A stretch of 64,000 bases of DNA from Candidatus Hodarchaeota archaeon (GTDB lineage: Archaea; Asgardarchaeota; Lokiarchaeia; Sigyniarchaeales; SOKP01). The stretch covers positions 135,532 to 199,531 of the forward strand of contig JBHLKM010000002.1 of NCBI GenBank assembly GCA_048886685.1, written 5' to 3'. Shown piece after piece: positions 1 through 64,000 of the stretch. A program made the position numbers and the translations under genes. The notes under the pieces were generated by a model. The model saw nothing but the letters and a program-made list of their open reading frames with translations. It had not been told where the DNA came from and searched no databases. Positions within the stretch are counted from its first letter, which is position 1. Every line of letters starts with the position of its first letter.

Positions 1-3
1 AAA

Positions 4-756
4 ATGGAATTAGTTGATATATTGCAAGGCAGTTTTTCTCTTATTTTTGTAGTCATTTCTTTAATAATAGGATTAACTATTCTCTCGAAATATTTTGAAC
101 ATAAGAATCGATTGTTTATTTTGGTTGGAATTTCTTGGATGGGCGTAGCCAATCCTTGGATCCCTGACTCGGTCTCATTCTTAATGCAACTCATTGTTCA
201 GGAATGGCTACCAAGAGGATGGTATTTTATCATTGGAAATGTATTTATCCCTATTGCCCTTTTAACTTGGTTAATCGCATATACAGATATGATTAAAAGA
301 AAAGCACAAAAGAAAGTAATATTAATTACAATTATTCTTTCAATAATATTTGAACTTATATTCTTTCTTCTGTTCTTTGCAGATTTGGATTTAATAGGTG
401 AAATTAATCCCGAAAGACCTTTTACTGTTGATTTTGGAATTTTTATAACTATCTATTTAATGGTGGTTATTTTAGTTATGGTAATAACGGGGGTAAACTT
501 CGCCCAAAAATCAGTTAAATCAGATGATCGAGAAGTAAGGCTAAAGGGAAAATTACTCCGTGCTGCTTTCTCTACTTTTACCGTGGCTGCTATATTTGAT
601 TCTATACTTGGAGCAATATTCGAGGATCCTACTGATCCACTTCTAGCGATTATGGTTGTAATTGTCCGCATATTGCTAATTTTTAGTGCATTAGAGTTCT
701 ATGGGGGTTTTCTTCTCCCTAGATGGATGAAAGAGATTTTTACCAAGAAGGAATGA
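4..756 (+). CDS. Multi-pass (about 7 TM) membrane protein of unknown function
   Basis: 250 aa with about 7 hydrophobic helices; resembles 7TM hypotheticals common in Lokiarchaeia. Confidence 0.7.
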   Translation: MELVDILQGSFSLIFVVISLIIGLTILSKYFEHKNRLFILVGISWMGVANPWIPDSVSFLMQLIVQEWLPRGWYFIIGNVFIPIALLTWLIAYTDMIKRKAQKKVILITIILSIIFELIFFLLFFADLDLIGEINPERPFTVDFGIFITIYLMVVILVMVITGVNFAQKSVKSDDREVRLKGKLLRAAFSTFTVAAIFDSILGAIFEDPTDPLLAIMVVIVRILLIFSALEFYGGFLLPRWMKEIFTKKE

Positions 757-790
757 TATCTCTTTATTCCTTTTTTTAATAATCATTGAG

Positions 791-1483
791 TTAAGTAGTT
801 AAAATTGAAGTATCTGAAAATTTTTTATCGATTGGGGCCTTTCCGTCCCCATATATGTGATAGAGTCCAGTTCTTCGAGCAATCTCATAAAAACTACGAT
901 ATATATCTTTTTCTTGTTCAGGTAAAGCACAAGTTTTATAAACTAAAGGATTCCATATATATAATTCATGTTTAGGATCATACCATAGATTCTCCTGTTT
1001 TAAAATCTGGATAAAATCATTATCATCGATTATATTTCGAAGATCTTGTTTATTTAACATAATTATAAGTGGGATTTCTTTAATGAGTCTCTGATTTGTT
1101 ATACTTTTTAATTCTAATAAGAATTCAATATTATCTTCAAAATATTTAACTTGGGAATCAGCCACAAAAATTACAGAATCAGTTTCTGCATCAAGCTTAT
1201 TAAATACTTTAGTTCTTAATGAACTGAAACCCTTTTGACCCGCTACCGTATAAACTCTGTAATATACAGTCCTCTTCTTAGTCGATTGAAAAATTCCTCG
1301 ATCAAAATAAAGAGTCGCACCACTTGTCTTATCAATTTTTTGTAATTCAACTACAGGAATCAGTTCTCTTTTACCTTCCTTAGTCAAATTGTAAAGAGTT
1401 TCTAAGATAGTGGTTTTTCCTGATCCCGCCATACCATAGTATACAACCTTAAGAAAGATGTTACCATCTTTATATTGAACCAT
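791..1483 (-). CDS. MglA-like small GTPase
   Basis: KVVYYGMAGSGKTT (G1), TLYFD (G2), YTVAGQ (MglA-type G3), IFVADSQ, LNKQD (G4). Confidence 0.85.
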   Translation of the reverse strand: MVQYKDGNIFLKVVYYGMAGSGKTTILETLYNLTKEGKRELIPVVELQKIDKTSGATLYFDRGIFQSTKKRTVYYRVYTVAGQKGFSSLRTKVFNKLDAETDSVIFVADSQVKYFEDNIEFLLELKSITNQRLIKEIPLIIMLNKQDLRNIIDDNDFIQILKQENLWYDPKHELYIWNPLVYKTCALPEQEKDIYRSFYEIARRTGLYHIYGDGKAPIDKKFSDTSILTT

Positions 1484-1670
1484 TCAACAATCTCCAGGTC
1501 TTAAAGAAAATTTAACTCGAAAAGATATAACTAAAGAATATATAAAAATTTTCAAAATTAAAGATTTTGCACTTTAATATTATTTTTTCAAATCCAATAT
1601 TTTTTTTACAATGAAGAATGATTCTCAAATAGAATAAGTAATTATTTTATAAATTAAAAAACTCGAAATC

Positions 1671-2204
1671 ATGGATGTAGATTCTGACTCTGATTGGAAC
1701 TGGGAATTCTATAAGGAACTTGTTGATGATGTTGAAGATAATAAAAATATAATCCAATGCATTTCCTGCGGAAAATGCGTAGGAGATTGCCCTGCGGCTA
1801 AAGTGTCGAATTTTAACATAAGGAAGATCATCAGGAAAGTACTTCAAGGGGATAAAAGCGTTTTAAAAGATTCTGATATTTGGTATTGTTATTTATGTGA
1901 AAGGTGTAAAAGAGTTTGCCCAAAAGACAATATCAATATTCCACTACTCATTATTAATTTGAGGAACGAGAGTTTCAAGAAGGGATTTGGGCCGCGATAT
2001 AATGATTTAAGAAAGTATGTTGAAATGTCAGAACGGTTTCTAACATCTGGAGTTGTAGTTGAAGAACCCTTGGGTGAACCGCTTACAAAAGAAAGAATTG
2101 ATGAATTAAATGAAATTTGTAATTTTGCTAGAATAAAATATGTGTTTAAGGCAAGTAATACTAATAAGAATAAAAAGAAAAAGACAAAAAAAATCTTAAA
2201 ATAA
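1671..2204 (+). CDS. hdrC: Heterodisulfide reductase subunit C-like (2x[4Fe-4S])
   Basis: CISCGKCVGDCP and IWYCYLCERCKRVCP motifs; directly upstream of hdrB. Confidence 0.85.
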   Translation: MDVDSDSDWNWEFYKELVDDVEDNKNIIQCISCGKCVGDCPAAKVSNFNIRKIIRKVLQGDKSVLKDSDIWYCYLCERCKRVCPKDNINIPLLIINLRNESFKKGFGPRYNDLRKYVEMSERFLTSGVVVEEPLGEPLTKERIDELNEICNFARIKYVFKASNTNKNKKKKTKKILK

Positions 2205-2214
2205 TCAACTCACC

Positions 2215-3225
2215 ATGATAGAAAGCAATCTATCTCTAGATTTAGATGAAATAGAGAGAATTCATTCAGATAGCCCCCTAGACTTTTTCAAAGATAAAAG
2301 ACTCTGTCTATTTAAAGCTTGTTTAGAGAAATATTTTCCCGGTGTAAGATGGGGGATTCAAGACTTACTTGAAGAACTTGACTTGGAAGTAAGAATTTGT
2401 GATACCCAGTCTTGTTGTAGTGGAACTTTTTTCCAAAGGAATTTAATTACCCGAGCTCAATTTTCGACTATAAATGAAAGAAATCTGTACGAATTAAATC
2501 AACAGGCTGATGTTGTTTTATTTAGCTGTAATGGTTGTTATAACTCTCTTATGAGAGGGCGAGAATTTTTAAAAACCCCAGAAATAGCAAAAAAAACTAA
2601 CGAAATTTTAAATAGATTGAAGAAAAAAGTAGGAGCTAACAATCCAGGAAAATATCAAATCTTAGAAGAGCCAAAGGTGCGTTTTATCCATGATTTGGAT
2701 TTTTTCTATTTAATCAGAAATGATTTACTTAATTCTTTAAAATTTGATTTAAAAAATCTCAAGGTGGCTATTCATTATGGGTGTCATTACTTAAATTTAT
2801 CGAGAGATAAAAGAACGATTGAACCATATTTAAAGGATAAAACTAAATTAGATGATTTAATTAAATTATTTGGTGGAATTCCCGTAGAGTATCAAGAAAA
2901 AGAAAGCTGCTGTGGTTGGGGCGCCTCTCAACTGTTAATCAATCCTCGAGAGGCACTTAAAATCACATATGACAAATTAAAAAGCGCAGAAAACGTAGGT
3001 GCTGACTTTTTGGTCACCCCTTGTCCTACCTGTTTATACACTTTGAGTAAACCTGAATATAGAGAAAAAATACAAAAGTGGTATGGGAATAAGTTAGATA
3101 TTCCTACTATTCACTTAAATGAATTAATTGCAATTCTAAGGGGTTGTGAAGAAGAACGTTGTATTTCTTTAAAGGAAAAAACTCCTCGAATAGAAGAAAT
3201 ATTTCATATTATAACACAGGATTAA
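2215..3225 (+). CDS. hdrB: Heterodisulfide reductase subunit B-like (two CCG domains)
   Basis: QSCCSG...CNGC, HYGCHY, SCCGWG...TPCPTC motifs. Confidence 0.85.
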   Translation: MIESNLSLDLDEIERIHSDSPLDFFKDKRLCLFKACLEKYFPGVRWGIQDLLEELDLEVRICDTQSCCSGTFFQRNLITRAQFSTINERNLYELNQQADVVLFSCNGCYNSLMRGREFLKTPEIAKKTNEILNRLKKKVGANNPGKYQILEEPKVRFIHDLDFFYLIRNDLLNSLKFDLKNLKVAIHYGCHYLNLSRDKRTIEPYLKDKTKLDDLIKLFGGIPVEYQEKESCCGWGASQLLINPREALKITYDKLKSAENVGADFLVTPCPTCLYTLSKPEYREKIQKWYGNKLDIPTIHLNELIAILRGCEEERCISLKEKTPRIEEIFHIITQD

Positions 3226-3289
3226 TTAAATCTATTTTTGAGAAGTAACAATGGAAGAAATATGAAAAACTTTATTATTTCTCGAAGAC

Positions 3290-3427
3290 CTATTTCTCTT
3301 TAATTATGAGTTTATCAAAATGGTCAATCCAAAAAAATTCCTCACAGAAACCGAGAAGATCATCCAATTCTTTTTGTGTTATCTCTTTTCTTCTTCTATC
3401 AGAAACGGTTCTGATTATTCCTTCCAT
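3290..3427 (-). CDS. Putative 45-aa small protein (not in ORF track)
   Basis: ATG..TAG reading MEGIIRTVSDRRRKEITQKELDDLLGFCEEFFWIDHFDKLIIKEK; GTGA SD-like element upstream; fills an otherwise empty gap. Confidence 0.4.
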   Translation of the reverse strand: MEGIIRTVSDRRRKEITQKELDDLLGFCEEFFWIDHFDKLIIKEK

Positions 3428-3639
3428 AAAAATGTATCACTTCATTTTCTCTTATATTTTTTAAAATAGTTTTTTATAACAAAATGATATAGGTTATAAA
3501 AACCTTTATATTTGTATACAAAAAGAAAAAGTACATATTTAAACCTTTCCAATTTTACACAATTACGTTATTATTATAACGGATTATAATCTTTTTTTTA
3601 CCACAAATTTGTTGAGTTTAAATATGTGTAGAGATTTCT

Positions 3640-4035
3640 CTACATTTCTTCAATAGCGTACCTCGGACAACAGTCTAGACATAATAAACACCCTATACAG
3701 CGCTCATATGAGAATTCCAACCTTTCTTCGCTATTGAAATGTAAAGCATCTGTAGGACACAGAGAAATACAAGCTCCACAGTCAACACACAGCTCAATAT
3801 CAACTATCACGCGCCCCTTTTTGTTTACAATTATATTACTTTTTATGAGTGACTCAGTTATAGTTTTCACTTTTTCTTCAGGAATATCCAATAATAAATT
3901 TATCCCTGCTGAACCTGTTGAAAATTTTAATATATTAAAAGTTATATCGTGTTTTAGTATATCATTGACAATTTTCGAATAATCATCAATATCCTTAACT
4001 AATCCGAAGGGGATGGATATATTAATTATTGTCAT
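3640..4035 (-). CDS. NIL domain + 2x[4Fe-4S] ferredoxin (MA1822-like partner of aspartate-semialdehyde sulfurtransferase)
   Basis: N-terminal NIL-like region, CVDCGACISLCP and CIGCLLCLDCCP; 3 nt downstream of the DUF39-CBS gene. Confidence 0.85.
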   Translation of the reverse strand: MTIINISIPFGLVKDIDDYSKIVNDILKHDITFNILKFSTGSAGINLLLDIPEEKVKTITESLIKSNIIVNKKGRVIVDIELCVDCGACISLCPTDALHFNSEERLEFSYERCIGCLLCLDCCPRYAIEEM

Positions 4036-4038
4036 CTT

Positions 4039-5511
4039 TTACATCAACTCCTCCGAAGTGATTATTCCGACTACTTTTTTATTTTCATCAATGACAGGTA
4101 AAGCAGAAATATTGTTCTGTCTCATTTTTCTTGCGGCATTTCCGATCGGCTCATCATTGAATGTGGTAATTACACGTTTGGTAATAATTGAATTTAGATC
4201 ATTTTTTTCGTTTGCAATTGCTTTAGTAATATCGAAACTTGTTACAATCCCCTTTAAATAATTTTCTCTGTCAGTTATTACAATATGATTAACATTTTCT
4301 CTAATTATTTTTTGGGCGACCTCTTTAATATCACAATCTTCATAACAGATTTCCGCCTTTTTCTTCAAATCTCTTACAAATTTTAATTTTTGAATTTGTT
4401 TCATTGGCTTAAAGACAGTATCCGTTGGTAATGTTTCTGCAGGAGGATTTAAATAGAACTTTCCCTCCTGAATCCATTCTTTGAGTGTATTAGCAATTTT
4501 ACGAGCATAATAGAAAGAGGATAACGATGAACACTTGACTTTTTTACCATCCAAGTCTATAAATTCATTTTTCAATTCTTTATAGCTTATTTGTCTCAGT
4601 TTTGGGCGATCTCTCCTTGGTATTCCATAATCTACAATATCGGTAAAAATTTCCTCATCACTAATTGAAGTTTTTTTCGCTAAGCCTTCATTTAAAATGG
4701 GTATAGGTATTCCAAGACCAACAAATAAAGAAGTACCATAATTTTCATAAGAAACACCCCGTAAATATTCATCACTCATTTGCTTTAAATCACCCTTAAC
4801 AAATAAAGTTCCAAATTGATTGGCTGGACTATGTTGAGTACCTTCACCAATTATATACCCGATCCCCCCACCTAGAAATATCCTAGTTCCAATTCCTATA
4901 GTTTCATAATCAAGATCGTTATTTAATGGACTTAAACATCCAGCTCCAGCATAATGAGCATTTCCATAATGAGGTAGTAATTTACCCATATAAGTATATA
5001 AAGTTTTATCAGAACTATTCACAGCACAAACATATCGCTGATATGCGTTTCTGGGGTTGCATAAAATTGCTTGATTTATCTCATCTATGGTAAATTCTGT
5101 ATCTATTTCTGCGAGGGGATAACAATCTGTTGTATAAGAATTACCTCTTAATCGTATAGGCTTTCCCGCGACAAGGTCTTCAATCATATGACCACCACCA
5201 TATTCAAAACGTTTTACTTCTGATAGTCTAGTACACCCAATATAACAATCAACAGCAGCATTCCCATGATATGCATGTACGTCATTTAGCCATAAGTGCT
5301 CAAACTTAATGGGAGGATCAGAGTGCCCAAAATTCAAAAATGCTCCACTAGAACACATTGGACCGAAAGTACCAGTTGTTACAACATCGATCTCCTCAGC
5401 AGCAACTTTAACTCCATTATCTTCTACATATTTTACCATTTCTTCAGCAGTTAATACTACTACATCACCATTTTTAATTTTTTCATTAATTTCTGTATAT
5501 GTTTTAGCCAA
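4039..5511 (-). CDS. L-aspartate semialdehyde sulfurtransferase (homocysteine biosynthesis, DUF39 + CBS pair; MA1821-like)
   Basis: DVVTTGTFGPMCSSGAFLNFGH, YGGGHMIEDLV, NPRNAYQRY motifs; C-terminal CBS domains. Confidence 0.9.
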   Translation of the reverse strand: MAKTYTEINEKIKNGDVVVLTAEEMVKYVEDNGVKVAAEEIDVVTTGTFGPMCSSGAFLNFGHSDPPIKFEHLWLNDVHAYHGNAAVDCYIGCTRLSEVKRFEYGGGHMIEDLVAGKPIRLRGNSYTTDCYPLAEIDTEFTIDEINQAILCNPRNAYQRYVCAVNSSDKTLYTYMGKLLPHYGNAHYAGAGCLSPLNNDLDYETIGIGTRIFLGGGIGYIIGEGTQHSPANQFGTLFVKGDLKQMSDEYLRGVSYENYGTSLFVGLGIPIPILNEGLAKKTSISDEEIFTDIVDYGIPRRDRPKLRQISYKELKNEFIDLDGKKVKCSSLSSFYYARKIANTLKEWIQEGKFYLNPPAETLPTDTVFKPMKQIQKLKFVRDLKKKAEICYEDCDIKEVAQKIIRENVNHIVITDRENYLKGIVTSFDITKAIANEKNDLNSIITKRVITTFNDEPIGNAARKMRQNNISALPVIDENKKVVGIITSEELM

Positions 5512-5652
5512 AATAACACCTAATCTCTATAAAAATGATTAATTTAGAATAATTTTGTATTAATATAAATATTCGTTACTTAAATTATGCTTATGGAGCA
5601 TAAAATATTCACAAATTCTAGGCTATTAAAGAACTTAAAAGAGTTTCATAAA

Positions 5653-5946
5653 TTATACGTAGGGTATCCACATATACCTTAAAATACCATATAATCCATA
5701 CGAGTTATCTAAATTCTTGGTTGTTATCACTATAGTTAAAAAGTCTACAAGAGGACCTAACCACATTAAACCTATGAAGAATATCATTAAACCTAAATAA
5801 GAGAGTAATTTAATATTAAATTCTTTTGATTTGAAGAAAAAATATAACCCAATTGTAGTACTAAAGATAAGTGCTCTAAGAACCGTAAGGCCATTAAGTA
5901 AAATGTAATAAGAAAGTGCTATAAAGAATCTCCTAAATGAGATCAT
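5653..5946 (-). pseudogene. Truncated 7TM-family membrane protein remnant
   Basis: Only about 3 TM segments (GLMWLGPLVDF, YGILRYMW) of a family resembling 4..756, then an abrupt stop. Confidence 0.45.
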
Positions 5947-6078
5947 TTAAAACAATCAAATTTCAAGATTCATATGCATGGTTTAATTTTTAAAATTTTA
6001 AGTTAATATAAAACTCGCATATACAATAAACACATTTTTTCAAAAAACTTTTTAGCGTATTTATCATATGATAAAAAG

Positions 6079-6963
6079 ATGATGAATATAATGGATGATA
6101 TAACAATTAAAGAAGGATGGATGTATGGTGGTTGGAGAGCACCAGAGAACCTGTGGAGAGGATTAACAACTTCAATTCACGATGATAGCGTAGCGAAAAA
6201 AGTTGGTATGCGTGGAGGTACAATTCCGGGAACGATCCACTTGAGTTTGTTCGCGCCTGTAGCTCTTAAGATGTTTGGGGATAGATGGTTTGAGAAAGGA
6301 ACGTTAAGTATGTATTATACTTTTGCTACAACTGATAGAGAAGAAGTTAGGGCAGTTGTTAAAATGCCACCTGAGGGAGTTCAAGATGTTCAAGTAGAAG
6401 CTCGGGTAGAAATGCGTGATGGTAAAGTTGTTGCTACGGGAACACTAGCAGCAGGAGAACCAAAAGAATTATCTTACTTACAAGTTTTAGAACTTAAAAA
6501 CAGTGATCCTGAAGACTTACGCATTTTATCGGGATTTAAGGTAGGGGATGATCTCACGTCGCATGACGTATTAGTAACTCAAAAGGCTGCAGATCGAGGA
6601 TTAGAAGCTATAACTGATCATCTAGATTATTATAAAGGAAAATCACCATGGGGGAATTCTATATTATCACCCACTGCCACGTTTGGTGTTATGTCTCTAG
6701 GTTCTAACACATTAGATACCGCAAGAAGTAAAGGTGTGCCTTTTTATGGAGCTACTGAAATAAAAAATATTGCAGGACCAGTGATGGTTGGAATTCCATA
6801 TAAAGCTACTGGAAAAATTGTTTGTGTAGGTGTAAGCCGCAAGACAGAGTACTACTGGATTGATACTTTCTTAGAAGAAAAAGAAACCGGTAAAAAAATA
6901 GCTTCAATGCGCCACATGAATCGTTTTATGAAAGCTGGGTCTCCCCTTTATGAAAATCAGTAA
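6079..6963 (+). CDS. Double hot-dog fold protein (MaoC-like dehydratase/thioesterase)
   Basis: SIHDDSVAKKVGMRGGTIPGTIH hydratase-like motif; second hot-dog half with YKGKSPWGNSILSP. Confidence 0.7.
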   Translation: MMNIMDDITIKEGWMYGGWRAPENLWRGLTTSIHDDSVAKKVGMRGGTIPGTIHLSLFAPVALKMFGDRWFEKGTLSMYYTFATTDREEVRAVVKMPPEGVQDVQVEARVEMRDGKVVATGTLAAGEPKELSYLQVLELKNSDPEDLRILSGFKVGDDLTSHDVLVTQKAADRGLEAITDHLDYYKGKSPWGNSILSPTATFGVMSLGSNTLDTARSKGVPFYGATEIKNIAGPVMVGIPYKATGKIVCVGVSRKTEYYWIDTFLEEKETGKKIASMRHMNRFMKAGSPLYENQ

Positions 6964-7310
6964 ATAAGATTACAACCTCTCAGAAGCGTTCATTTGAATG
7001 AAATCTTCAGAAAAAAACCTTAAGTTTTATTATCTAGTTATATTTTTTTTTGAGTGTTCTAGGTATATAATATATTAAAAACGTATATTTTTGATACATA
7101 ACAAATTTTGTGGAGTGGAATCAAACTATAGATAATATTTTAGATTATTCTAATCACCCATAATTTTAAAAGGAATAATCTCCTTAGAAATTTTTGAAGA
7201 TACTTGAAAAAAATTGAAAAACCAGAAAATCTTATCAATTAAAAACAATTTGCTTTCTTAAATCATCAAAACCTATATATAATATAACATTTTATTTTGA
7301 TTCATATAAA

Positions 7311-9539
7311 ATGAAATTAAATTATAAGATTAAAATCATAACCTTTATAGTTTTATGGATTATTTCCACTTTACCTATTCTACTGAACAATAATCTTAAT
7401 TTAAATCGTCAAATCAATTCAGATGACCAAAATTTAAAAGTATCAAAAATATCAAGTAAAATTGATATTCATGGTAATTCAGAATGGGTTGATTTTAGAA
7501 ACGCAGGGAATTGTTCTGGTTCAGGTACTTATTCCGATCCGTATGTTATAGAAGATTTAGAAATAAATGGCTTTTTTTCGGGGAGTTGCATTACGATTAG
7601 TTTCTCAGATGTATATTTTAAGATTGAAAACTGTACCCTTTACAATTCGGGTTCAGTATGGGGTGATGCAGGAATCCTTATAGTCACAACTAAAAATGGT
7701 CAAATAATAAATAACACAGTATATAACTCTCTTAATGGTATATTTATGAGTGATAGCAATAAGACAGAAATTTCAAGAAATATCTTATTTAACAACAATG
7801 ATGCTGGAATACAATTATGGCATTGTTTAAATAATAAGATCTTAGAAAATTATTTATCAGAGAATATATTTGGTATGTACTTAGCTGATTGTAGGTCTAA
7901 TACTATCTCGGGAAATGAAATTGATAATAACGCTTATATAGGGATAACTTTAACAGAAAGTAGTGCTAGGAATAAAATCCTCTCAAACACAATTACTAAT
8001 AATGATTATGGAATTATCTTAGATGTTGGAACTAAATGCAACAAAGTCTCAAATAACTTTTTTAGCGAAAATAATAATGATATACAAGATTTTCAAGATG
8101 AGTGTCCTAGAGTGAACAATTTACCTCTTATAATTGGATTAATATTAGGGATCTCAGGTATAATAATTATCACAGGGATTCTTATTTTAAGAAAAAGTAA
8201 ATCTAAACGTAGGGTTGTTTTAAAAGAAAAACCATTAGAATTGGAAGTTTTAAAAGAAAAAGTAATTGTAGTTTCTCCTGAAGAAATACCAGAAGAGGAA
8301 AAAGTCTTAGAACAAGAGATTGAGGTTGCTTCAGAAGTAATATCCGAAGTGGAACAAGCTTTAGAAGAGGAAAAAGGGATTACGTTAAAAAAAATACCAA
8401 TGGAGAAAAAAATGGTAGAAGAAGAAATCGTAAGTATCCCTGAGGATATTCCAATAGAGGAGGATGTTTTAGAAAAGGAAGTAGCATTACCTCCAGAAGA
8501 ACCATCAAAAGAGGTAAAGGTTTTACAACGAGAGGTTGAGGTTGTTCCAGATGAAATACCAGAGGAAGAAAAAGTGATTTCTCAAGAAAAATTATTAAAA
8601 GAAGAAGGGGTTTTAGAAGAAGAAATTACAGCTAAAACCTTTCACATATTAGAACCTCCTGAACTCATTGAAACTCTCGAAAGGCATTTAATGGGGGTAA
8701 CATCGACGGTATTCTCTCCAGATGGAAAATATATTATAAGTGGTTCGAAAGACAGGACAATAAAAGTTTGGGAACTACCTACTGGTAAACTTATAAAAAA
8801 TCTCGGAGAACATGGAAAATACATAACCTCATTAGCTGTTTCTTCTGATGGAAAATATATAATCAGTGGATCAAATGATAAAACTGTGAAAGTATGGGAA
8901 CTTTCCACAGGAACGCTTATTCATACTCTCAAAGGGCATACTTTTTACGTTTTATCTGTAGCAATCTCTCCCGATGGAAAATATGTGGTCAGTAGCTCTT
9001 TTGATAAAGAGATTAAAGTATGGGATTCAACGACAGGGAACCTTGTAAATACACTCAGAGGGCATAGGAAAGAAGTAGGTTCAGTTGCAATCTCTCCTGA
9101 CAGTAAATATATCGTAAGCGGTTCCAACGATAAAACCATAAATATATGGGATCTTCAGAGTGGAGAGATAGTTAGAACAATCAGTGGTTATAAGAAATAT
9201 GTTAGATCAGTAACAATCTCTCCCGATGGAAAATATATAATTTGTGGTTCAAATGATAAATCCATAAAAGTTTGGGAAATGTTGACAGGAAATCTTGTGA
9301 GGACCCTTGAAGGACATACTATGTATGTAATGTCTGTTGCTATTTCCCCTGATAGTTATTATATAGTCAGCGGCTCATTTGATAAGGATATTAAAGTTTG
9401 GGATTTCTCAACTGGGAAGCTTTTAGCGACACTCGAAGGGCACAAAAAAGAAGTAGACTCGGTTGCGATCTCTCCTGAAAGTAATTATATTGTCAGTGGA
9501 TCAAATGACAAAACGATTAAAATTTGGAAACTTAGATAA
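7311..9539 (+). CDS. Membrane protein: extracellular NosD/pectin-lyase beta-helix, TM helix, acidic linker, 7-bladed WD40 domain
   Basis: N-terminal hydrophobic anchor, GSGTYSDPYVIE, Asn-rich PbH1 repeats, TM LIIGLILGISGIIIITGILIL-RKSK, Glu-rich linker, seven GH...SGSxDKTIKVW repeats. Confidence 0.85.
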   Translation: MKLNYKIKIITFIVLWIISTLPILLNNNLNLNRQINSDDQNLKVSKISSKIDIHGNSEWVDFRNAGNCSGSGTYSDPYVIEDLEINGFFSGSCITISFSDVYFKIENCTLYNSGSVWGDAGILIVTTKNGQIINNTVYNSLNGIFMSDSNKTEISRNILFNNNDAGIQLWHCLNNKILENYLSENIFGMYLADCRSNTISGNEIDNNAYIGITLTESSARNKILSNTITNNDYGIILDVGTKCNKVSNNFFSENNNDIQDFQDECPRVNNLPLIIGLILGISGIIIITGILILRKSKSKRRVVLKEKPLELEVLKEKVIVVSPEEIPEEEKVLEQEIEVASEVISEVEQALEEEKGITLKKIPMEKKMVEEEIVSIPEDIPIEEDVLEKEVALPPEEPSKEVKVLQREVEVVPDEIPEEEKVISQEKLLKEEGVLEEEITAKTFHILEPPELIETLERHLMGVTSTVFSPDGKYIISGSKDRTIKVWELPTGKLIKNLGEHGKYITSLAVSSDGKYIISGSNDKTVKVWELSTGTLIHTLKGHTFYVLSVAISPDGKYVVSSSFDKEIKVWDSTTGNLVNTLRGHRKEVGSVAISPDSKYIVSGSNDKTINIWDLQSGEIVRTISGYKKYVRSVTISPDGKYIICGSNDKSIKVWEMLTGNLVRTLEGHTMYVMSVAISPDSYYIVSGSFDKDIKVWDFSTGKLLATLEGHKKEVDSVAISPESNYIVSGSNDKTIKIWKLR

Positions 9540-9634
9540 TTGTGTTTATGTGTTAATTTTTCAATAGAGCTCGCTTTTTGTTTTTTGCATTTTAATTCGG
9601 AATGATTTGAACTCTTGGAGGTTTTTACTAGATT

Positions 9635-11074
9635 TTAGACAATGTTCCTTTTTTTAAAGAAGATTATGAACATAATAGTAATAAGCGTTATTAAAAAAAG
9701 AATATTATAACCAGAAATCGTAGCTTTAGGTCCATTGTCAAGATTTTCGCACGTATTATTTAAAACAATGTTCCCGACGCATTCAACTTCATAAATACAT
9801 TTTTTATAGGCTAACAAAAAATTTCCATATATTGTATTGTTATCACTATGACTTAAATATATACCATACTCATTATAATCGGCGATATTGCCTGTTAGGT
9901 TGTTATTGGTGGATTCAAGGAGCTGAAAACCCCTATCATTATTAGTTGCATTATTGCATACTAGGGTATTATTAGCAGAGAATGAAATGTAGAAACCGTA
10001 ATAGTTATTAGTTGCATTATTACACCTCAAGATATTATTTTCGGAATAATAGTGAATAGAGAATCCTGCAAATTTATTAATAGCTGAATTCTTAATCAAG
10101 ATATTATTAGCAGAATGATGAAGATAGAATCCTTGATAATCACTAAAGGCGGTATTGTTTTTCAAGATGTTATCATTTGAATACGCAAGGTTAAAATCAT
10201 AAAAGTTATTTATAGCGGTATTACTCATCAGTGTATTATTATCTGAATAGTGGAAATTAAAACCAGCACCATTATCAGTGGCGTTATTGCTTGTAAGAGT
10301 ATTATTATCGGAATGTTGAAGATAGAATCCTTGGTAATTATCAATGACGGTATTGCTTGTTAGATTATTATTGCTGGAATAATTGAGAGAGAAAGCAACA
10401 CCATTATCAGTAATGGTATTACCCGTTAGAGTATTATTATCAGAATAGTGGAGGAAGAATCCACCACCTCTACTATAAATAGTAGTATTAAAAGCGTTAT
10501 TGTTGATCACATTATTATTGTCTGAATAATTAAAGTTAAAACCAATATCATTTAGAGTAGCATTATTTCCTATCAATGTAATATTAGTAGAGTTTTGGAA
10601 ATTAAAACCATAAGTATTATTATATGCAATATTGTATTTTAACGCCCCGTTTGAAACATTAGAAAAATAAAATCCATCATTAACATTATTATAGAGCGTA
10701 CCGTTAAAAATAGTCACATTTTGAATTATAAAATGTACGTTAGTGTTTTGAATATCAATCCCATTATAACCCGTAACTGTATTATTAATGATATAATTCT
10801 CAATAATATATGGATTACTCTCTGTTCCATTTCCAAACCATCCTTCATTCCCTGCTAAAGTCTTAAAGGCATCATTACCGTTAATTAAAATGGGTAAGTG
10901 AGTTGTTGATAACTTCGGACGTTCCGCGAAACCGCTCTTATCAGTTTTCTTTTCAATTTGAAGTGCAAGGGGAGTATACAATAAATATGAAGCTAAAATT
11001 AGTGATCCAAAAATCATGCATAAGACTACAGATAATCTCATTAAAAATAATTTATTTTCAGTTATTTTTATCAC
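9635..11074 (-). CDS. Surface NosD/PbH1 beta-helix protein with Loki-CTERM-like anchor
   Basis: GNGTESNPYIIE, many GFxLxxSxNNxLxxNxAxxN repeats, C-terminal ISGYNILFLITLITIMFIIFFKKR. Confidence 0.85.
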   Translation of the reverse strand: MIKITENKLFLMRLSVVLCMIFGSLILASYLLYTPLALQIEKKTDKSGFAERPKLSTTHLPILINGNDAFKTLAGNEGWFGNGTESNPYIIENYIINNTVTGYNGIDIQNTNVHFIIQNVTIFNGTLYNNVNDGFYFSNVSNGALKYNIAYNNTYGFNFQNSTNITLIGNNATLNDIGFNFNYSDNNNVINNNAFNTTIYSRGGGFFLHYSDNNTLTGNTITDNGVAFSLNYSSNNNLTSNTVIDNYQGFYLQHSDNNTLTSNNATDNGAGFNFHYSDNNTLMSNTAINNFYDFNLAYSNDNILKNNTAFSDYQGFYLHHSANNILIKNSAINKFAGFSIHYYSENNILRCNNATNNYYGFYISFSANNTLVCNNATNNDRGFQLLESTNNNLTGNIADYNEYGIYLSHSDNNTIYGNFLLAYKKCIYEVECVGNIVLNNTCENLDNGPKATISGYNILFLITLITIMFIIFFKKRNIV

Positions 11075-11326
11075 ATTTTTTTAGATTCCTATATATGAAA
11101 AGAAGAAGGCTATATTTAAATATAATCTAACTAATATTTTTTGTTTTTTCAAACAATACTTTTAGAAGAAAAAAATTTAACTATATCTTAATTAGTTAAA
11201 CGCTCACGAGTTTAAGCAAGATCTTATGATAGATATTCCTCTTTTAAAAAAAATGAAACAAAATACCTTATTTTTCCCTTTAAATTATAAATAAAGAAGA
11301 TATTCAGAATAATTTATATTCTTATA

Positions 11327-12262
11327 TTGTTTTTTACAATTACTAAAAGTCTAATAAAAGAAATAATGGTAAAAAATAACCAAATTAAGTTATCTTCGAA
11401 AAGAAATATATTAGCAATTTTTTTATTGATCCTTACTACAATTCTATGGGGTACATCATTTATCCTTACAAAAAACATTACGGAAGAGATTCCTATCTTT
11501 TTTTATATAGGCCTAAGATTCGCTATTGCTCTTATTGGATTTATACCATTCTTCCCTCATCTAAAATACCTTAATAAGAAGATCTTTTTAATGAGTTTGG
11601 GAACAGGAATGCTTTATTTTTTTGGTTTTGCAATCCAAACAATTGGACTTCAAACGACAACTGCAGGAAAAACAGGTTTTATTACCGGATTGAGTGTTAT
11701 TGTGGTACCTTTTATTGCATGGCTAGGATTTAAGAAACCATTAAACAAAAGAGTTTGGATTGCTGTAGCACTATCAGTAGCAGGGATGGCATTTTTGCTA
11801 TTAGAAGGTGAATCTGGAATAATTATCGGTGATTTAATAGTATTGATATGCGCCTTTTTTTGGGCATTTTATATTATTTATAATGATATATTTGTTCGTC
11901 TTGTGGATATTTATATTTATTCAATTATTCAAATTGTCGTGATATGCTCTACAGGTTTTATCTCTTCATTTCTGATTCAAGAATCTTATGGTTCATTGTC
12001 ATTTTCTCCTACTTTTTGGTATGTAATGATTTATATGGGAATTGGAGTTATGACATTAACAATCCTATTCCAAAACTGGAGTCAACAATATATAGGAGCA
12101 ACTCAAACAGCAATTATTTTTTCTCTTGAACCTGTCTTTGCTGCTTTATTTGGATTCCTTATAGGTAATGAAATTCTATCTGTGTTTGCTTGGTTAGGTT
12201 GTGGGTTGATTTTTGTAGCAATTCTTATAACAGTTTTAAAAAATACTAATAATCAGGAATAA
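11327..12262 (+). CDS. EamA/DMT family transporter
   Basis: ILWGTSFILTK, GLRFAIA, GFITGLSVIVVP, IIFSLEPVFAALFG; 10 TM. True start may be the downstream ATG (MVKNNQ). Confidence 0.9.
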   Translation: MFFTITKSLIKEIMVKNNQIKLSSKRNILAIFLLILTTILWGTSFILTKNITEEIPIFFYIGLRFAIALIGFIPFFPHLKYLNKKIFLMSLGTGMLYFFGFAIQTIGLQTTTAGKTGFITGLSVIVVPFIAWLGFKKPLNKRVWIAVALSVAGMAFLLLEGESGIIIGDLIVLICAFFWAFYIIYNDIFVRLVDIYIYSIIQIVVICSTGFISSFLIQESYGSLSFSPTFWYVMIYMGIGVMTLTILFQNWSQQYIGATQTAIIFSLEPVFAALFGFLIGNEILSVFAWLGCGLIFVAILITVLKNTNNQE

Positions 12263-12515
12263 AGCAAAAATCTTGAATCTATATAAGTTTTTGAGATTTA
12301 ATATTCTTAAAATCTTCATTTTGGCACATCTTTTGTATAATTTAATACTTAATATGTACGGAAATCTAAAAATTTTTACTAAAAAACATATTTAAATAAT
12401 TAAAAAGTTATTAATATCTAAATAAGGGTTGTTTTATCGGCAAAACTATATTTTATTAGGTAAATTTTTCAATTGATTTTATAATTAGAATAATCAGATA
12501 TCTGTGATATAATAC

Positions 12516-12674
12516 GTGTCCGCACATAAATTAAAACCAAAAGACCTTACTATTTGTAATAAGTGTGGCAACGTAATGATCACGAGAAAAATCCGTACTA
12601 ACAATTCTAATAAGATTGAATTTCAGCAAATCCTTCAATGCATCGTTTGTCGACACTGGATTTCTACTGAATGA
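12516..12674 (+). CDS. 52-aa zinc-ribbon small protein (not in ORF track)
   Basis: GTG start; MSAHKLKPKDLTICNKCGNVMITRKIRTNNSNKIEFQQILQCIVCRHWISTE with CxxC...CxxC. Confidence 0.7.
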   Translation: MSAHKLKPKDLTICNKCGNVMITRKIRTNNSNKIEFQQILQCIVCRHWISTE

Positions 12675-12887
12675 TTTCATTTAAAATACATCAATTTATG
12701 ATTTGATTTATATAGAAATTTTTAATATATTTAGATTAAAATAGTAGATGAGCATTACAGTAGAAGTTATATCAAAATGTAATTTTAATTTTACTCCTAC
12801 TCGTGAATATTTTAAAAGTCTACAAAATGTACCACCTAATTCTTAAAAAACTTGCGTTTATCTACAAGAAATATATTTTATAAGAAA

Positions 12888-13039
12888 AGGTAAGGGAAAG
12901 AATAATCCGCACCAAAGTAATAAAATCAGGGAGAGAATTAAACTCATAGAGTTTAATAGAGGGCATAATCAAGGCACGAGATGCTCGCAACCTTTGAAAT
13001 CCAATGTTTATGCAGATTATTAGTTAAATTTCCCTTCCT
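12888..13039 (-). ncRNA. Candidate structured non-coding RNA of unknown class
   Basis: Nested closing stems (AGGAAGGGAAA/UUUCCCUUACCU; AAUAAUCUGCA/UGCGGAUUAUU) enclosing two hairpins; mismatches become G-U wobbles only on the minus strand. Confidence 0.45.
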
Positions 13040-13172
13040 ACTATAAAATGGGATTATTAACTTAAAAATTAACTGGTTATATTTTATATATGTTCTGATA
13101 TAACGTAATAGTTGTTTACAAAAAGATTAGTTTTGTTATAACAAATTTGTCAAACCTAGATTTTTTTAAAAA

Positions 13173-14015
13173 TTAGGTTATTAGCTCATCTATCCTTAAT
13201 TTAAGCCCATCTTCAGCTGCAATTACTTTTTTGATCTTCGTTAATTCCTCTAATTTGCTTACTTGACTCGGAACGAAGTTCTTTTTTGAGCGTGGGCCAT
13301 CCATATAAGAACCAAAATGAGTTATAATTAAACTATCCAATGGTGGATCGATTTTATTTAAATACGGGATAACTTCATCAGTACATAAATGCCTTTTACA
13401 AGTTATCGAATCAGGACGTAATAGATTGAGAATAAGAATGTTTACACCTGAAAATTGATCTGGAAAGTCCTCAAATACCATTGTATCACTGGTGTAAGCT
13501 AAAGAATATTCTTTAAGATTAAATTTTACACCAAAACTTTCATTAACGGGTGAATGAACTGCTTTTGTTCCAACAATTTCAATATCTTTATAATTCAACT
13601 TATCACCTGCTTTAAATCTTATAGTTTGTTCAAGCATATTCAAATGATAATCCGATATTAAGTTAATCACTTCGGAAGTTGTAATTAGTGTACCTTTTTT
13701 ATAATAATTATAACTCTTATCATGTAATATTTCTCTTGAACTTTCTATGATGGCGCTAAGATCATTGTAATGATCCACATGTGCATGAGTTACAATAAAA
13801 AGTTCAGTTTTAACAGGATCTTCTTGATATTGAATGAGTCTAACGATGGCTCCAGGTCCTGGATCTAAATGAGCTTGTACTCCATTGAATTTGAATAAGA
13901 ATCCTCCAGTGGCGCGATGTTGAGTTCGGATATGATGCCTTCCTCCACCAGATCCAAGTATAACAATTTCATCCTTACTATTTATTTTAGTACACCTAAA
14001 TTTTACACATTTCAA
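13173..14015 (-). CDS. Metallo-beta-lactamase fold hydrolase
   Basis: ILGSGGG, HLDPGPGA, THAHVDHYND (HxHxDH), YTSDT, ITHFG. Confidence 0.85.
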   Translation of the reverse strand: MKCVKFRCTKINSKDEIVILGSGGGRHHIRTQHRATGGFLFKFNGVQAHLDPGPGAIVRLIQYQEDPVKTELFIVTHAHVDHYNDLSAIIESSREILHDKSYNYYKKGTLITTSEVINLISDYHLNMLEQTIRFKAGDKLNYKDIEIVGTKAVHSPVNESFGVKFNLKEYSLAYTSDTMVFEDFPDQFSGVNILILNLLRPDSITCKRHLCTDEVIPYLNKIDPPLDSLIITHFGSYMDGPRSKKNFVPSQVSKLEELTKIKKVIAAEDGLKLRIDELIT

Positions 14016-14091
14016 TTATCTACCTAAAATATATAATTTAGTAAAGATAAATAGGTTACGCTTTAATTTTTACTATTGAAATTAGGTTTCA

Positions 14092-16347
14092 TCAAAGCTT
14101 TAATTCTTTTATCAAAAGTTCATCAATTTGATTTAGAATAGGATCTATCTCTTCATCTAAAATATTTTGTATTTTGTATTTAGAAAATATATCCTTATTG
14201 CTTTTAAAAGTCCTTCTGATTGTAGAAACTGCTATTTCTTCCCCCGTTCTGCCCAATTTTACTAACTGCTGATGAGTAGAATTATTAGCATCATATTTTT
14301 TAATGTTTACATTAAATGGAAGTTTAAATATATGCCTTGAGCTCTTCATAATCTTAATTTGTTCTGTTAAAATGTTTGAATTCAAGATCGCCGATAAATA
14401 GTAAGCTTCATTGAGATTGGTTGTATCATAAAAACTCAAATCCCCAGTAATCAAGAAATCTCCTTGTACTACTGCCGAATTTAATATTGAGCCTGAATTA
14501 TTATAAACTACCTTAATTTTTGATTTTTGTCTTGAATTGATCAATTTTGACCAACGATTCAAGTTTTCCATCAAAGAATTATGAGTTGTTGTTTCTTTTT
14601 TATGTCTAAGGTATAATTTATTAATCTTATCATAGAATCTTTTAGAATTTTTATCCAATTTCTCGTAGTTAAAGCTCAAATCATTTTTTGAGAGTGGTAA
14701 AAATACATTATAATGGTCATATACGTGAAATTTGACTAATTCTGTGCTTTTAAGTACTTTAAATATGTATTTTTTTTCGATAATTTCGTTTTCAAATTCT
14801 TTTTTATTCCATGGAACCTTAGCTTTTTTAAAAATCCTATCATCCGGATTGATTTTTACTACAAAATCATTAACATTTTGAAGTTTTACAAATATTAAAT
14901 TTCGGGGATTTAAATCAGCACCTTTGTGAAAAAGTCTTTTATAGTAACTCTCTCCAAGTGGAAGTAAATCACTCACTTTATCTATTGAAATTAATTTTTT
15001 GATGAAAATTTTCCCTTCTTTTTGCTCAATTGAAAAAGGAACATAAATTTCTTCTTTTATCAGCTTTAAATCTACTAAATCATAATTATTAATATCTATC
15101 TCATTAGATTCTAAATCAAAATGGCATGCTGGAATTTGATAAAAAGCATGTTCTTTCACATCTTGTAATTTTTGTGCGTATAAACAAATAAAATCGATAT
15201 TGAATATACTTTCAATCTTTTTATCAAATAGCCAAATTTTTATATCGGAAAAGCCTTTAAAACTTCGAAATCTCGAAGCATGTGATCCAGTAATCACTCC
15301 CTTGGTGATAACAAAGAAGATTTTTGCTCGATTTTTCATATAAAATTTCTGCGCATTGTAAAAAAATAAGGTTGAAATTTCTAAATTTAGTAAATTTTTA
15401 GGGCGGGGTTTAATTTCCAATTCTTCTGCGAGCTTTTTTAAACTTTCTTGATAATTTATAGTATCAATGTCTCTATAAGTATACCAAGGGGGATTTCCGA
15501 TTACCAAATCAAATTTTTCATGTAATTTAGTCATTCTTTGATTTAAAAAATTAAAAACATACAAGTTAAAATTGATTTCTGTGCCTAAATCTTTTGTAAG
15601 ATATAAAACGTTAATTTTCGATAAATATATTGAAATTGGATTGATATCAAAGCCCCAAATCCTATTTATAGCAACGATCTTCTCTTTTTCACTTTTCTTT
15701 TGAGATATTATTTCTCTTATAATTCCAATTAAAAAATTACCTGAACCGCAACAAGGATCAAGGACCATATCTCCAAAAGAATAAGTTTCCTCAATCATTT
15801 TCTTCACTAAAAATGGAGGAGTATAATATTCACCTGATTTATGCCTAAAAAGGGGAGAAATTATGTTTTGGAATAAATAATCAAATATGTTTATAGGATT
15901 AATTTTTGATTTGAAGAGGTGATTGGAAATTTCAAAAACTAATTTAGTTAAAATTGTTAAATCCTCCTTTTCGGAAATGAAGTATATTGGTGTGAAATAC
16001 TCAAACTCTATGATATTAGTATTCCTAAATTTGGATTTTATATTGTCTTCTAATTCTTTAAAATTCTTTAACGTTGAGTCGTTAGGAGACAAGAAATTTT
16101 TGTCTTTAAGAACTAATTTTAAGATAAAATTGAGTCCGATAAAATACAATAATGTATGGATGAGATATAATCGTAGATTTGTCTCATTTTCACCATATAT
16201 TTTTTTAAAATCTTTGTACCATGCCCTAAACTTATCTTCATTATATATATCACACTTAGACAATATAGTTTCTAACTTTATAATTGTTTCATTAATCTTT
16301 TGAAAATCTATATCAATATTCATGCTGTAAGTTAATTTATTAACCAA
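14092..16347 (-). CDS. N6-adenine DNA methyltransferase with C-terminal TRD-like region (type IIG/Eco57I-like)
   Basis: GEYYTP, VLDPCCGSGNFL (motif I), FDLVIGNPPW (motif IV), YYLSAILNS. Confidence 0.85.
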   Translation of the reverse strand: MVNKLTYSMNIDIDFQKINETIIKLETILSKCDIYNEDKFRAWYKDFKKIYGENETNLRLYLIHTLLYFIGLNFILKLVLKDKNFLSPNDSTLKNFKELEDNIKSKFRNTNIIEFEYFTPIYFISEKEDLTILTKLVFEISNHLFKSKINPINIFDYLFQNIISPLFRHKSGEYYTPPFLVKKMIEETYSFGDMVLDPCCGSGNFLIGIIREIISQKKSEKEKIVAINRIWGFDINPISIYLSKINVLYLTKDLGTEINFNLYVFNFLNQRMTKLHEKFDLVIGNPPWYTYRDIDTINYQESLKKLAEELEIKPRPKNLLNLEISTLFFYNAQKFYMKNRAKIFFVITKGVITGSHASRFRSFKGFSDIKIWLFDKKIESIFNIDFICLYAQKLQDVKEHAFYQIPACHFDLESNEIDINNYDLVDLKLIKEEIYVPFSIEQKEGKIFIKKLISIDKVSDLLPLGESYYKRLFHKGADLNPRNLIFVKLQNVNDFVVKINPDDRIFKKAKVPWNKKEFENEIIEKKYIFKVLKSTELVKFHVYDHYNVFLPLSKNDLSFNYEKLDKNSKRFYDKINKLYLRHKKETTTHNSLMENLNRWSKLINSRQKSKIKVVYNNSGSILNSAVVQGDFLITGDLSFYDTTNLNEAYYLSAILNSNILTEQIKIMKSSRHIFKLPFNVNIKKYDANNSTHQQLVKLGRTGEEIAVSTIRRTFKSNKDIFSKYKIQNILDEEIDPILNQIDELLIKELKL

Positions 16348-16455
16348 AAAATAAAACTCCTCTCTCTTGATTCCTCAATATAATCAATGAATTAATATTT
16401 AAATATTCATTAATTAGTTCAATATTATTTTTTAATACGAGTAAAATAAATTAAC

Positions 16456-17064
16456 TTGACTTCAACTGAAATCAAGATCTCGAAGGATCTTGAAAACGGA
16501 ATTAAATTCTCCTGCCAAATGTGTGGTGACTGTTGTAGAGGATTTAAGGAAGGTGAAGTATATCTTTATAAAGATGATATTCTTAGACTGACTAAATTCT
16601 TACGAATGACTGAGATGAATGGTTTAAGAAATTTTGTTCAAAAATATGTGAAAGTTATTAATGATAGCTTTTTTTGGAAAGATCCTAAGGCTCAAAGAGG
16701 TAAAACATATAGATTTAAAACCTTAGGATTTGCATTTACAGGGGATGATGAGCATTGTCATTTTTTGAAGGATAATAAATGCACTGTTCATGAAGCCCGT
16801 CCATTCCAATGTCGATGCTTTCCTTTTTGGCAAATGATGGTTAAAAGCAAAAAAAATGTTATTGCGTATTCTAAAAAATGTTCTGGATTACAGGCATCGC
16901 TAAAGGGTAATGGCAAATATTATAGCCGTAAAGAGATTGAAAAATGGGCTAGAGCGGAATATGAAATGGAAAAAGAGTTTTTCTTAGAAATGAAAAAAAA
17001 TGATTTTGATATATTAAAAGTCTACACTTTTTTGCCAAAAGAAATGATTCCTGAAGATAAATAA
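16456..17064 (+). CDS. YkgJ family cysteine-cluster (CxxCxxCC) protein
   Basis: FSCQMCGDCC ... CHFL...CTVHEARPFQCRCFPFW. Confidence 0.85.
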   Translation: MTSTEIKISKDLENGIKFSCQMCGDCCRGFKEGEVYLYKDDILRLTKFLRMTEMNGLRNFVQKYVKVINDSFFWKDPKAQRGKTYRFKTLGFAFTGDDEHCHFLKDNKCTVHEARPFQCRCFPFWQMMVKSKKNVIAYSKKCSGLQASLKGNGKYYSRKEIEKWARAEYEMEKEFFLEMKKNDFDILKVYTFLPKEMIPEDK

Positions 17065-17188
17065 AATCTTTATATTATAAAGCCAAGAGAACATTCATTT
17101 TTATTAATAATTAAGAATAATTATTAAAAACTCAACTATATTATAAACATAGAACTGCGAAAATTTCATATAAGAAAGTGGTATTAAA

Positions 17189-19579
17189 TTGAAAATTGGT
17201 TTATTTGTATGTGACTGTGGGAAGAACATTAGTGGGACTATTGATAATGAGAAAATACTAGAACATTTTAGCGAATACTCTGATGTAGATGTTATTAGAG
17301 ATCAATATCTATGTTCCGAGGCGGGTTTAAATAAGATTACTGATGAGTTAAAGGAGAAAAAAGTAGATAGAGTGGTAATAGCTGCCTGTTCATTCAAATT
17401 ACATGGATTATTGTTCAGAAAGACTATTGAAAAAGCAGGAATTAATCGATTCTTGATATCTTTTGCTAACATCCGAGAACAAAATTCCTGGGTTCATGCT
17501 GATGAGCCAGAAAAAGCAACGACAAAGGCAATCGATCAAATTAATATGGCAATAGAACAAGTCAAACTTCTGAATCCCTTAGATGTTACATATTCAAATG
17601 TTCTACCTTCTACTTTAGTCATCGGAGGTGGTATAGCAGGGATAAAAGCTGCTTTAGTAATCGCAGATGCAGGTTATAAAGTGTATTTAGTAGAAAAGAA
17701 AACTACCATAGGAGGTCATATGGCTCTTTTTGATAAAACTTTTCCCACTCTAGATTGTTCAATTTGTATTCTCGGACCACTAATGACTTCAATCAAAGAT
17801 CATCCTAATATTGAACTATTAACTTATTCTGAAGTTGAAAAAGTTGATGGATATATAGGAAATTTTGAGATTGTGATAAAAAAAAATCCACGTTTTATAA
17901 AAGAAGATGATTGTGTTGGATGTTTTGATATTTGCCGAGATGTATGTCCAATTGATGTAGAAAATACTTTTTATCCAAGAAAGGCTATAGATGTCCCCTA
18001 TCCGCAAGCGATACCTCTATTTCCGAATATTTTAGAAGAATATTGTATTGGATGTAAAGTATGTGCTCAGGCATGCGATAGAGATGCAATAGATTTCGAT
18101 CAAGAGCCAGAAATTATAAATATTAAAGTCGGCTCAATTATTGTCGCAACGGGGCTAAAAACTTTTGATCCCTCTTTACTTGGAGAATATAATTATCTTA
18201 AATATCCAGATATCATAACTACAATGCAAATGGAAAGAATACTCAACAATGATGGACCTACTCATGGAAAAGTTATAACTCCTTCAAGTGGTAATCCTCC
18301 AAAGAAGGTTTCATTTATCTTATGTGTAGGATCTCGTAACAAACAAATTCATCACGAATATTGTAGTCAAGTATGTTGTAATGTAGCAATAAAGCAAGCT
18401 GTTTTAATTAAAAAAGAACATCCTGAAACAGAGATTAATATCTATTATAATGATATTAGAGCCATGGGAAAGAATTGTGAGGAATTTTATAACAGAGCTC
18501 GTGAGGTTTTCGGAATCAGATTCATAAAAAGTAATATTTCTGCTGTGTTAAAAAGCGACACTTCAGATGAATTAATTGTTCGTGGAGAAGATGTAATTGA
18601 AGACAAATTATTTGAAAACAAAACAAATTTAGTTGTTTTAGCAGTAGGTATCGAACCGGCAGACGGTACTGATGAATTAAGTAAAATCTTAAACATATCT
18701 CAGGATCCCAATGGCTTTTTATTAGAAAAACATTTAAAGGTTAGGCCTTCAGAAACTTCAGTTAATGGAATTTTTTTGGCTGGGGCAATACAAGGACCAA
18801 AAGATATACCAACTAGTATAGCTCAAGCAGAGAGTTCAGCTGCAAAGGTAATATCTCTAATATCCATGGGAAAAGTTGAATTAGATCCCCATGTAGTATA
18901 TTTCAATCCTGAAGAATGTGATTTATGTAGATTATGTGAAAATATCTGCATGTTTAATGCCTTAAAAATTGAAGATAATCAATTAAAAATTACTCAAGCG
19001 AATTGTACTGGATGCGGAGCATGCGCTGCTATGTGTCACTCTGATGCGTTATATATCCCTGGATTTACAAAAATGCAAATTTCTGCTCAAATTCAATCAA
19101 TTTTAAAACAGAAGAGCGAATCTCCTTTAATCATCGCATTTTTATGTAACTGGTGCTCCTATATTGGAGCTGATCTCGCTGGGACAAGTAAATTAACCTA
19201 TCCTACAAATATAAGAACAATTCACGTAATGTGTACTGCAATGCTTAATCCATCTTTAGTATTTGAAAGCTTTTTCTATGGAGCAGATGGAGTATTAATT
19301 GCAGGTTGTTATCCACAAGACTGTCACTATCAAGAGGGATTCATTAAAGCCAAATCTCGATATGAAAGTATTAGAGAAGTGTTAGTAGAGACTGGGATAA
19401 ATGAGAAGCGTGTAAAAATTATAAGTATTGCAGCTGGTGAAGGAGAAAAATATGCAAAGGCAGTGAAAGAATTTAAGGAACAGTTGGATAAAATAGGTCC
19501 CATTAAACCTAATGAATATACAAAACCCTTATCATCTAAAGAGAAAAGAAAAGGTAAAGCAAAATTAGATGAAATTTAA
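17189..19579 (+). CDS. hdrA: Heterodisulfide reductase subunit A fused to MvhD (HdrA-MvhD)
   Basis: CDCGKNI, ANIREQNSWVH, GGGIAG FAD motif, KTFPTLDCSICIL, ferredoxin inserts, C-terminal FLCNWCSYIGADLAG...GADGVLIAGC..DCHY (MvhD). Confidence 0.92.
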   Translation: MKIGLFVCDCGKNISGTIDNEKILEHFSEYSDVDVIRDQYLCSEAGLNKITDELKEKKVDRVVIAACSFKLHGLLFRKTIEKAGINRFLISFANIREQNSWVHADEPEKATTKAIDQINMAIEQVKLLNPLDVTYSNVLPSTLVIGGGIAGIKAALVIADAGYKVYLVEKKTTIGGHMALFDKTFPTLDCSICILGPLMTSIKDHPNIELLTYSEVEKVDGYIGNFEIVIKKNPRFIKEDDCVGCFDICRDVCPIDVENTFYPRKAIDVPYPQAIPLFPNILEEYCIGCKVCAQACDRDAIDFDQEPEIINIKVGSIIVATGLKTFDPSLLGEYNYLKYPDIITTMQMERILNNDGPTHGKVITPSSGNPPKKVSFILCVGSRNKQIHHEYCSQVCCNVAIKQAVLIKKEHPETEINIYYNDIRAMGKNCEEFYNRAREVFGIRFIKSNISAVLKSDTSDELIVRGEDVIEDKLFENKTNLVVLAVGIEPADGTDELSKILNISQDPNGFLLEKHLKVRPSETSVNGIFLAGAIQGPKDIPTSIAQAESSAAKVISLISMGKVELDPHVVYFNPEECDLCRLCENICMFNALKIEDNQLKITQANCTGCGACAAMCHSDALYIPGFTKMQISAQIQSILKQKSESPLIIAFLCNWCSYIGADLAGTSKLTYPTNIRTIHVMCTAMLNPSLVFESFFYGADGVLIAGCYPQDCHYQEGFIKAKSRYESIREVLVETGINEKRVKIISIAAGEGEKYAKAVKEFKEQLDKIGPIKPNEYTKPLSSKEKRKGKAKLDEI

Positions 19580-19706
19580 TCAATATTACGATTAAGGATA
19601 TAAATGAATTTAACAAAAATATCTATAATTAGAAATATTAATTTTTTATTGAAATATCTCTTATAATTCTTATTAAAAGAATATATTTTAGAAATATAGA
19701 CTAAAA

Positions 19707-20993
19707 ATGCGGATAAGAGCAATCACTAACGGGCAAATAATCCCTTTTTTGTATAAAAATGAAACGATCTTAACTTTCATGCAAGATAATCTTGTCAATT
19801 TTTCCAATTTAAATAATGAGCTAATTAGTGCCTTCGAAGATATTGGAGTACAGGTTCAAACTAAGAGACTTTGCTCTCAACCTATTTTTAGTTATGATAA
19901 TAAATTATTCTATGAAAAAAATTTAAAAGAAACTTTAATTGATATAAAAGACCAATTAAAATTTCTACAAGATATATTTAAAGACTATGGATTTGATTAT
20001 TTTGCATGCTGTATAATGCTTACGCACCAGCTTCCAGAACTAGGTATCTTTGAAAGACTTTTATTAAATGAAGTTCCAACTTTTATTAAAAATACCGATA
20101 ATCTCTTTACATCTTTACCGGTAGCATCTACTCGAGATGGATTAAATATATCAGCCATAAAATCTGGTGCTCAAATAATAAAGCAATTATCTGAACCAGA
20201 TCCGTTTAAAAATCTAAATTTTTGTGTATCTGCCAATGTAGGACCTAACTTCCCATTTTTTCCAGCAGCATATCATTTTTCAGATAAGCCGGCATTTTCT
20301 CTTGCATTAGAAATGGCAGATGAAGTAATAGAAGCAATCGAAAGATCAAATGGTTTAAAAGAAGCACAGTTTAATTTATTATCGAAGTTTAATCAAATTT
20401 ATGATGATATTACGAGAATTGGTGAGAGGGCAGGACGAGATTTCGACATAGAATTTAAAGGAATTGACTTTTCTCCTGCTCCTTTTCCAGAAGTTGATAA
20501 AAGTATAGGGACAGCAATAGAAAAGTTGGGTATTGAATACTTTGGAGCTATTGGAACCCTCACTGGAGTTGCTTTAATAAAGAATTCAATGCCAATTGAT
20601 AAAGAGAAAGTTATTGGATTTTCAGGTTTTTTTCAACCTATTTTAGAAGATTTTATTTTATCAAAAAGATTGTCTGAAAATAAATTTAACTTAGATTCTC
20701 TTCTATTATATGCTACTATGTGTGGTGCAGGATTAGATGTTGTTCCCTTACCTGGGGATATTACTGAGCAGGAACTGTTTTATATATTATTAGATCTATG
20801 TACAATTTCAGTTAGACTGAATAAACCATTGACAGCTCGTTTAATGCCGATACCTGGAAGAGGTGTAGGTGATGAAGTTGAATTCGATTTTGAATATTTT
20901 GCACCTTCAAGAATCATTGATTTTAGAAGATTAACTGGTAAAAAAAAGAACGATCTATTCAATAAAAGTGACAAATTTTTTAAATTTCTGTAA
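19707..20993 (+). CDS. DUF711 family protein
   Basis: MRIRAIT start, PFFPAAYH, GIDFSPAP, GFSGFFQPILED, CGAGLDVVPLPGD, KPLTARLMPIPG. Confidence 0.8.
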   Translation: MRIRAITNGQIIPFLYKNETILTFMQDNLVNFSNLNNELISAFEDIGVQVQTKRLCSQPIFSYDNKLFYEKNLKETLIDIKDQLKFLQDIFKDYGFDYFACCIMLTHQLPELGIFERLLLNEVPTFIKNTDNLFTSLPVASTRDGLNISAIKSGAQIIKQLSEPDPFKNLNFCVSANVGPNFPFFPAAYHFSDKPAFSLALEMADEVIEAIERSNGLKEAQFNLLSKFNQIYDDITRIGERAGRDFDIEFKGIDFSPAPFPEVDKSIGTAIEKLGIEYFGAIGTLTGVALIKNSMPIDKEKVIGFSGFFQPILEDFILSKRLSENKFNLDSLLLYATMCGAGLDVVPLPGDITEQELFYILLDLCTISVRLNKPLTARLMPIPGRGVGDEVEFDFEYFAPSRIIDFRRLTGKKKNDLFNKSDKFFKFL

Positions 20994-21040
20994 TAAAATT
21001 TTTTTGGATGGTATGATTACTTCTTATTTGAAGAGAAACA

Positions 21041-21487
21041 ATGAAAGAGAAGGATAAAAACAAGAATTTATTATTTTTTAACGAAGCAATAGAATATTTT
21101 GATAAATTCACTACTCAAGATATTCTATCAAATGAAACTGTTAGTGAGAATAATTATAATACTAATTTTCTAAGAGACGCAATGCTAAATGAATTAGATA
21201 ATTTAAAAACTTTAATTGAAAGCAATCCAGATTTAAAATTGGAAGCTTTATCAGAGGTAGAAAAACAAAAATTTCAAAAATTTATCAAGTTTTATTCTCT
21301 CTGTCCTATTTGCGGCGGATTTAATCATTATTTTAACTTGAAACAATTATTTTTTGATAAAAGTAAAAAGAATCTTATAGAAACATTAATAAAATTCATG
21401 AATGTTAAGAATAAGAAATTTAAACGTTATAACCTTAATTTTGGAATACCATGTTGTGATTGCTATCAAAAAATGATGCAAAAATAG
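21041..21487 (+). CDS. Hypothetical zinc-binding protein
   Basis: CPICGG ... GIPCCDCY. Confidence 0.6.
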   Translation: MKEKDKNKNLLFFNEAIEYFDKFTTQDILSNETVSENNYNTNFLRDAMLNELDNLKTLIESNPDLKLEALSEVEKQKFQKFIKFYSLCPICGGFNHYFNLKQLFFDKSKKNLIETLIKFMNVKNKKFKRYNLNFGIPCCDCYQKMMQK

Positions 21488-21501
21488 AAGTAAAAAAAGT
21501 A

Positions 21502-21834
21502 TTATTCTAAATAATCTACTACTTGTCCGCTTTGAGTGATTTCATAAAAAGTTTTATCTTCTTCTTCAACAATTTTAACACAAAAAGCTTTAACAAGGTA
21601 ATCCATATTGTAATTAAATGAGGATTTATTACTTATTACGTTTTCATCTATAAGCATTTCTAACAGTTTTTCTTTAGAAATCTTTTTAATCTTATTAACA
21701 ATTTCTAAAATTTTGCGTCGAACAGGGTGATTCACTGCCTTGAGATATAAAGAATGTAAGTATTTTGTCCCCTCTACTGTTTTACCATAGTCTTCTATTG
21801 ATTCATAGTTTTTAAAATCAAATTCATCAGGCAT
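21502..21834 (-). CDS. Winged-HTH (ArsR-like) protein
   Basis: KAVNHPVRRKILE ... FNYNMDYL ... FYEITQSG. Confidence 0.7.
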   Translation of the reverse strand: MPDEFDFKNYESIEDYGKTVEGTKYLHSLYLKAVNHPVRRKILEIVNKIKKISKEKLLEMLIDENVISNKSSFNYNMDYLVKAFCVKIVEEEDKTFYEITQSGQVVDYLE

Positions 21835-21957
21835 ATTTCTGAAAAAGACCTATGACAATTAAATTTTGCTTTTAAGATGCTTGGTGTTTTTATATATAAT
21901 TTTATAAGGTTTTCTAGGAGTTAAAATAGCAAAAAGTTTAAATAAAGTTGGACAAAT

Positions 21958-22242
21958 ATGGAAAAACCTAAAATCTTAAATGGAGTTAAAATTGAACCAT
22001 TTACAAGCAAGGAAGAAGTAGCGAACAAAATAGAAGACTTATGGAAAAGTAATACTTCAAATGCAGGCAAATTTAAAAATGAACTCAAAAAATTGTCAAT
22101 AAAATTAGAATCTTCTGGAAAAGAAAGGAGAAAAATCTCTTTAAAATTAGAAAGTAGTAATTCTAATATGAAGACGAGTAATTACACTCTTCTATCAGAA
22201 CTTCTGAAAGAATTTTTTAGTGTTGATGATGCTTCATCATAA
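21958..22242 (+). CDS. Hypothetical protein
   Basis: 94-aa ATG-started ORF filling an intergenic gap; no recognised motif. Confidence 0.5.
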   Translation: MEKPKILNGVKIEPFTSKEEVANKIEDLWKSNTSNAGKFKNELKKLSIKLESSGKERRKISLKLESSNSNMKTSNYTLLSELLKEFFSVDDASS

Positions 22243-22391
22243 TTGTTTTGTTTGTTTTATGATTTGAACTGATAAATTATACAAATATTTTTAAAGCTCT
22301 GCAATCTAATTTTGCAGAAAAATATTTTATTATTGGTGTCTTATTTTTCTTTAATTTTTAATAAAGTAAAAATTATTTAGATGATAATAAA

Positions 22392-23453
22392 ATGGATTAT
22401 AATGAAATTAAAAATCTTTTGGGCTCTGAGGCAGACGATCTTTTAAATCACACATGCACAGGAATTCCAAAGGAAATGATTCATGCTCCTGGCCCTGATT
22501 ATATCGAAAGAGTTTTTGAACATACAGACAGAAATAATTTAGTTTTGAATAATTTAGGTCGATTATTTAATCAAACAGGAAGATTAGCTGGAACAGGATA
22601 TCTTTCAATATTACCAGTAGACCAAGGAATAGAACATTCTGCTTCAGCGAGTTTTGCTATCAATCCATCCTATTTTGATCCTGAAAATATCATTAAATTG
22701 GGCATAGATGGGGGATGTAGTGCAGTTGCTTCCACACTTGGAGTATTAGGATCAATGTCAAGGCGTTATGCTCGTAAAATCCCTTTAATAGTTAAAATTA
22801 ACCATAATGAACTTCTTACCAAACCTGAATTATCTGATCAAACGATTTTTGCGAACGTGGACCAAGCATGGGATATGGGTGCTACTGGAATCGGTGCGAC
22901 TATTTATTTTGGTTCTCAGAATTGTAGGCGTCAAATCCAAGAAATAAGTGAAGCTTTTAAATATGCTCATGAATTAGGTCTTGTGTGTATCCTTTGGACC
23001 TATTTAAGAAACACTGAAGAGTTCATTAAAGATGGCAAGGATTATCATACTGCAAATGATTTGGAATCTCAAGCAAATTATTTAGGGGTTACTATTGAAG
23101 CGGATATCATCAAACAGAAATTATCCACTACTAGTAAAGGCTTTCTTGAATTGAATTTTGGCAAAACAGATAAACGTGTATATGAAAAGTTAGCGACTGA
23201 TCATCCAATTGAATGGAACCGATACCAAGTCGCGAACTGTTATATGGGAAGAATAGGGCTGATTAATTCTGGAGGACCTTCTGGTGAGAACGATTTTGTG
23301 GATGCGGTGACTGCTGCTGTAATTAATAAACGTTCAGGTGGGATGGGATTGATTCTTGGTCGTAAAGCCTTTAAAAAACCTACCCCCGAAGGCATTAAAA
23401 TATTGAATGCTGTACAAGACGTCTATTTATCTAAAGAAATTACATTAGCATAA
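22392..23453 (+). CDS. fbaB: Class I fructose-bisphosphate aldolase (FbaB/DhnA type)
   Basis: [28 protein letters not shown] Schiff-base Lys region, [16 protein letters not shown]. Confidence 0.93.
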
Positions 23454-23607
23454 GAATTCATTTTCACCTTTTTTTTTAATAATTGTAGGTCTTAAAACAA
23501 AACTAAAAGGTATTATTATAAATTCTTATAAACAAAAGGTTCTTCTTTTTTAATAGCGAGAATTATATAATTTCATTATGTAAAAATACCAATTAAACGA
23601 AAAATTT

Positions 23608-23635
23608 AACTCGTCTAATATATCTTAGACGTTTA
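23608..23635. other. dif-like palindrome (11-6-11), possible tyrosine-recombinase site or operator
   Basis: AACTCGTCTAA-TATATC-TTAGACGTTTA; perfect 7-bp inverted repeat around a 6-bp spacer. Confidence 0.35.
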
Positions 23636-23656
23636 TTTTTAAATTAGAACATATAA

Positions 23657-25525
23657 GTGGAGATACTTAATATGAATCTTTCAGAACAATTATATAGAAC
23701 ATTTGAGCTTATGAATGAAGGAAAGGAAGAGAAAGCATGGCAAATAATAGCTAAATGGGAAAAATCAGAACATCTCACCCAAGAAGAAAATCACATCTAC
23801 AAGATGTTTAAAGCATTTATTCTTTTCCTTACGGGAGATTTAGCGGAAAGCCTTAAAATAGTAGAAGAACATTATCAGCACAGTAAAATTCAGCAAAATA
23901 TGGTAAATGCATTTGATGCTCTTATACTTAAATCTAATATTTTATATTTGCGTTCTAATATAGCAGAGATGGGGGAAAGTGTCATGCAATCTAAGAGAAT
24001 GCTTAAATCAGTGCTACAGGAGTCGAATGGATTGGATTTTGAATGGAGAAAAGCATATATTTGGCTCATGATGGGTTATTATTTATATAATATAAATGAA
24101 TTTGACAAAGCTTTAAAATATCTTAACAAGAGCCTTATTATTTTTGAAAGAAATGATATTTTCTCTGGAGTTTTACCTTTTCCTTTATCTGCTTTAGGGG
24201 TCGTATACACAGGAAAAGGAGAATTAGATTTAGCATTAAAATTTCATATAGAGAGTCTAGGTCATTCTAAAGGAGACTATATGGTAATAAATATAGTTAA
24301 TGCAACCTCTTATCAAAACATGGGGGAAATATATTTTCAGAAAGGAGAGCTAGAGCATGCAATTGAGTATTATGAAAAAAGTGTAAAAATTTGGGAACAA
24401 TTCACATTTCCAATAGCAGTTTTCTATGTGGGTGTCAATTACGATAGTTTAATAAAAGTTTCTCTCTATAAAGATACTCCTGAGCGAGCACAAGAATATT
24501 TAGACCGATTAATGGACTATCTAAAAAAAAGAAAAATAGATGAAAATTTTTATTGGTATAAACTTGGAAAAGTAAGGATAATGGTATCAAGTTCTCGTAC
24601 ACGGGAACAAGCCGAAGCCGAAAAGATTCTAAAAGAATTTATAACGTATCATGATGCTTTAATAAAATCGGGCGCATTTACTACTCCGATAGAATTTGGA
24701 GCTGGCATCTGGTATTTGCTAATTTGTGATATATATCTCAGAGAATTACGTTTAACCAACGATTTAACAATATTAGATGATATCAAACCATTTATAACAA
24801 GACTTCTTAAAGAATTAGAACATACTAATTCTTATACATTACAAGTTCAAACTTATTTACTTCATGGGAAAATTTCATTACTTAGTATGAATATGGGGGA
24901 TGCTCGTCAATATTTAACTCAAGCTCAACGTATTGCTGAGAAACATAGTCTTCAACTATTAGCTCGAGAAATTTCAGCTGAACATGATAAACTTCTAGAG
25001 CAATTGGGTGAATGGGAAAATCTTAAGAGGAAAAAGGCATCAATCACAGAAAGAATGAACTTAGCTTCATTAGATATTACTATGGATCGCATACAGGGAA
25101 GGCGCGCAATAGAGCCACCTGAGCTAGTTGATGAGAAGCCTATTTTACTTTTAATTATAGGACAAGACGGGATTTCATATTTCAATCATTCATTTATAGA
25201 GAATTGGGATTTTAATGACCTTTTCAGTTCCTTCATGTCAGCATTTAACACCTTCAGTGCAGAAATCTTCTCAGAATCAATTGATCGTATTAAAATAGGA
25301 GAGAATGTAATTCTTATTAAACCGATTGAACCGTTTTTAGTGTGTTATGTAATTAAGGGACAATCCTATCCTGCGCTTTTGAAATTAACTCGTTTCTCGG
25401 ATGCTTTAAAATGGAAATCAGAAATCTGGGAAGCTCTAAATAAAGCTGTTAAAACAAGCGAGATGTTAGGCTTAAATAATCCCTCCTCTCTGGGAGAAAT
25501 AGTTAATGAGATTTTCATCTTATAG
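23657..25525 (+). CDS. TPR-repeat protein with C-terminal longin/roadblock-like domain
   Basis: TPR motifs (ALGVVYTGKGELDLALKFH, NMGEIYFQKGELEHAIEYYEKS); C-terminal LLLIIGQDG...FSSFMSAFNTFSAEIF..SIDRIK. Confidence 0.75.
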   Translation: MEILNMNLSEQLYRTFELMNEGKEEKAWQIIAKWEKSEHLTQEENHIYKMFKAFILFLTGDLAESLKIVEEHYQHSKIQQNMVNAFDALILKSNILYLRSNIAEMGESVMQSKRMLKSVLQESNGLDFEWRKAYIWLMMGYYLYNINEFDKALKYLNKSLIIFERNDIFSGVLPFPLSALGVVYTGKGELDLALKFHIESLGHSKGDYMVINIVNATSYQNMGEIYFQKGELEHAIEYYEKSVKIWEQFTFPIAVFYVGVNYDSLIKVSLYKDTPERAQEYLDRLMDYLKKRKIDENFYWYKLGKVRIMVSSSRTREQAEAEKILKEFITYHDALIKSGAFTTPIEFGAGIWYLLICDIYLRELRLTNDLTILDDIKPFITRLLKELEHTNSYTLQVQTYLLHGKISLLSMNMGDARQYLTQAQRIAEKHSLQLLAREISAEHDKLLEQLGEWENLKRKKASITERMNLASLDITMDRIQGRRAIEPPELVDEKPILLLIIGQDGISYFNHSFIENWDFNDLFSSFMSAFNTFSAEIFSESIDRIKIGENVILIKPIEPFLVCYVIKGQSYPALLKLTRFSDALKWKSEIWEALNKAVKTSEMLGLNNPSSLGEIVNEIFIL

Positions 25526-25628
25526 TTAAGATTAATTGATTTTATATAATACTATTCTTATTTAAATTAAAATTAAAAGGATGTATTTCATTAATATTCC
25601 TAAAAGATAATTTTTTAAATGTATAAAA

Positions 25629-26228
25629 ATGCGAAGAGAGAGGAATTTTAGACCTGATCCTAACTTAAATCCTTATAAAGTAAAAAAATCACCAACCACT
25701 GCTAGAAAAGCTTTTATTGATTTTAATACACAACGAGTTTGTCCTGCATGTGGAAAAGCAATAAAAATATCTCATAATTTTTGTAAGTATTGTGGAGTTG
25801 ACCTTAGTGCGATTGAACCTATAGGTAATTCTGACGAGATCTCAAAACAATTAGCAATAACAGCTGTTACCGATCCTGATCCTGAAGTTAGAAAAGAAGC
25901 AGTGGATACCTTAGGGGAATTTGGGGAAACTAAAGTATTAGGCGTTCTCACATTTGTCTTATTAAATGATCCAGATGAAAATGTGAGAATGGAAGCGTGT
26001 GATGAATTAGGCGATCTCCATCATCCATATAGTTTAGATGCGTTAGCAATGGCACTTAAAGATGAAAGCGCATTAGTCAGAAAGGAAGCAATAGAGGGGT
26101 TAAAAAAGATTAAAAAAAAGACAAAACCAAAGAAAATGGATGAGGGTAAAGCGGAAAGTAGAGAAACTAAGGAAGAAATGCAAAAACAAGAAGAAAAATC
26201 AGAACAAAGTAATACTGATTCGTTTTAA
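25629..26228 (+). CDS. Zinc-ribbon + HEAT-repeat protein
   Basis: CPACG..FCKYCG; three DPDxxVRxEA HEAT (PBS-lyase-like) repeats. Confidence 0.8.
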   Translation: MRRERNFRPDPNLNPYKVKKSPTTARKAFIDFNTQRVCPACGKAIKISHNFCKYCGVDLSAIEPIGNSDEISKQLAITAVTDPDPEVRKEAVDTLGEFGETKVLGVLTFVLLNDPDENVRMEACDELGDLHHPYSLDALAMALKDESALVRKEAIEGLKKIKKKTKPKKMDEGKAESRETKEEMQKQEEKSEQSNTDSF

Positions 26229-26273
26229 ATAATATATTATTTTTTCCTATATTTTTCCTTTTTAAACCCGATT

Positions 26274-27434
26274 TTAATCATCATTTCTAGGAATTTTAGG
26301 CAATTTTCTTCGACCACTTGTTTTATTCTCAGTAGATTTCTCTAAAATTTTTATTATTTCAGCTTTTCTTGCATTATTAGGTAAGTCGATTTTGTGTTCA
26401 TGGGCATAACTCTTGAGATCTTTTACAGTCATAGAATTAAAATCCACCTTTTCTGTGGGTGTAGGCTTTACTTGGGTTTTATCCATTGATGCTGGTTTTG
26501 CTGGCATTGAAGTTAAAGAGGATGATCCTGTTGTCGATTTTGTAGTGGTCATCTTCTTTGGAGTACTCTTTGGTGCTCCTACTTTTTCTAATATCTCCAC
26601 GGCTTCTACTATACCTTTTTTTTCATTAAAATAAACCCTTATAACATGATTATCCAATTCAATCATATCTTTTGGGATTTTTTTAACAGGTTCCCACTCA
26701 GTTTCTTCAACTTCATCTCCGAAGACTTTAGCTGTTTTTGAAACTGCTGCTAAAAGAGTATGGCCTAAAATTAGATTTAATCTTTTATGACTATCAGAAA
26801 TCTCTATTTTTAGAATTTTATCTTTAATATTATCTTGGTCTTCTTTTGAGAGGGCGGAGGGGGTCCTAGTAATAGGTTGCGTTGGATATTGAGATCTAGG
26901 TCTCGGTTTGGGAAGAGTTGTAGATTTAGGGGCATTAGATAGAAAGGAAAATTTAACTATATCGCTGCTAGTATCTTGTAGAGCAGGAGAAAAATAGTCT
27001 TCTTCTTTTGTTTCAGTCACCTTTGGAACAACATCAGTAATAACTACCTCGTTCATTCTATCCCGTTCTATGTTCCGAACGTATCGCATATCTGGCAACC
27101 GTTCAGTCACTTCCATGGATTCTAATTGAAAAGCATTTAAAAATTCTGTAGGTTCATCACCGGCATCTACAGAAACAATTTTACAGCGATGATACCTCGC
27201 ATCCTTTCTCAATTCCTCTTGGAGTTCTTGAGCTACTCTAGAACTAATAAATCTTTTTCGAACAGGGGATTTTGGTCCTTTCCAAATGAAAATTCTTCTT
27301 AAATCTTCACGTACTATTACAAGGACTTGTTCAGGATGCAGATTGGATTGAAGTTCTTCTTCAGTTATACCTATTCTATTCTTTTCTCCGGAATCATCAA
27401 GTTCATAAACCATGAATGTTTCATATTCAGTCAT
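26274..27434 (-). CDS. Single gelsolin-domain protein with C-terminal Rho-N/HeH-like helical domain
   Basis: VLVIVREDLRRIFIWKGPKS...SVDAGDEPTEFL gelsolin repeat; DFNSMTVKDLKSYA...RKAEIIKIL helix-extension-helix. Confidence 0.75.
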   Translation of the reverse strand: MTEYETFMVYELDDSGEKNRIGITEEELQSNLHPEQVLVIVREDLRRIFIWKGPKSPVRKRFISSRVAQELQEELRKDARYHRCKIVSVDAGDEPTEFLNAFQLESMEVTERLPDMRYVRNIERDRMNEVVITDVVPKVTETKEEDYFSPALQDTSSDIVKFSFLSNAPKSTTLPKPRPRSQYPTQPITRTPSALSKEDQDNIKDKILKIEISDSHKRLNLILGHTLLAAVSKTAKVFGDEVEETEWEPVKKIPKDMIELDNHVIRVYFNEKKGIVEAVEILEKVGAPKSTPKKMTTTKSTTGSSSLTSMPAKPASMDKTQVKPTPTEKVDFNSMTVKDLKSYAHEHKIDLPNNARKAEIIKILEKSTENKTSGRRKLPKIPRNDD

Positions 27435-27664
27435 TTTTCTATAATGTGGATATCATTTGGTATTATTTATAAGTTTAATTAGTAGATGGAAATTTTGTTA
27501 AATCTATTTGAAATTTCTTTTCAAATGAGTTAATTTAAAGAAAATATAAATTACATTTATAAAAATTTAGCGAAAAAATAAAATTAGTAATTATGATATA
27601 GATTGATTTTAATGAATTTTTGGAGATTAAACCATTTTAATTATGAAAAAAAAGATGGAATTAA

Positions 27665-28405
27665 TTAATAATCATGCAGAACATTATCAATAGAGAGGAT
27701 AAATCCAAGTAAGATCCGTCTATCAGTTTCATTATCTAGTATTCTCAATGCGTATGTATCCTTAAAATCTAATAATCCGCCAAGAAAAATATCTCTCCAC
27801 CTATCAGCTTTCTCAATTTCTGCAATTAAATTCCCTGACATATCTGTAACTTTATACGACCACCCCATAAATTTTCCTTGTGCTTCGAAGTATCTTTTGC
27901 CATTAACATCTTCCAAGAAAAATTTTGGACGGAAAACAGAAGTTATTTTTTTCTTAATTCGTGCTATCATATTTCCATAAGGGTCTTTTAAATCCTGTGC
28001 ACCCCGAGCTGATACAATCTTTGAGTGAATAGTAGCAGCTATAGTGCCATCTAACTCAAGTAATTCGACTCTGCGTCTTATACTTAAGATAACTCTTCTC
28101 ATTTTCCCAATAACTTGATTGTTTTCATCTAAAATGTCGCCAGAACCCCAATCCCAATATTTTTAAAGAATTCAGACGAGTTGTCGGGATTTTTCTTTAA
28201 GGATATAATAATTGCGATTGAGATCGAATAATCCACCTGGGCGATCGTATGGCTCAAAACCCAATGTTGTTACTGGTCTGGCTGTTGCAACTGTAGTGAC
28301 AACCTCTCTCTGTCTAGGTGCAGAGGAGACTGGTGAACCACACTTTTCACAGAAGTTTTGAGTTTCGGGATCTTTAATTTCCGCTCCACAATCTTTACAA
28401 TACAT
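27665..28405 (-). CDS. Zinc-ribbon + LURP-one/scramblase (Tubby-C-like) protein, split by a 30-nt intron (exons 28405-28193 and 28162-27665; 236 aa spliced)
   Basis: ORFs 28172..28405 and 27665..28102 are in the same frame; removing 28163-28192 gives YYILKEKYWDWGSGDILDENNQVIGKMRRVILSIRRRVEL, a LURP-one-like first repeat; C-terminal KDTYALRI...ILLGFILSID. Confidence 0.8.
28163..28192 (-). other. Predicted 30-nt BHB mRNA intron in the scramblase-like gene
   Basis: AAAUCCCGACAACUCGUCUGAAUUCUUUAA; central helix AAAG/CUUU, bulges AA^A and AA^A, inner stem with 7 of 9 positions paired, loop AACUC; contains in-frame UGA and UAA. Confidence 0.75.
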
Positions 28406-28555
28406 TTGATCATCTCATGTTAATTTATTTATGGTAAAAATGGTAACTTATTTTAATAAAGTTTAGGGAAACCAATATTTATTATAATCCTTATCAAAAT
28501 ATTTTAATTAAGTAAGGTTTATTTAATATTAATATTATACAGTGAAGAAAAGAGA

Positions 28556-29323
28556 ATGTCAAGTATTAAGATTCCACAGCTGTTAAAACTAAAAGATTAC
28601 ATAACTCTTATAGGGACAAGTCTTGGAATAATAGCTTTAGTTTGCGCATGTATGGGTACTCGTGCCACACTATCCTTAGGATTTTTTCTAATTTCTATCT
28701 CAACAGGTACAGATATGATCGATGGCTATATTGCCCGTAAAACAAATACGATGAATCAGATGGGTAAAGAGCTAGATTCTTTAAGTGATTCGTTAACATT
28801 CGGTATCGCACCGGCACTTTTAACTTACCAAAGTTTTAAAACTGATACGTTATTTGACATTATTCTAATAATTGGATCAATTTGTTTTGCTATTGGAGCA
28901 ATACTTAGATTAGCGCGATTTAATATCTCTGAAGTTCCTGGATACACAGGAGTGCCTACCCCTATTAGTGCTTTACTCCTAATTGTATATTTCTATGCTA
29001 ATTACTTTTATGCTTTTGGAATGGGGGGCATCACATACCCTTTTCCAGAATTTGCTTCATACTTAATCCCTTTCATTATGATAATGATCTCTTGGTTTAA
29101 TATTACTGTATATATCAATTTCGGTGAAAAAGATAAAACTATTTATATCATTTTTCTAATTATTGCCCCATTATGCCCAATTTTTGGCATTATTGGAATT
29201 TTAAATCCTAATTTCTTAATTTCAATGATAGTTTCAGGTTTCTTTTTAATTTCTTTTTTATTTGCTCTTATTTTTATCCTTCGAGGATTCTATTTATATA
29301 TTTCAAAAAAAAGAAAATATTAA
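28556..29323 (+). CDS. pssA: CDP-alcohol phosphatidyltransferase (archaetidylserine/phosphatidylserine synthase type)
   Basis: DMIDGYIARKTNTMNQMGKELDSLSDSLTFGIAP motif; LRLARFN; GVPTP. Confidence 0.85.
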   Translation: MSSIKIPQLLKLKDYITLIGTSLGIIALVCACMGTRATLSLGFFLISISTGTDMIDGYIARKTNTMNQMGKELDSLSDSLTFGIAPALLTYQSFKTDTLFDIILIIGSICFAIGAILRLARFNISEVPGYTGVPTPISALLLIVYFYANYFYAFGMGGITYPFPEFASYLIPFIMIMISWFNITVYINFGEKDKTIYIIFLIIAPLCPIFGIIGILNPNFLISMIVSGFFLISFLFALIFILRGFYLYISKKRKY

Positions 29324-29352
29324 TGTCTAAAAGACAAGATAAGAAAAATTTC

Positions 29353-31356
29353 TTAAACCAATTTTTGCTTCCAACTTTCTATCTGCGCGATAATTTGTTT
29401 TGTATCGTTTTCATTTAATAAAGCATCACTATATCTATATTGGTTTATTAAGCTTCTTAATTCATGTAAAGTAACAGAAAATCCTCTTTTTTCAAGAACA
29501 AGATCAGCAATTTTTTGTAGTTCCTTGCTAAATTCTTCTCCTTTTATATTAACTAATTTGTTAACCAAATTATTAAATGCATTATTGATTATTAAACCAG
29601 CTTCATCTCCTTTTTTTCTGGTACTTGTCGACACAAATTTTATTTTTTCCTGTAATTTTTGTTTTATATTTTCAACATCTTCTTGATATGTAGGTACTTC
29701 AGTTGGTATCTTTTGAGGTTCAACTTCTTTTCTAGTTTTTTGCGCCCTCTCTTCCTGAATTTTTTCTTGTTTTTGCTCTGTCTCCACAGTTTGGAATTTA
29801 GGTGTTGATATTGGTTTAACCTTTTTATAAAGATCTGCATCTACTTTTTTACCGAGTCTATGTTTGCTTGGTGTTGCTTGAGCTTTCTGTGAAGCATAAA
29901 ATGTATCCGTATAAGCACTTTCCCATAAGTTTTGTATTATTGGGCTTAACAATTCGATTAATGGTTTGAAGTTACTCCCTATTCCAATAAAGTTATTTAA
30001 TGCATTTTTTGCCTGTTGTTGAATTACACCAATAGTGATTTGAGTGTCATCACCTTTTAATGCGATCACGTTCTCGTTTTCAAGAGTTTTATAGATTATA
30101 TTCGCAATAGAAGTTAAATTCTTAACGCTGCTATTTGTATGCGGTTCTGATGATGCGATTTTTATTTTTAAGCTCTTTGGGATTTTATCAAACTGTTCAA
30201 CTGCTATATGATTTTCGAGTTGTGGAATTATAATTGTTAATTCCTCTTTCGTAGTCGTAATAAATTTTTGTATCTCTTCATTTACGTTGGTAAGGCTATT
30301 GATAGCCCAAATATTGTCTATTGAAAATTTCTCGGAAGATCGCATTTCTTGATAATATTCTTTCATTAGTTTTTCTATTGGTCTATTTAAACTTGAAACT
30401 TCATTTACAGAATTTTGAATGACTGCGTCCAAATTTTCATTTAATTTTATCTTGAGTTTATCCATTTCAGTAGAAAGAAAATCCTTATTTTCTTTAATCA
30501 ATTCATAGATCTTATTCATTTTAGTTTCAAAATTATTTAACATATTGAGGAGTATCAATTTAAAATCATCACGATATTGAAATGTACCATCTATCAACTT
30601 TTCTATTGGTTCGGCAGTTTTTTCAAACTTTTCTTCAATTAATTCGTACAGTTCCATAGAAAATTCTTGTACCATTTTATCTAGTTTATCTTTAAATTTT
30701 TGATCAATAATGTCGATTACTTCATCTTTATGCTTTTTAAAATCTAAAGCGTTAATTTCCTCAGTTATTTCTGATTTAATTTCAGAGATTTTTTTCATTA
30801 AACTAGCAAAATTAGATTGTGTTACAATTTTTATTTGTTGATCTAATTCAGAGATATCCTTACTTAGATTTTTCAATTCTTCCATTCCTTTTACGATATC
30901 CTCTATTTCCTGCTTTTGAATAATAGTATCCTCTTCAATATCTTTTCTGGATTCTTGGAATGAATTAAGGATTGTATCTGATTGAATAAAATTATTTTGC
31001 TGAAAGGTTTGATTTACTTTTTTAACTAATAATTCTCTAATTGCTTCTTTTATCCCTTCTAAATTTGCGTTTATATTTTCATAGTAATTGATTATAGGAA
31101 AAATTGGTGGAATTGCTAAATAATGCAATAATATCTCTTGTTTTTGAGGAATTAATTGAATCAATAATCCTCCATTTATTAACTGAGTCAAATTTTCTTC
31201 AAATTCGTCTTGAGGCAATTCTGGAACTATTGAGTGTAATTCATAATACGTAAGAGGAGATTTTCCTAATGAATTAAGGTAAATCTTAATTGCTTGATTA
31301 GAAAGCTGTAATTTTTTTAAAAAATCTTCCATACTTTTTTCACCAACATACTTCAC
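29353..31356 (-). CDS. TrmB-like wHTH + long coiled coil + PLD-like domain protein
   Basis: N-terminal LKKLQLSNQAIKIYL...YLAIPP (TrmB wHTH-like), about 250 aa heptad-rich region, IWAINS...KEELTIIIP (TrmB effector-domain-like). Confidence 0.6.
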   Translation of the reverse strand: MKYVGEKSMEDFLKKLQLSNQAIKIYLNSLGKSPLTYYELHSIVPELPQDEFEENLTQLINGGLLIQLIPQKQEILLHYLAIPPIFPIINYYENINANLEGIKEAIRELLVKKVNQTFQQNNFIQSDTILNSFQESRKDIEEDTIIQKQEIEDIVKGMEELKNLSKDISELDQQIKIVTQSNFASLMKKISEIKSEITEEINALDFKKHKDEVIDIIDQKFKDKLDKMVQEFSMELYELIEEKFEKTAEPIEKLIDGTFQYRDDFKLILLNMLNNFETKMNKIYELIKENKDFLSTEMDKLKIKLNENLDAVIQNSVNEVSSLNRPIEKLMKEYYQEMRSSEKFSIDNIWAINSLTNVNEEIQKFITTTKEELTIIIPQLENHIAVEQFDKIPKSLKIKIASSEPHTNSSVKNLTSIANIIYKTLENENVIALKGDDTQITIGVIQQQAKNALNNFIGIGSNFKPLIELLSPIIQNLWESAYTDTFYASQKAQATPSKHRLGKKVDADLYKKVKPISTPKFQTVETEQKQEKIQEERAQKTRKEVEPQKIPTEVPTYQEDVENIKQKLQEKIKFVSTSTRKKGDEAGLIINNAFNNLVNKLVNIKGEEFSKELQKIADLVLEKRGFSVTLHELRSLINQYRYSDALLNENDTKQIIAQIESWKQKLV

Positions 31357-31378
31357 ATATAATATATTTTTCTTAATC

Positions 31379-31426
31379 TTTTCTAAAAAATTTTAAGGTT
31401 TTTATTTTTTCTAAAAAATTTTAAGG
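31379..31426. repeat. 20-bp direct repeat in a divergent promoter region
   Basis: TTTTCTAAAAAATTTTAAGG at 31379-31398 and 31407-31426. Confidence 0.7.
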
Positions 31427-31488
31427 AGGTACCAATATTATGATAAATAATAAAATAACTGTTCTCTACTGATTTTTAACAATTAAAT

Positions 31489-32844
31489 GTGAAGAAAATG
31501 AAAGAAGATGTGTATTTTTATTTAGATTTAACAAAAGAATTACTTAAGAAAAAAGAAATTGTAAAAGCTATAAAATATTACATAGAGGAAAAAAACAAGA
31601 TAAATGTACAGAGCCACTATTCTCTGCTTATTTTCCAAGAGGAAGGGAATCCAATATTTATTAATGATAAAAAAGATGCAGGGATAATTACAAATTCTAT
31701 TGAAGAAAACTGGGGGACTCGACCAAAAAAGAAGAGTTTCTTTGAAAATGGTTTGTTCTATATTTTTTCTTACATAGCTGAGACAGTTAGAAAAAAATCT
31801 AAATTTAATAGAATAATAGTAATTACAGATACTCCTTCTGATTTATCTGAGGATTATCAAGAAGCTCTTTTTAATCTTGTTTCGAAAATAAAAAATTTTC
31901 CTACATTTATAGATATCATCAGAATTTCTGGAACTGACAAACGGTTTTTTAGTGATGATGTTAAATTAAATATGCTAGCAAGCGATACAAAAGGCTCAAT
32001 CAATTATATCCAAGAAAAAAAGGAATTTACAAACATATTTAAGAAATTGGTAAAAACTAAACAATTTACAAGCACTTTTATAGATCAACCAGAACGCATC
32101 AGGATAAGCAAAGAAGATTATGCTTTTTATAACTATTTAGCTAAACCATTAAAAAAACAAAAACCAACGATGGAAAAATTAGTTTGTCACTTTTGCAATG
32201 AGGAAGTCTGTCCAGTTTGCACTGACATATATGATATTCCTGTAACTTGTGAGGATTGTAACACTAATTTTCATAATTGTTGCATAACAAATTACACTAT
32301 TAACCACAATATTGGCATACCGAATATTCTACGTTGTCCCTCCTGTGATCTACTCTTAAAGATAGACGAAGATGAAATTATTGAAGTTTCTGGAGAAGTA
32401 GAGGTGAAATCAGTCAAAGAATTTATGGCAAAAGAGGTATTAGATCAAATTCCTAAACAACTCCCTAAGGTACAACCTCTACCAAAATCAACTCCTACTA
32501 TTATGCCAAAAGAAAGTGAAAAATTAGAGCCAATCCCTAAAACTAGTAATTTTGATACTGAAGGTGAGGTTATAAAAACAGTCCGTATTGGGGGATTTTT
32601 TGGCAAAGCATACACGGTAAGAAAGATTGGTGATAAAATTGTATATGAAAGAGTGTCAAAACAAGCGACTTTCAAACCTAGTGTTGAGATACAAGAGAAA
32701 CCAAAAACTAATGGTTCTTCTAGAACAGTAATTGATAATAAGAACAAAAAGCGACTCAATTTTGTGATTTGTCAACAATGTGGTACACGAGTAAATCCTA
32801 ATCAAGATAAAAAATGTCCGAATTGTGGTTTTAGGATATTATAA
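31489..32844 (+). CDS. vWA-like domain + PHD/RING-like zinc finger + C-terminal zinc ribbon (paralogue 1)
   Basis: YFYLD, RIIVITDTPS, FIDIIRI vWA strands; CHFC..CPVC..CEDC..FHNCC..CPSC; CQQCG..CPNCG. Confidence 0.7.
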   Translation: MKKMKEDVYFYLDLTKELLKKKEIVKAIKYYIEEKNKINVQSHYSLLIFQEEGNPIFINDKKDAGIITNSIEENWGTRPKKKSFFENGLFYIFSYIAETVRKKSKFNRIIVITDTPSDLSEDYQEALFNLVSKIKNFPTFIDIIRISGTDKRFFSDDVKLNMLASDTKGSINYIQEKKEFTNIFKKLVKTKQFTSTFIDQPERIRISKEDYAFYNYLAKPLKKQKPTMEKLVCHFCNEEVCPVCTDIYDIPVTCEDCNTNFHNCCITNYTINHNIGIPNILRCPSCDLLLKIDEDEIIEVSGEVEVKSVKEFMAKEVLDQIPKQLPKVQPLPKSTPTIMPKESEKLEPIPKTSNFDTEGEVIKTVRIGGFFGKAYTVRKIGDKIVYERVSKQATFKPSVEIQEKPKTNGSSRTVIDNKNKKRLNFVICQQCGTRVNPNQDKKCPNCGFRIL

Positions 32845-32998
32845 TGTTTTAATAATAAATTTTTGATTCTACCTTTGTTAAGTAAAATTTTTCGTAAATC
32901 AGAATTATAATAAATAAAAATAAATACAACTTCTAATATTATTTTCTTATAATTTAAGGATATTTTTCATAGGTTCATATAAATAATTAGGTACTAAG

Positions 32999-34339
32999 AT
33001 GCTAACTAGGACAAACGCACTAATTTCAGAGGAATTCATCTTTTATATTGATGTAATCACCGATTTTCTTAAGAAAAAATCTATAATAAAAGCAATTAGT
33101 TCTTTCATTAAAGAAAAAGACAAGTTTAACGCTTTAAGTTCATATGGTATAGTAATCTTTCAAAAGGATGATAATCCAGTCAATGAATATGATATAAAAG
33201 ATTCTGAAAATGTATTAAATACTCTTGATGGTGCATGGGAGACACGAGAAAAAACACAGAGTTTTCTAGAAAATGGTTTATATGAAATTCTAGCTTATAT
33301 TTTTAGAAAAAGCAGAGAATCTAGGAAAAATTATCGGATCATTATTATTTCAGATACACCTAGTAAATTATCTGAAGATTATTATAACGCACTTTATGAT
33401 TTACTAATTAAGGCAAAAAAGTTTTCAGCTTTTATTGACATAATTCGAGTCGGAAACAAAAAGTTCTATGAAGATGATGTAAAACTCAAGGTTATATCTA
33501 GTGAAACTCATGGTGGTATGTTCTATTGCCAAGATGAAAAACTCTTGCAAAATATTTTAGGTTCACTAGTTCAAAATAAAAAAGAATTTAAGGTGATAAA
33601 AACAGATGAAATAGATCATGTTTTAGTTGAAGATAAGGTATTTTATGAGAGGCTAGCCGTTGATCTTATAAGTTTATCACCTGATGATGAAGAAATCTGT
33701 ACAATATGTGAACAAGAATTATGTCCTATTTGTGAGATTCATTCCGATGAGATACATAAGTGTTTTAATTGCAATACCAAATTTCATAGTTGCTGTGCAG
33801 CGAAATATTCCATTGTTAAAAATATCGGCTTTCGTCACATTTTTAGATGTCCACAATGCGAAACTCTATTAAAATTAGACGAGGAATATGTGAATCTGGT
33901 CTATGAAGAAGATTTAGAGGAAGAATATCCTGAGATCGAAGCAGAAAGAGAAATTCCCCCCGAACCTAAAGAAATAGAATACGAACAAGAACAAATTGAA
34001 GAAGAAACTTATATAGAAGAAGAGGAACTAGAAAAAGAGGAACTAGAAGAAGAAATTAGACCAGAAGGATTAACACCACCTGCTCTTTCTCCAGAAGCAA
34101 CAAAAAAGGTAAAAGTTGGAGGATTCTTTGGAAAAGAAATCGAGATTAAGTTGAAAAAAGAATCAATGGCAATTCCTGAAGCTTCACAACCAATTGAAGA
34201 AACGCAAAAACCAGTTTCTATTACCACCTTAAAACCACCAAGAAAGAGGGGAGAAGCTTCAATTAAATTATGTAAAATCTGTGGTGCTACACTCCAAAGT
34301 GCGAAAAATTGCCCTATGTGTGGGGCTAAAGTTGATTAA
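32999..34339 (+). CDS. vWA-like domain + PHD/RING-like zinc finger + C-terminal zinc ribbon (paralogue 2)
   Basis: Same architecture and shared motifs (ENGL, DTPS.LSEDY..AL, DDVKL, GGFFGK) as the upstream gene. Confidence 0.7.
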   Translation: MLTRTNALISEEFIFYIDVITDFLKKKSIIKAISSFIKEKDKFNALSSYGIVIFQKDDNPVNEYDIKDSENVLNTLDGAWETREKTQSFLENGLYEILAYIFRKSRESRKNYRIIIISDTPSKLSEDYYNALYDLLIKAKKFSAFIDIIRVGNKKFYEDDVKLKVISSETHGGMFYCQDEKLLQNILGSLVQNKKEFKVIKTDEIDHVLVEDKVFYERLAVDLISLSPDDEEICTICEQELCPICEIHSDEIHKCFNCNTKFHSCCAAKYSIVKNIGFRHIFRCPQCETLLKLDEEYVNLVYEEDLEEEYPEIEAEREIPPEPKEIEYEQEQIEEETYIEEEELEKEELEEEIRPEGLTPPALSPEATKKVKVGGFFGKEIEIKLKKESMAIPEASQPIEETQKPVSITTLKPPRKRGEASIKLCKICGATLQSAKNCPMCGAKVD

Positions 34340-34342
34340 ATA

Positions 34343-34897
34343 TCAGTGAATTTCTAAATCTTCCACAAGATATACTCCTGAAATCTTAGTTTCTTTTACT
34401 GCTATGAATTCTTTTTCCATATTATACGCATATTCTCTTAAAATTTTCAAAAATTCAATTATTTTGTCTTTATGGAAATCATATAAACTTACAGAGACTT
34501 TTTTTTCTGATTTATGATTAAAGAAATGAAAATTATAAACCATAAATGGTTTAAATTCAACTATCTTTAACCTCACTTCGATTTTTTCAAATTCACCCCA
34601 ATAAATAAGAAAATTTGTTCTATAGGGTATTAGAATTTCAATGCATTCACTTGATATAGAGAATTTTCTGAGTTTTCCTGGAGATTTTGTCGCAACATAA
34701 TAATAATATAAAATAAAGATAACAATTAAACCAATACTTACATAAGTGGTGATCTGAGATTCGGGGAATGCAACCATTAAGACTATGTTTAAACTTGCAA
34801 TTGAAAGAATAATCACAAAAATGATCTTACATGAAATCGTTAATTTGCTAAAGTTTTCTCCAGAAAAATCAAATATATCTTTTTTTTCAATCTCCAT
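34343..34897 (-). CDS. Membrane protein, 2 TM + putative PH-like domain
   Basis: Two TM helices followed by FSISSECIEI...IYWGEFEKIEV. Confidence 0.55.
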   Translation of the reverse strand: MEIEKKDIFDFSGENFSKLTISCKIIFVIILSIASLNIVLMVAFPESQITTYVSIGLIVIFILYYYYVATKSPGKLRKFSISSECIEILIPYRTNFLIYWGEFEKIEVRLKIVEFKPFMVYNFHFFNHKSEKKVSVSLYDFHKDKIIEFLKILREYAYNMEKEFIAVKETKISGVYLVEDLEIH

Positions 34898-34994
34898 ATT
34901 CTAAACTATTTTAATTAATGTTATATATAAAGTTTAATAAAAAATATTTCAATAGTACAAATATTAGTTTAATTATATAGGCATTATACTTATC

Positions 34995-35786
34995 ATGGTG
35001 AACTACATGGGTATAATAATTCGGGATATGACCAAGGATGATGAATATTATGTTGGTACGTGTACACATGTGAATGAAAACAACAAAGAGCGAGAAGAGT
35101 CTGCTCTTCGTCGTATAACTTGGCTTAAACGGATGGAACTACACGGCTTGAGGACAAAAGTGGCTTTATTAGATGATGTCCATGCGGGATTTATATATGT
35201 TATGCCTATTGAAATAAATCCATGGCAAATCCAAGGAAAAGCATTAATGGTTTTTCCATGTTTAGTTTCGCACTCTAAATTCTCTCTGAAAGGTGTAGGA
35301 AAAGAATTAATTAAAGCGGCAGAGGAAGAAACACTAAAACAACAACGTAAAGGGATAGCAACAATTGGGCATTTTTGGGATTTTTGGTTTATGCCTGCTA
35401 AATACTTTACCACACTTGGATATAAAGTAGCAGCTAAAAGGAGCGAAGAAGCGATTTTATGGAAACAATTTGATTCCAGTGCAGAACGACCTCAATTTAG
35501 AGAAATTAATTACAATTATCAACCAGTACGAGGAAAAGTCGTTGTAGATTTATTTTGGAATACTTTCTGTTTAACAAGCGATGTGGAAGCACAAAGAGTA
35601 AGAGAAGTTGTTTCAGAATATAAAGATGAAGTTGTTCTAAATGAATTTTCCGCCGATAACCAAACAAACCTAAAACAATATGGTCTTTCTAGAAGAATCT
35701 ACGTAAATGGCAAATTAATCGAAGTAGGTTCTGAGATTGAAAAAGAGAAACTAAGGAAAGAGATCGAGTTAGCAAAAATTAAATAG
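34995..35786 (+). CDS. GNAT acetyltransferase-like protein with C-terminal thioredoxin-like domain
   Basis: AGFIYVMP, CLVS..FSLKGVGKELIKAAEE acetyl-CoA motif; VVVDLFWNTFC...IYVNGK. Confidence 0.75.
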   Translation: MVNYMGIIIRDMTKDDEYYVGTCTHVNENNKEREESALRRITWLKRMELHGLRTKVALLDDVHAGFIYVMPIEINPWQIQGKALMVFPCLVSHSKFSLKGVGKELIKAAEEETLKQQRKGIATIGHFWDFWFMPAKYFTTLGYKVAAKRSEEAILWKQFDSSAERPQFREINYNYQPVRGKVVVDLFWNTFCLTSDVEAQRVREVVSEYKDEVVLNEFSADNQTNLKQYGLSRRIYVNGKLIEVGSEIEKEKLRKEIELAKIK

Positions 35787-35843
35787 TAATGCATTAAATT
35801 ATCAATAATTAGCTTAATTATGTTAAAAAGATTGGTCCTTTAA

Positions 35844-37184
35844 ATGTTTCTTAAAGATGAGTTAGAGAAATTTCAAAAAGAAAGACCAAAATCGAAGCAA
35901 CTTTGGCAAAGAGCACTTGAAGTTTTACCAGGCGGAATCTCTCACAATATTAGAACTTTTGGTTTAAATTTAATTGGAGGGTTCCCAGTCTTTATTAAAT
36001 CAAGTAAAGGTGCGCGAATTAAAGATATTGACGATAATGAATATATAGATTGTTGGAATGGACACTTTGCGATGATTTTAGGACATAATCCTCCAAAAAT
36101 CCAAAGGCAAATAAAAGATTATCTGGTAGAAGGGTGGCATTTTGGCACGAATACTGAGTATCAAGTGAAACTTGCGGAATCAATTGTTCATGGGAATCCA
36201 GGAATTGAAAAAATTAGATTTTGCGTATCTGGAACAGAAGCAACTATGTATGCATCACGATTAGCCCGAGCTTTTACTAAAAGAAGACTAATAGCTAAAG
36301 CTAAATTGGGATGGCATGGAGCAAACGATACCTTATCTTATGATATTGGAAGTTTAGTAAGTAAAGAAGCATCTCCAGGTCTCCTTAAAGCCGACCAAGC
36401 AGGAATTGTTTCATTTCAGATCAATGATAAGAGTACATTTGATTTAATAAAAGAAAAATCCGATCAACTGGCAGCAATAATATTGGAACCAGTTTTAGGA
36501 GGTGGTGGGGGATTTCCCGTTGACTTAGGATTCTTAAAAAGGTTGAAAGAAGATGCTGAAAAATATGGGATTCTATTGATATTTGATGAAATTATTACTG
36601 GATATCGTTTTACGGACAATCTATATCAGAATACAATAGGAATAATACCTGATTTAACCACTATGGGAAAAATTATTGGTGGAGGAATGCCTATTGGTGC
36701 TGTGGGTGGTCGAAAAGACATTATTGATCAATCGAGTCCTGATGTGGTAAATCAAGTCTTGATTGGAGGTGGAACTTTTTCTGGATATCCACTTAGTATG
36801 ATAGCTGGATTAAAAACCTTGGAAATTTTGAAAAACTCTCATCAAGACTATGTTCGGATAAACAAAGAGGGAGAATTTTTATTGAAAAGTTTAAACCGAT
36901 TTTTTAAAGAATCAAAATCACAACTTATAGCTATAGGACATAAATCTATGGTTATGATACATGGGCTTTCAAAATGGATTGAAGAACCTTCAATGCAAGA
37001 TATATTTTTATTTAAAGACAGAAAACGGGAAGCATTACTTCAATTAGCTCTTTTTAATCGAAAAGTTTCAGGATTACATGGCTTAGGGTCAATATCCATG
37101 GCTCACACTCATGAAAATATCTTAACAATTCAAGAAGTTGTTGAGGACATTGCTGAACCGGTTTCCCAATCGAAATTAGGATAG
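35844..37184 (+). CDS. Class III PLP aminotransferase (glutamate-1-semialdehyde aminomutase-like)
   Basis: VLPGG, FCVSGTEATM, LLIFDEIITGYR, PDLTTMGKIIGGGMPIGA, GTFSGYP. Confidence 0.85.
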   Translation: MFLKDELEKFQKERPKSKQLWQRALEVLPGGISHNIRTFGLNLIGGFPVFIKSSKGARIKDIDDNEYIDCWNGHFAMILGHNPPKIQRQIKDYLVEGWHFGTNTEYQVKLAESIVHGNPGIEKIRFCVSGTEATMYASRLARAFTKRRLIAKAKLGWHGANDTLSYDIGSLVSKEASPGLLKADQAGIVSFQINDKSTFDLIKEKSDQLAAIILEPVLGGGGGFPVDLGFLKRLKEDAEKYGILLIFDEIITGYRFTDNLYQNTIGIIPDLTTMGKIIGGGMPIGAVGGRKDIIDQSSPDVVNQVLIGGGTFSGYPLSMIAGLKTLEILKNSHQDYVRINKEGEFLLKSLNRFFKESKSQLIAIGHKSMVMIHGLSKWIEEPSMQDIFLFKDRKREALLQLALFNRKVSGLHGLGSISMAHTHENILTIQEVVEDIAEPVSQSKLG

Positions 37185-37256
37185 ATTAGAAAAAAAAAAG
37201 TAATATTGATATTTTAAAAAATAACCAATATTAATGTTGAAAAAAGGGGAAATTTA

Positions 37257-38282
37257 ATGAAAAAGCCGTTTGATATAGTACAAGTAGGATTAGGACCGAT
37301 GGGTAAAATAATAACAAAACTCCTTCTCCAACGGAAAAATATTAATTTGAGAGGAGTCATTGATATTGATCCTCAACTTTTTGGAAGACATTTAAATGAG
37401 TTTTTTGATATTGAAAAAGAATTAGACTTAACCATTGAATCTGATTTAGATTCCATTCTAATAAGGGAGAACGCTGATGTTGTAATAATAGCCACTTCTT
37501 CTTCTTTAGAAAAAATAATACCAACCATTGAAAGTGCCGTTAAATCAGGAAGTAATGTGATATCGATCTGTGAAGAGTTGTCGTATCCGTTTCAATATAA
37601 CCTTGAACTTGCTAACAAATTAGATGAACTCGCAAAATTGAATAATGTTACAATTGTCGGAACAGGTATAAATCCAGGTTATCTTATGGATCTACTTCCC
37701 ATTGTACTTACGGCTCCATGTCAGAGGATTAGATCAATTACAGTCACAAGAATGATGAATTCTTCTAAAAGAAGAGTATCTTTCCAAAAAAAAATAGGAA
37801 CAGGTTTAAATGTTAATGAGTTTCATAAAAAAATTAGCAATAAAGAAATTACAGGTCATGTTGGATTAACACAATCAATTCAGATGATTTTAGCAGCAAC
37901 GGGTTTAGAGTATGACGAAATAAGCGAATTACCCCCAAAAGAAATAATAACTAATAAAGATCTTTTAACTTCTTATGGGGAAACCGTACCAAAGGGTTAT
38001 GTATGTGGTTTACAAAGTAAAGCTTTTGCAAAAAAAGAAGGAAAACAAGTAATTACTCTAGATTTCATAGCTTACGCTTGGGACCACGAGGAATATGATA
38101 GTATTATAATAGAAGGAGTCCCTACAATAGAACAAAAAATTATTGGTGGAGTTCACGGAGATTTAGGTACTTCAGCTATGGTAGTTAATTTAATACCTAA
38201 GGTGATTATTGCTAGACATGGGTTGCTCACAATGAAAGATCTTCCCGTTCCCTGTAATACTGAAAATTTATGGAAAACATGA
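37257..38282 (+). CDS. 2,4-diaminopentanoate dehydrogenase-like / DapB-like NAD(P)-dependent amine dehydrogenase
   Basis: QVGLGPMG, NVISICEELSYP, VGTGINPGYLMD, GHVGL, GVHGDLGT. Confidence 0.8.
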   Translation: MKKPFDIVQVGLGPMGKIITKLLLQRKNINLRGVIDIDPQLFGRHLNEFFDIEKELDLTIESDLDSILIRENADVVIIATSSSLEKIIPTIESAVKSGSNVISICEELSYPFQYNLELANKLDELAKLNNVTIVGTGINPGYLMDLLPIVLTAPCQRIRSITVTRMMNSSKRRVSFQKKIGTGLNVNEFHKKISNKEITGHVGLTQSIQMILAATGLEYDEISELPPKEIITNKDLLTSYGETVPKGYVCGLQSKAFAKKEGKQVITLDFIAYAWDHEEYDSIIIEGVPTIEQKIIGGVHGDLGTSAMVVNLIPKVIIARHGLLTMKDLPVPCNTENLWKT

Positions 38283-38335
38283 ACCTTTATTAGAAATTAA
38301 GAAAAAATTGTTAGATTATGCTTTAGAGGAAATTA

Positions 38336-39322
38336 TTAAAAAGCAGTACTAACAGGAAAATATAGTATAATTGCGAGAATTGCTGACATTGGAAAGGTTA
38401 AAAACCATATTGCCACTATTTTCCACAATCCTTTCTTCATGGGGGCATTACTAGCTTTTGATAAACCTACTAATGATGCTACTAGCATGTGAGAACCAGA
38501 AAGAGGAATTTTTTGAATAGTTCCAATGAGCATGACTGCTGCAGTCGGTACTTGTGCTGCAAATGCAGTACTCGGTCGAAGTTCAGTCATCCTACCTAAG
38601 TTTTTTATAACTATTCTTCCTAAAACTATGATACCAATAGCTAAACTAATACCCGTCATAACTAATAATGCTGTTAGGTTGATATCCTCTCCAACTCCGA
38701 ATACGATTCCAACAGCATTAGAACAATCATTTCCTGCCCTTGAGAAAGCAGTTATGCAAATAACAACTAGAATTATTAGAGCGTATCTATTCTCTGATCT
38801 TTCAAAATCTTGAAATCCATTTAAATGCTTAATCTTATGCCTATTAAGTATAACAACAACGAGGTATGTTATTGTAAAACCTACTACAGGAGACAATATC
38901 CACCACATACTCATCCCTAATATCGTACCCCAATTAACACCATTTCCCTCGCCTAACAATAATCCTAATCCCATTATTGCCCCTATTGTGGCGTGAGTAG
39001 TAGAAATTGGAAGCCCTAAAGCACTGGCTAAAATCAACCAAATCGTAGTTGAGATTAAAATTGTTAACACAACAGCATTCTGCTCAACATCAGTAGCCCC
39101 ATAATCTATTAAAAGAATATCCTCACCTACTGATTTAGCAACACCCTCTCCCAATAATAATGCTCCAAAAATAGCAAAAATCGTTGCCAAAATAAGAATT
39201 TGTTTCATATTAAGAATTCTTGATCCATAAAGCGGAGCCATTGTTTCATCATTAGCACCAATGGCTATTGCGATTAATATGGATATTATTATAAATATAG
39301 TTATTATTACAGCAGGATCCAT
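38336..39322 (-). CDS. pit: PiT family inorganic phosphate transporter
   Basis: GANDE, GLPISTTHATIG, AGNDCSNAVG, IPLSGSH signatures. Confidence 0.9.
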   Translation of the reverse strand: MDPAVIITIFIIISILIAIAIGANDETMAPLYGSRILNMKQILILATIFAIFGALLLGEGVAKSVGEDILLIDYGATDVEQNAVVLTILISTTIWLILASALGLPISTTHATIGAIMGLGLLLGEGNGVNWGTILGMSMWWILSPVVGFTITYLVVVILNRHKIKHLNGFQDFERSENRYALIILVVICITAFSRAGNDCSNAVGIVFGVGEDINLTALLVMTGISLAIGIIVLGRIVIKNLGRMTELRPSTAFAAQVPTAAVMLIGTIQKIPLSGSHMLVASLVGLSKASNAPMKKGLWKIVAIWFLTFPMSAILAIILYFPVSTAF

Positions 39323-39359
39323 ATCACATTCTTCTCCTTACAAATAATGCATTAGCTTT

Positions 39360-40022
39360 TTATTTACTTGGATATTTTACAATTAAGCTTCTTAGGAAAT
39401 CACTAATCTCTTCAGCTCTTACAATCATATCAAAAATCTTTATACATATTTTCGATGTCAGATATACTCGAAGGGATTTTTCCTCTGGTTTTTGATATAA
39501 TAAATCCAAAATTTTATATTTAGTTTCACGACCACTTCTTTTTAACGTCTCAATGTGGAAACTCTTCTGATAAGTCGTTTTAAAATCAATTTCCATAAGA
39601 GTTACCATCTCTACTAATGTTTCAATTGTCTCTTGATATATATCGTTGATTTTTTTCATCTCAGTTTTAATATCATCAAATAGTTTAAAGGGATATACCT
39701 TTAAACCCCTTGCTAGTTCTTCTGAATTATCTGACACAATATCCAAATATTTGATTAATCGATAACGATCCTCAACTAAAAAAGGTAAAGCTCGCTTATC
39801 TTTATATAATATATTGATATAATTTTCTTTAGCAAGGTCTGCATTTTGCTCGCATTGAATTACCTCATCTAATTTATCATTATCTAGCTTACCATTAACA
39901 AGTTCATTAATACAATCATGCAGTAATTGTGAACCTTTTAAAACTTCCGAATGAAATTCATTTGCAGCGTTTAATAATTGACTTCTCTTATCACTTTTTA
40001 GTTTTAACTTCATTTCATTCAC
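39360..40022 (-). CDS. DUF47 / PhoU-like phosphate transport regulator
   Basis: CEQNAD...PFLVEDRYRL...RAEEISD; upstream of pit in the same direction. Confidence 0.85.
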   Translation of the reverse strand: MNEMKLKLKSDKRSQLLNAANEFHSEVLKGSQLLHDCINELVNGKLDNDKLDEVIQCEQNADLAKENYINILYKDKRALPFLVEDRYRLIKYLDIVSDNSEELARGLKVYPFKLFDDIKTEMKKINDIYQETIETLVEMVTLMEIDFKTTYQKSFHIETLKRSGRETKYKILDLLYQKPEEKSLRVYLTSKICIKIFDMIVRAEEISDFLRSLIVKYPSK

Positions 40023-40194
40023 TTTAAGAATTACTTAATTTTTGATCTAATTGGGTATAATGTCATATTTATTATTTATTTCTTAAAAAAAATTGTATTT
40101 TTACTTTGGTAATAAGGATTTTCTGGAATAAAATAGAAAAAAATATTATATAATTACAATTCTACAACTCTAAATAGGAAATATAAAACGTCTA

Positions 40195-40755
40195 TTGCCA
40201 TTTCTGGAAATAAAATTAGAGGATATAAAATTTGATCCTAAAGTTCAGACCTATTGTATAAGCCCTAATTTCAAATGTCCTAGTTATGGACATTCATGGG
40301 CTTGTCCTCCTGAAGCTCCATATTTAGAAGAAGTAGTCTCAAAATTTAATGATTTTTATTTAATCTATTACGAAATTGATGTGAATGAAAGCATCAAAAA
40401 GAATAAAGCAGATAATCCTGAATTGGATGAAAATGAGATAAAGAATAGGCTTTTAATGGGAAATTTCTTAAGGAATAAATTAGAGAAGGAAATTAATAAA
40501 TTTCTCGAAAATTATCGTAATGAATTTAAACAAAAGCTTATTTTATGGGATGGATTTTGCCGAATCTGTTTTAACGAGGTTGATAATGGATGTACTTATG
40601 ATGATGGTGATCCTTGTCGGTATCCTGATAAAAAACGATATTCTATGGAAGCTGTTGGTATAGATGTTACTAATACTGTTAAAAATCTAAATCTCAATAT
40701 AGAATGGCCACCAACTAATTATGTTTATCGTTTTGGCTTAGTTTGCTTTAAATAA
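40195..40755 (+). CDS. DUF2284 metal-binding protein
   Basis: CPSYGHSWACPP, CRIC...CRYP..RYSMEAVGIDV. Confidence 0.85.
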   Translation: MPFLEIKLEDIKFDPKVQTYCISPNFKCPSYGHSWACPPEAPYLEEVVSKFNDFYLIYYEIDVNESIKKNKADNPELDENEIKNRLLMGNFLRNKLEKEINKFLENYRNEFKQKLILWDGFCRICFNEVDNGCTYDDGDPCRYPDKKRYSMEAVGIDVTNTVKNLNLNIEWPPTNYVYRFGLVCFK

Positions 40756-40854
40756 TAAAAATTCTCCAATTACTATTCAATATATATTGCTAATAAAAAC
40801 TGGACTCCAATTTTTTTTTAATAGTATAAATATTATTTTTATTTAAGAATAACT

Positions 40855-41364
40855 ATGAATATTGATTGGAGTATGTTTCAAACTGGTTGGGATTATTTAT
40901 GGGAAGATCCCGTTGGATGGTTTTTAGAATTACCCTTGCTTAGCCAGATTTTTGTTATCATTGGAATTATTGTACTCACTATACTTGCTGTTGTTTTAGT
41001 TTATTATATTTTGAAAGGGGTAGCATACTTATTATATTACTTGTTTAAAGGATTATATTACCTTTTTAAGGGTATTTTCCTTGGCCTTTATAAATTATTT
41101 CAGGCATTATACTATGCTATTTCAGGAAAACCTAAGAAAAAAGAAGAAATGATACCACAAAGTCCCGGAACTCCAACAATTTCTCCTCAACAAGTAAATA
41201 ATTTAATCGAAAGAAATGAGATAAGAATTCCTAGCTATTGTACTGAATGTGGACAAAAAATTACAGAATCAATGGAATCCCTTCTAACCTCAAGAGGTAT
41301 AGCCTTCTGTTTTTATTGCGGCAAGCAATTTGAATTGAAAGTTGCTGAAAATCCTAGGTATTAG
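40855..41364 (+). CDS. Membrane-anchored zinc-ribbon protein
   Basis: Hydrophobic/amphipathic KGxYYLF repeats, C-terminal YCTECG...FCFYCG. Confidence 0.65.
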   Translation: MNIDWSMFQTGWDYLWEDPVGWFLELPLLSQIFVIIGIIVLTILAVVLVYYILKGVAYLLYYLFKGLYYLFKGIFLGLYKLFQALYYAISGKPKKKEEMIPQSPGTPTISPQQVNNLIERNEIRIPSYCTECGQKITESMESLLTSRGIAFCFYCGKQFELKVAENPRY

Positions 41365-41407
41365 AACTTATCTTATTTAAAAAAATAAAAAAAAAAAGAA
41401 TCATTAC

Positions 41408-42739
<1,332 letters not shown>

Positions 42740-42957
42740 AAGTTTTTTCCACTGAAATTTTTTTTAAAATTGTATCACTTAGTCTAATCCAAAAAAGAGT
42801 ATTATAAACAGTTTAAAAAAGTTTTGGTATAGAGAAATAGATATGTAATGATTTTTATATTTGAATTTTCTTTAGAGACATAACCTTATTTTAATAAGCT
42901 ATTAATAATGAATGAATCCCCCTTTAGAGAGATTATTTCTTTAAAGACTCCAAAAAT

Positions 42958-43890
42958 ATGTTGAAAAAAACCATTTTATTTGATGTTGCTCATAATGAAA
43001 TGTTAAATATCGATGATAAAGAATTCTCTGAATTCTCAAGTCTATTAAGGAGATTAGACATAAATGTTAATAAGAACGAAAGTGAACATCTTACAAAAGA
43101 TATTTTAAGAGATGTTGATCTTTTAGTTATTGGAAATCCTATCGATGATTATTTTTCAACCCCAGAAGTTAAAATTATTGTAGATTTTGTCAGATCTGGA
43201 GGTGGATTGCTATTATTAAGCGAATATGGAGCAGACTACCTTCAAAAAACCAATATAAATGATATCTCTGGAAAGTTTGGAATTAAATTTGAAAAAAATC
43301 TTATTAAAGAAGTAAATAAGGCTAATCAAAATTTTACTAGTATTTTGCACATCCAAGATTTTTTAAAACATCAATTAACAAAACACATTAGGGAGATTAA
43401 AATAGGAGGAGCATGTTCCCTCTTCTTAAGTAAAGATGCAAAACCTCTCTTACAATCTAATGAAGAGGCTTGGCCAGAAATTTTTAATAGCGCTGCTGAA
43501 CAATGGGTAAAAGAGGGTGAAGAAGAAAAGCAAATAATTGCAGCTTACTCAGAATTTGGGCAAGGGAAAGTTGTAGCGATTGGAGACATCGATCTTTTTA
43601 CTTCTGATTCAAACATAGGTTCAAATTCTTTAGACAACCAAAGATTTATAGAAAATATAATTAATTGGCTAATCGAACCAGTTAAGGAATCTAAAGTCAT
43701 GACATTTATATTGAATCAACTCGGAGATCTCCACTTTGAAATTAGAGAGACGAATAAAATTATAAATAATATTATAGAAACAATGACAATATTAGAAAAA
43801 CGAATAAGTTATTTAGAAGAACAATCTCAAAAATATTCTCAAATTTTTAAACTCAAAAAAAGTAGTGAAGAAGAATCGCTCCAAGAATAA
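42958..43890 (+). CDS. GIFT (GldG/IFT52-like, DUF4350) domain protein with C-terminal coiled coil
   Basis: ILFDVAHNE, DLLVIGNP, FVRSGGGLLLL, GQGKVVAIGDIDLF, DNQRFIENIINWL. Confidence 0.75.
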   Translation: MLKKTILFDVAHNEMLNIDDKEFSEFSSLLRRLDINVNKNESEHLTKDILRDVDLLVIGNPIDDYFSTPEVKIIVDFVRSGGGLLLLSEYGADYLQKTNINDISGKFGIKFEKNLIKEVNKANQNFTSILHIQDFLKHQLTKHIREIKIGGACSLFLSKDAKPLLQSNEEAWPEIFNSAAEQWVKEGEEEKQIIAAYSEFGQGKVVAIGDIDLFTSDSNIGSNSLDNQRFIENIINWLIEPVKESKVMTFILNQLGDLHFEIRETNKIINNIIETMTILEKRISYLEEQSQKYSQIFKLKKSSEEESLQE

Positions 43891-43963
43891 TAGTTTATTT
43901 ATTATTAATGAATCCTCCTCTGAGTTATGCTTTATAATAATTAAATAAGATTGAAAATTGAAG

Positions 43964-44347
43964 TCATAATTTATAATAAATTGTTGCTGGGCAACAAATA
44001 CACCTTTTTGAGCTTGAACATGTCCCACAATCATCTCCACAGGGACTTACTTTTTTTGGTTTTATCGGAACTCTCAAATATAATTTATCAGGATATTGAA
44101 TAAAATCAAAGAATAGAACTTGAGCTTTTTCCAACCCAAATGTGTCTTGAGGCTTTTTTTCGATAAACTTAATCCACCATTTTTGTTGTAAGGGTAAATA
44201 ATATATAGCATAAAGTTTTTTTCCTTTTGTACTCATAAAATAAACGTAAGGGCAATTTTTATAACTTTCTGCAATTTGAATAACTTTATCTTCAGTTTCA
44301 GCTTCACCAATTAATAAAGCGAATACAAATTTAACTTTCATACCCAA
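43964..44347 (-). CDS. Hypothetical protein with Cys-rich C-terminus
   Basis: CPYV; SPCGDDCGTCSSSKRCICCPAT. Confidence 0.6.
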   Translation of the reverse strand: MGMKVKFVFALLIGEAETEDKVIQIAESYKNCPYVYFMSTKGKKLYAIYYLPLQQKWWIKFIEKKPQDTFGLEKAQVLFFDFIQYPDKLYLRVPIKPKKVSPCGDDCGTCSSSKRCICCPATIYYKL

Positions 44348-44549
44348 TCACTCTTATTTTAAGCATTTTTAATGCTTGAATTATAATCAAAACACTACTA
44401 ATAGGATTTAATCGCTATTCAAAACTTCAAGCATTTTTTGAAATTAAACATAAACTTGTATTTGGATTATAATGAAAATAGAAAAAATTAAAATTTTACG
44501 GGTAATTCAGACTTTTTAAAAATGAACTTTGAATTAATAATTAATAATT

Positions 44550-45995
44550 ATGCCATTAAAAACACCCGAAGAGTATTTGGAAAGTATTAAACGACCTATA
44601 AATTTGTATATGTTTGGTGAAAAGGTGGAAGAGTTCTGGAAACACCCCATTATAAAACCTTCAATTAACACTGTAATGAAAATCTATGAATTGGCGCAAA
44701 TGGATGAATATAGAGATGTCATGACCGTAGAATCCCATTTAACGGGCGAAATTATAAATCGATTCACTCATATCCATCAATCTGTTGAGGATTTAATTAA
44801 TAAAGTAAAAATGCAACGACTCTTAGGCCAACATACAGCATGTTGTTTCCAGCGTTGTGTAGGATTTGATGCAGCGAATGCACTTTACAGTGTCACCTAT
44901 GAGATGGACAAAAAGAATGATACTAAATATCATGATCGATTTAAAAAGTACTGGATGAAAGTACAAAATCAAGATTTAATGGTTGATGGCGCAATGACAG
45001 ACACAAAAGGCGACCGTAGTAAAAGACCTAGTCAACAACCAGATCCAGATGCATATTTACATATTGTTGATGAAGATGATGAGGGAATTATAGTTCGTGG
45101 GGCTAAAGTTCATCAAACTGGCTTTCTAAATTCACATAAGGTTATAGTTATGCCAACATTAGCCTTACGACCCGGAGAAGAAGAGTATGCGGTTAGTTTT
45201 GGAATTGAAACTAACACAAAGGGTATAACTTTAGTGTATGGAAGACAAACATGTGATACTCGTAAAATGGAAGAAGGACCATTAGATATTGGGAACTATA
45301 AATATGGGGGACAAGAAATTTTTGTTATTTTTGAAGACGTATTTGTACCAAAAGATAATATTTTTATGAAAGGAGAGATCGAGTTTTCAGGAGAACTTGT
45401 CAACCGGTTTGCGGGATTCCACCGTCAATCATATGGAGGATGCAAAGTAGGGGTTGGAGATGTGCTTATCGGTGCCACTGCTTTAATAGCAGAATATAAT
45501 GGTACTGATAAAGCATCACATATTAGAGATAAACTTGTTGAGATGATACATTTAAATGAAACGCTTTATAGCTGTGGAATTGCATGTAGCTCCTTAGGAT
45601 TTCAAAGAAGCGCTGGAAATTATGAAATGGATATGTTGCTAGCTAATGTGTGTAAGCAGAACGTAACCAGATTCCCATATGAAATAGGCAGATTAGCAGA
45701 AGACATAGCTGGAGGAATTATTTGTACTTTACCCTCTGAAGCTGACTTTAAATCAGAAAAAATTGGGCCTTTATTAGAGAAATATCTTGTCACATGTGAA
45801 GGATTATGTGCTGAAGATCGTTATAAAGTTTTGAGATTCATCGAAAATTTAACGATGGGTGTCGCTTCTGTTAGTTACAAAACAGAAAGTATGCATGGGG
45901 CGGGAAGTCCTCAAGCTCAGAGGATAATGATTTCACGTCAAGCAGATTTGGGAGAAAAAAAGAAGCTTGTCAAGGAGATTTTAGATATTGAATAA
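44550..45995 (+). CDS. abfD: 4-hydroxybutyryl-CoA dehydratase / vinylacetyl-CoA isomerase
   Basis: CCFQRCVGFDA, GAMTDTKGDRS, HRQSYGGCKVG, ESMHGAGSPQAQR. Confidence 0.92.
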   Translation: MPLKTPEEYLESIKRPINLYMFGEKVEEFWKHPIIKPSINTVMKIYELAQMDEYRDVMTVESHLTGEIINRFTHIHQSVEDLINKVKMQRLLGQHTACCFQRCVGFDAANALYSVTYEMDKKNDTKYHDRFKKYWMKVQNQDLMVDGAMTDTKGDRSKRPSQQPDPDAYLHIVDEDDEGIIVRGAKVHQTGFLNSHKVIVMPTLALRPGEEEYAVSFGIETNTKGITLVYGRQTCDTRKMEEGPLDIGNYKYGGQEIFVIFEDVFVPKDNIFMKGEIEFSGELVNRFAGFHRQSYGGCKVGVGDVLIGATALIAEYNGTDKASHIRDKLVEMIHLNETLYSCGIACSSLGFQRSAGNYEMDMLLANVCKQNVTRFPYEIGRLAEDIAGGIICTLPSEADFKSEKIGPLLEKYLVTCEGLCAEDRYKVLRFIENLTMGVASVSYKTESMHGAGSPQAQRIMISRQADLGEKKKLVKEILDIE

Positions 45996-46126
45996 GAGAC
46001 CAAAAGAATGTAGAGTCTCTTTCAAATACACCTTCTAGTGGAAAACCATAATTATTTTAATTTTCAATAATTCTATTATAATAACACATAGGAAAAATAA
46101 AAAAAAATAAGAAAGAACAATTTACT

Positions 46127-46360
46127 ATGGCACGTTGTCCAGAATGTGGGGGTTTTATGAAGTACCAATCAGCAATTAAACAAATTGTTTGCCAATCATG
46201 TGGATTATCCTTAACACGACATGAACTTGATAGATATTGGAAAAAAGTAAGGAATGAAAATATTAGTGATGTAGATGATTCACAACGCAAAAAAGATCGG
46301 CGTAAAGAGTGGTTAGATTGGTATTCTTCCTCCAAAGAGTCAAAGGAAAAAGATTATTAA
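46127..46360 (+). CDS. Small zinc-ribbon protein
   Basis: MARCPECGG...VCQSCGLS; basic/Trp C-terminal helix. Confidence 0.7.
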   Translation: MARCPECGGFMKYQSAIKQIVCQSCGLSLTRHELDRYWKKVRNENISDVDDSQRKKDRRKEWLDWYSSSKESKEKDY

Positions 46361-46460
46361 TCATATAAATATAATTTACATTTTCCCAATGATAAGTGAA
46401 ATATATTAAGATTGAGAAATTTAGATAATTTTCTTATTTTTATCAAAAACTAATTTTCTA

Positions 46461-47654
46461 TTAACCTGCAAACTTCCTTTCAAAAATATCTTCTAATAAT
46501 TCAGCTAATTTTCTAGCAGGAATATCTAGTAAAGTTATTTCAAGATGCCTTCCACGAGTAGCATCTTCAATTCTTACAGTTTTAGAAGCGATAATTTTAA
46601 GTTGGTTAAGCTGACGAACATATTTTCTAAAGCTCATTTTTACATGAGGTTCTACTGAATAACCTTCACAGATAGCCTGATATTCTTCATATGCATCATC
46701 AACCAATGCAAATGGAGTGCCATTGTTTATTAGCGTTCTCACAATCCCGTATAATGCCAAGAGTTCTTGATCTTTTAAACTATCTATAATATCTGCCCTG
46801 AATGTAGGATATACATCATCAGAAGCTTCCCTGATAATATCAGCAGTAATTTGATCTAGACCTTCTTTATCACAATATAGACCACTTTTTCGAAGAATTT
46901 CAATCCCATGTCTCATATTTTGATTTTCAACTACAATCTGAGCGATCATTGTTAAGAGATCCTCATCTACTACATATTCTCTTAAAGCAATATCGCTTCT
47001 ATATGTCAATATTTGCATCGCCTCTTCGAAATTATAAGGTTCTAAAGGAATTTTCTCATTAAGTCGACTTAAAACTTTTTCATTTTCTATACGCATCCAT
47101 TCTGTACCTCTACAGATCAGCAAAATCGAGAGTTTCGCATTTTGATGACCAAATGTTTCAGCAATATTTAAGAAAGCTAAAACTTCATCTGGTTTCAACA
47201 GATGAACCTCATCAATAATTAATAACATATAGCCATTATCTCGAATTAATTTGGTAAGGATTAGTTTTAATGCTTCATCGTCGCTGTAGCCTCTCCCACT
47301 CCCATGGGTATATTTGGCAAGGAGCTCTCTGATAATCTTACTTTTGGAGCGGAAATTGATACAATCAAAATATTCAATAAAAAGTTTAACATCTCTTTCA
47401 ATAGCAATTGTTCTAAAATTTTTGCCAAAAAAGCGAGCGGTACAAGTTTTCCCAACACCTCCCTTACCCAATATTAGACAGTTAATTGATGGTTGCTCTT
47501 CTTCTTCTAGAATTCTTCGATAATTAACTATTAAAGTATTAAGAGCATCATCTCGACAATATAATTTTTCTGGAACCCAACTCTTATCAAGAGTATTCAG
47601 TTGTCTAAAAACAGATTTCTTCCCGAATTGTTTCCTAAATGCATCCTCGTCCAT
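46461..47654 (-). CDS. cdc6: Orc1/Cdc6 replication initiator family AAA+ ATPase
   Basis: WVPEKLYCRD, GKGGVGKT Walker A, LIIDEVH Walker B, LEPYN, C-terminal wHTH with RGR. Confidence 0.9.
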   Translation of the reverse strand: MDEDAFRKQFGKKSVFRQLNTLDKSWVPEKLYCRDDALNTLIVNYRRILEEEEQPSINCLILGKGGVGKTCTARFFGKNFRTIAIERDVKLFIEYFDCINFRSKSKIIRELLAKYTHGSGRGYSDDEALKLILTKLIRDNGYMLLIIDEVHLLKPDEVLAFLNIAETFGHQNAKLSILLICRGTEWMRIENEKVLSRLNEKIPLEPYNFEEAMQILTYRSDIALREYVVDEDLLTMIAQIVVENQNMRHGIEILRKSGLYCDKEGLDQITADIIREASDDVYPTFRADIIDSLKDQELLALYGIVRTLINNGTPFALVDDAYEEYQAICEGYSVEPHVKMSFRKYVRQLNQLKIIASKTVRIEDATRGRHLEITLLDIPARKLAELLEDIFERKFAG

Positions 47655-47788
47655 GTGAATCGTAATAGGTAATTATAACTAGTAATGTATAAGTAATAAT
47701 GGTACAAATTAAGTTTAAAGTTTGTTATACTTATGAACTTATTCTCTTTCTTTTATAAAATTGTCTTAAAAAAATTAATTATTATCTT

Positions 47789-48712
47789 CTAAAATTTCTC
47801 AGAATTATTCAGTGGATGCATCATACTATAAGATTGTTTTAACTTAGTAATATCGTTTTTGGCATAGATTCTCGTTGTATTTGGACTTGAATGACCTAAA
47901 ATGTCTTGTAACTCACTTATATCCATTCCTGAACGTCTAAGATGGGTAGCTCCGGTATGTCTAAACACATGAGGTGTAATAATTTTCGAATCTGGAAACC
48001 CACATCTTTCTTTTATATATTTGATATCAGCCTGAACGACTCGAGGGCTTAATTTCTGATTCCTTGTATTTACCAGCAAAAATTCTTCAGGATCATAGGA
48101 TATTCGGTTATCAAGAGATGCTTTAAAGATTTCTAGGGTTTTTTGGTCTACAGGAACTATTCTTTCCTTATTACCCTTACCACGTAGACGTATATATCCT
48201 TTTTCAAAATCTATATCTTTTATTCTGATGTTGCATAATTCACTTACTCGAGCCATAATAGAATACAGGAGCCTAACAATTAAGTAATAGCGTTGACTCT
48301 TTTTTGAATTGAATAACGTTCTATCTCTTAATCTTTTAAAGATAATATCAATATCGGAAACTTTAAGAAATTTAGGTAAGCTTTCTTCCAATTTTATCTT
48401 TGGAGATTTAATTGTACTCATAGGATTTTTATCTATAAATTCATTTAAAGTCAGGAATTTGAAATAAGATCGCAATGAAGCTATTTTCCGCCCTATTCCT
48501 TTTTTGGTGTATCCCAGATCCTTAATTTTTTTTAAAAATAACCTTATTTTCTGTCTTACTACAGAAGAATTCATATCGATATCTTCTACTAAATCCATAA
48601 ATTTTTCAAGATCATATTTATATGCTTTAATAGTAGATGATGCACATCCTTCTTCTACTTCTTTTGATACTAAAAAATCTTCAATAAAATCGGAGAACTT
48701 ACACTCTACCAT
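47789..48712 (-). CDS. xerA: XerA-like tyrosine recombinase
   Basis: SAM-like N-terminus (STIKAYKYDL, SLRSYFKFL), ARVSEL, GKGNKER, TPHVFRHT, ILGHSSPNTTRIY. Confidence 0.88.
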   Translation of the reverse strand: MVECKFSDFIEDFLVSKEVEEGCASSTIKAYKYDLEKFMDLVEDIDMNSSVVRQKIRLFLKKIKDLGYTKKGIGRKIASLRSYFKFLTLNEFIDKNPMSTIKSPKIKLEESLPKFLKVSDIDIIFKRLRDRTLFNSKKSQRYYLIVRLLYSIMARVSELCNIRIKDIDFEKGYIRLRGKGNKERIVPVDQKTLEIFKASLDNRISYDPEEFLLVNTRNQKLSPRVVQADIKYIKERCGFPDSKIITPHVFRHTGATHLRRSGMDISELQDILGHSSPNTTRIYAKNDITKLKQSYSMMHPLNNSEKF

Positions 48713-48811
48713 AATGAATACAGTATGATCGTGATATTACATAATATGCAGTAATATCCCGATAATATCGAAAAAACAGGTATTGAGGGAACTAAATTAC
48801 AAAAGACCTTT

Positions 48812-49756
48812 TTAATCCTTCTTTAACTGCCGTAAATATTTGTTTACATTAATTCCCGCACGTGCTCCCTCCGCTGTGGCAAAAACTACCTGAAAGTGTC
48901 CACCAGTACAATCACCTGCGGCATACACACCTTCAAGGTTTGTTTTTTGCTCTTCATCAACTATAATATTCCCCTTATCATCTAATTCAACACCTGCTTT
49001 CTTAAAAATTGAATTAGATGCTATATGTGATAGGATGAATAAGCAATTTAATTCAAATTCAACCAATTCTTCAGTATCTTCTGATTCAGGTTTTGTTGAC
49101 TTACAAATTATTTTTTGGATAATACCTTCTGAATTTGGTACAGCTTCGATTACTTCCAAATTTTCCAATACTTCAATCCCAGATTCTTTTACATCATAAA
49201 CTTTATCAGGTAATTCCTCTATTCCTACATTACTTATTATATGAACTTCGCACCCCATTTGCTGCAAGGTTAAAGCATCTTCTAACATTTCTTCATCATT
49301 GCCATACATATAGACTACTTTTTCCTTATATAATGGACCGTCACATAACGCGCAATATGAGACACCAAAGCCAAGTAAGGTCCCTTCTCCTTTTATAATT
49401 TCTTTACGTTGTCCTCGACCCGTAGCTATTATTACCACATCAGAAGTTATGTTGGCTGTCCGCGTAGATGTCATATTAACGCCCATTCCAAGCATAAGAG
49501 AGATAACATCACCTTTAACAATCCTAACGTTTTCAGAATAACTATTGACGTGTGCTTTAAACTTTGCTAGAAGTTCTTTACCGTTGATATCAATTTCCCC
49601 GGGCCAATTTTGAATTTCTTTAGTCTGAGCCAAAGCTGATAATTCTTTCCCATCAAGAATAATTACATCTCTATTCGCTCGAGCACAATAGACTCCAGCA
49701 GTCAAACCAGCTGGACCCGCTCCAATAATTAGGACTTCACATTTAAATTCATCCAT
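48812..49756 (-). CDS. trxB: Thioredoxin reductase family NAD(P)/FAD oxidoreductase
   Basis: IIGAGPAGLTA, GVSYCALCDG, TNLEGVYAAGDC; NADPH-binding GGG motif degenerate (YGND). Confidence 0.8.
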   Translation of the reverse strand: MDEFKCEVLIIGAGPAGLTAGVYCARANRDVIILDGKELSALAQTKEIQNWPGEIDINGKELLAKFKAHVNSYSENVRIVKGDVISLMLGMGVNMTSTRTANITSDVVIIATGRGQRKEIIKGEGTLLGFGVSYCALCDGPLYKEKVVYMYGNDEEMLEDALTLQQMGCEVHIISNVGIEELPDKVYDVKESGIEVLENLEVIEAVPNSEGIIQKIICKSTKPESEDTEELVEFELNCLFILSHIASNSIFKKAGVELDDKGNIIVDEEQKTNLEGVYAAGDCTGGHFQVVFATAEGARAGINVNKYLRQLKKD

Positions 49757-49931
49757 TAATCCGATCTCTTAGAATGATTTACTTCAATTTTTAAAAGAAT
49801 TGTTGAGTAATAACTTATAGTATTATCTATCTTTGATTATAATAAATATTAGGTCTAAATAAATTAAATATTATGATTATTGAATCTCTTTCTTAATATA
49901 TTTAATTTTATTTCCAAAATTAAAATAGTAG

Positions 49932-50372
49932 GTGGTAGAATTGGTTCCAGTTGATAGGAAAATTGAAATTAATGCATCTCAGAAGAGGATTTTTGATATT
50001 TTAGACGATGCAAAGCTAGGTCCCAAATGGAATCTAGCGGAAAATGAAATAACGGAAATTTCAGAAGGTAAATTTGCTGTTAAATCTACAGTTGGGGATT
50101 TTACATCTATTCGTACCGAAACTGTTGAACCCGCTAAAATCTCAATGAGGATTGAAGGTGGAGTTTTTAATTCAATGGATTATATCTTATACCCAAAAGG
50201 AGATATGGTCGAAGCAACAATATGGGGCGAATTTGATGATGAAAAGAACGAAAAAATCCTCGTGACAGCTGCTGAAATACTATTAAAAGGTTTAAAAAAT
50301 TTCGCAGAATTTCTTGAAGAAGGTGGAAATCCCGACGATTTTGATAAGAAGCAAATAACTGTAACTCCTTAA
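49932..50372 (+). CDS. SRPBCC/START-like protein
   Basis: RKIEINASQKRIFDIL...PKWN; C-terminal LKGLKNFAE helix. Confidence 0.7.
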   Translation: MVELVPVDRKIEINASQKRIFDILDDAKLGPKWNLAENEITEISEGKFAVKSTVGDFTSIRTETVEPAKISMRIEGGVFNSMDYILYPKGDMVEATIWGEFDDEKNEKILVTAAEILLKGLKNFAEFLEEGGNPDDFDKKQITVTP

Positions 50373-50409
50373 TTTTAAATCTTTTTTTTTTATTACTTAA
50401 TATCCATTC

Positions 50410-51513
50410 TTATTTTCTTACTGCCCAGAAATAAGTTCCCCTTTCTCTTATAAATTCAGCGTTTTTAAAAGGTGTAGAATTGACAAATTCTTTAAAAGAT
50501 TTTTCGTCGTAAAAACCAGCAGTATCTGCTTCAAGAAACTTATGCATAACGTCGAAGAGTAGAAAATCTTTTTGTGGACTAAAAGTATCAGGTATCATAC
50601 TTTCTCCAACAAGTAATATACCGTCATCTTTTAATAAGGAATATAGATCATTAAAAGCCTCCAACCTATATTTTATATCTTTATCCATCTCATGAAGAAC
50701 TTGATTTAACAATATAAGATCAAATTTATCTTCTGCTGCTTTTGCATACTCATCAATTGAAATTTCAAGAATTTCAATTCTATCACCCCAATTATTTTCT
50801 TCTACTATTCTTTGCGCAAATGATACTCCCTTAGAATCAATATCAATGCCCACAAATCTAGCCTTCTTGTACTTTTTAGCCCAAACCACTAAATTATAAC
50901 CATAACCACATCCAACTGAAAGAATAGAAGATTCTCTTCGTAAATTTTTACAGAAATCCCTGAAATTCTTAGCAAATAACCCTTCGATCAATGATCCTAT
51001 TCTTGCACTCATTCGCTGTGTGTCTTTAATTAATTCTTCAGGAAATTCTTCATAGAATTCTGTAAAAGACATACTTCTTTCCTTTTTAAAACCTTCAAGT
51101 AGCATATCTTGGAATGGTGCAAGATAATAAAATGCCCCTATCGTGTCTCCAACATAAAACATGTGATTACGATCAATCAATAAGTTATATACATGAGGCG
51201 CAGTTTTTATTATTCTTTTATCTGCATTATCAATTTCGAAAATACCAGATTCAAGTCCTAAATGAATCCAAGCATCCAAATAATTTGGATTTAAATTGAA
51301 TTTTTCAGACAGTTCCTCTGGAGTAAAATAAACTGAAGAAGTAGGACCAGATTCTGATAATGTCTTAGATTTTTCGTCAAGATAATCAAAAATGCCAAGT
51401 CGCCTTCCTAGACCAAATGTTAGAACCGTATTAAATCCATAGAAACCTTTTATTAGAAATTTTTTCATTTGGTCTCTCATTGTAATTTCTTTATCATTTT
51501 GATTTTGGGACAA
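50410..51513 (-). CDS. Class I SAM-dependent methyltransferase with N-terminal wHTH
   Basis: GRRLGIFD...ELSEK; ILSVGCGYG, FVGIDID, FDLILLNQVLHE, LKDDGILL. Confidence 0.85.
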   Translation of the reverse strand: MSQNQNDKEITMRDQMKKFLIKGFYGFNTVLTFGLGRRLGIFDYLDEKSKTLSESGPTSSVYFTPEELSEKFNLNPNYLDAWIHLGLESGIFEIDNADKRIIKTAPHVYNLLIDRNHMFYVGDTIGAFYYLAPFQDMLLEGFKKERSMSFTEFYEEFPEELIKDTQRMSARIGSLIEGLFAKNFRDFCKNLRRESSILSVGCGYGYNLVVWAKKYKKARFVGIDIDSKGVSFAQRIVEENNWGDRIEILEISIDEYAKAAEDKFDLILLNQVLHEMDKDIKYRLEAFNDLYSLLKDDGILLVGESMIPDTFSPQKDFLLFDVMHKFLEADTAGFYDEKSFKEFVNSTPFKNAEFIRERGTYFWAVRK

Positions 51514-51587
51514 ATGCTTTCACCTTAGACTTCTTTTAATTTTTTTATTATATCTAGTTATTCACTCCAATTTATAACATTTTAGTT

Positions 51588-51776
51588 TTAGAAAGAGAAA
51601 AATAGATCTATATTGATTCTTAGTGTTGATAATACTCTATCATTATCTTGTGCTTTGAATAAATAATCGTTCCTTGCTCTGTTCTTTTTCCCACTTACCG
51701 CTTCAATCCAATTGTAATTATTTTCCTGTTCTTTTGCTTTGTCTATTAGAGACTCTTCAATTTCCTCTAAAGTCAT
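51588..51776 (-). pseudogene. N-terminal remnant of a TPR-like protein
   Basis: LIDKAKEQENNYNWIEA resembles the start of helical-repeat proteins, followed by apparently unrelated sequence. Confidence 0.3.
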
Positions 51777-52048
51777 TAAAGATCAATTATGTGATTTTTG
51801 ATTCTCGCTTCTTATTTTTACATCTAAGATTATATAATAATGAGATTATTGAATTTATAATTTTTTACATTTTGATCAATACCTTATTACTTCCTTAACT
51901 AGATTAATACAGATTATCTAAATAAGTCGTAGGAAAAAATTTCTTTTAAATTCAAAATATTTTAATGATTTAAGAAATTTTGAGTGATATTATTATACAT
52001 TTGATTTACAAAAACTCTGAAAAAAAATTAACATTTAAGTGAAAAATT

Positions 52049-54187
52049 ATGATAGAAGATGTACCAATCATTTTAATAGTTGCGTTAATTGCAGGAATAC
52101 TTTCTATTGCGATGGCAATGTACTTTAGATACTTGGTTTTAAAGGAAGATCCTGGAAATGAAAGAATGCAAGAGGTTGCTGGCTATATTGAAGAAGGTGC
52201 CGAGACCTACATTAAAGTTCAATATAAGATATTAGGCATTTTTGTGGGAGTTCTTGCAATTGCTATGTTATTCCTTCCATCCCCTCTTAAAGAAAGCGAC
52301 ACCTATAACAGATTGATTGATGATGCTTTAAATTGGGAACAAATGTTTGCTTATTTAATTGGTGCTGTTGGCTCTATGTTTGCAGGTTGGCTAGGAATGT
52401 ATGTGGGCGTGAAAGCAAATACAAGAGCAGCTCAAGGATGCACTATTAGTACAAAGAAAGGTTTCGATATAGCTTTCTTTGGTGGATCTGTTATGGGACT
52501 TGCTGTAGTTGGAGTTGCATTAATTGGGGTCTCAGTTTTGTATTGGATTATTCCAGATCCTATGATCGTATTAGGATTTAGTTTTGGTGCAAGTAGTGTT
52601 GCGTTGTTCATGAAATGTGGTGGCGGTATCTACACTAAGACGGCTGATGTTGGTGCTGACTTAGTAGGAAAAGCAGAATATGACCTCCCAGAAGACGATC
52701 CTCGTAATCCTGCAACTATTGCTGACAATGTAGGTGATAATGTAGGAGATATTGCAGGAATGGGTAGTGATTTATTTGACTCATATGTTGCCTCTATTGT
52801 GGCAGCTATGATGCTTGCCGCAACTTTAGCCCTCGCGGACACGGTATGGGAATTTATGTCAGACACAGTTAGATATACATTTGTTGTATTCCCTGTTGTA
52901 TTATGTGGTGTCGGACTGATGGCATCACTACTTGGAATTTGGTATATAAAATGGAAAGGATCCGAAGAACCTGGTAAAGCCTTAAATACAGGAACCTATA
53001 TTTCTACATTATTGTTTGCGGGATTAGCAACATTATTTACTTTGATAATGGTTATTGGATTACCGGAAGATGAAATAATATTCCTTTGGAAACTTTGTGG
53101 GAGCACTATTATTGGACTTCTTGCTGGCATTATTCTTGGTCTTACAAGTGATTATTTCACAAGAGATGATAAAAAACCAACTAGAAAAATGGCAGAAGCA
53201 GCTCAAGAAGGACATGCTGTTGTTATACTCAGTGGTTTTTCTTATGGTTTACTGAGTGTAGTCCCACCTGCTATTGGAATTGTTATAGCAATGGCGTTTG
53301 CATATCTATTAGGAGGTGTATTTGGAGTAGCAATGGCTGCAGTCGGTATGCTTGCGATTGTAGGAACCATCGTATCTAATGATGCATATGGTCCTATTGT
53401 AGATAATGCTAGAGGGATAGCAGAACAAGGAGATTTAGGAGATGATATAATACGTACAGCAGACCGATTAGATTCTGCAGGAAATACTGCTAAAGCAATC
53501 ACAAAGGGTTTTGCGATAGGAGCAGCAAATTTAACAGTACTTGCATTGCTCTTTTCATTTACTACTGAAGCTAATGACATAGAACCTGGTACGATTAATG
53601 TTATGGATCTCCTTACTTTAAATGTATTAATAGGAGCTTTTATAGGAGTTGTAGTACCTGCTTTGTTCTCAGCATTATTAATCCTAGCAGTACAGAGAAA
53701 TGCGGCTAAGATGGTTGATGAAATTAGAAGACAATTCGAAACAAATCCAAAAATATTAAAAGGAGAAGAAGCAGCTGATTTTAGTAAGACTATTGATATT
53801 GCTACTAAAGGTTCTTTAAGAGAACTAATAATACCAAGTATTATTTCAATAATTATCCCTATAACCGTTGGAATCATATTTGGAGTTGCGGCATTAGGTG
53901 CATTCTTAGCTGGTGCTATCCTCTCGGGTTTTGTTTTCGCGATCATGATGTCGAACGCTGGTGGTGCATGGGATAATGCTAAAAAATGGATTGAGGATGG
54001 AAATCTTGGAGGTAAAGGTACTGAGGTACATAAAGCTTCCATAACTGGTGATACAGTTGGAGATCCATTCAAGGATACCGCAGGTCCAAGCATTAATACT
54101 TTATTAGTTGTAATGTCTTTAACAGCATCTATCTTTCTCGGATTCTTAATGCTTTTTGGTAATGGTGCAGGTCTCTTAGTGTTCTGA
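52049..54187 (+). CDS. hppA: Membrane-bound ion-translocating pyrophosphatase (K+-independent type)
   Basis: GGGIYTKTADVGADLVGK, EDDPRNPATIADNVGDNVGD, GNTAKAITKG (Lys at the K+-dependence site), GGAWDNAKK, GDTVGDPFKDTAGP. Confidence 0.95.
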   Translation: MIEDVPIILIVALIAGILSIAMAMYFRYLVLKEDPGNERMQEVAGYIEEGAETYIKVQYKILGIFVGVLAIAMLFLPSPLKESDTYNRLIDDALNWEQMFAYLIGAVGSMFAGWLGMYVGVKANTRAAQGCTISTKKGFDIAFFGGSVMGLAVVGVALIGVSVLYWIIPDPMIVLGFSFGASSVALFMKCGGGIYTKTADVGADLVGKAEYDLPEDDPRNPATIADNVGDNVGDIAGMGSDLFDSYVASIVAAMMLAATLALADTVWEFMSDTVRYTFVVFPVVLCGVGLMASLLGIWYIKWKGSEEPGKALNTGTYISTLLFAGLATLFTLIMVIGLPEDEIIFLWKLCGSTIIGLLAGIILGLTSDYFTRDDKKPTRKMAEAAQEGHAVVILSGFSYGLLSVVPPAIGIVIAMAFAYLLGGVFGVAMAAVGMLAIVGTIVSNDAYGPIVDNARGIAEQGDLGDDIIRTADRLDSAGNTAKAITKGFAIGAANLTVLALLFSFTTEANDIEPGTINVMDLLTLNVLIGAFIGVVVPALFSALLILAVQRNAAKMVDEIRRQFETNPKILKGEEAADFSKTIDIATKGSLRELIIPSIISIIIPITVGIIFGVAALGAFLAGAILSGFVFAIMMSNAGGAWDNAKKWIEDGNLGGKGTEVHKASITGDTVGDPFKDTAGPSINTLLVVMSLTASIFLGFLMLFGNGAGLLVF

Positions 54188-54319
54188 TCTAAAATCAAAT
54201 TACTTAAATAGCCAATAAATTATTCTTTTTTTTATATTTTTTTTATTTTGAATGATTAGTAGTAAATTATTTAGAGAATAAGATTATTATATAGTAAACT
54301 CATTTTTTAGGATAAAACA

Positions 54320-55117
54320 ATGAATAACATTCTTAACAAAATATCTTCAAAAACAATAAAAGCCTATATCGAGCAAAATATTGATGATTTTTATACTAAA
54401 TCTTCTCAACATCCCAATTTCATATCTCACTTAGAGGATAAAATTAGCTGGGTGGATAGTAGGAATGCAGATTGGCCAAAATGTATATATAGAGCCGATT
54501 TTGAAAAATTAAATGCAGAAAATGAGATTTCCGATATAAAAAGATTAATCCAAGAAGGTAAAGCCCCTAATGGTTGGACAATAGGACCACTAACTAAACC
54601 TGACAATTTAGGATTGATTCTCGAGAAAAATGGTTTTGTTAATGTTTATCAACAATCCGGAATGGCTGCTAATTTGAAAGATCTAAAGAAAAAAATATTA
54701 GATGATAGCAAGTTATTAGTAGAAATTGTTGATAACGAGGATTCTCTAAAAAATTGGATAACGGTTGTATCATCGGTTTTTGGAATAAAAATTGATTCTG
54801 AATTAATTATATTTTTGTTTTTAGAACCAGAAGTAAAATTCTATATAGGTAATTTTAAAGGAAAAATGGTTTCAGCTCTAATTTTGTATCTGTCCTCGGG
54901 AGTAGCAGGTCTTCATGCAGTATCTACACTATCAGAATATAGAAACAGGGGATTCGGTCTTACAATAAGTAGAGCAGCATTAATAGATGCCCTTAAAAAT
55001 GATTATAAAGTTGGAGTACTTCAAGCGTCATCACTAGGAGAGAGAGTATATCGAAAATTAGGTTTTAAAAAATATTGTGATATTATTTCATATGAATTAA
55101 GTACTCAGATTAACTAA
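54320..55117 (+). CDS. GNAT family acetyltransferase
   Basis: AGLHAVSTLSEYRNRGFG, LQASSLGERVYRKLGF. Confidence 0.85.
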   Translation: MNNILNKISSKTIKAYIEQNIDDFYTKSSQHPNFISHLEDKISWVDSRNADWPKCIYRADFEKLNAENEISDIKRLIQEGKAPNGWTIGPLTKPDNLGLILEKNGFVNVYQQSGMAANLKDLKKKILDDSKLLVEIVDNEDSLKNWITVVSSVFGIKIDSELIIFLFLEPEVKFYIGNFKGKMVSALILYLSSGVAGLHAVSTLSEYRNRGFGLTISRAALIDALKNDYKVGVLQASSLGERVYRKLGFKKYCDIISYELSTQIN

Positions 55118-55171
55118 ATATATGATTCACTTAGAGACAAAAATTTAAATATTTATTTTACCTTTAGAAAC

Positions 55172-55500
55172 GAGACGAGTGAGATATGGAGCTGACGGTG
55201 GGTTTAACCCGCTGAGGAACTTCGCCCCACTCTCCAAGTAAGGAGTAGATAACTACTACGATGAGAATCGTATTTTAGCAACTGAAACGACACTGCCTTT
55301 CTACATATATTAATGACTTGGATAAGCCAAAGAAATTGTAGGAAGGAATGGTTGGAACGAGCTAAAACCTTGGTGTAAGGCCAAATGAAAGTGATGAGGT
55401 ACTTGGAGCGAACTTTAGGTAGGCCGCATAGTTTGATGCTCCAACTGTTATCTGGTGACAGGTACAGTACAGAAGGGCGGGTATATATCTCAAGCGTCTT
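55172..55500 (+). ncRNA. rnpB: RNase P RNA (archaeal)
   Basis: P1 GAGACG..UGAGAUAU/AUAUCUCA..CGUCUU; P2 GGAGC/GCUCC; P3 hairpin CGGUGGG..CCCGCUG; GAGGAACUUCGCCC pairing with ACAGAAGGGCGGGU (P4); CUGAAAC and GGAAC conserved-region-like motifs. Confidence 0.88.
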
Positions 55501-55566
55501 TCTATCTTTTATTAAAAAAAATGTTCATATAAAACTTATAAAATAAAAAAAAAGGAAAAAAATTAT

Positions 55567-57963
55567 TTATTTATGTCTTAATTTACTCCTTTTTACTTTG
55601 ATTCCTACCATTGAAATCCCTATGATTGACGCAATTAAGATTAGTAAATCATAACCAGGGATCATCCCAATTTCTTCAGGTTCTCGAGTTGCCCACCATA
55701 GATTATAGACGTTTCCTGAATTATCTCCAAAAACTCTAATATAATAAGTCCCATTTGACACTTCTTGGATAATGTGATCATTATCAGTTAGTGTAAAGTT
55801 TGTCGCAATTTTGTTAAGATTCCAATCATAGACTTCAAAACCCATTAAACCTTCAGCAGAATCGTAAAAAACCCATACAACTAATTCTAAATTTGAGCCA
55901 TCTACATAAATTTCATACCAATCTTCATCATATTGTAATGCGAGTCCATTTAATTCCCATAAGGATATCTCCGGTGAATATGAAATGTCATAAGCAGATG
56001 ATGGGTTATTATTCAATTCATAATTATCATCAGATCTTAGATCAGTTCTCAGATCGTCCCACCACATATCATACTCATTTCCCCAATCATAGCCGTAAAC
56101 CAATATAGCATAAAATCCTGGATGTGGGAGCATATAATCAATATATTCATCATCCGTATTTGAATTATTACCTGTAATCCACAAACCATTTTGATCATAA
56201 ATATCAACACCTATGTCTCCTAAAGAATGGTTAAATTTAAGTTCAAGAATTAAACGCTCGAAGCCTGGAGTTATATCAATGATATACCAATCATTATTTC
56301 CCTGAACAGCCAATCCTAAATGATCACTTAGCCAAGTCTGCTCATATTCAATAAGAAGAGATGGATGGTCTTTATAATCCTTAATCATATTTGGTTCATC
56401 ATTAAACTCATAAAAATCATCCTTTAGCCATATACTTAAATCATAACGTACCTCGGAATCTCCGAACTTATGATACACTCTAATTCGCCAATCTCCTGAA
56501 ACATCTGCCTTAAAGGTGATAAATTCACTATTAGTATTAGAATAAGATCCCATTCGATGACTTTCATATGGATCATATAGTTCTAACTCTAAGTTACCAA
56601 CTTCATTCTTAAAGAAAATACTAATATCAATTATATCCCCAGAATCTAAATATGTATGAAACCAATCCTCATCATCCTTCACAAGTTTCAAACCAGGATA
56701 CCAATTTGGATTAACCCACCATGAACTCCAATAACCATCATTTTCTTCCATCCAATCATCACCAGGACCTCCTGCATTTAACCAAATATCTAAGTCATAC
56801 CATACCTCCGAATCTCCATTTACATGATAAACTCGAATTCTCCAATCCCCCGACACATCTGCTGTATATGAAATAAATTCGTTATTATCAACAGAATATG
56901 ACCCTATTCGAAGTGAATTGGAAGGATCATAAAGCTCTAAATCTAAATCACCCTCCATATGGTTGAAAAAAATGCTAACATCAATAATATCACCGGGATA
57001 TAATTTTAAATGAAACCAATCCTCGTCAAAAAAGACTATCCTCAGCCCAGAGTGGTAATTTGGATCAATCCACTTAGAACTCCAAAAATCATCATTTTCT
57101 TCCATCCAATCATCTGAAATACTTGGAATAAGATCTTCCCATCTTAAATCATATGTATTGCCGGCATTTTCTCCATAGACATGTATGTAATACCATCCTG
57201 ACCAAGGAACGTTAGTATCAATACAAGTATCGTTTGTCCATGCTATCCAATTAAGGGTCATACCATCATAATAGTAAATTTCAAAGTCTATATCACCTTC
57301 TGAATGTGTGTGATACACGTCCACATGTAGACGCATTTCTCCTGGATCAACCCATGTCATATACCAATCATCATCCGCTTGAATTCCTAAGTGAGATGCA
57401 TTTTCATTACCCGAAATATCATATGCCATCGTCCAGTCGTCATTTTCTTCATATAAATCATCAGTTGGCATAGAAGTATTCCACCATAAGTCATAGATAT
57501 TTCCCATATTATCCAAATATACCCTCAATAAGTATAATCCTGGTGAAGGAACTGCTGTATCAATGTATTCATTATCAATTACATCATAACTTCCTGTAAG
57601 TGGGACTGAGCCATTAATATCATAAAGCTCTAGATCAATATCACCTTCAGAATGGTTAAAAGTTAGAACTACACTAAGATGCTCTTTTCCAGGGACTATA
57701 TTTATCATGTACCAGTCATCATCCCATTGCGTCCCTGTTCCATTAAGAAAACTAAGCCAATTTCCTTCATTTGATGTTATATCGTAAGGAGTTGTAGGAC
57801 TATTATTGGGTTCATAATTATCTTCTGGTGCGCTCGTAAAAATTGAATTTCCATCAGATACCGGGTTTTTATTTAGATTAGGAAAGAATAGAACACCTAT
57901 AACAACTATAAGGAGTAAAAATGAAACACCTAAACCCCGTTTATAGATTTTCTTAAAATCCAT
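55567..57963 (-). CDS. Surface protein with about six PPC-like repeats and Loki-CTERM-like anchor
   Basis: Repeated DDxxExND...DxDWY/F...GDIDLELYD...Y+RVY units; N-terminal signal anchor; C-terminal IPGYDLLILIASIIGISMVGIKVKRSK. Confidence 0.8.
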   Translation of the reverse strand: MDFKKIYKRGLGVSFLLLIVVIGVLFFPNLNKNPVSDGNSIFTSAPEDNYEPNNSPTTPYDITSNEGNWLSFLNGTGTQWDDDWYMINIVPGKEHLSVVLTFNHSEGDIDLELYDINGSVPLTGSYDVIDNEYIDTAVPSPGLYLLRVYLDNMGNIYDLWWNTSMPTDDLYEENDDWTMAYDISGNENASHLGIQADDDWYMTWVDPGEMRLHVDVYHTHSEGDIDFEIYYYDGMTLNWIAWTNDTCIDTNVPWSGWYYIHVYGENAGNTYDLRWEDLIPSISDDWMEENDDFWSSKWIDPNYHSGLRIVFFDEDWFHLKLYPGDIIDVSIFFNHMEGDLDLELYDPSNSLRIGSYSVDNNEFISYTADVSGDWRIRVYHVNGDSEVWYDLDIWLNAGGPGDDWMEENDGYWSSWWVNPNWYPGLKLVKDDEDWFHTYLDSGDIIDISIFFKNEVGNLELELYDPYESHRMGSYSNTNSEFITFKADVSGDWRIRVYHKFGDSEVRYDLSIWLKDDFYEFNDEPNMIKDYKDHPSLLIEYEQTWLSDHLGLAVQGNNDWYIIDITPGFERLILELKFNHSLGDIGVDIYDQNGLWITGNNSNTDDEYIDYMLPHPGFYAILVYGYDWGNEYDMWWDDLRTDLRSDDNYELNNNPSSAYDISYSPEISLWELNGLALQYDEDWYEIYVDGSNLELVVWVFYDSAEGLMGFEVYDWNLNKIATNFTLTDNDHIIQEVSNGTYYIRVFGDNSGNVYNLWWATREPEEIGMIPGYDLLILIASIIGISMVGIKVKRSKLRHK

Positions 57964-58106
57964 ACCATTCTAATCACGTTCTACCCTTATAAATTTTAAC
58001 AAAACAGTAGAATGGGAATTATAGAAGAACAAATTAAAGTAAAAAAAACTCAAAAAAGGTTATTAGGCGATTCTCCATTAAGATTATTATTCCAACTTAC
58101 GATAAA

Positions 58107-58313
58107 TTATCTTTTCAATACTAATTTGGCAAAATATTCGATATCTCTATTGTAAGATTTCTCAGCTTCTTTTGAAATCTTAGCGAAAGCACACCCTGGT
58201 AGCTGATCCATAGAAAGATGATACTCTAAACATTCACAACATTTACCTCTTCTTTGGCAGTCATATGTGCAAGCGCACTCCTTTTTTCTAACATCTTGAT
58301 TACATTCAATCAT
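58107..58313 (-). CDS. Small Cys-rich protein (DUF6485-like)
   Basis: CACTYDCQRRGKCCECLEYH...QLPGCAF. Confidence 0.7.
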   Translation of the reverse strand: MIECNQDVRKKECACTYDCQRRGKCCECLEYHLSMDQLPGCAFAKISKEAEKSYNRDIEYFAKLVLKR

Positions 58314-58388
58314 TTTTTCTTAATCAACTAAAATCTATATATATAATTTTAAAGGAGAGTAATTTTGAAATATAATTTATTGAAATTA

Positions 58389-58508
58389 TTACTTTTCTAA
58401 AAGACTAAAGGAACAATCGTCGCCTCCACATCCCGGACATTTAAATCCTTCATCTGGAAAGTCATCTGTCTCAAATTCATGACCACATTTATCACATTTC
58501 CAGTTCAA
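58389..58508 (-). CDS. 39-aa rubredoxin-like/zinc-ribbon protein (not in ORF track)
   Basis: TTG start after GGAG; MNWKCDKCGHEFETDDFPDEGFKCPGCGGDDCSFSLLEK (alternative in-frame ATG at 58526). Confidence 0.7.
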   Translation of the reverse strand: MNWKCDKCGHEFETDDFPDEGFKCPGCGGDDCSFSLLEK

Positions 58509-58634
58509 AAATAAATCTCCTTTCATACTATAAGAAAAGATCCTACTTAATAAAATAAAAATATTCTTAATATAAATTTTCGTACGAGTAAAAGCTCACA
58601 CTTTTGGATATATATAAAGTTCTGTAATATTTCA

Positions 58635-59180
58635 CTATATTAATGAAATTATCTTTTGATAAGTATTTTGATAATTTTGGCGATTTAAGTTGAAAAGTTT
58701 AACATCTGGGAGTTTTAATAAACGATCTTTTATTGAATGCTTAATTGTTAAACCGATTGTGGCGATAATTGAAATATTAGATTTAAACATATTCATTATG
58801 AATTCTTGAAATTTATCAGAGAAAAGTTCCATTTTTCCAATCTCATCAATTATAATCAAATCCTCTTGATGATATCTAATGTTCTTAAAATTAGCGAGAA
58901 ATTTCTCGAATCTCTCTATGAAAACATGATATTTTCCTACACGATGTTTAGTATCAAAATTACCTTTTCTTGCTAACTTTTCCCTTTCTTTTGTTTTTAT
59001 ATTTAAGAGATCGAATCCAATTCTATTATGTCCCTCTCTAACTTCTGGAGTTAAAAAGCCATATACAGAAATTTGTCTATTAGAAAAATGTTCAATTAAT
59101 TTACCTATTAAAGTTGACTTACCACTTCGAGGAGGACCAGTAATTAGAATTTTAGTATTCATAGAGTCATCATTGATCAA
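58635..59180 (-). CDS. THEP1-family nucleoside triphosphatase
   Basis: ILITGPPRSGKST, GFLTPEVREG..RIGF, VGKYHV, IIIDEIGKMEL. Confidence 0.9.
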   Translation of the reverse strand: MINDDSMNTKILITGPPRSGKSTLIGKLIEHFSNRQISVYGFLTPEVREGHNRIGFDLLNIKTKEREKLARKGNFDTKHRVGKYHVFIERFEKFLANFKNIRYHQEDLIIIDEIGKMELFSDKFQEFIMNMFKSNISIIATIGLTIKHSIKDRLLKLPDVKLFNLNRQNYQNTYQKIISLI

Positions 59181-59268
59181 AATTTTATATATTATAGGAT
59201 CATAAGAAGAAATTAACTAATAAATTAATAATTAGACTGTTAAAAACAACGAAGAAAATGATAATAAG

Positions 59269-60216
59269 ATGAAGAGTTCAACTTTTACTTTTACTGATAA
59301 AGATAGGATTGAGATCTTTGTGTACAAATGGGAACCCGATGCTGAACCAAAAGCAGTTATTCAGATACTTCATGGATTAGCAGAACATGCGAAAAGATAT
59401 ACTCGAGTAGCGGAAGCTTTATGTAAAGAAGGATATATTTGCTATGCAGATGATCATAGAGGACATGGTTTAACTGCGGGAGATCTAACAGAAGCTACTT
59501 TAGATGGTAATGCCGGAGTTTTGGGATCAAATGGATGGAGAGGAGTAGTAAATGATGCTCATGAATTATCAATAATTACTAAAAAAGAAAATCCCAATCT
59601 ACCTTTATTCCTCTTAGGGCATTCGTGGGGGGCCATGCTAACACAAGATTATATTCAAGAGTGGGGAAATGAAATTCAGGGGTGTATCTTAAGTGGAACC
59701 AATGGAATATCAGATAAATCGATACGTGAAGAGGGTATAAAAATCGCTAAGGGAGAGATTGAAAAAATAGGACCAACAGCACCAAGCACAAAATTGGATA
59801 ATATGTCATTTAAATCAATTAATAAACGATGGCAGAATGAGGATGGTGCTACTGGATTTGAATGGCTCAGTAGAGATAAGGCAGAAGTTCAGAAATATAT
59901 TGATGATCCATGGTGTGGATTTATTGGTCCTGCGACACTTTGGTTGGAATTATTTAAGGGAAACGAAAAAATCTATAATCCAGAATATGAAAAGAAGATA
60001 CCAAAAGAACTACCTATTTATATTATATCTGGAACACTGGATCCAGTGGGAAATTATAGTTTTGGTATCATAGACATAGTTAATCGCTTTAAAAATTATG
60101 GCATTAAAGATGTGACTCATAAGCTTTATAAAAATGCCAGGCATGAGCTCTTTAATGAAATTAACCGCAATGAAGTTTTTGAAGATTTAACTAGTTGGCT
60201 GAATTCTCACTTATAA
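59269..60216 (+). CDS. Alpha/beta hydrolase (lysophospholipase/monoacylglycerol lipase-like)
   Basis: QILHGLAEHAKRY, DDHRGHG, GHSWG nucleophile elbow, GTLDPV, ARHELFNE. Confidence 0.9.
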   Translation: MKSSTFTFTDKDRIEIFVYKWEPDAEPKAVIQILHGLAEHAKRYTRVAEALCKEGYICYADDHRGHGLTAGDLTEATLDGNAGVLGSNGWRGVVNDAHELSIITKKENPNLPLFLLGHSWGAMLTQDYIQEWGNEIQGCILSGTNGISDKSIREEGIKIAKGEIEKIGPTAPSTKLDNMSFKSINKRWQNEDGATGFEWLSRDKAEVQKYIDDPWCGFIGPATLWLELFKGNEKIYNPEYEKKIPKELPIYIISGTLDPVGNYSFGIIDIVNRFKNYGIKDVTHKLYKNARHELFNEINRNEVFEDLTSWLNSHL

Positions 60217-60221
60217 ATTCT

Positions 60222-61352
60222 TTATTTATTTAGCTCTTGAAATTTCAATAATAATTCTTTTTGTTTTTCTGATATTTTTTTCGGTATTTCAATGTTTACA
60301 ATTATATATTGATCTCCTCTCCCTCTTCCACGCATATAAGAAACCCCTCGATTTTTGATTCGAAATTCTGTTCCTGGTTGAGTTCCAGCTGGAATTGACA
60401 ATTCTTTTTCCGTTAAAATCTTTTCTTTATAATCTAGAGTAGGAACCATAATTTTTCCGCCTACAATTGCAGTGACTATATCAATATTAGTAGGAGTATA
60501 GAGATCATTCCCTCTCCGTATAAATTTTTCATTATCTATTATTCTAATTCCTAAATAAAGATCACCCGGTATTGCATTAATAGAAGGAACATGTCCTGCA
60601 CCTTGTACTTTTAGATGTACACCATCTTCCACACCTTCTGGAATCGAAACATGAATCGTTTTTTCTTCAGGCACTACTTTTGTACCATCGCAAACCTTGC
60701 ATTTTTTCTCAATTACTTTTCCAGTTCCATCACATGAATAACAACCTGATTCTCTAATAATTGTACCAAATCCAGATTGTGTCATTTTTCTAATTCTCCC
60801 TGTTCCCTGGCATTCCGGACAATTAACTACACTTGAGGGATCTTCTGCTCCTGTTCCTTCGCATTCATCGCAGGGTGTGTATCGTTCTATCAGAACATCT
60901 TTTTTTACCCCAAACATTGCCTCCTCAAAGCTTATTTCTACATGATCCTCAATGTCTTGTCCTACTTCTCGACGTGGTGCGGTTCTTCTTCTAGCTCGCG
61001 AACCTATACCACCAAAACCAAAATCATTGAAACCCCCAAAAGGACTAAACTCACCAAAAATACTTTTAAAGAGTTCATCAATACCAGGTATTCCACCTGA
61101 AAAGAAGTCACTCATATCGATTTGCACTCCACCATGTCCAAAGCGATCATAATTTCTTCTTTTATTCTCATCACTTAATACTTCATAAGCTTCTTGAATT
61201 TCAATAAATTTTTCTTTTGCATTTGGATCCGTTTTATTCATATCTGGATGATATTTTCTTGCTAATCTACGATAAGCTAGCTTGATATCATTTGTGGATG
61301 CCTCCTTATCTACTCCTAGTACTTCATAGTAATCTCTCTTCTTAGAACTCAT
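60222..61352 (-). CDS. dnaJ: Chaperone DnaJ
   Basis: J domain with HPD, G/F-rich region, four CxxCxGxG repeats, C-terminal domain. Confidence 0.95.
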
Positions 61353-61564
61353 GATGTCTTTGTCCCTTATTATTTTAAAATAAGCTTGAAAATCAATTAA
61401 TTAAAATTGTTTATGGAATTTATTTTTTTAGGTAATAATAATATATAAAACATTTGTACAGTTTAATATCAATACAGAGACTTCTAAATCTGTAATAGAA
61501 AAGAAAAGATTTTAAACATTCAAGTTGAAATTTAATATAAAAAAAAGATAGTACGTATTAGAAT

Positions 61565-62659
61565 ATGATACCAAAAAGAACAAAAAGAATAACTTCTGAA
61601 TGGTTAAATGAAACCCTTCATGAAACCGGATACCTTAAAGATGTAAATATAGAATCTGTATCAAGAGAACCATGGGGTGCTGGGGAAGGATTTGTTAGTG
61701 ATATGGCAAGATTAACTTTAAACTATGATAAAGAGTCCTCCGATCTCCCAAAAACCATGATTGTCAAAATGCCAACGACCTTTAGAACAGCTTTAGCTAT
61801 AGCTGAACAATATAATCTTTATGAGAGGGAAATTAGGTTTTATACAGAAGTAGCACCTAAAAGTCCAATACGAGTCCCAAGTGTTATTCATTATGATTTT
61901 GATAAAGAAGCTAAAAGATATATTCTCATTCTAGAGGATTGTTCTTGTTTTGATCAGATAGACCAAATAAAAGGTTTAAATGAAGAACAAACTAAACAAG
62001 TAATAGATATAATCGTAGAATTTCATGCAAGGTGGTGGGATGCTCCAGATCTTTTTTCCTTTGATTGGATGCCTAAACCTAGGGATGAAGTGTCACAATC
62101 TCTAGCTGAAACTTATCGTACTAGTTGGGATCTTTCAATTAAATCAGAAGAATTTCAAAAAATACTTCCCGAAGGGGGTAAGGAAGCAGGTCAGAAAATT
62201 CATGAATATTTCACTTGGTTGGTTATGACTATACCTGATGAGAATTTAACTATTTCTCATTTTGACTTTCGAGTTGATAATCTGTTCTTCGATTGGGATA
62301 ATAAAGAGGATCCAATTATTATAATTGATTGGGGATCCGCTGTTGTGAATGGAGGTATATTAGATATTGCCTACCTCCTGGGTGAAAGTGTTGAAATCGA
62401 TTTGAGGAGGAAAATTGAAAAGGATATGGTTAAACATTATATCAAACAATTAGAAACTAAAGGAATTACTGGGTATGATTTTGATTACGCATGGGAATTT
62501 TACCTAAGATCTTTAATGTGTTATGCATATATACCTGCTATAGGATTTTCTCAGTTGGATAGAAGTGACCCTAGGGCAATGGAACTATTTGATACAATAA
62601 CCAAACGTCAATTCCAAGCGATTGTTGATAATGATGCTACGAGTATTTGCCCTTCTTAA
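61565..62659 (+). CDS. APH/choline-kinase-like phosphotransferase
   Basis: IVKMP, YEREIRFY, LILED, HFDFRVDNLFF, IIDWG. Confidence 0.8.
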   Translation: MIPKRTKRITSEWLNETLHETGYLKDVNIESVSREPWGAGEGFVSDMARLTLNYDKESSDLPKTMIVKMPTTFRTALAIAEQYNLYEREIRFYTEVAPKSPIRVPSVIHYDFDKEAKRYILILEDCSCFDQIDQIKGLNEEQTKQVIDIIVEFHARWWDAPDLFSFDWMPKPRDEVSQSLAETYRTSWDLSIKSEEFQKILPEGGKEAGQKIHEYFTWLVMTIPDENLTISHFDFRVDNLFFDWDNKEDPIIIIDWGSAVVNGGILDIAYLLGESVEIDLRRKIEKDMVKHYIKQLETKGITGYDFDYAWEFYLRSLMCYAYIPAIGFSQLDRSDPRAMELFDTITKRQFQAIVDNDATSICPS

Positions 62660-62733
62660 AAAGATTATCATTAATTATTATCATTTTGTATTATTTTTTT
62701 ATATTCAAATTAAATTATCATAGTTTATTTTAG

Positions 62734-62979
62734 AGAAATAAAAGTCATAAAAGTGTTTTACACCGTATTGCACCTTCATATGAAGTTGATGTAGTGGATA
62801 CAACAGAAACTGGTGATGCTTTTGTCGTGGGATTAATTTTTGGATTGTTGACGAATATGCCTTTAGAGAAAAGCCCTAATTTCACTAATACTGTTTCAGC
62901 TGTAAAAATAACAAGAAAATGAGCTATGAATATGCCCACAAGAAAAGAACTAGAAAATTTTATGAAAAAACATAAATGA
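62734..62979 (+). pseudogene. C-terminal remnant of a PfkB/ribokinase-family sugar kinase
   Basis: APSYEVDVVDTTETGDAFVVGLIFGL (degenerate DTTGAGDAF), internal TGA at 62920-62922, MPTRKELENF; no N-terminus. Confidence 0.7.
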
Positions 62980-63044
62980 GCTAGAAAATTTAGGAATAAT
63001 ACTACATAAAAAATGAATATAAAACCACTTAACATGGTTTAAAA

Positions 63045-64000
63045 ATGTCAGAAAATTCTAAAAAAAGGATAAATTGGGATAAGTTAAAAGGTCTAAATAA
63101 TAATCAAATTGAGAAAATTGCTAAAGAGATTCTTTCTATAATGACTTTGGAGGAAAAACTCTATCAGATGTCAGGCGATTGGACTTTAGCTGAAGGTGGG
63201 CCAAAAATGCAAAAGAGATACAATGCTGAACCTATCCCTGCAGGAGAAGATAAAAAACTCGGAATCCCTGGAGTTCTCTTCTCAGATGGGCCAAGAGGAG
63301 TTGTGATAGGAAATTCAACTTGTTTTCCTGTGTCTATGGCGAGAGGAGCATCATGGGATTTAGATTTAGAGGAAAAAATAGGTGAAATAATAGGGATTGA
63401 AGCAAAAGCCCATGGAGCCAATTTTTTTGGTGGTGTATGTATTAACTTATTGAGACATCCCGCTTGGGGAAGAGCCCAAGAAACATATGGGGAAGATACA
63501 TATCACCTTGGAGCATTTGGTGTCGCAATCTTAAAGGGTGTTCAAAAACATATTATGGCATGTGCCAAACATTATGCATGCAATAGTATAGAAAATACAA
63601 GATTTGATTTAGATGTATTAATAGATGAAAGGACCTTGAGGGAAGTTTACCTTCCACATTTTAAAAAATGTGTTGATGCTGGTGTAGCTTCCATCATGAG
63701 TGCTTATAATAAAGTGAATGGGAAGTATTGTGGTCACAATTCCCATCTTTTAGGAGATATATTAAAAAAAGATTGGAATTTTGAAGGATTTGTTATTACT
63801 GATTTTGGTTGGGGTATTCGAAATGGGGCACTTGCTTTAAATGCTGGTGTGGATATTGAGATGCCTTTCGAATGGCGTATGGCTCCAAATAAAATGATTG
63901 GTTACTTGAATGAAGGAAGATTTACTGAAGATTTAATTGATAAGGGTGTCTTGAGAATATTAAGGCAAAAACTCAAATTTGCACATAAAGGGGATTCTAT
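63045..64000 (+). CDS. Glycoside hydrolase family 3 beta-glucosidase (runs off window end; not in ORF track)
   Basis: MTLEEKL, LGIP..FSDGPRG, RHPAWGRAQETYGED, ACAKHYACN, SIMSAYN, FEGFVITDF nucleophile Asp, ALNAGVDIEMP. Confidence 0.92.
   Translation, partial: MSENSKKRINWDKLKGLNNNQIEKIAKEILSIMTLEEKLYQMSGDWTLAEGGPKMQKRYNAEPIPAGEDKKLGIPGVLFSDGPRGVVIGNSTCFPVSMARGASWDLDLEEKIGEIIGIEAKAHGANFFGGVCINLLRHPAWGRAQETYGEDTYHLGAFGVAILKGVQKHIMACAKHYACNSIENTRFDLDVLIDERTLREVYLPHFKKCVDAGVASIMSAYNKVNGKYCGHNSHLLGDILKKDWNFEGFVITDFGWGIRNGALALNAGVDIEMPFEWRMAPNKMIGYLNEGRFTEDLIDKGVLRILRQKLKFAHKGDS

What the first reader, a model, noticed from the sequence alone, without database searches (positions are those of the whole stretch)
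28150..28205. Canonical BHB intron rejoins two ORFs into one zinc-ribbon/LURP-one scramblase-like gene
Seen: CTT AAA GAA|aaatcccgacaactcgtctgaattctttaa|AAA TAT TGG GAT TGG. The insert holds UGA and UAA in frame. An AAAAAU direct repeat makes the junction ambiguous, but the register with a perfect 4-bp helix (AAAG/CUUU) gives two AAA bulges closed by U-A pairs on both sides. Excision gives a continuous 236-aa protein with ...YILKEKYWDWGSGDILDENNQVIGK.... Inference: second independent member of the intron family; the AAAAAU repeat could alternatively be a trace of the insertion mechanism (target duplication).
Basis: partly seen in the sequence, partly recalled or inferred. Interest (0 to 1): 0.86.

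Follow-up and report, generated by a model that had tools for sequence, protein, structure and literature searches.

The report
Mini-intron inside a Lokiarchaeial protein gene
A 30-base tRNA-style (bulge-helix-bulge) intron interrupts an otherwise intact protein gene of a Lokiarchaeial (Asgard) archaeon; about 80 relatives show it is conserved in shape and often gained or lost, whereas the literature I could search reports such protein-gene introns for only one gene (cbf5) of distant archaea.

Summary
On the minus strand, 30 nt (28163-28192) carrying in-frame TGA and TAA split a Zn-ribbon/LURP-one gene. Removing them gives a 236-aa protein.

The intron reading is strongly supported by comparison, but not by RNA data.
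- 53 distinct intronless orthologues are exactly colinear with the spliced product.
- 8 orthologues carry a 27-30 nt insert at this site (A). 9 carry a 30-nt insert 15 nt downstream (site B).
- Both sets keep a 4-bp helix, two 3-nt bulges and an inner hairpin through compensatory changes.
- Cutting after the second bulge base restores the frame every time.
- Carriers' exons are under strong purifying selection (dN/dS 0.02-0.06, dS about 1).
- Carriers are scattered on the gene tree, so monophyly is rejected.
- The genome encodes two EndA subunits and RtcB, and has many tRNA introns of similar size.
- A second intron of the same design, in purA of this window, was verified the same way.

No RNA run was available, so splicing itself is inferred. 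The outer helix is only 2 bp, which makes this a relaxed motif. The AAAAAU repeat is not a general feature.

Earlier first-stage notes of this scan flag many similar inserts elsewhere in this genome. I tested only purA. The closest known case is the crenarchaeal cbf5 intron.

The parts
28193..28405 (-). Exon 1: 71 codons, zinc ribbon plus linker, ending ..NRNYYILKE
   Evidence: Pfam PF13240 Zn_Ribbon_1, E 1.4e-5, 25.2 bits against a cut-off of 25. Conserved in orthologues.
28163..28192 (-). 30-nt bulge-helix-bulge intron with in-frame TGA and TAA. Layout: 1 bulge nt, 9-nt stem arm, 5-nt loop, 9-nt stem arm, 4-nt central-helix strand, 2 bulge nt.
   Evidence: Absent from 53 distinct colinear orthologues. 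Present with conserved structure in 7 other orthologues. Present in the DNA contig of an independent study.
27665..28162 (-). Exon 2: 165 codons plus stop, LURP-one-related / Tubby-C-like domain, starting KYWDWGSG
   Evidence: Pfam PF04525 LOR, E 3.1e-8, 33.9 bits against a cut-off of 24.5. Orthologues are named LURP-one-related family protein by NCBI. dN/dS is 0.02-0.06 between carriers.
28195..28198 (-). Central helix, exon strand (AAAG)
   Evidence: Pairs with 28165-28168. AAAG/CUUU, AAGG/CCUU and AAGG/CUUU are seen among carriers; AAAG/CCUU is never seen.
28192..28194 (-). 5' bulge AAA; predicted cut between 28193 and 28192
   Evidence: Sequence. Cutting between the 2nd and 3rd bulge residue is the rule described for cbf5 introns (PMC2738675) and gives the colinear product.
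28169..28191 (-). Inner hairpin: stem 28191-28183 with 28177-28169 (7 of 9 pairs), loop 28182-28178
   Evidence: Seven of the nine stem pairs show changes on both sides across carriers.
28165..28168 (-). Central helix, intron strand (CUUU)
28162..28164 (-). 3' bulge AAA; predicted cut between 28163 and 28162
   Evidence: colinearity.
28159..28161 (-). Exon-2 bases next to the 3' bulge: AA (28161-28160) pairs with UU (28200-28199) as a 2-bp outer helix; 28159 is the T that ends the second AAAAAT copy
   Evidence: helix 1: 100% of cells paired. All 8 carriers keep the codons ATC CTT upstream, against 19/53 and 9/53 of intronless orthologues.
42670..42699 (-). Second member of the family in this window: a 30-nt intron splitting the catalytic Asp codon of purA
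   Evidence: 10 of 30 genus orthologues carry a 30-31 nt insert at this site and 20 are intronless and colinear. RNAalifold recovers the GGGG/CCCU central helix and the exon helix.

Best explanation
This is an archaeal endonuclease-type (bulge-helix-bulge) intron in a pre-mRNA. The gene is transcribed with the 30-nt insert. The exon-1 tail (AAAG) pairs with the intron's CUUU to make the 4-bp central helix. That helix is flanked by two AAA bulges, a 9-position intron hairpin and a short exon-exon helix. The heterotetrameric splicing endonuclease (two EndA paralogues encoded in the genome) would cut after the second base of each bulge. RtcB would join the exons, giving mRNA for a 236-aa Zn-ribbon/LURP-one protein and probably a 30-nt circular intron. 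Unspliced RNA can only give a 77-aa Zn-ribbon peptide. What is shown: the insert and its geometry, exact colinearity with intronless orthologues, structure-preserving evolution, purifying selection on both exons, patchy phylogenetic distribution, and the presence of the enzymes. What is inferred: cleavage and ligation in vivo, and their timing relative to translation. The element looks like a tolerated, fast-turning-over passenger. A regulatory role is possible but nothing here shows it.
For: Sequence and frame. Colinearity: 53 distinct intronless orthologues all read ..LKEKYWDWGSG... Insert lengths at this site are 27, 28, 29 and 30 nt, so the insert cannot be coding. Site A structure: 88.5% of cells paired, 8 pairs changed on both sides, 0/500 shuffles reach this, and slid registers give 39-63%. 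Site B: 98.4% paired, 0/500 shuffles, and every change in the intron strand of the central helix keeps pairing with UGGG. RNAalifold finds the site-B motif unaided. dN/dS between carriers is 0.02-0.06 with dS about 1. Synonymous codons next to the junction are fixed in carriers: ATC CTT .. GAA in 8/8 against 19/53, 9/53 and 39/53. Carriers are not one clade: p-AU 2.6e-5 for A and 1e-8 for B, and well-supported sister pairs differ. Two EndA paralogues and RtcB are present. ARAGORN reports 35 tRNA genes and calls introns in 21 of them, some of those calls doubtful; introns are typically 16-33 nt. The insert is present in DNA contigs of another study. In a motif-free comparison of syntenic DNA from 5 relatives, the only clean ORF-splitting inserts of about 30 nt were these two introns, and only they plus one unclear non-coding case showed the full geometry. 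Asgard EndA is reported as the broad-specificity (alpha-beta)2 type (PMC5829648).
Against: There is no RNA evidence of any kind. The window's own copy has a weak outer helix (2 A-U pairs) and two mismatches in the inner stem, and its minimum-energy fold is a slipped 8-bp helix rather than the bulge-helix-bulge register. How a ribosome is kept from translating unspliced RNA is unknown. The Pfam LOR match starts after the junction, so it does not itself span it.
Confidence: 0.86

Rival explanations
1. Conditional splicing as a switch. The intron is real, but splicing is regulated, so the cell chooses between a 77-aa Zn-ribbon-only peptide (unspliced) and the full-length protein.
For: The unspliced ORF 28172..28405 is intact. 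Exon-1-only products are annotated as proteins in several relatives.
Against: Closely related species do without the intron. The stop position differs among carriers. Nothing suggests a sensor.
Confidence: 0.08
2. Dead gene: an insertion scar or small palindromic mobile element has disrupted the gene and it is not spliced.
For: In-frame stops are present. The hairpin-shaped insert resembles miniature palindromic elements. Annotators call truncated proteins.
Against: 17 carriers in independent assemblies all keep both exons open. dN/dS is 0.02-0.06 with synonymous divergence near saturation. The exact 4-bp/3-nt geometry is conserved by compensatory change, which a dead gene would not maintain.
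Confidence: 0.03
3. Translational bypass (ribosome hopping, as in T4 gene 60) over the 30 nt.
For: In the window copy, AAA codons lie at both edges and a hairpin lies between them.
Against: In orthologues (for example L023, and all site-B and purA introns) there is no matching take-off and landing codon that would give the conserved peptide. What is conserved is the endonuclease geometry, not codon identity.
Confidence: 0.02
4. Assembly or sequencing artefact.
For: None specific.
Against: The same insert is in contigs of several runs, including another study, with 0 gaps. Homologous inserts occur in many independent assemblies.
Confidence: 0.01

Closest known systems
cbf5 pre-mRNA intron of Crenarchaeota (Watanabe 2002; Yoshinari 2006; Yokobori 2009, PMC2738675)
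   Same: A short intron (16-44 bp there, 27-30 nt here) inside a protein-coding gene. It is bounded by a relaxed bulge-helix-bulge motif and cut between the 2nd and 3rd bulge residues. It occurs in organisms with hetero-oligomeric EndA and has been lost in some lineages.
   Different: Different phylum (Promethearchaeota/Lokiarchaeia) and a different, non-housekeeping gene. There are two alternative intron sites 15 nt apart in one gene. Turnover is much faster, with sister species differing. It appears to be one of several such introns in the same genome (purA verified here). For cbf5, splicing was shown by cDNA and by enzyme assay; here it was not.
Archaeal tRNA introns, including the intron-rich tRNA genes of some Asgard classes (PMC11291895; bioRxiv 10.64898/2026.10.13.758758)
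   Same: The same motif, the same size range as this genome's own tRNA introns, the same enzymes, and repeated gains with no known route of arrival.
   Different: The host RNA is an mRNA. The exon-exon helix is made of coding sequence and is constrained by codons. Failure to splice gives a truncated protein rather than a dead tRNA.
Unconventional HAC1/XBP1 mRNA splicing in eukaryotes (Ire1 cut, RtcB or Trl1 ligation)
   Same: A short non-spliceosomal intron in an mRNA, removed by a protein endonuclease with RtcB-type ligation, and changing the protein made.
   Different: The endonuclease is different (Ire1 against EndA) and so is the recognition motif (paired stem-loops). It is a regulated stress response, and no regulation is shown here.

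Membership tests
Archaeal bulge-helix-bulge (EndA-spliced) intron | Two 3-nt bulges on opposite strands separated by a 4-bp helix | tested here: met
   AAAG/CUUU with AAA bulges. The central helix is 100% paired in 8 site-A and 9 site-B carriers.
Archaeal bulge-helix-bulge (EndA-spliced) intron | Flanking helices on both sides of the motif (h and h') | tested here: met
   The inner hairpin has 7/9 pairs in the window copy and 80% of cells paired across carriers. The outer helix is only 2 bp (UU/AA), 100% conserved. This makes it a relaxed form rather than a strict one.
Archaeal bulge-helix-bulge (EndA-spliced) intron | Cutting between the 2nd and 3rd bulge residues yields the functional, colinear product | tested here: met
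   The spliced frame equals that of 53 intronless orthologues. The rule is taken from PMC2738675.
Archaeal bulge-helix-bulge (EndA-spliced) intron | Structure maintained by compensatory substitutions | tested here: met
   Eight pairs (site A) and five pairs (site B) changed on both sides; 0/500 shuffles reach the observed values. RNAalifold agrees unaided.
Archaeal bulge-helix-bulge (EndA-spliced) intron | Host encodes the splicing endonuclease and an RtcB ligase | tested here: met
   Two PF01974 genes score 102 and 72 bits; RtcB scores 558 bits.
Archaeal bulge-helix-bulge (EndA-spliced) intron | Excision observed in RNA (junction reads, circular intron) or cleavage by EndA in vitro | not testable with these tools
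   No run on record as RNA holds the stretch.
cbf5-type pre-mRNA intron | Located in cbf5 at the catalytic Asp codon, in Desulfurococcales/Sulfolobales | tested here: not met
   The host gene is a Zn-ribbon/LOR protein of Promethearchaeota. It works like the cbf5 intron but is not a member of that lineage of introns.
LURP-one-related (PF04525) protein | Score above Pfam's gathering threshold | tested here: met
   33.9 bits against 24.5 for exon 2; 31.7 bits for the intronless orthologue L003.
Scramblase (PF03803) | Score above Pfam's gathering threshold | tested here: not met
   17.1 bits against 25.4. 'Scramblase-like' holds only at the fold or clan level.
Programmed translational bypass (T4 gene 60 type) | Matched take-off and landing codons giving the conserved peptide | tested here: not met
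   Absent in L023 and in the site-B and purA inserts.
Group I / group II self-splicing intron | Ribozyme core recognisable by Rfam; length of hundreds of nt | tested here: not met
   The insert is 30 nt. The only Rfam hit in the window is RNase P RNA.

The most novel reading that the evidence does not exclude
This genus of Lokiarchaeia carries a population of stereotyped mini-introns of about 30 nt (1 + 9 + 5 + 9 + 4 + 2 nt) that enter and leave protein-coding genes on the time-scale of species divergence. One gene has two alternative sites 15 nt apart, sister species differ, and each genome has its own set. Routine mRNA splicing by the tRNA machinery, and hence some separation of splicing from translation, would then exist in close prokaryotic relatives of eukaryotes.
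Probability: 0.5. Interest if true: 0.92.

Novelty: new member of a known kind. Interest (0 to 1): 0.78.

Why it matters
In the literature I could search, endonuclease-type introns in archaeal protein genes are documented only for cbf5 of Crenarchaeota. Four consequences would follow if this one is spliced.

1. The phenomenon extends to Asgard archaea and to ordinary genes. It was verified in two genes of one 64-kb window, and unverified first-stage notes flag many more in this genome.
2. It offers a natural system for asking how such introns are gained and lost. There are two sites in one gene, 17 carriers among about 70 distinct orthologues, and sister species that differ.
3. It raises the question of how an archaeon avoids translating unspliced mRNA. 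That bears on ideas linking introns to the separation of transcription and translation in eukaryote origins.
4. It exposes a systematic annotation error. Public records list the halves as separate or truncated proteins, or read the insert through with TGA as Trp.

Tried and rejected
**RNA evidence.** No RNA holder was listed for the stretch, so junction reads could not be sought.

**DNA contigs.** Laying them shows only that the insert is in the DNA.

**Genome-wide census.** I combined bulge-helix-bulge geometry with ORF rescue, using mis-cut controls (3' cut shifted by 1-5 nt). The correct cut rescued no more ORF pairs than the shifted cuts at any stringency. The method cannot count introns, so I give no genome total.

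**Spliced-form proteins.** I looked for a full-length protein identical to any carrier's spliced product in the 5.8-billion-protein collection and in six clusters. None was 100% identical.

**246-aa homologues with 10 extra residues at the junction.** These are a site-A intron read with TGA as Trp by a gene caller, not coding sequence.

**Single-sequence folding of the window copy.** The z-score is -0.45 over 76 nt and -2.83 over 49 nt. The minimum-energy structure is a slipped register, so this copy alone would not have been convincing.

**Pfam continuity across the junction.** The LOR match starts 10 residues after it.

**Target-site duplication.** Rejected as a general feature, because the site-B and purA introns have no flanking repeat.

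**A third candidate at 12965-12995.** The alignment to relatives is not a clean indel, there is no ORF and no Rfam hit. It is left open.

**Literature.** Eight searches found no report of endonuclease-type introns in Asgard protein genes. Subscription journals are not covered, so prior publication cannot be excluded.

Full report
**1. What is in the sequence**

The feature lies on the minus strand. An ORF starts at ATG 28405 and encodes a C4 zinc ribbon and a linker. After ..NRNYYILKE it runs into ten codons (28192..28163) that contain TGA and TAA. The same frame then continues with KYWDWGSGDILDENNQVIGK.. to a stop at 27667-27665. Removing exactly 28163-28192 gives 71 + 165 = 236 residues.

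Exon 1 matches Pfam Zn_Ribbon_1, just at threshold. Exon 2 matches LURP-one-related (LOR) clearly above threshold. Scramblase scores below threshold.

AAAAAT is present at both edges, 30 nt apart, so the junction is ambiguous over seven positions. All of them give the same product.

- AAAG (28198-28195) pairs with CUUU (28168-28165).
- Both bulges are AAA.
- The intron body is a hairpin with 7 of 9 pairs and a 5-nt loop.
- Two U-A pairs close the exon side.

On its own this copy is not compelling. Its minimum-energy fold uses a slipped 8-bp helix, and the z-score is unremarkable over 76 nt.

**2. Organism and machinery**

- Orthologue-bearing records are titled Promethearchaeota / Promethearchaeia, that is, Lokiarchaeia-type Asgard archaea.
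- The window is contig C2:135532-199531 of a 4.4-Mb, 47-contig assembly. Its GC content is 31%.
- The genome encodes two splicing-endonuclease paralogues of about 200 aa and one RtcB. This fits the (alpha-beta)2 endonuclease with broad substrate range reported for Asgard archaea (PMC5829648).
- ARAGORN reports 35 tRNA genes and calls introns in 21 of them, some of those calls doubtful. Introns are mostly 16-33 nt and hairpin-shaped, the same size and style as the insert studied here.

**3. Comparative test of colinearity**

I searched 60 related genomes and the species-representative genome collection with exon 2. After removing duplicates this gave about 70 distinct orthologous junctions.

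- Fifty-three are uninterrupted and read ..Y(Y/F)(I/V)LKEKYWDWGSG.., exactly the predicted spliced product.
- Eight, including the window, carry an insert at the same place (site A). The lengths are 27, 28, 29 or 30 nt, so several shift the frame and the insert cannot be coding.
- Nine carry a 30-nt insert 15 nt further downstream, between TGGGAT and TGGGG (site B).
- No orthologue has both.
- A ninth site-A variant turned up in a metagenome contig. There a gene caller had read its TGA as Trp and produced a 246-aa 'protein with ten extra residues'. Other public entries list the 72-76-aa exon-1 peptide or a truncated exon-2 protein separately.

**4. Structure conservation**

I aligned the inserts with 15 nt of exon on each side.

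Site A:
- 88.5% of cells are paired.
- Eight pairs change on both sides.
- No shuffle out of 500 reaches the observed pairing or covariation.
- Sliding the 3' partner by 1-3 columns drops pairing to 39-63%.
- The central helix is AAAG/CUUU, AAGG/CCUU or AAGG/CUUU. It is never AAAG/CCUU.

Site B:
- 98.4% of cells are paired.
- The coding strand UGGG is fixed by the Trp and Asp codons.
- The intron strand varies as CCCA, CCUG, CUCG and CUCA. Every variant still pairs with UGGG.
- RNAalifold, given no constraint, returns the 4-bp helix, the 3-nt bulge and the 9-bp hairpin.

Single-sequence folds of several orthologues give the same motif as their minimum-energy structure. In all 17 cases, cutting after the second base of each bulge restores the frame. 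That is the rule described for the crenarchaeal cbf5 intron (PMC2738675).

**5. The host gene is alive**

- Between pairs of carriers, exon 2 has dN/dS of 0.02-0.06, with synonymous divergence near 1. Both exons are open in the carriers, so a pseudogene is excluded.
- Synonymous positions beside the site-A junction are frozen in carriers. ATC CTT .. GAA occurs in 8 of 8 carriers, against 19/53, 9/53 and 39/53 of intronless orthologues.
- This is expected if exon bases must keep the outer helix, central helix and bulge. It is also expected if the intron can only persist in that context.

**6. Distribution**

- On a maximum-likelihood tree of exon 2 (69 rows), carriers of each site are scattered. 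At least six changes of state are needed for each site.
- Monophyly of A carriers, of B carriers, and of both together is rejected (p-AU 2.6e-5, 1e-8 and 7e-8).
- Several well-supported sister pairs differ in state, including one A/B pair.
- A short gene tree cannot separate repeated precise loss, repeated gain at permissive sites, and recombination between alleles. Either way the turnover is fast.
- Some A introns share stem and loop motifs, which suggests common descent for at least part of them.

**7. Not an artefact, and not alone**

- Contigs from four sediment and mangrove DNA runs cover the site without gaps. One is from a different study and differs at 12 positions.
- The purA gene 14.5 kb away has a 30-nt insert (42670-42699) splitting its catalytic Asp codon.
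- Of 30 genus orthologues of purA, 10 carry a 30-31-nt insert at that site and 20 are intronless and colinear. The consensus fold shows a GGGG/CCCU central helix plus a strong exon helix.
- The genomes carrying the purA intron are not the same as those carrying the LOR-gene introns, so each genome has its own set.
- I also ran a motif-free comparison of syntenic DNA from five relatives against the window. It listed 69 length differences between adjacent conserved ORF segments, and nearly all were intergenic.
- The only clean ORF-splitting inserts were the site-A and site-B introns. Full geometry (4/4 central pairs and at least 6/9 inner pairs) was seen only in these and in one unclear non-coding case. 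The purA intron is missed by that method because its first exon is only 14 codons.

**8. Mechanism and rivals**

The best explanation is EndA cleavage at both bulges followed by RtcB ligation. This yields the full-length mRNA and a small intron, probably circular.

Rivals:
- Ribosomal bypass is unlikely. In other carriers and at site B there are no matching take-off and landing codons that would give the conserved peptide.
- A dead gene or an assembly error is excluded by sections 5 and 7.
- A regulatory switch between a 77-aa Zn-ribbon peptide and the full protein cannot be excluded, but nothing supports it. Close relatives manage without the intron.
- The AAAAAU repeat is best read as a by-product of A-rich bulges and A-U closing pairs. 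Site-B and purA introns lack any such repeat.

**9. What is missing**

No RNA run holding this DNA was listed, so splicing is inferred and not observed. My attempt to count such introns genome-wide from geometry plus ORF rescue failed, because shifted-cut controls scored as high as the true cut. First-stage notes of this scan list many further candidates in this genome, including PFK, thiolase, uL11, uvrB, cdhA and thioredoxin. I tested only purA.

**10. Novelty**

The mechanism is that of the cbf5 pre-mRNA intron of Crenarchaeota, so this is a new member of a known kind.

What I found no report of, in eight searches of the held literature:
- the lineage (Asgard);
- the ordinary host genes;
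- two alternative sites within one gene;
- the rapid presence/absence turnover;
- the uniform 30-nt design shared by unrelated genes.

Recent work describes heavy intron loads in Asgard tRNA genes, but not in mRNAs (PMC11291895; bioRxiv 10.64898/2026.10.13.758758).

Noticed in passing
window 42670-42699 (minus strand): A 30-nt intron of the same design splits the catalytic Asp codon of purA. 10 of 30 genus orthologues carry a 30-31-nt insert there and 20 are intronless and colinear. The carrier genomes differ from those of the LOR-gene introns.
   Followed up: yes
L006:1966-2025, L037:1498-1557, L008, L021, L062, L097, L025, L031, L082 (orthologues): A second intron site in the same gene, 15 nt downstream (TGGGAT|TGGGG). 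It is always 30 nt with a UGGG/CCCA-type central helix and a 9-bp hairpin showing many compensatory changes. It is never found together with the site-A intron.
   Followed up: yes
public protein records P0046, P0083, P0122, P0126, P0131, P0154, P0127/P0128 (locus L160): Intron-bearing copies are annotated as separate 72-76-aa zinc-ribbon proteins plus truncated LOR proteins. In one case the result is a 246-aa protein, because the gene caller read the intron's TGA as Trp.
   Followed up: partly
window 12900-12995 (minus strand): A conserved non-coding stretch, with 53 nt 96% identical in one relative and 90% in another, that has box-like UGAG/CUGA motifs. Next to it is a 31-nt segment absent from G003 that scores 4/4 central pairs and 6/9 inner pairs. 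There is no ORF and no Rfam match, and the alignment is not a clean indel. It may be a small RNA with its own intron.
   Followed up: partly
window 55176-55496 (plus strand): Archaeal RNase P RNA (Rfam RF00373, 131.6 bits), full length.
   Followed up: no
whole genome G000: ARAGORN finds only 35 tRNA genes and calls introns in 21 of them (some calls doubtful). Typical introns are 16-33-nt hairpins. More tRNAs with non-canonical introns are probably missed.
   Followed up: partly
window 34004-34051: A 48-nt in-frame length difference relative to G017 lies inside a repetitive, Glu-rich coding stretch. It has no bulge-helix-bulge geometry and looks like ordinary repeat expansion.
   Followed up: no
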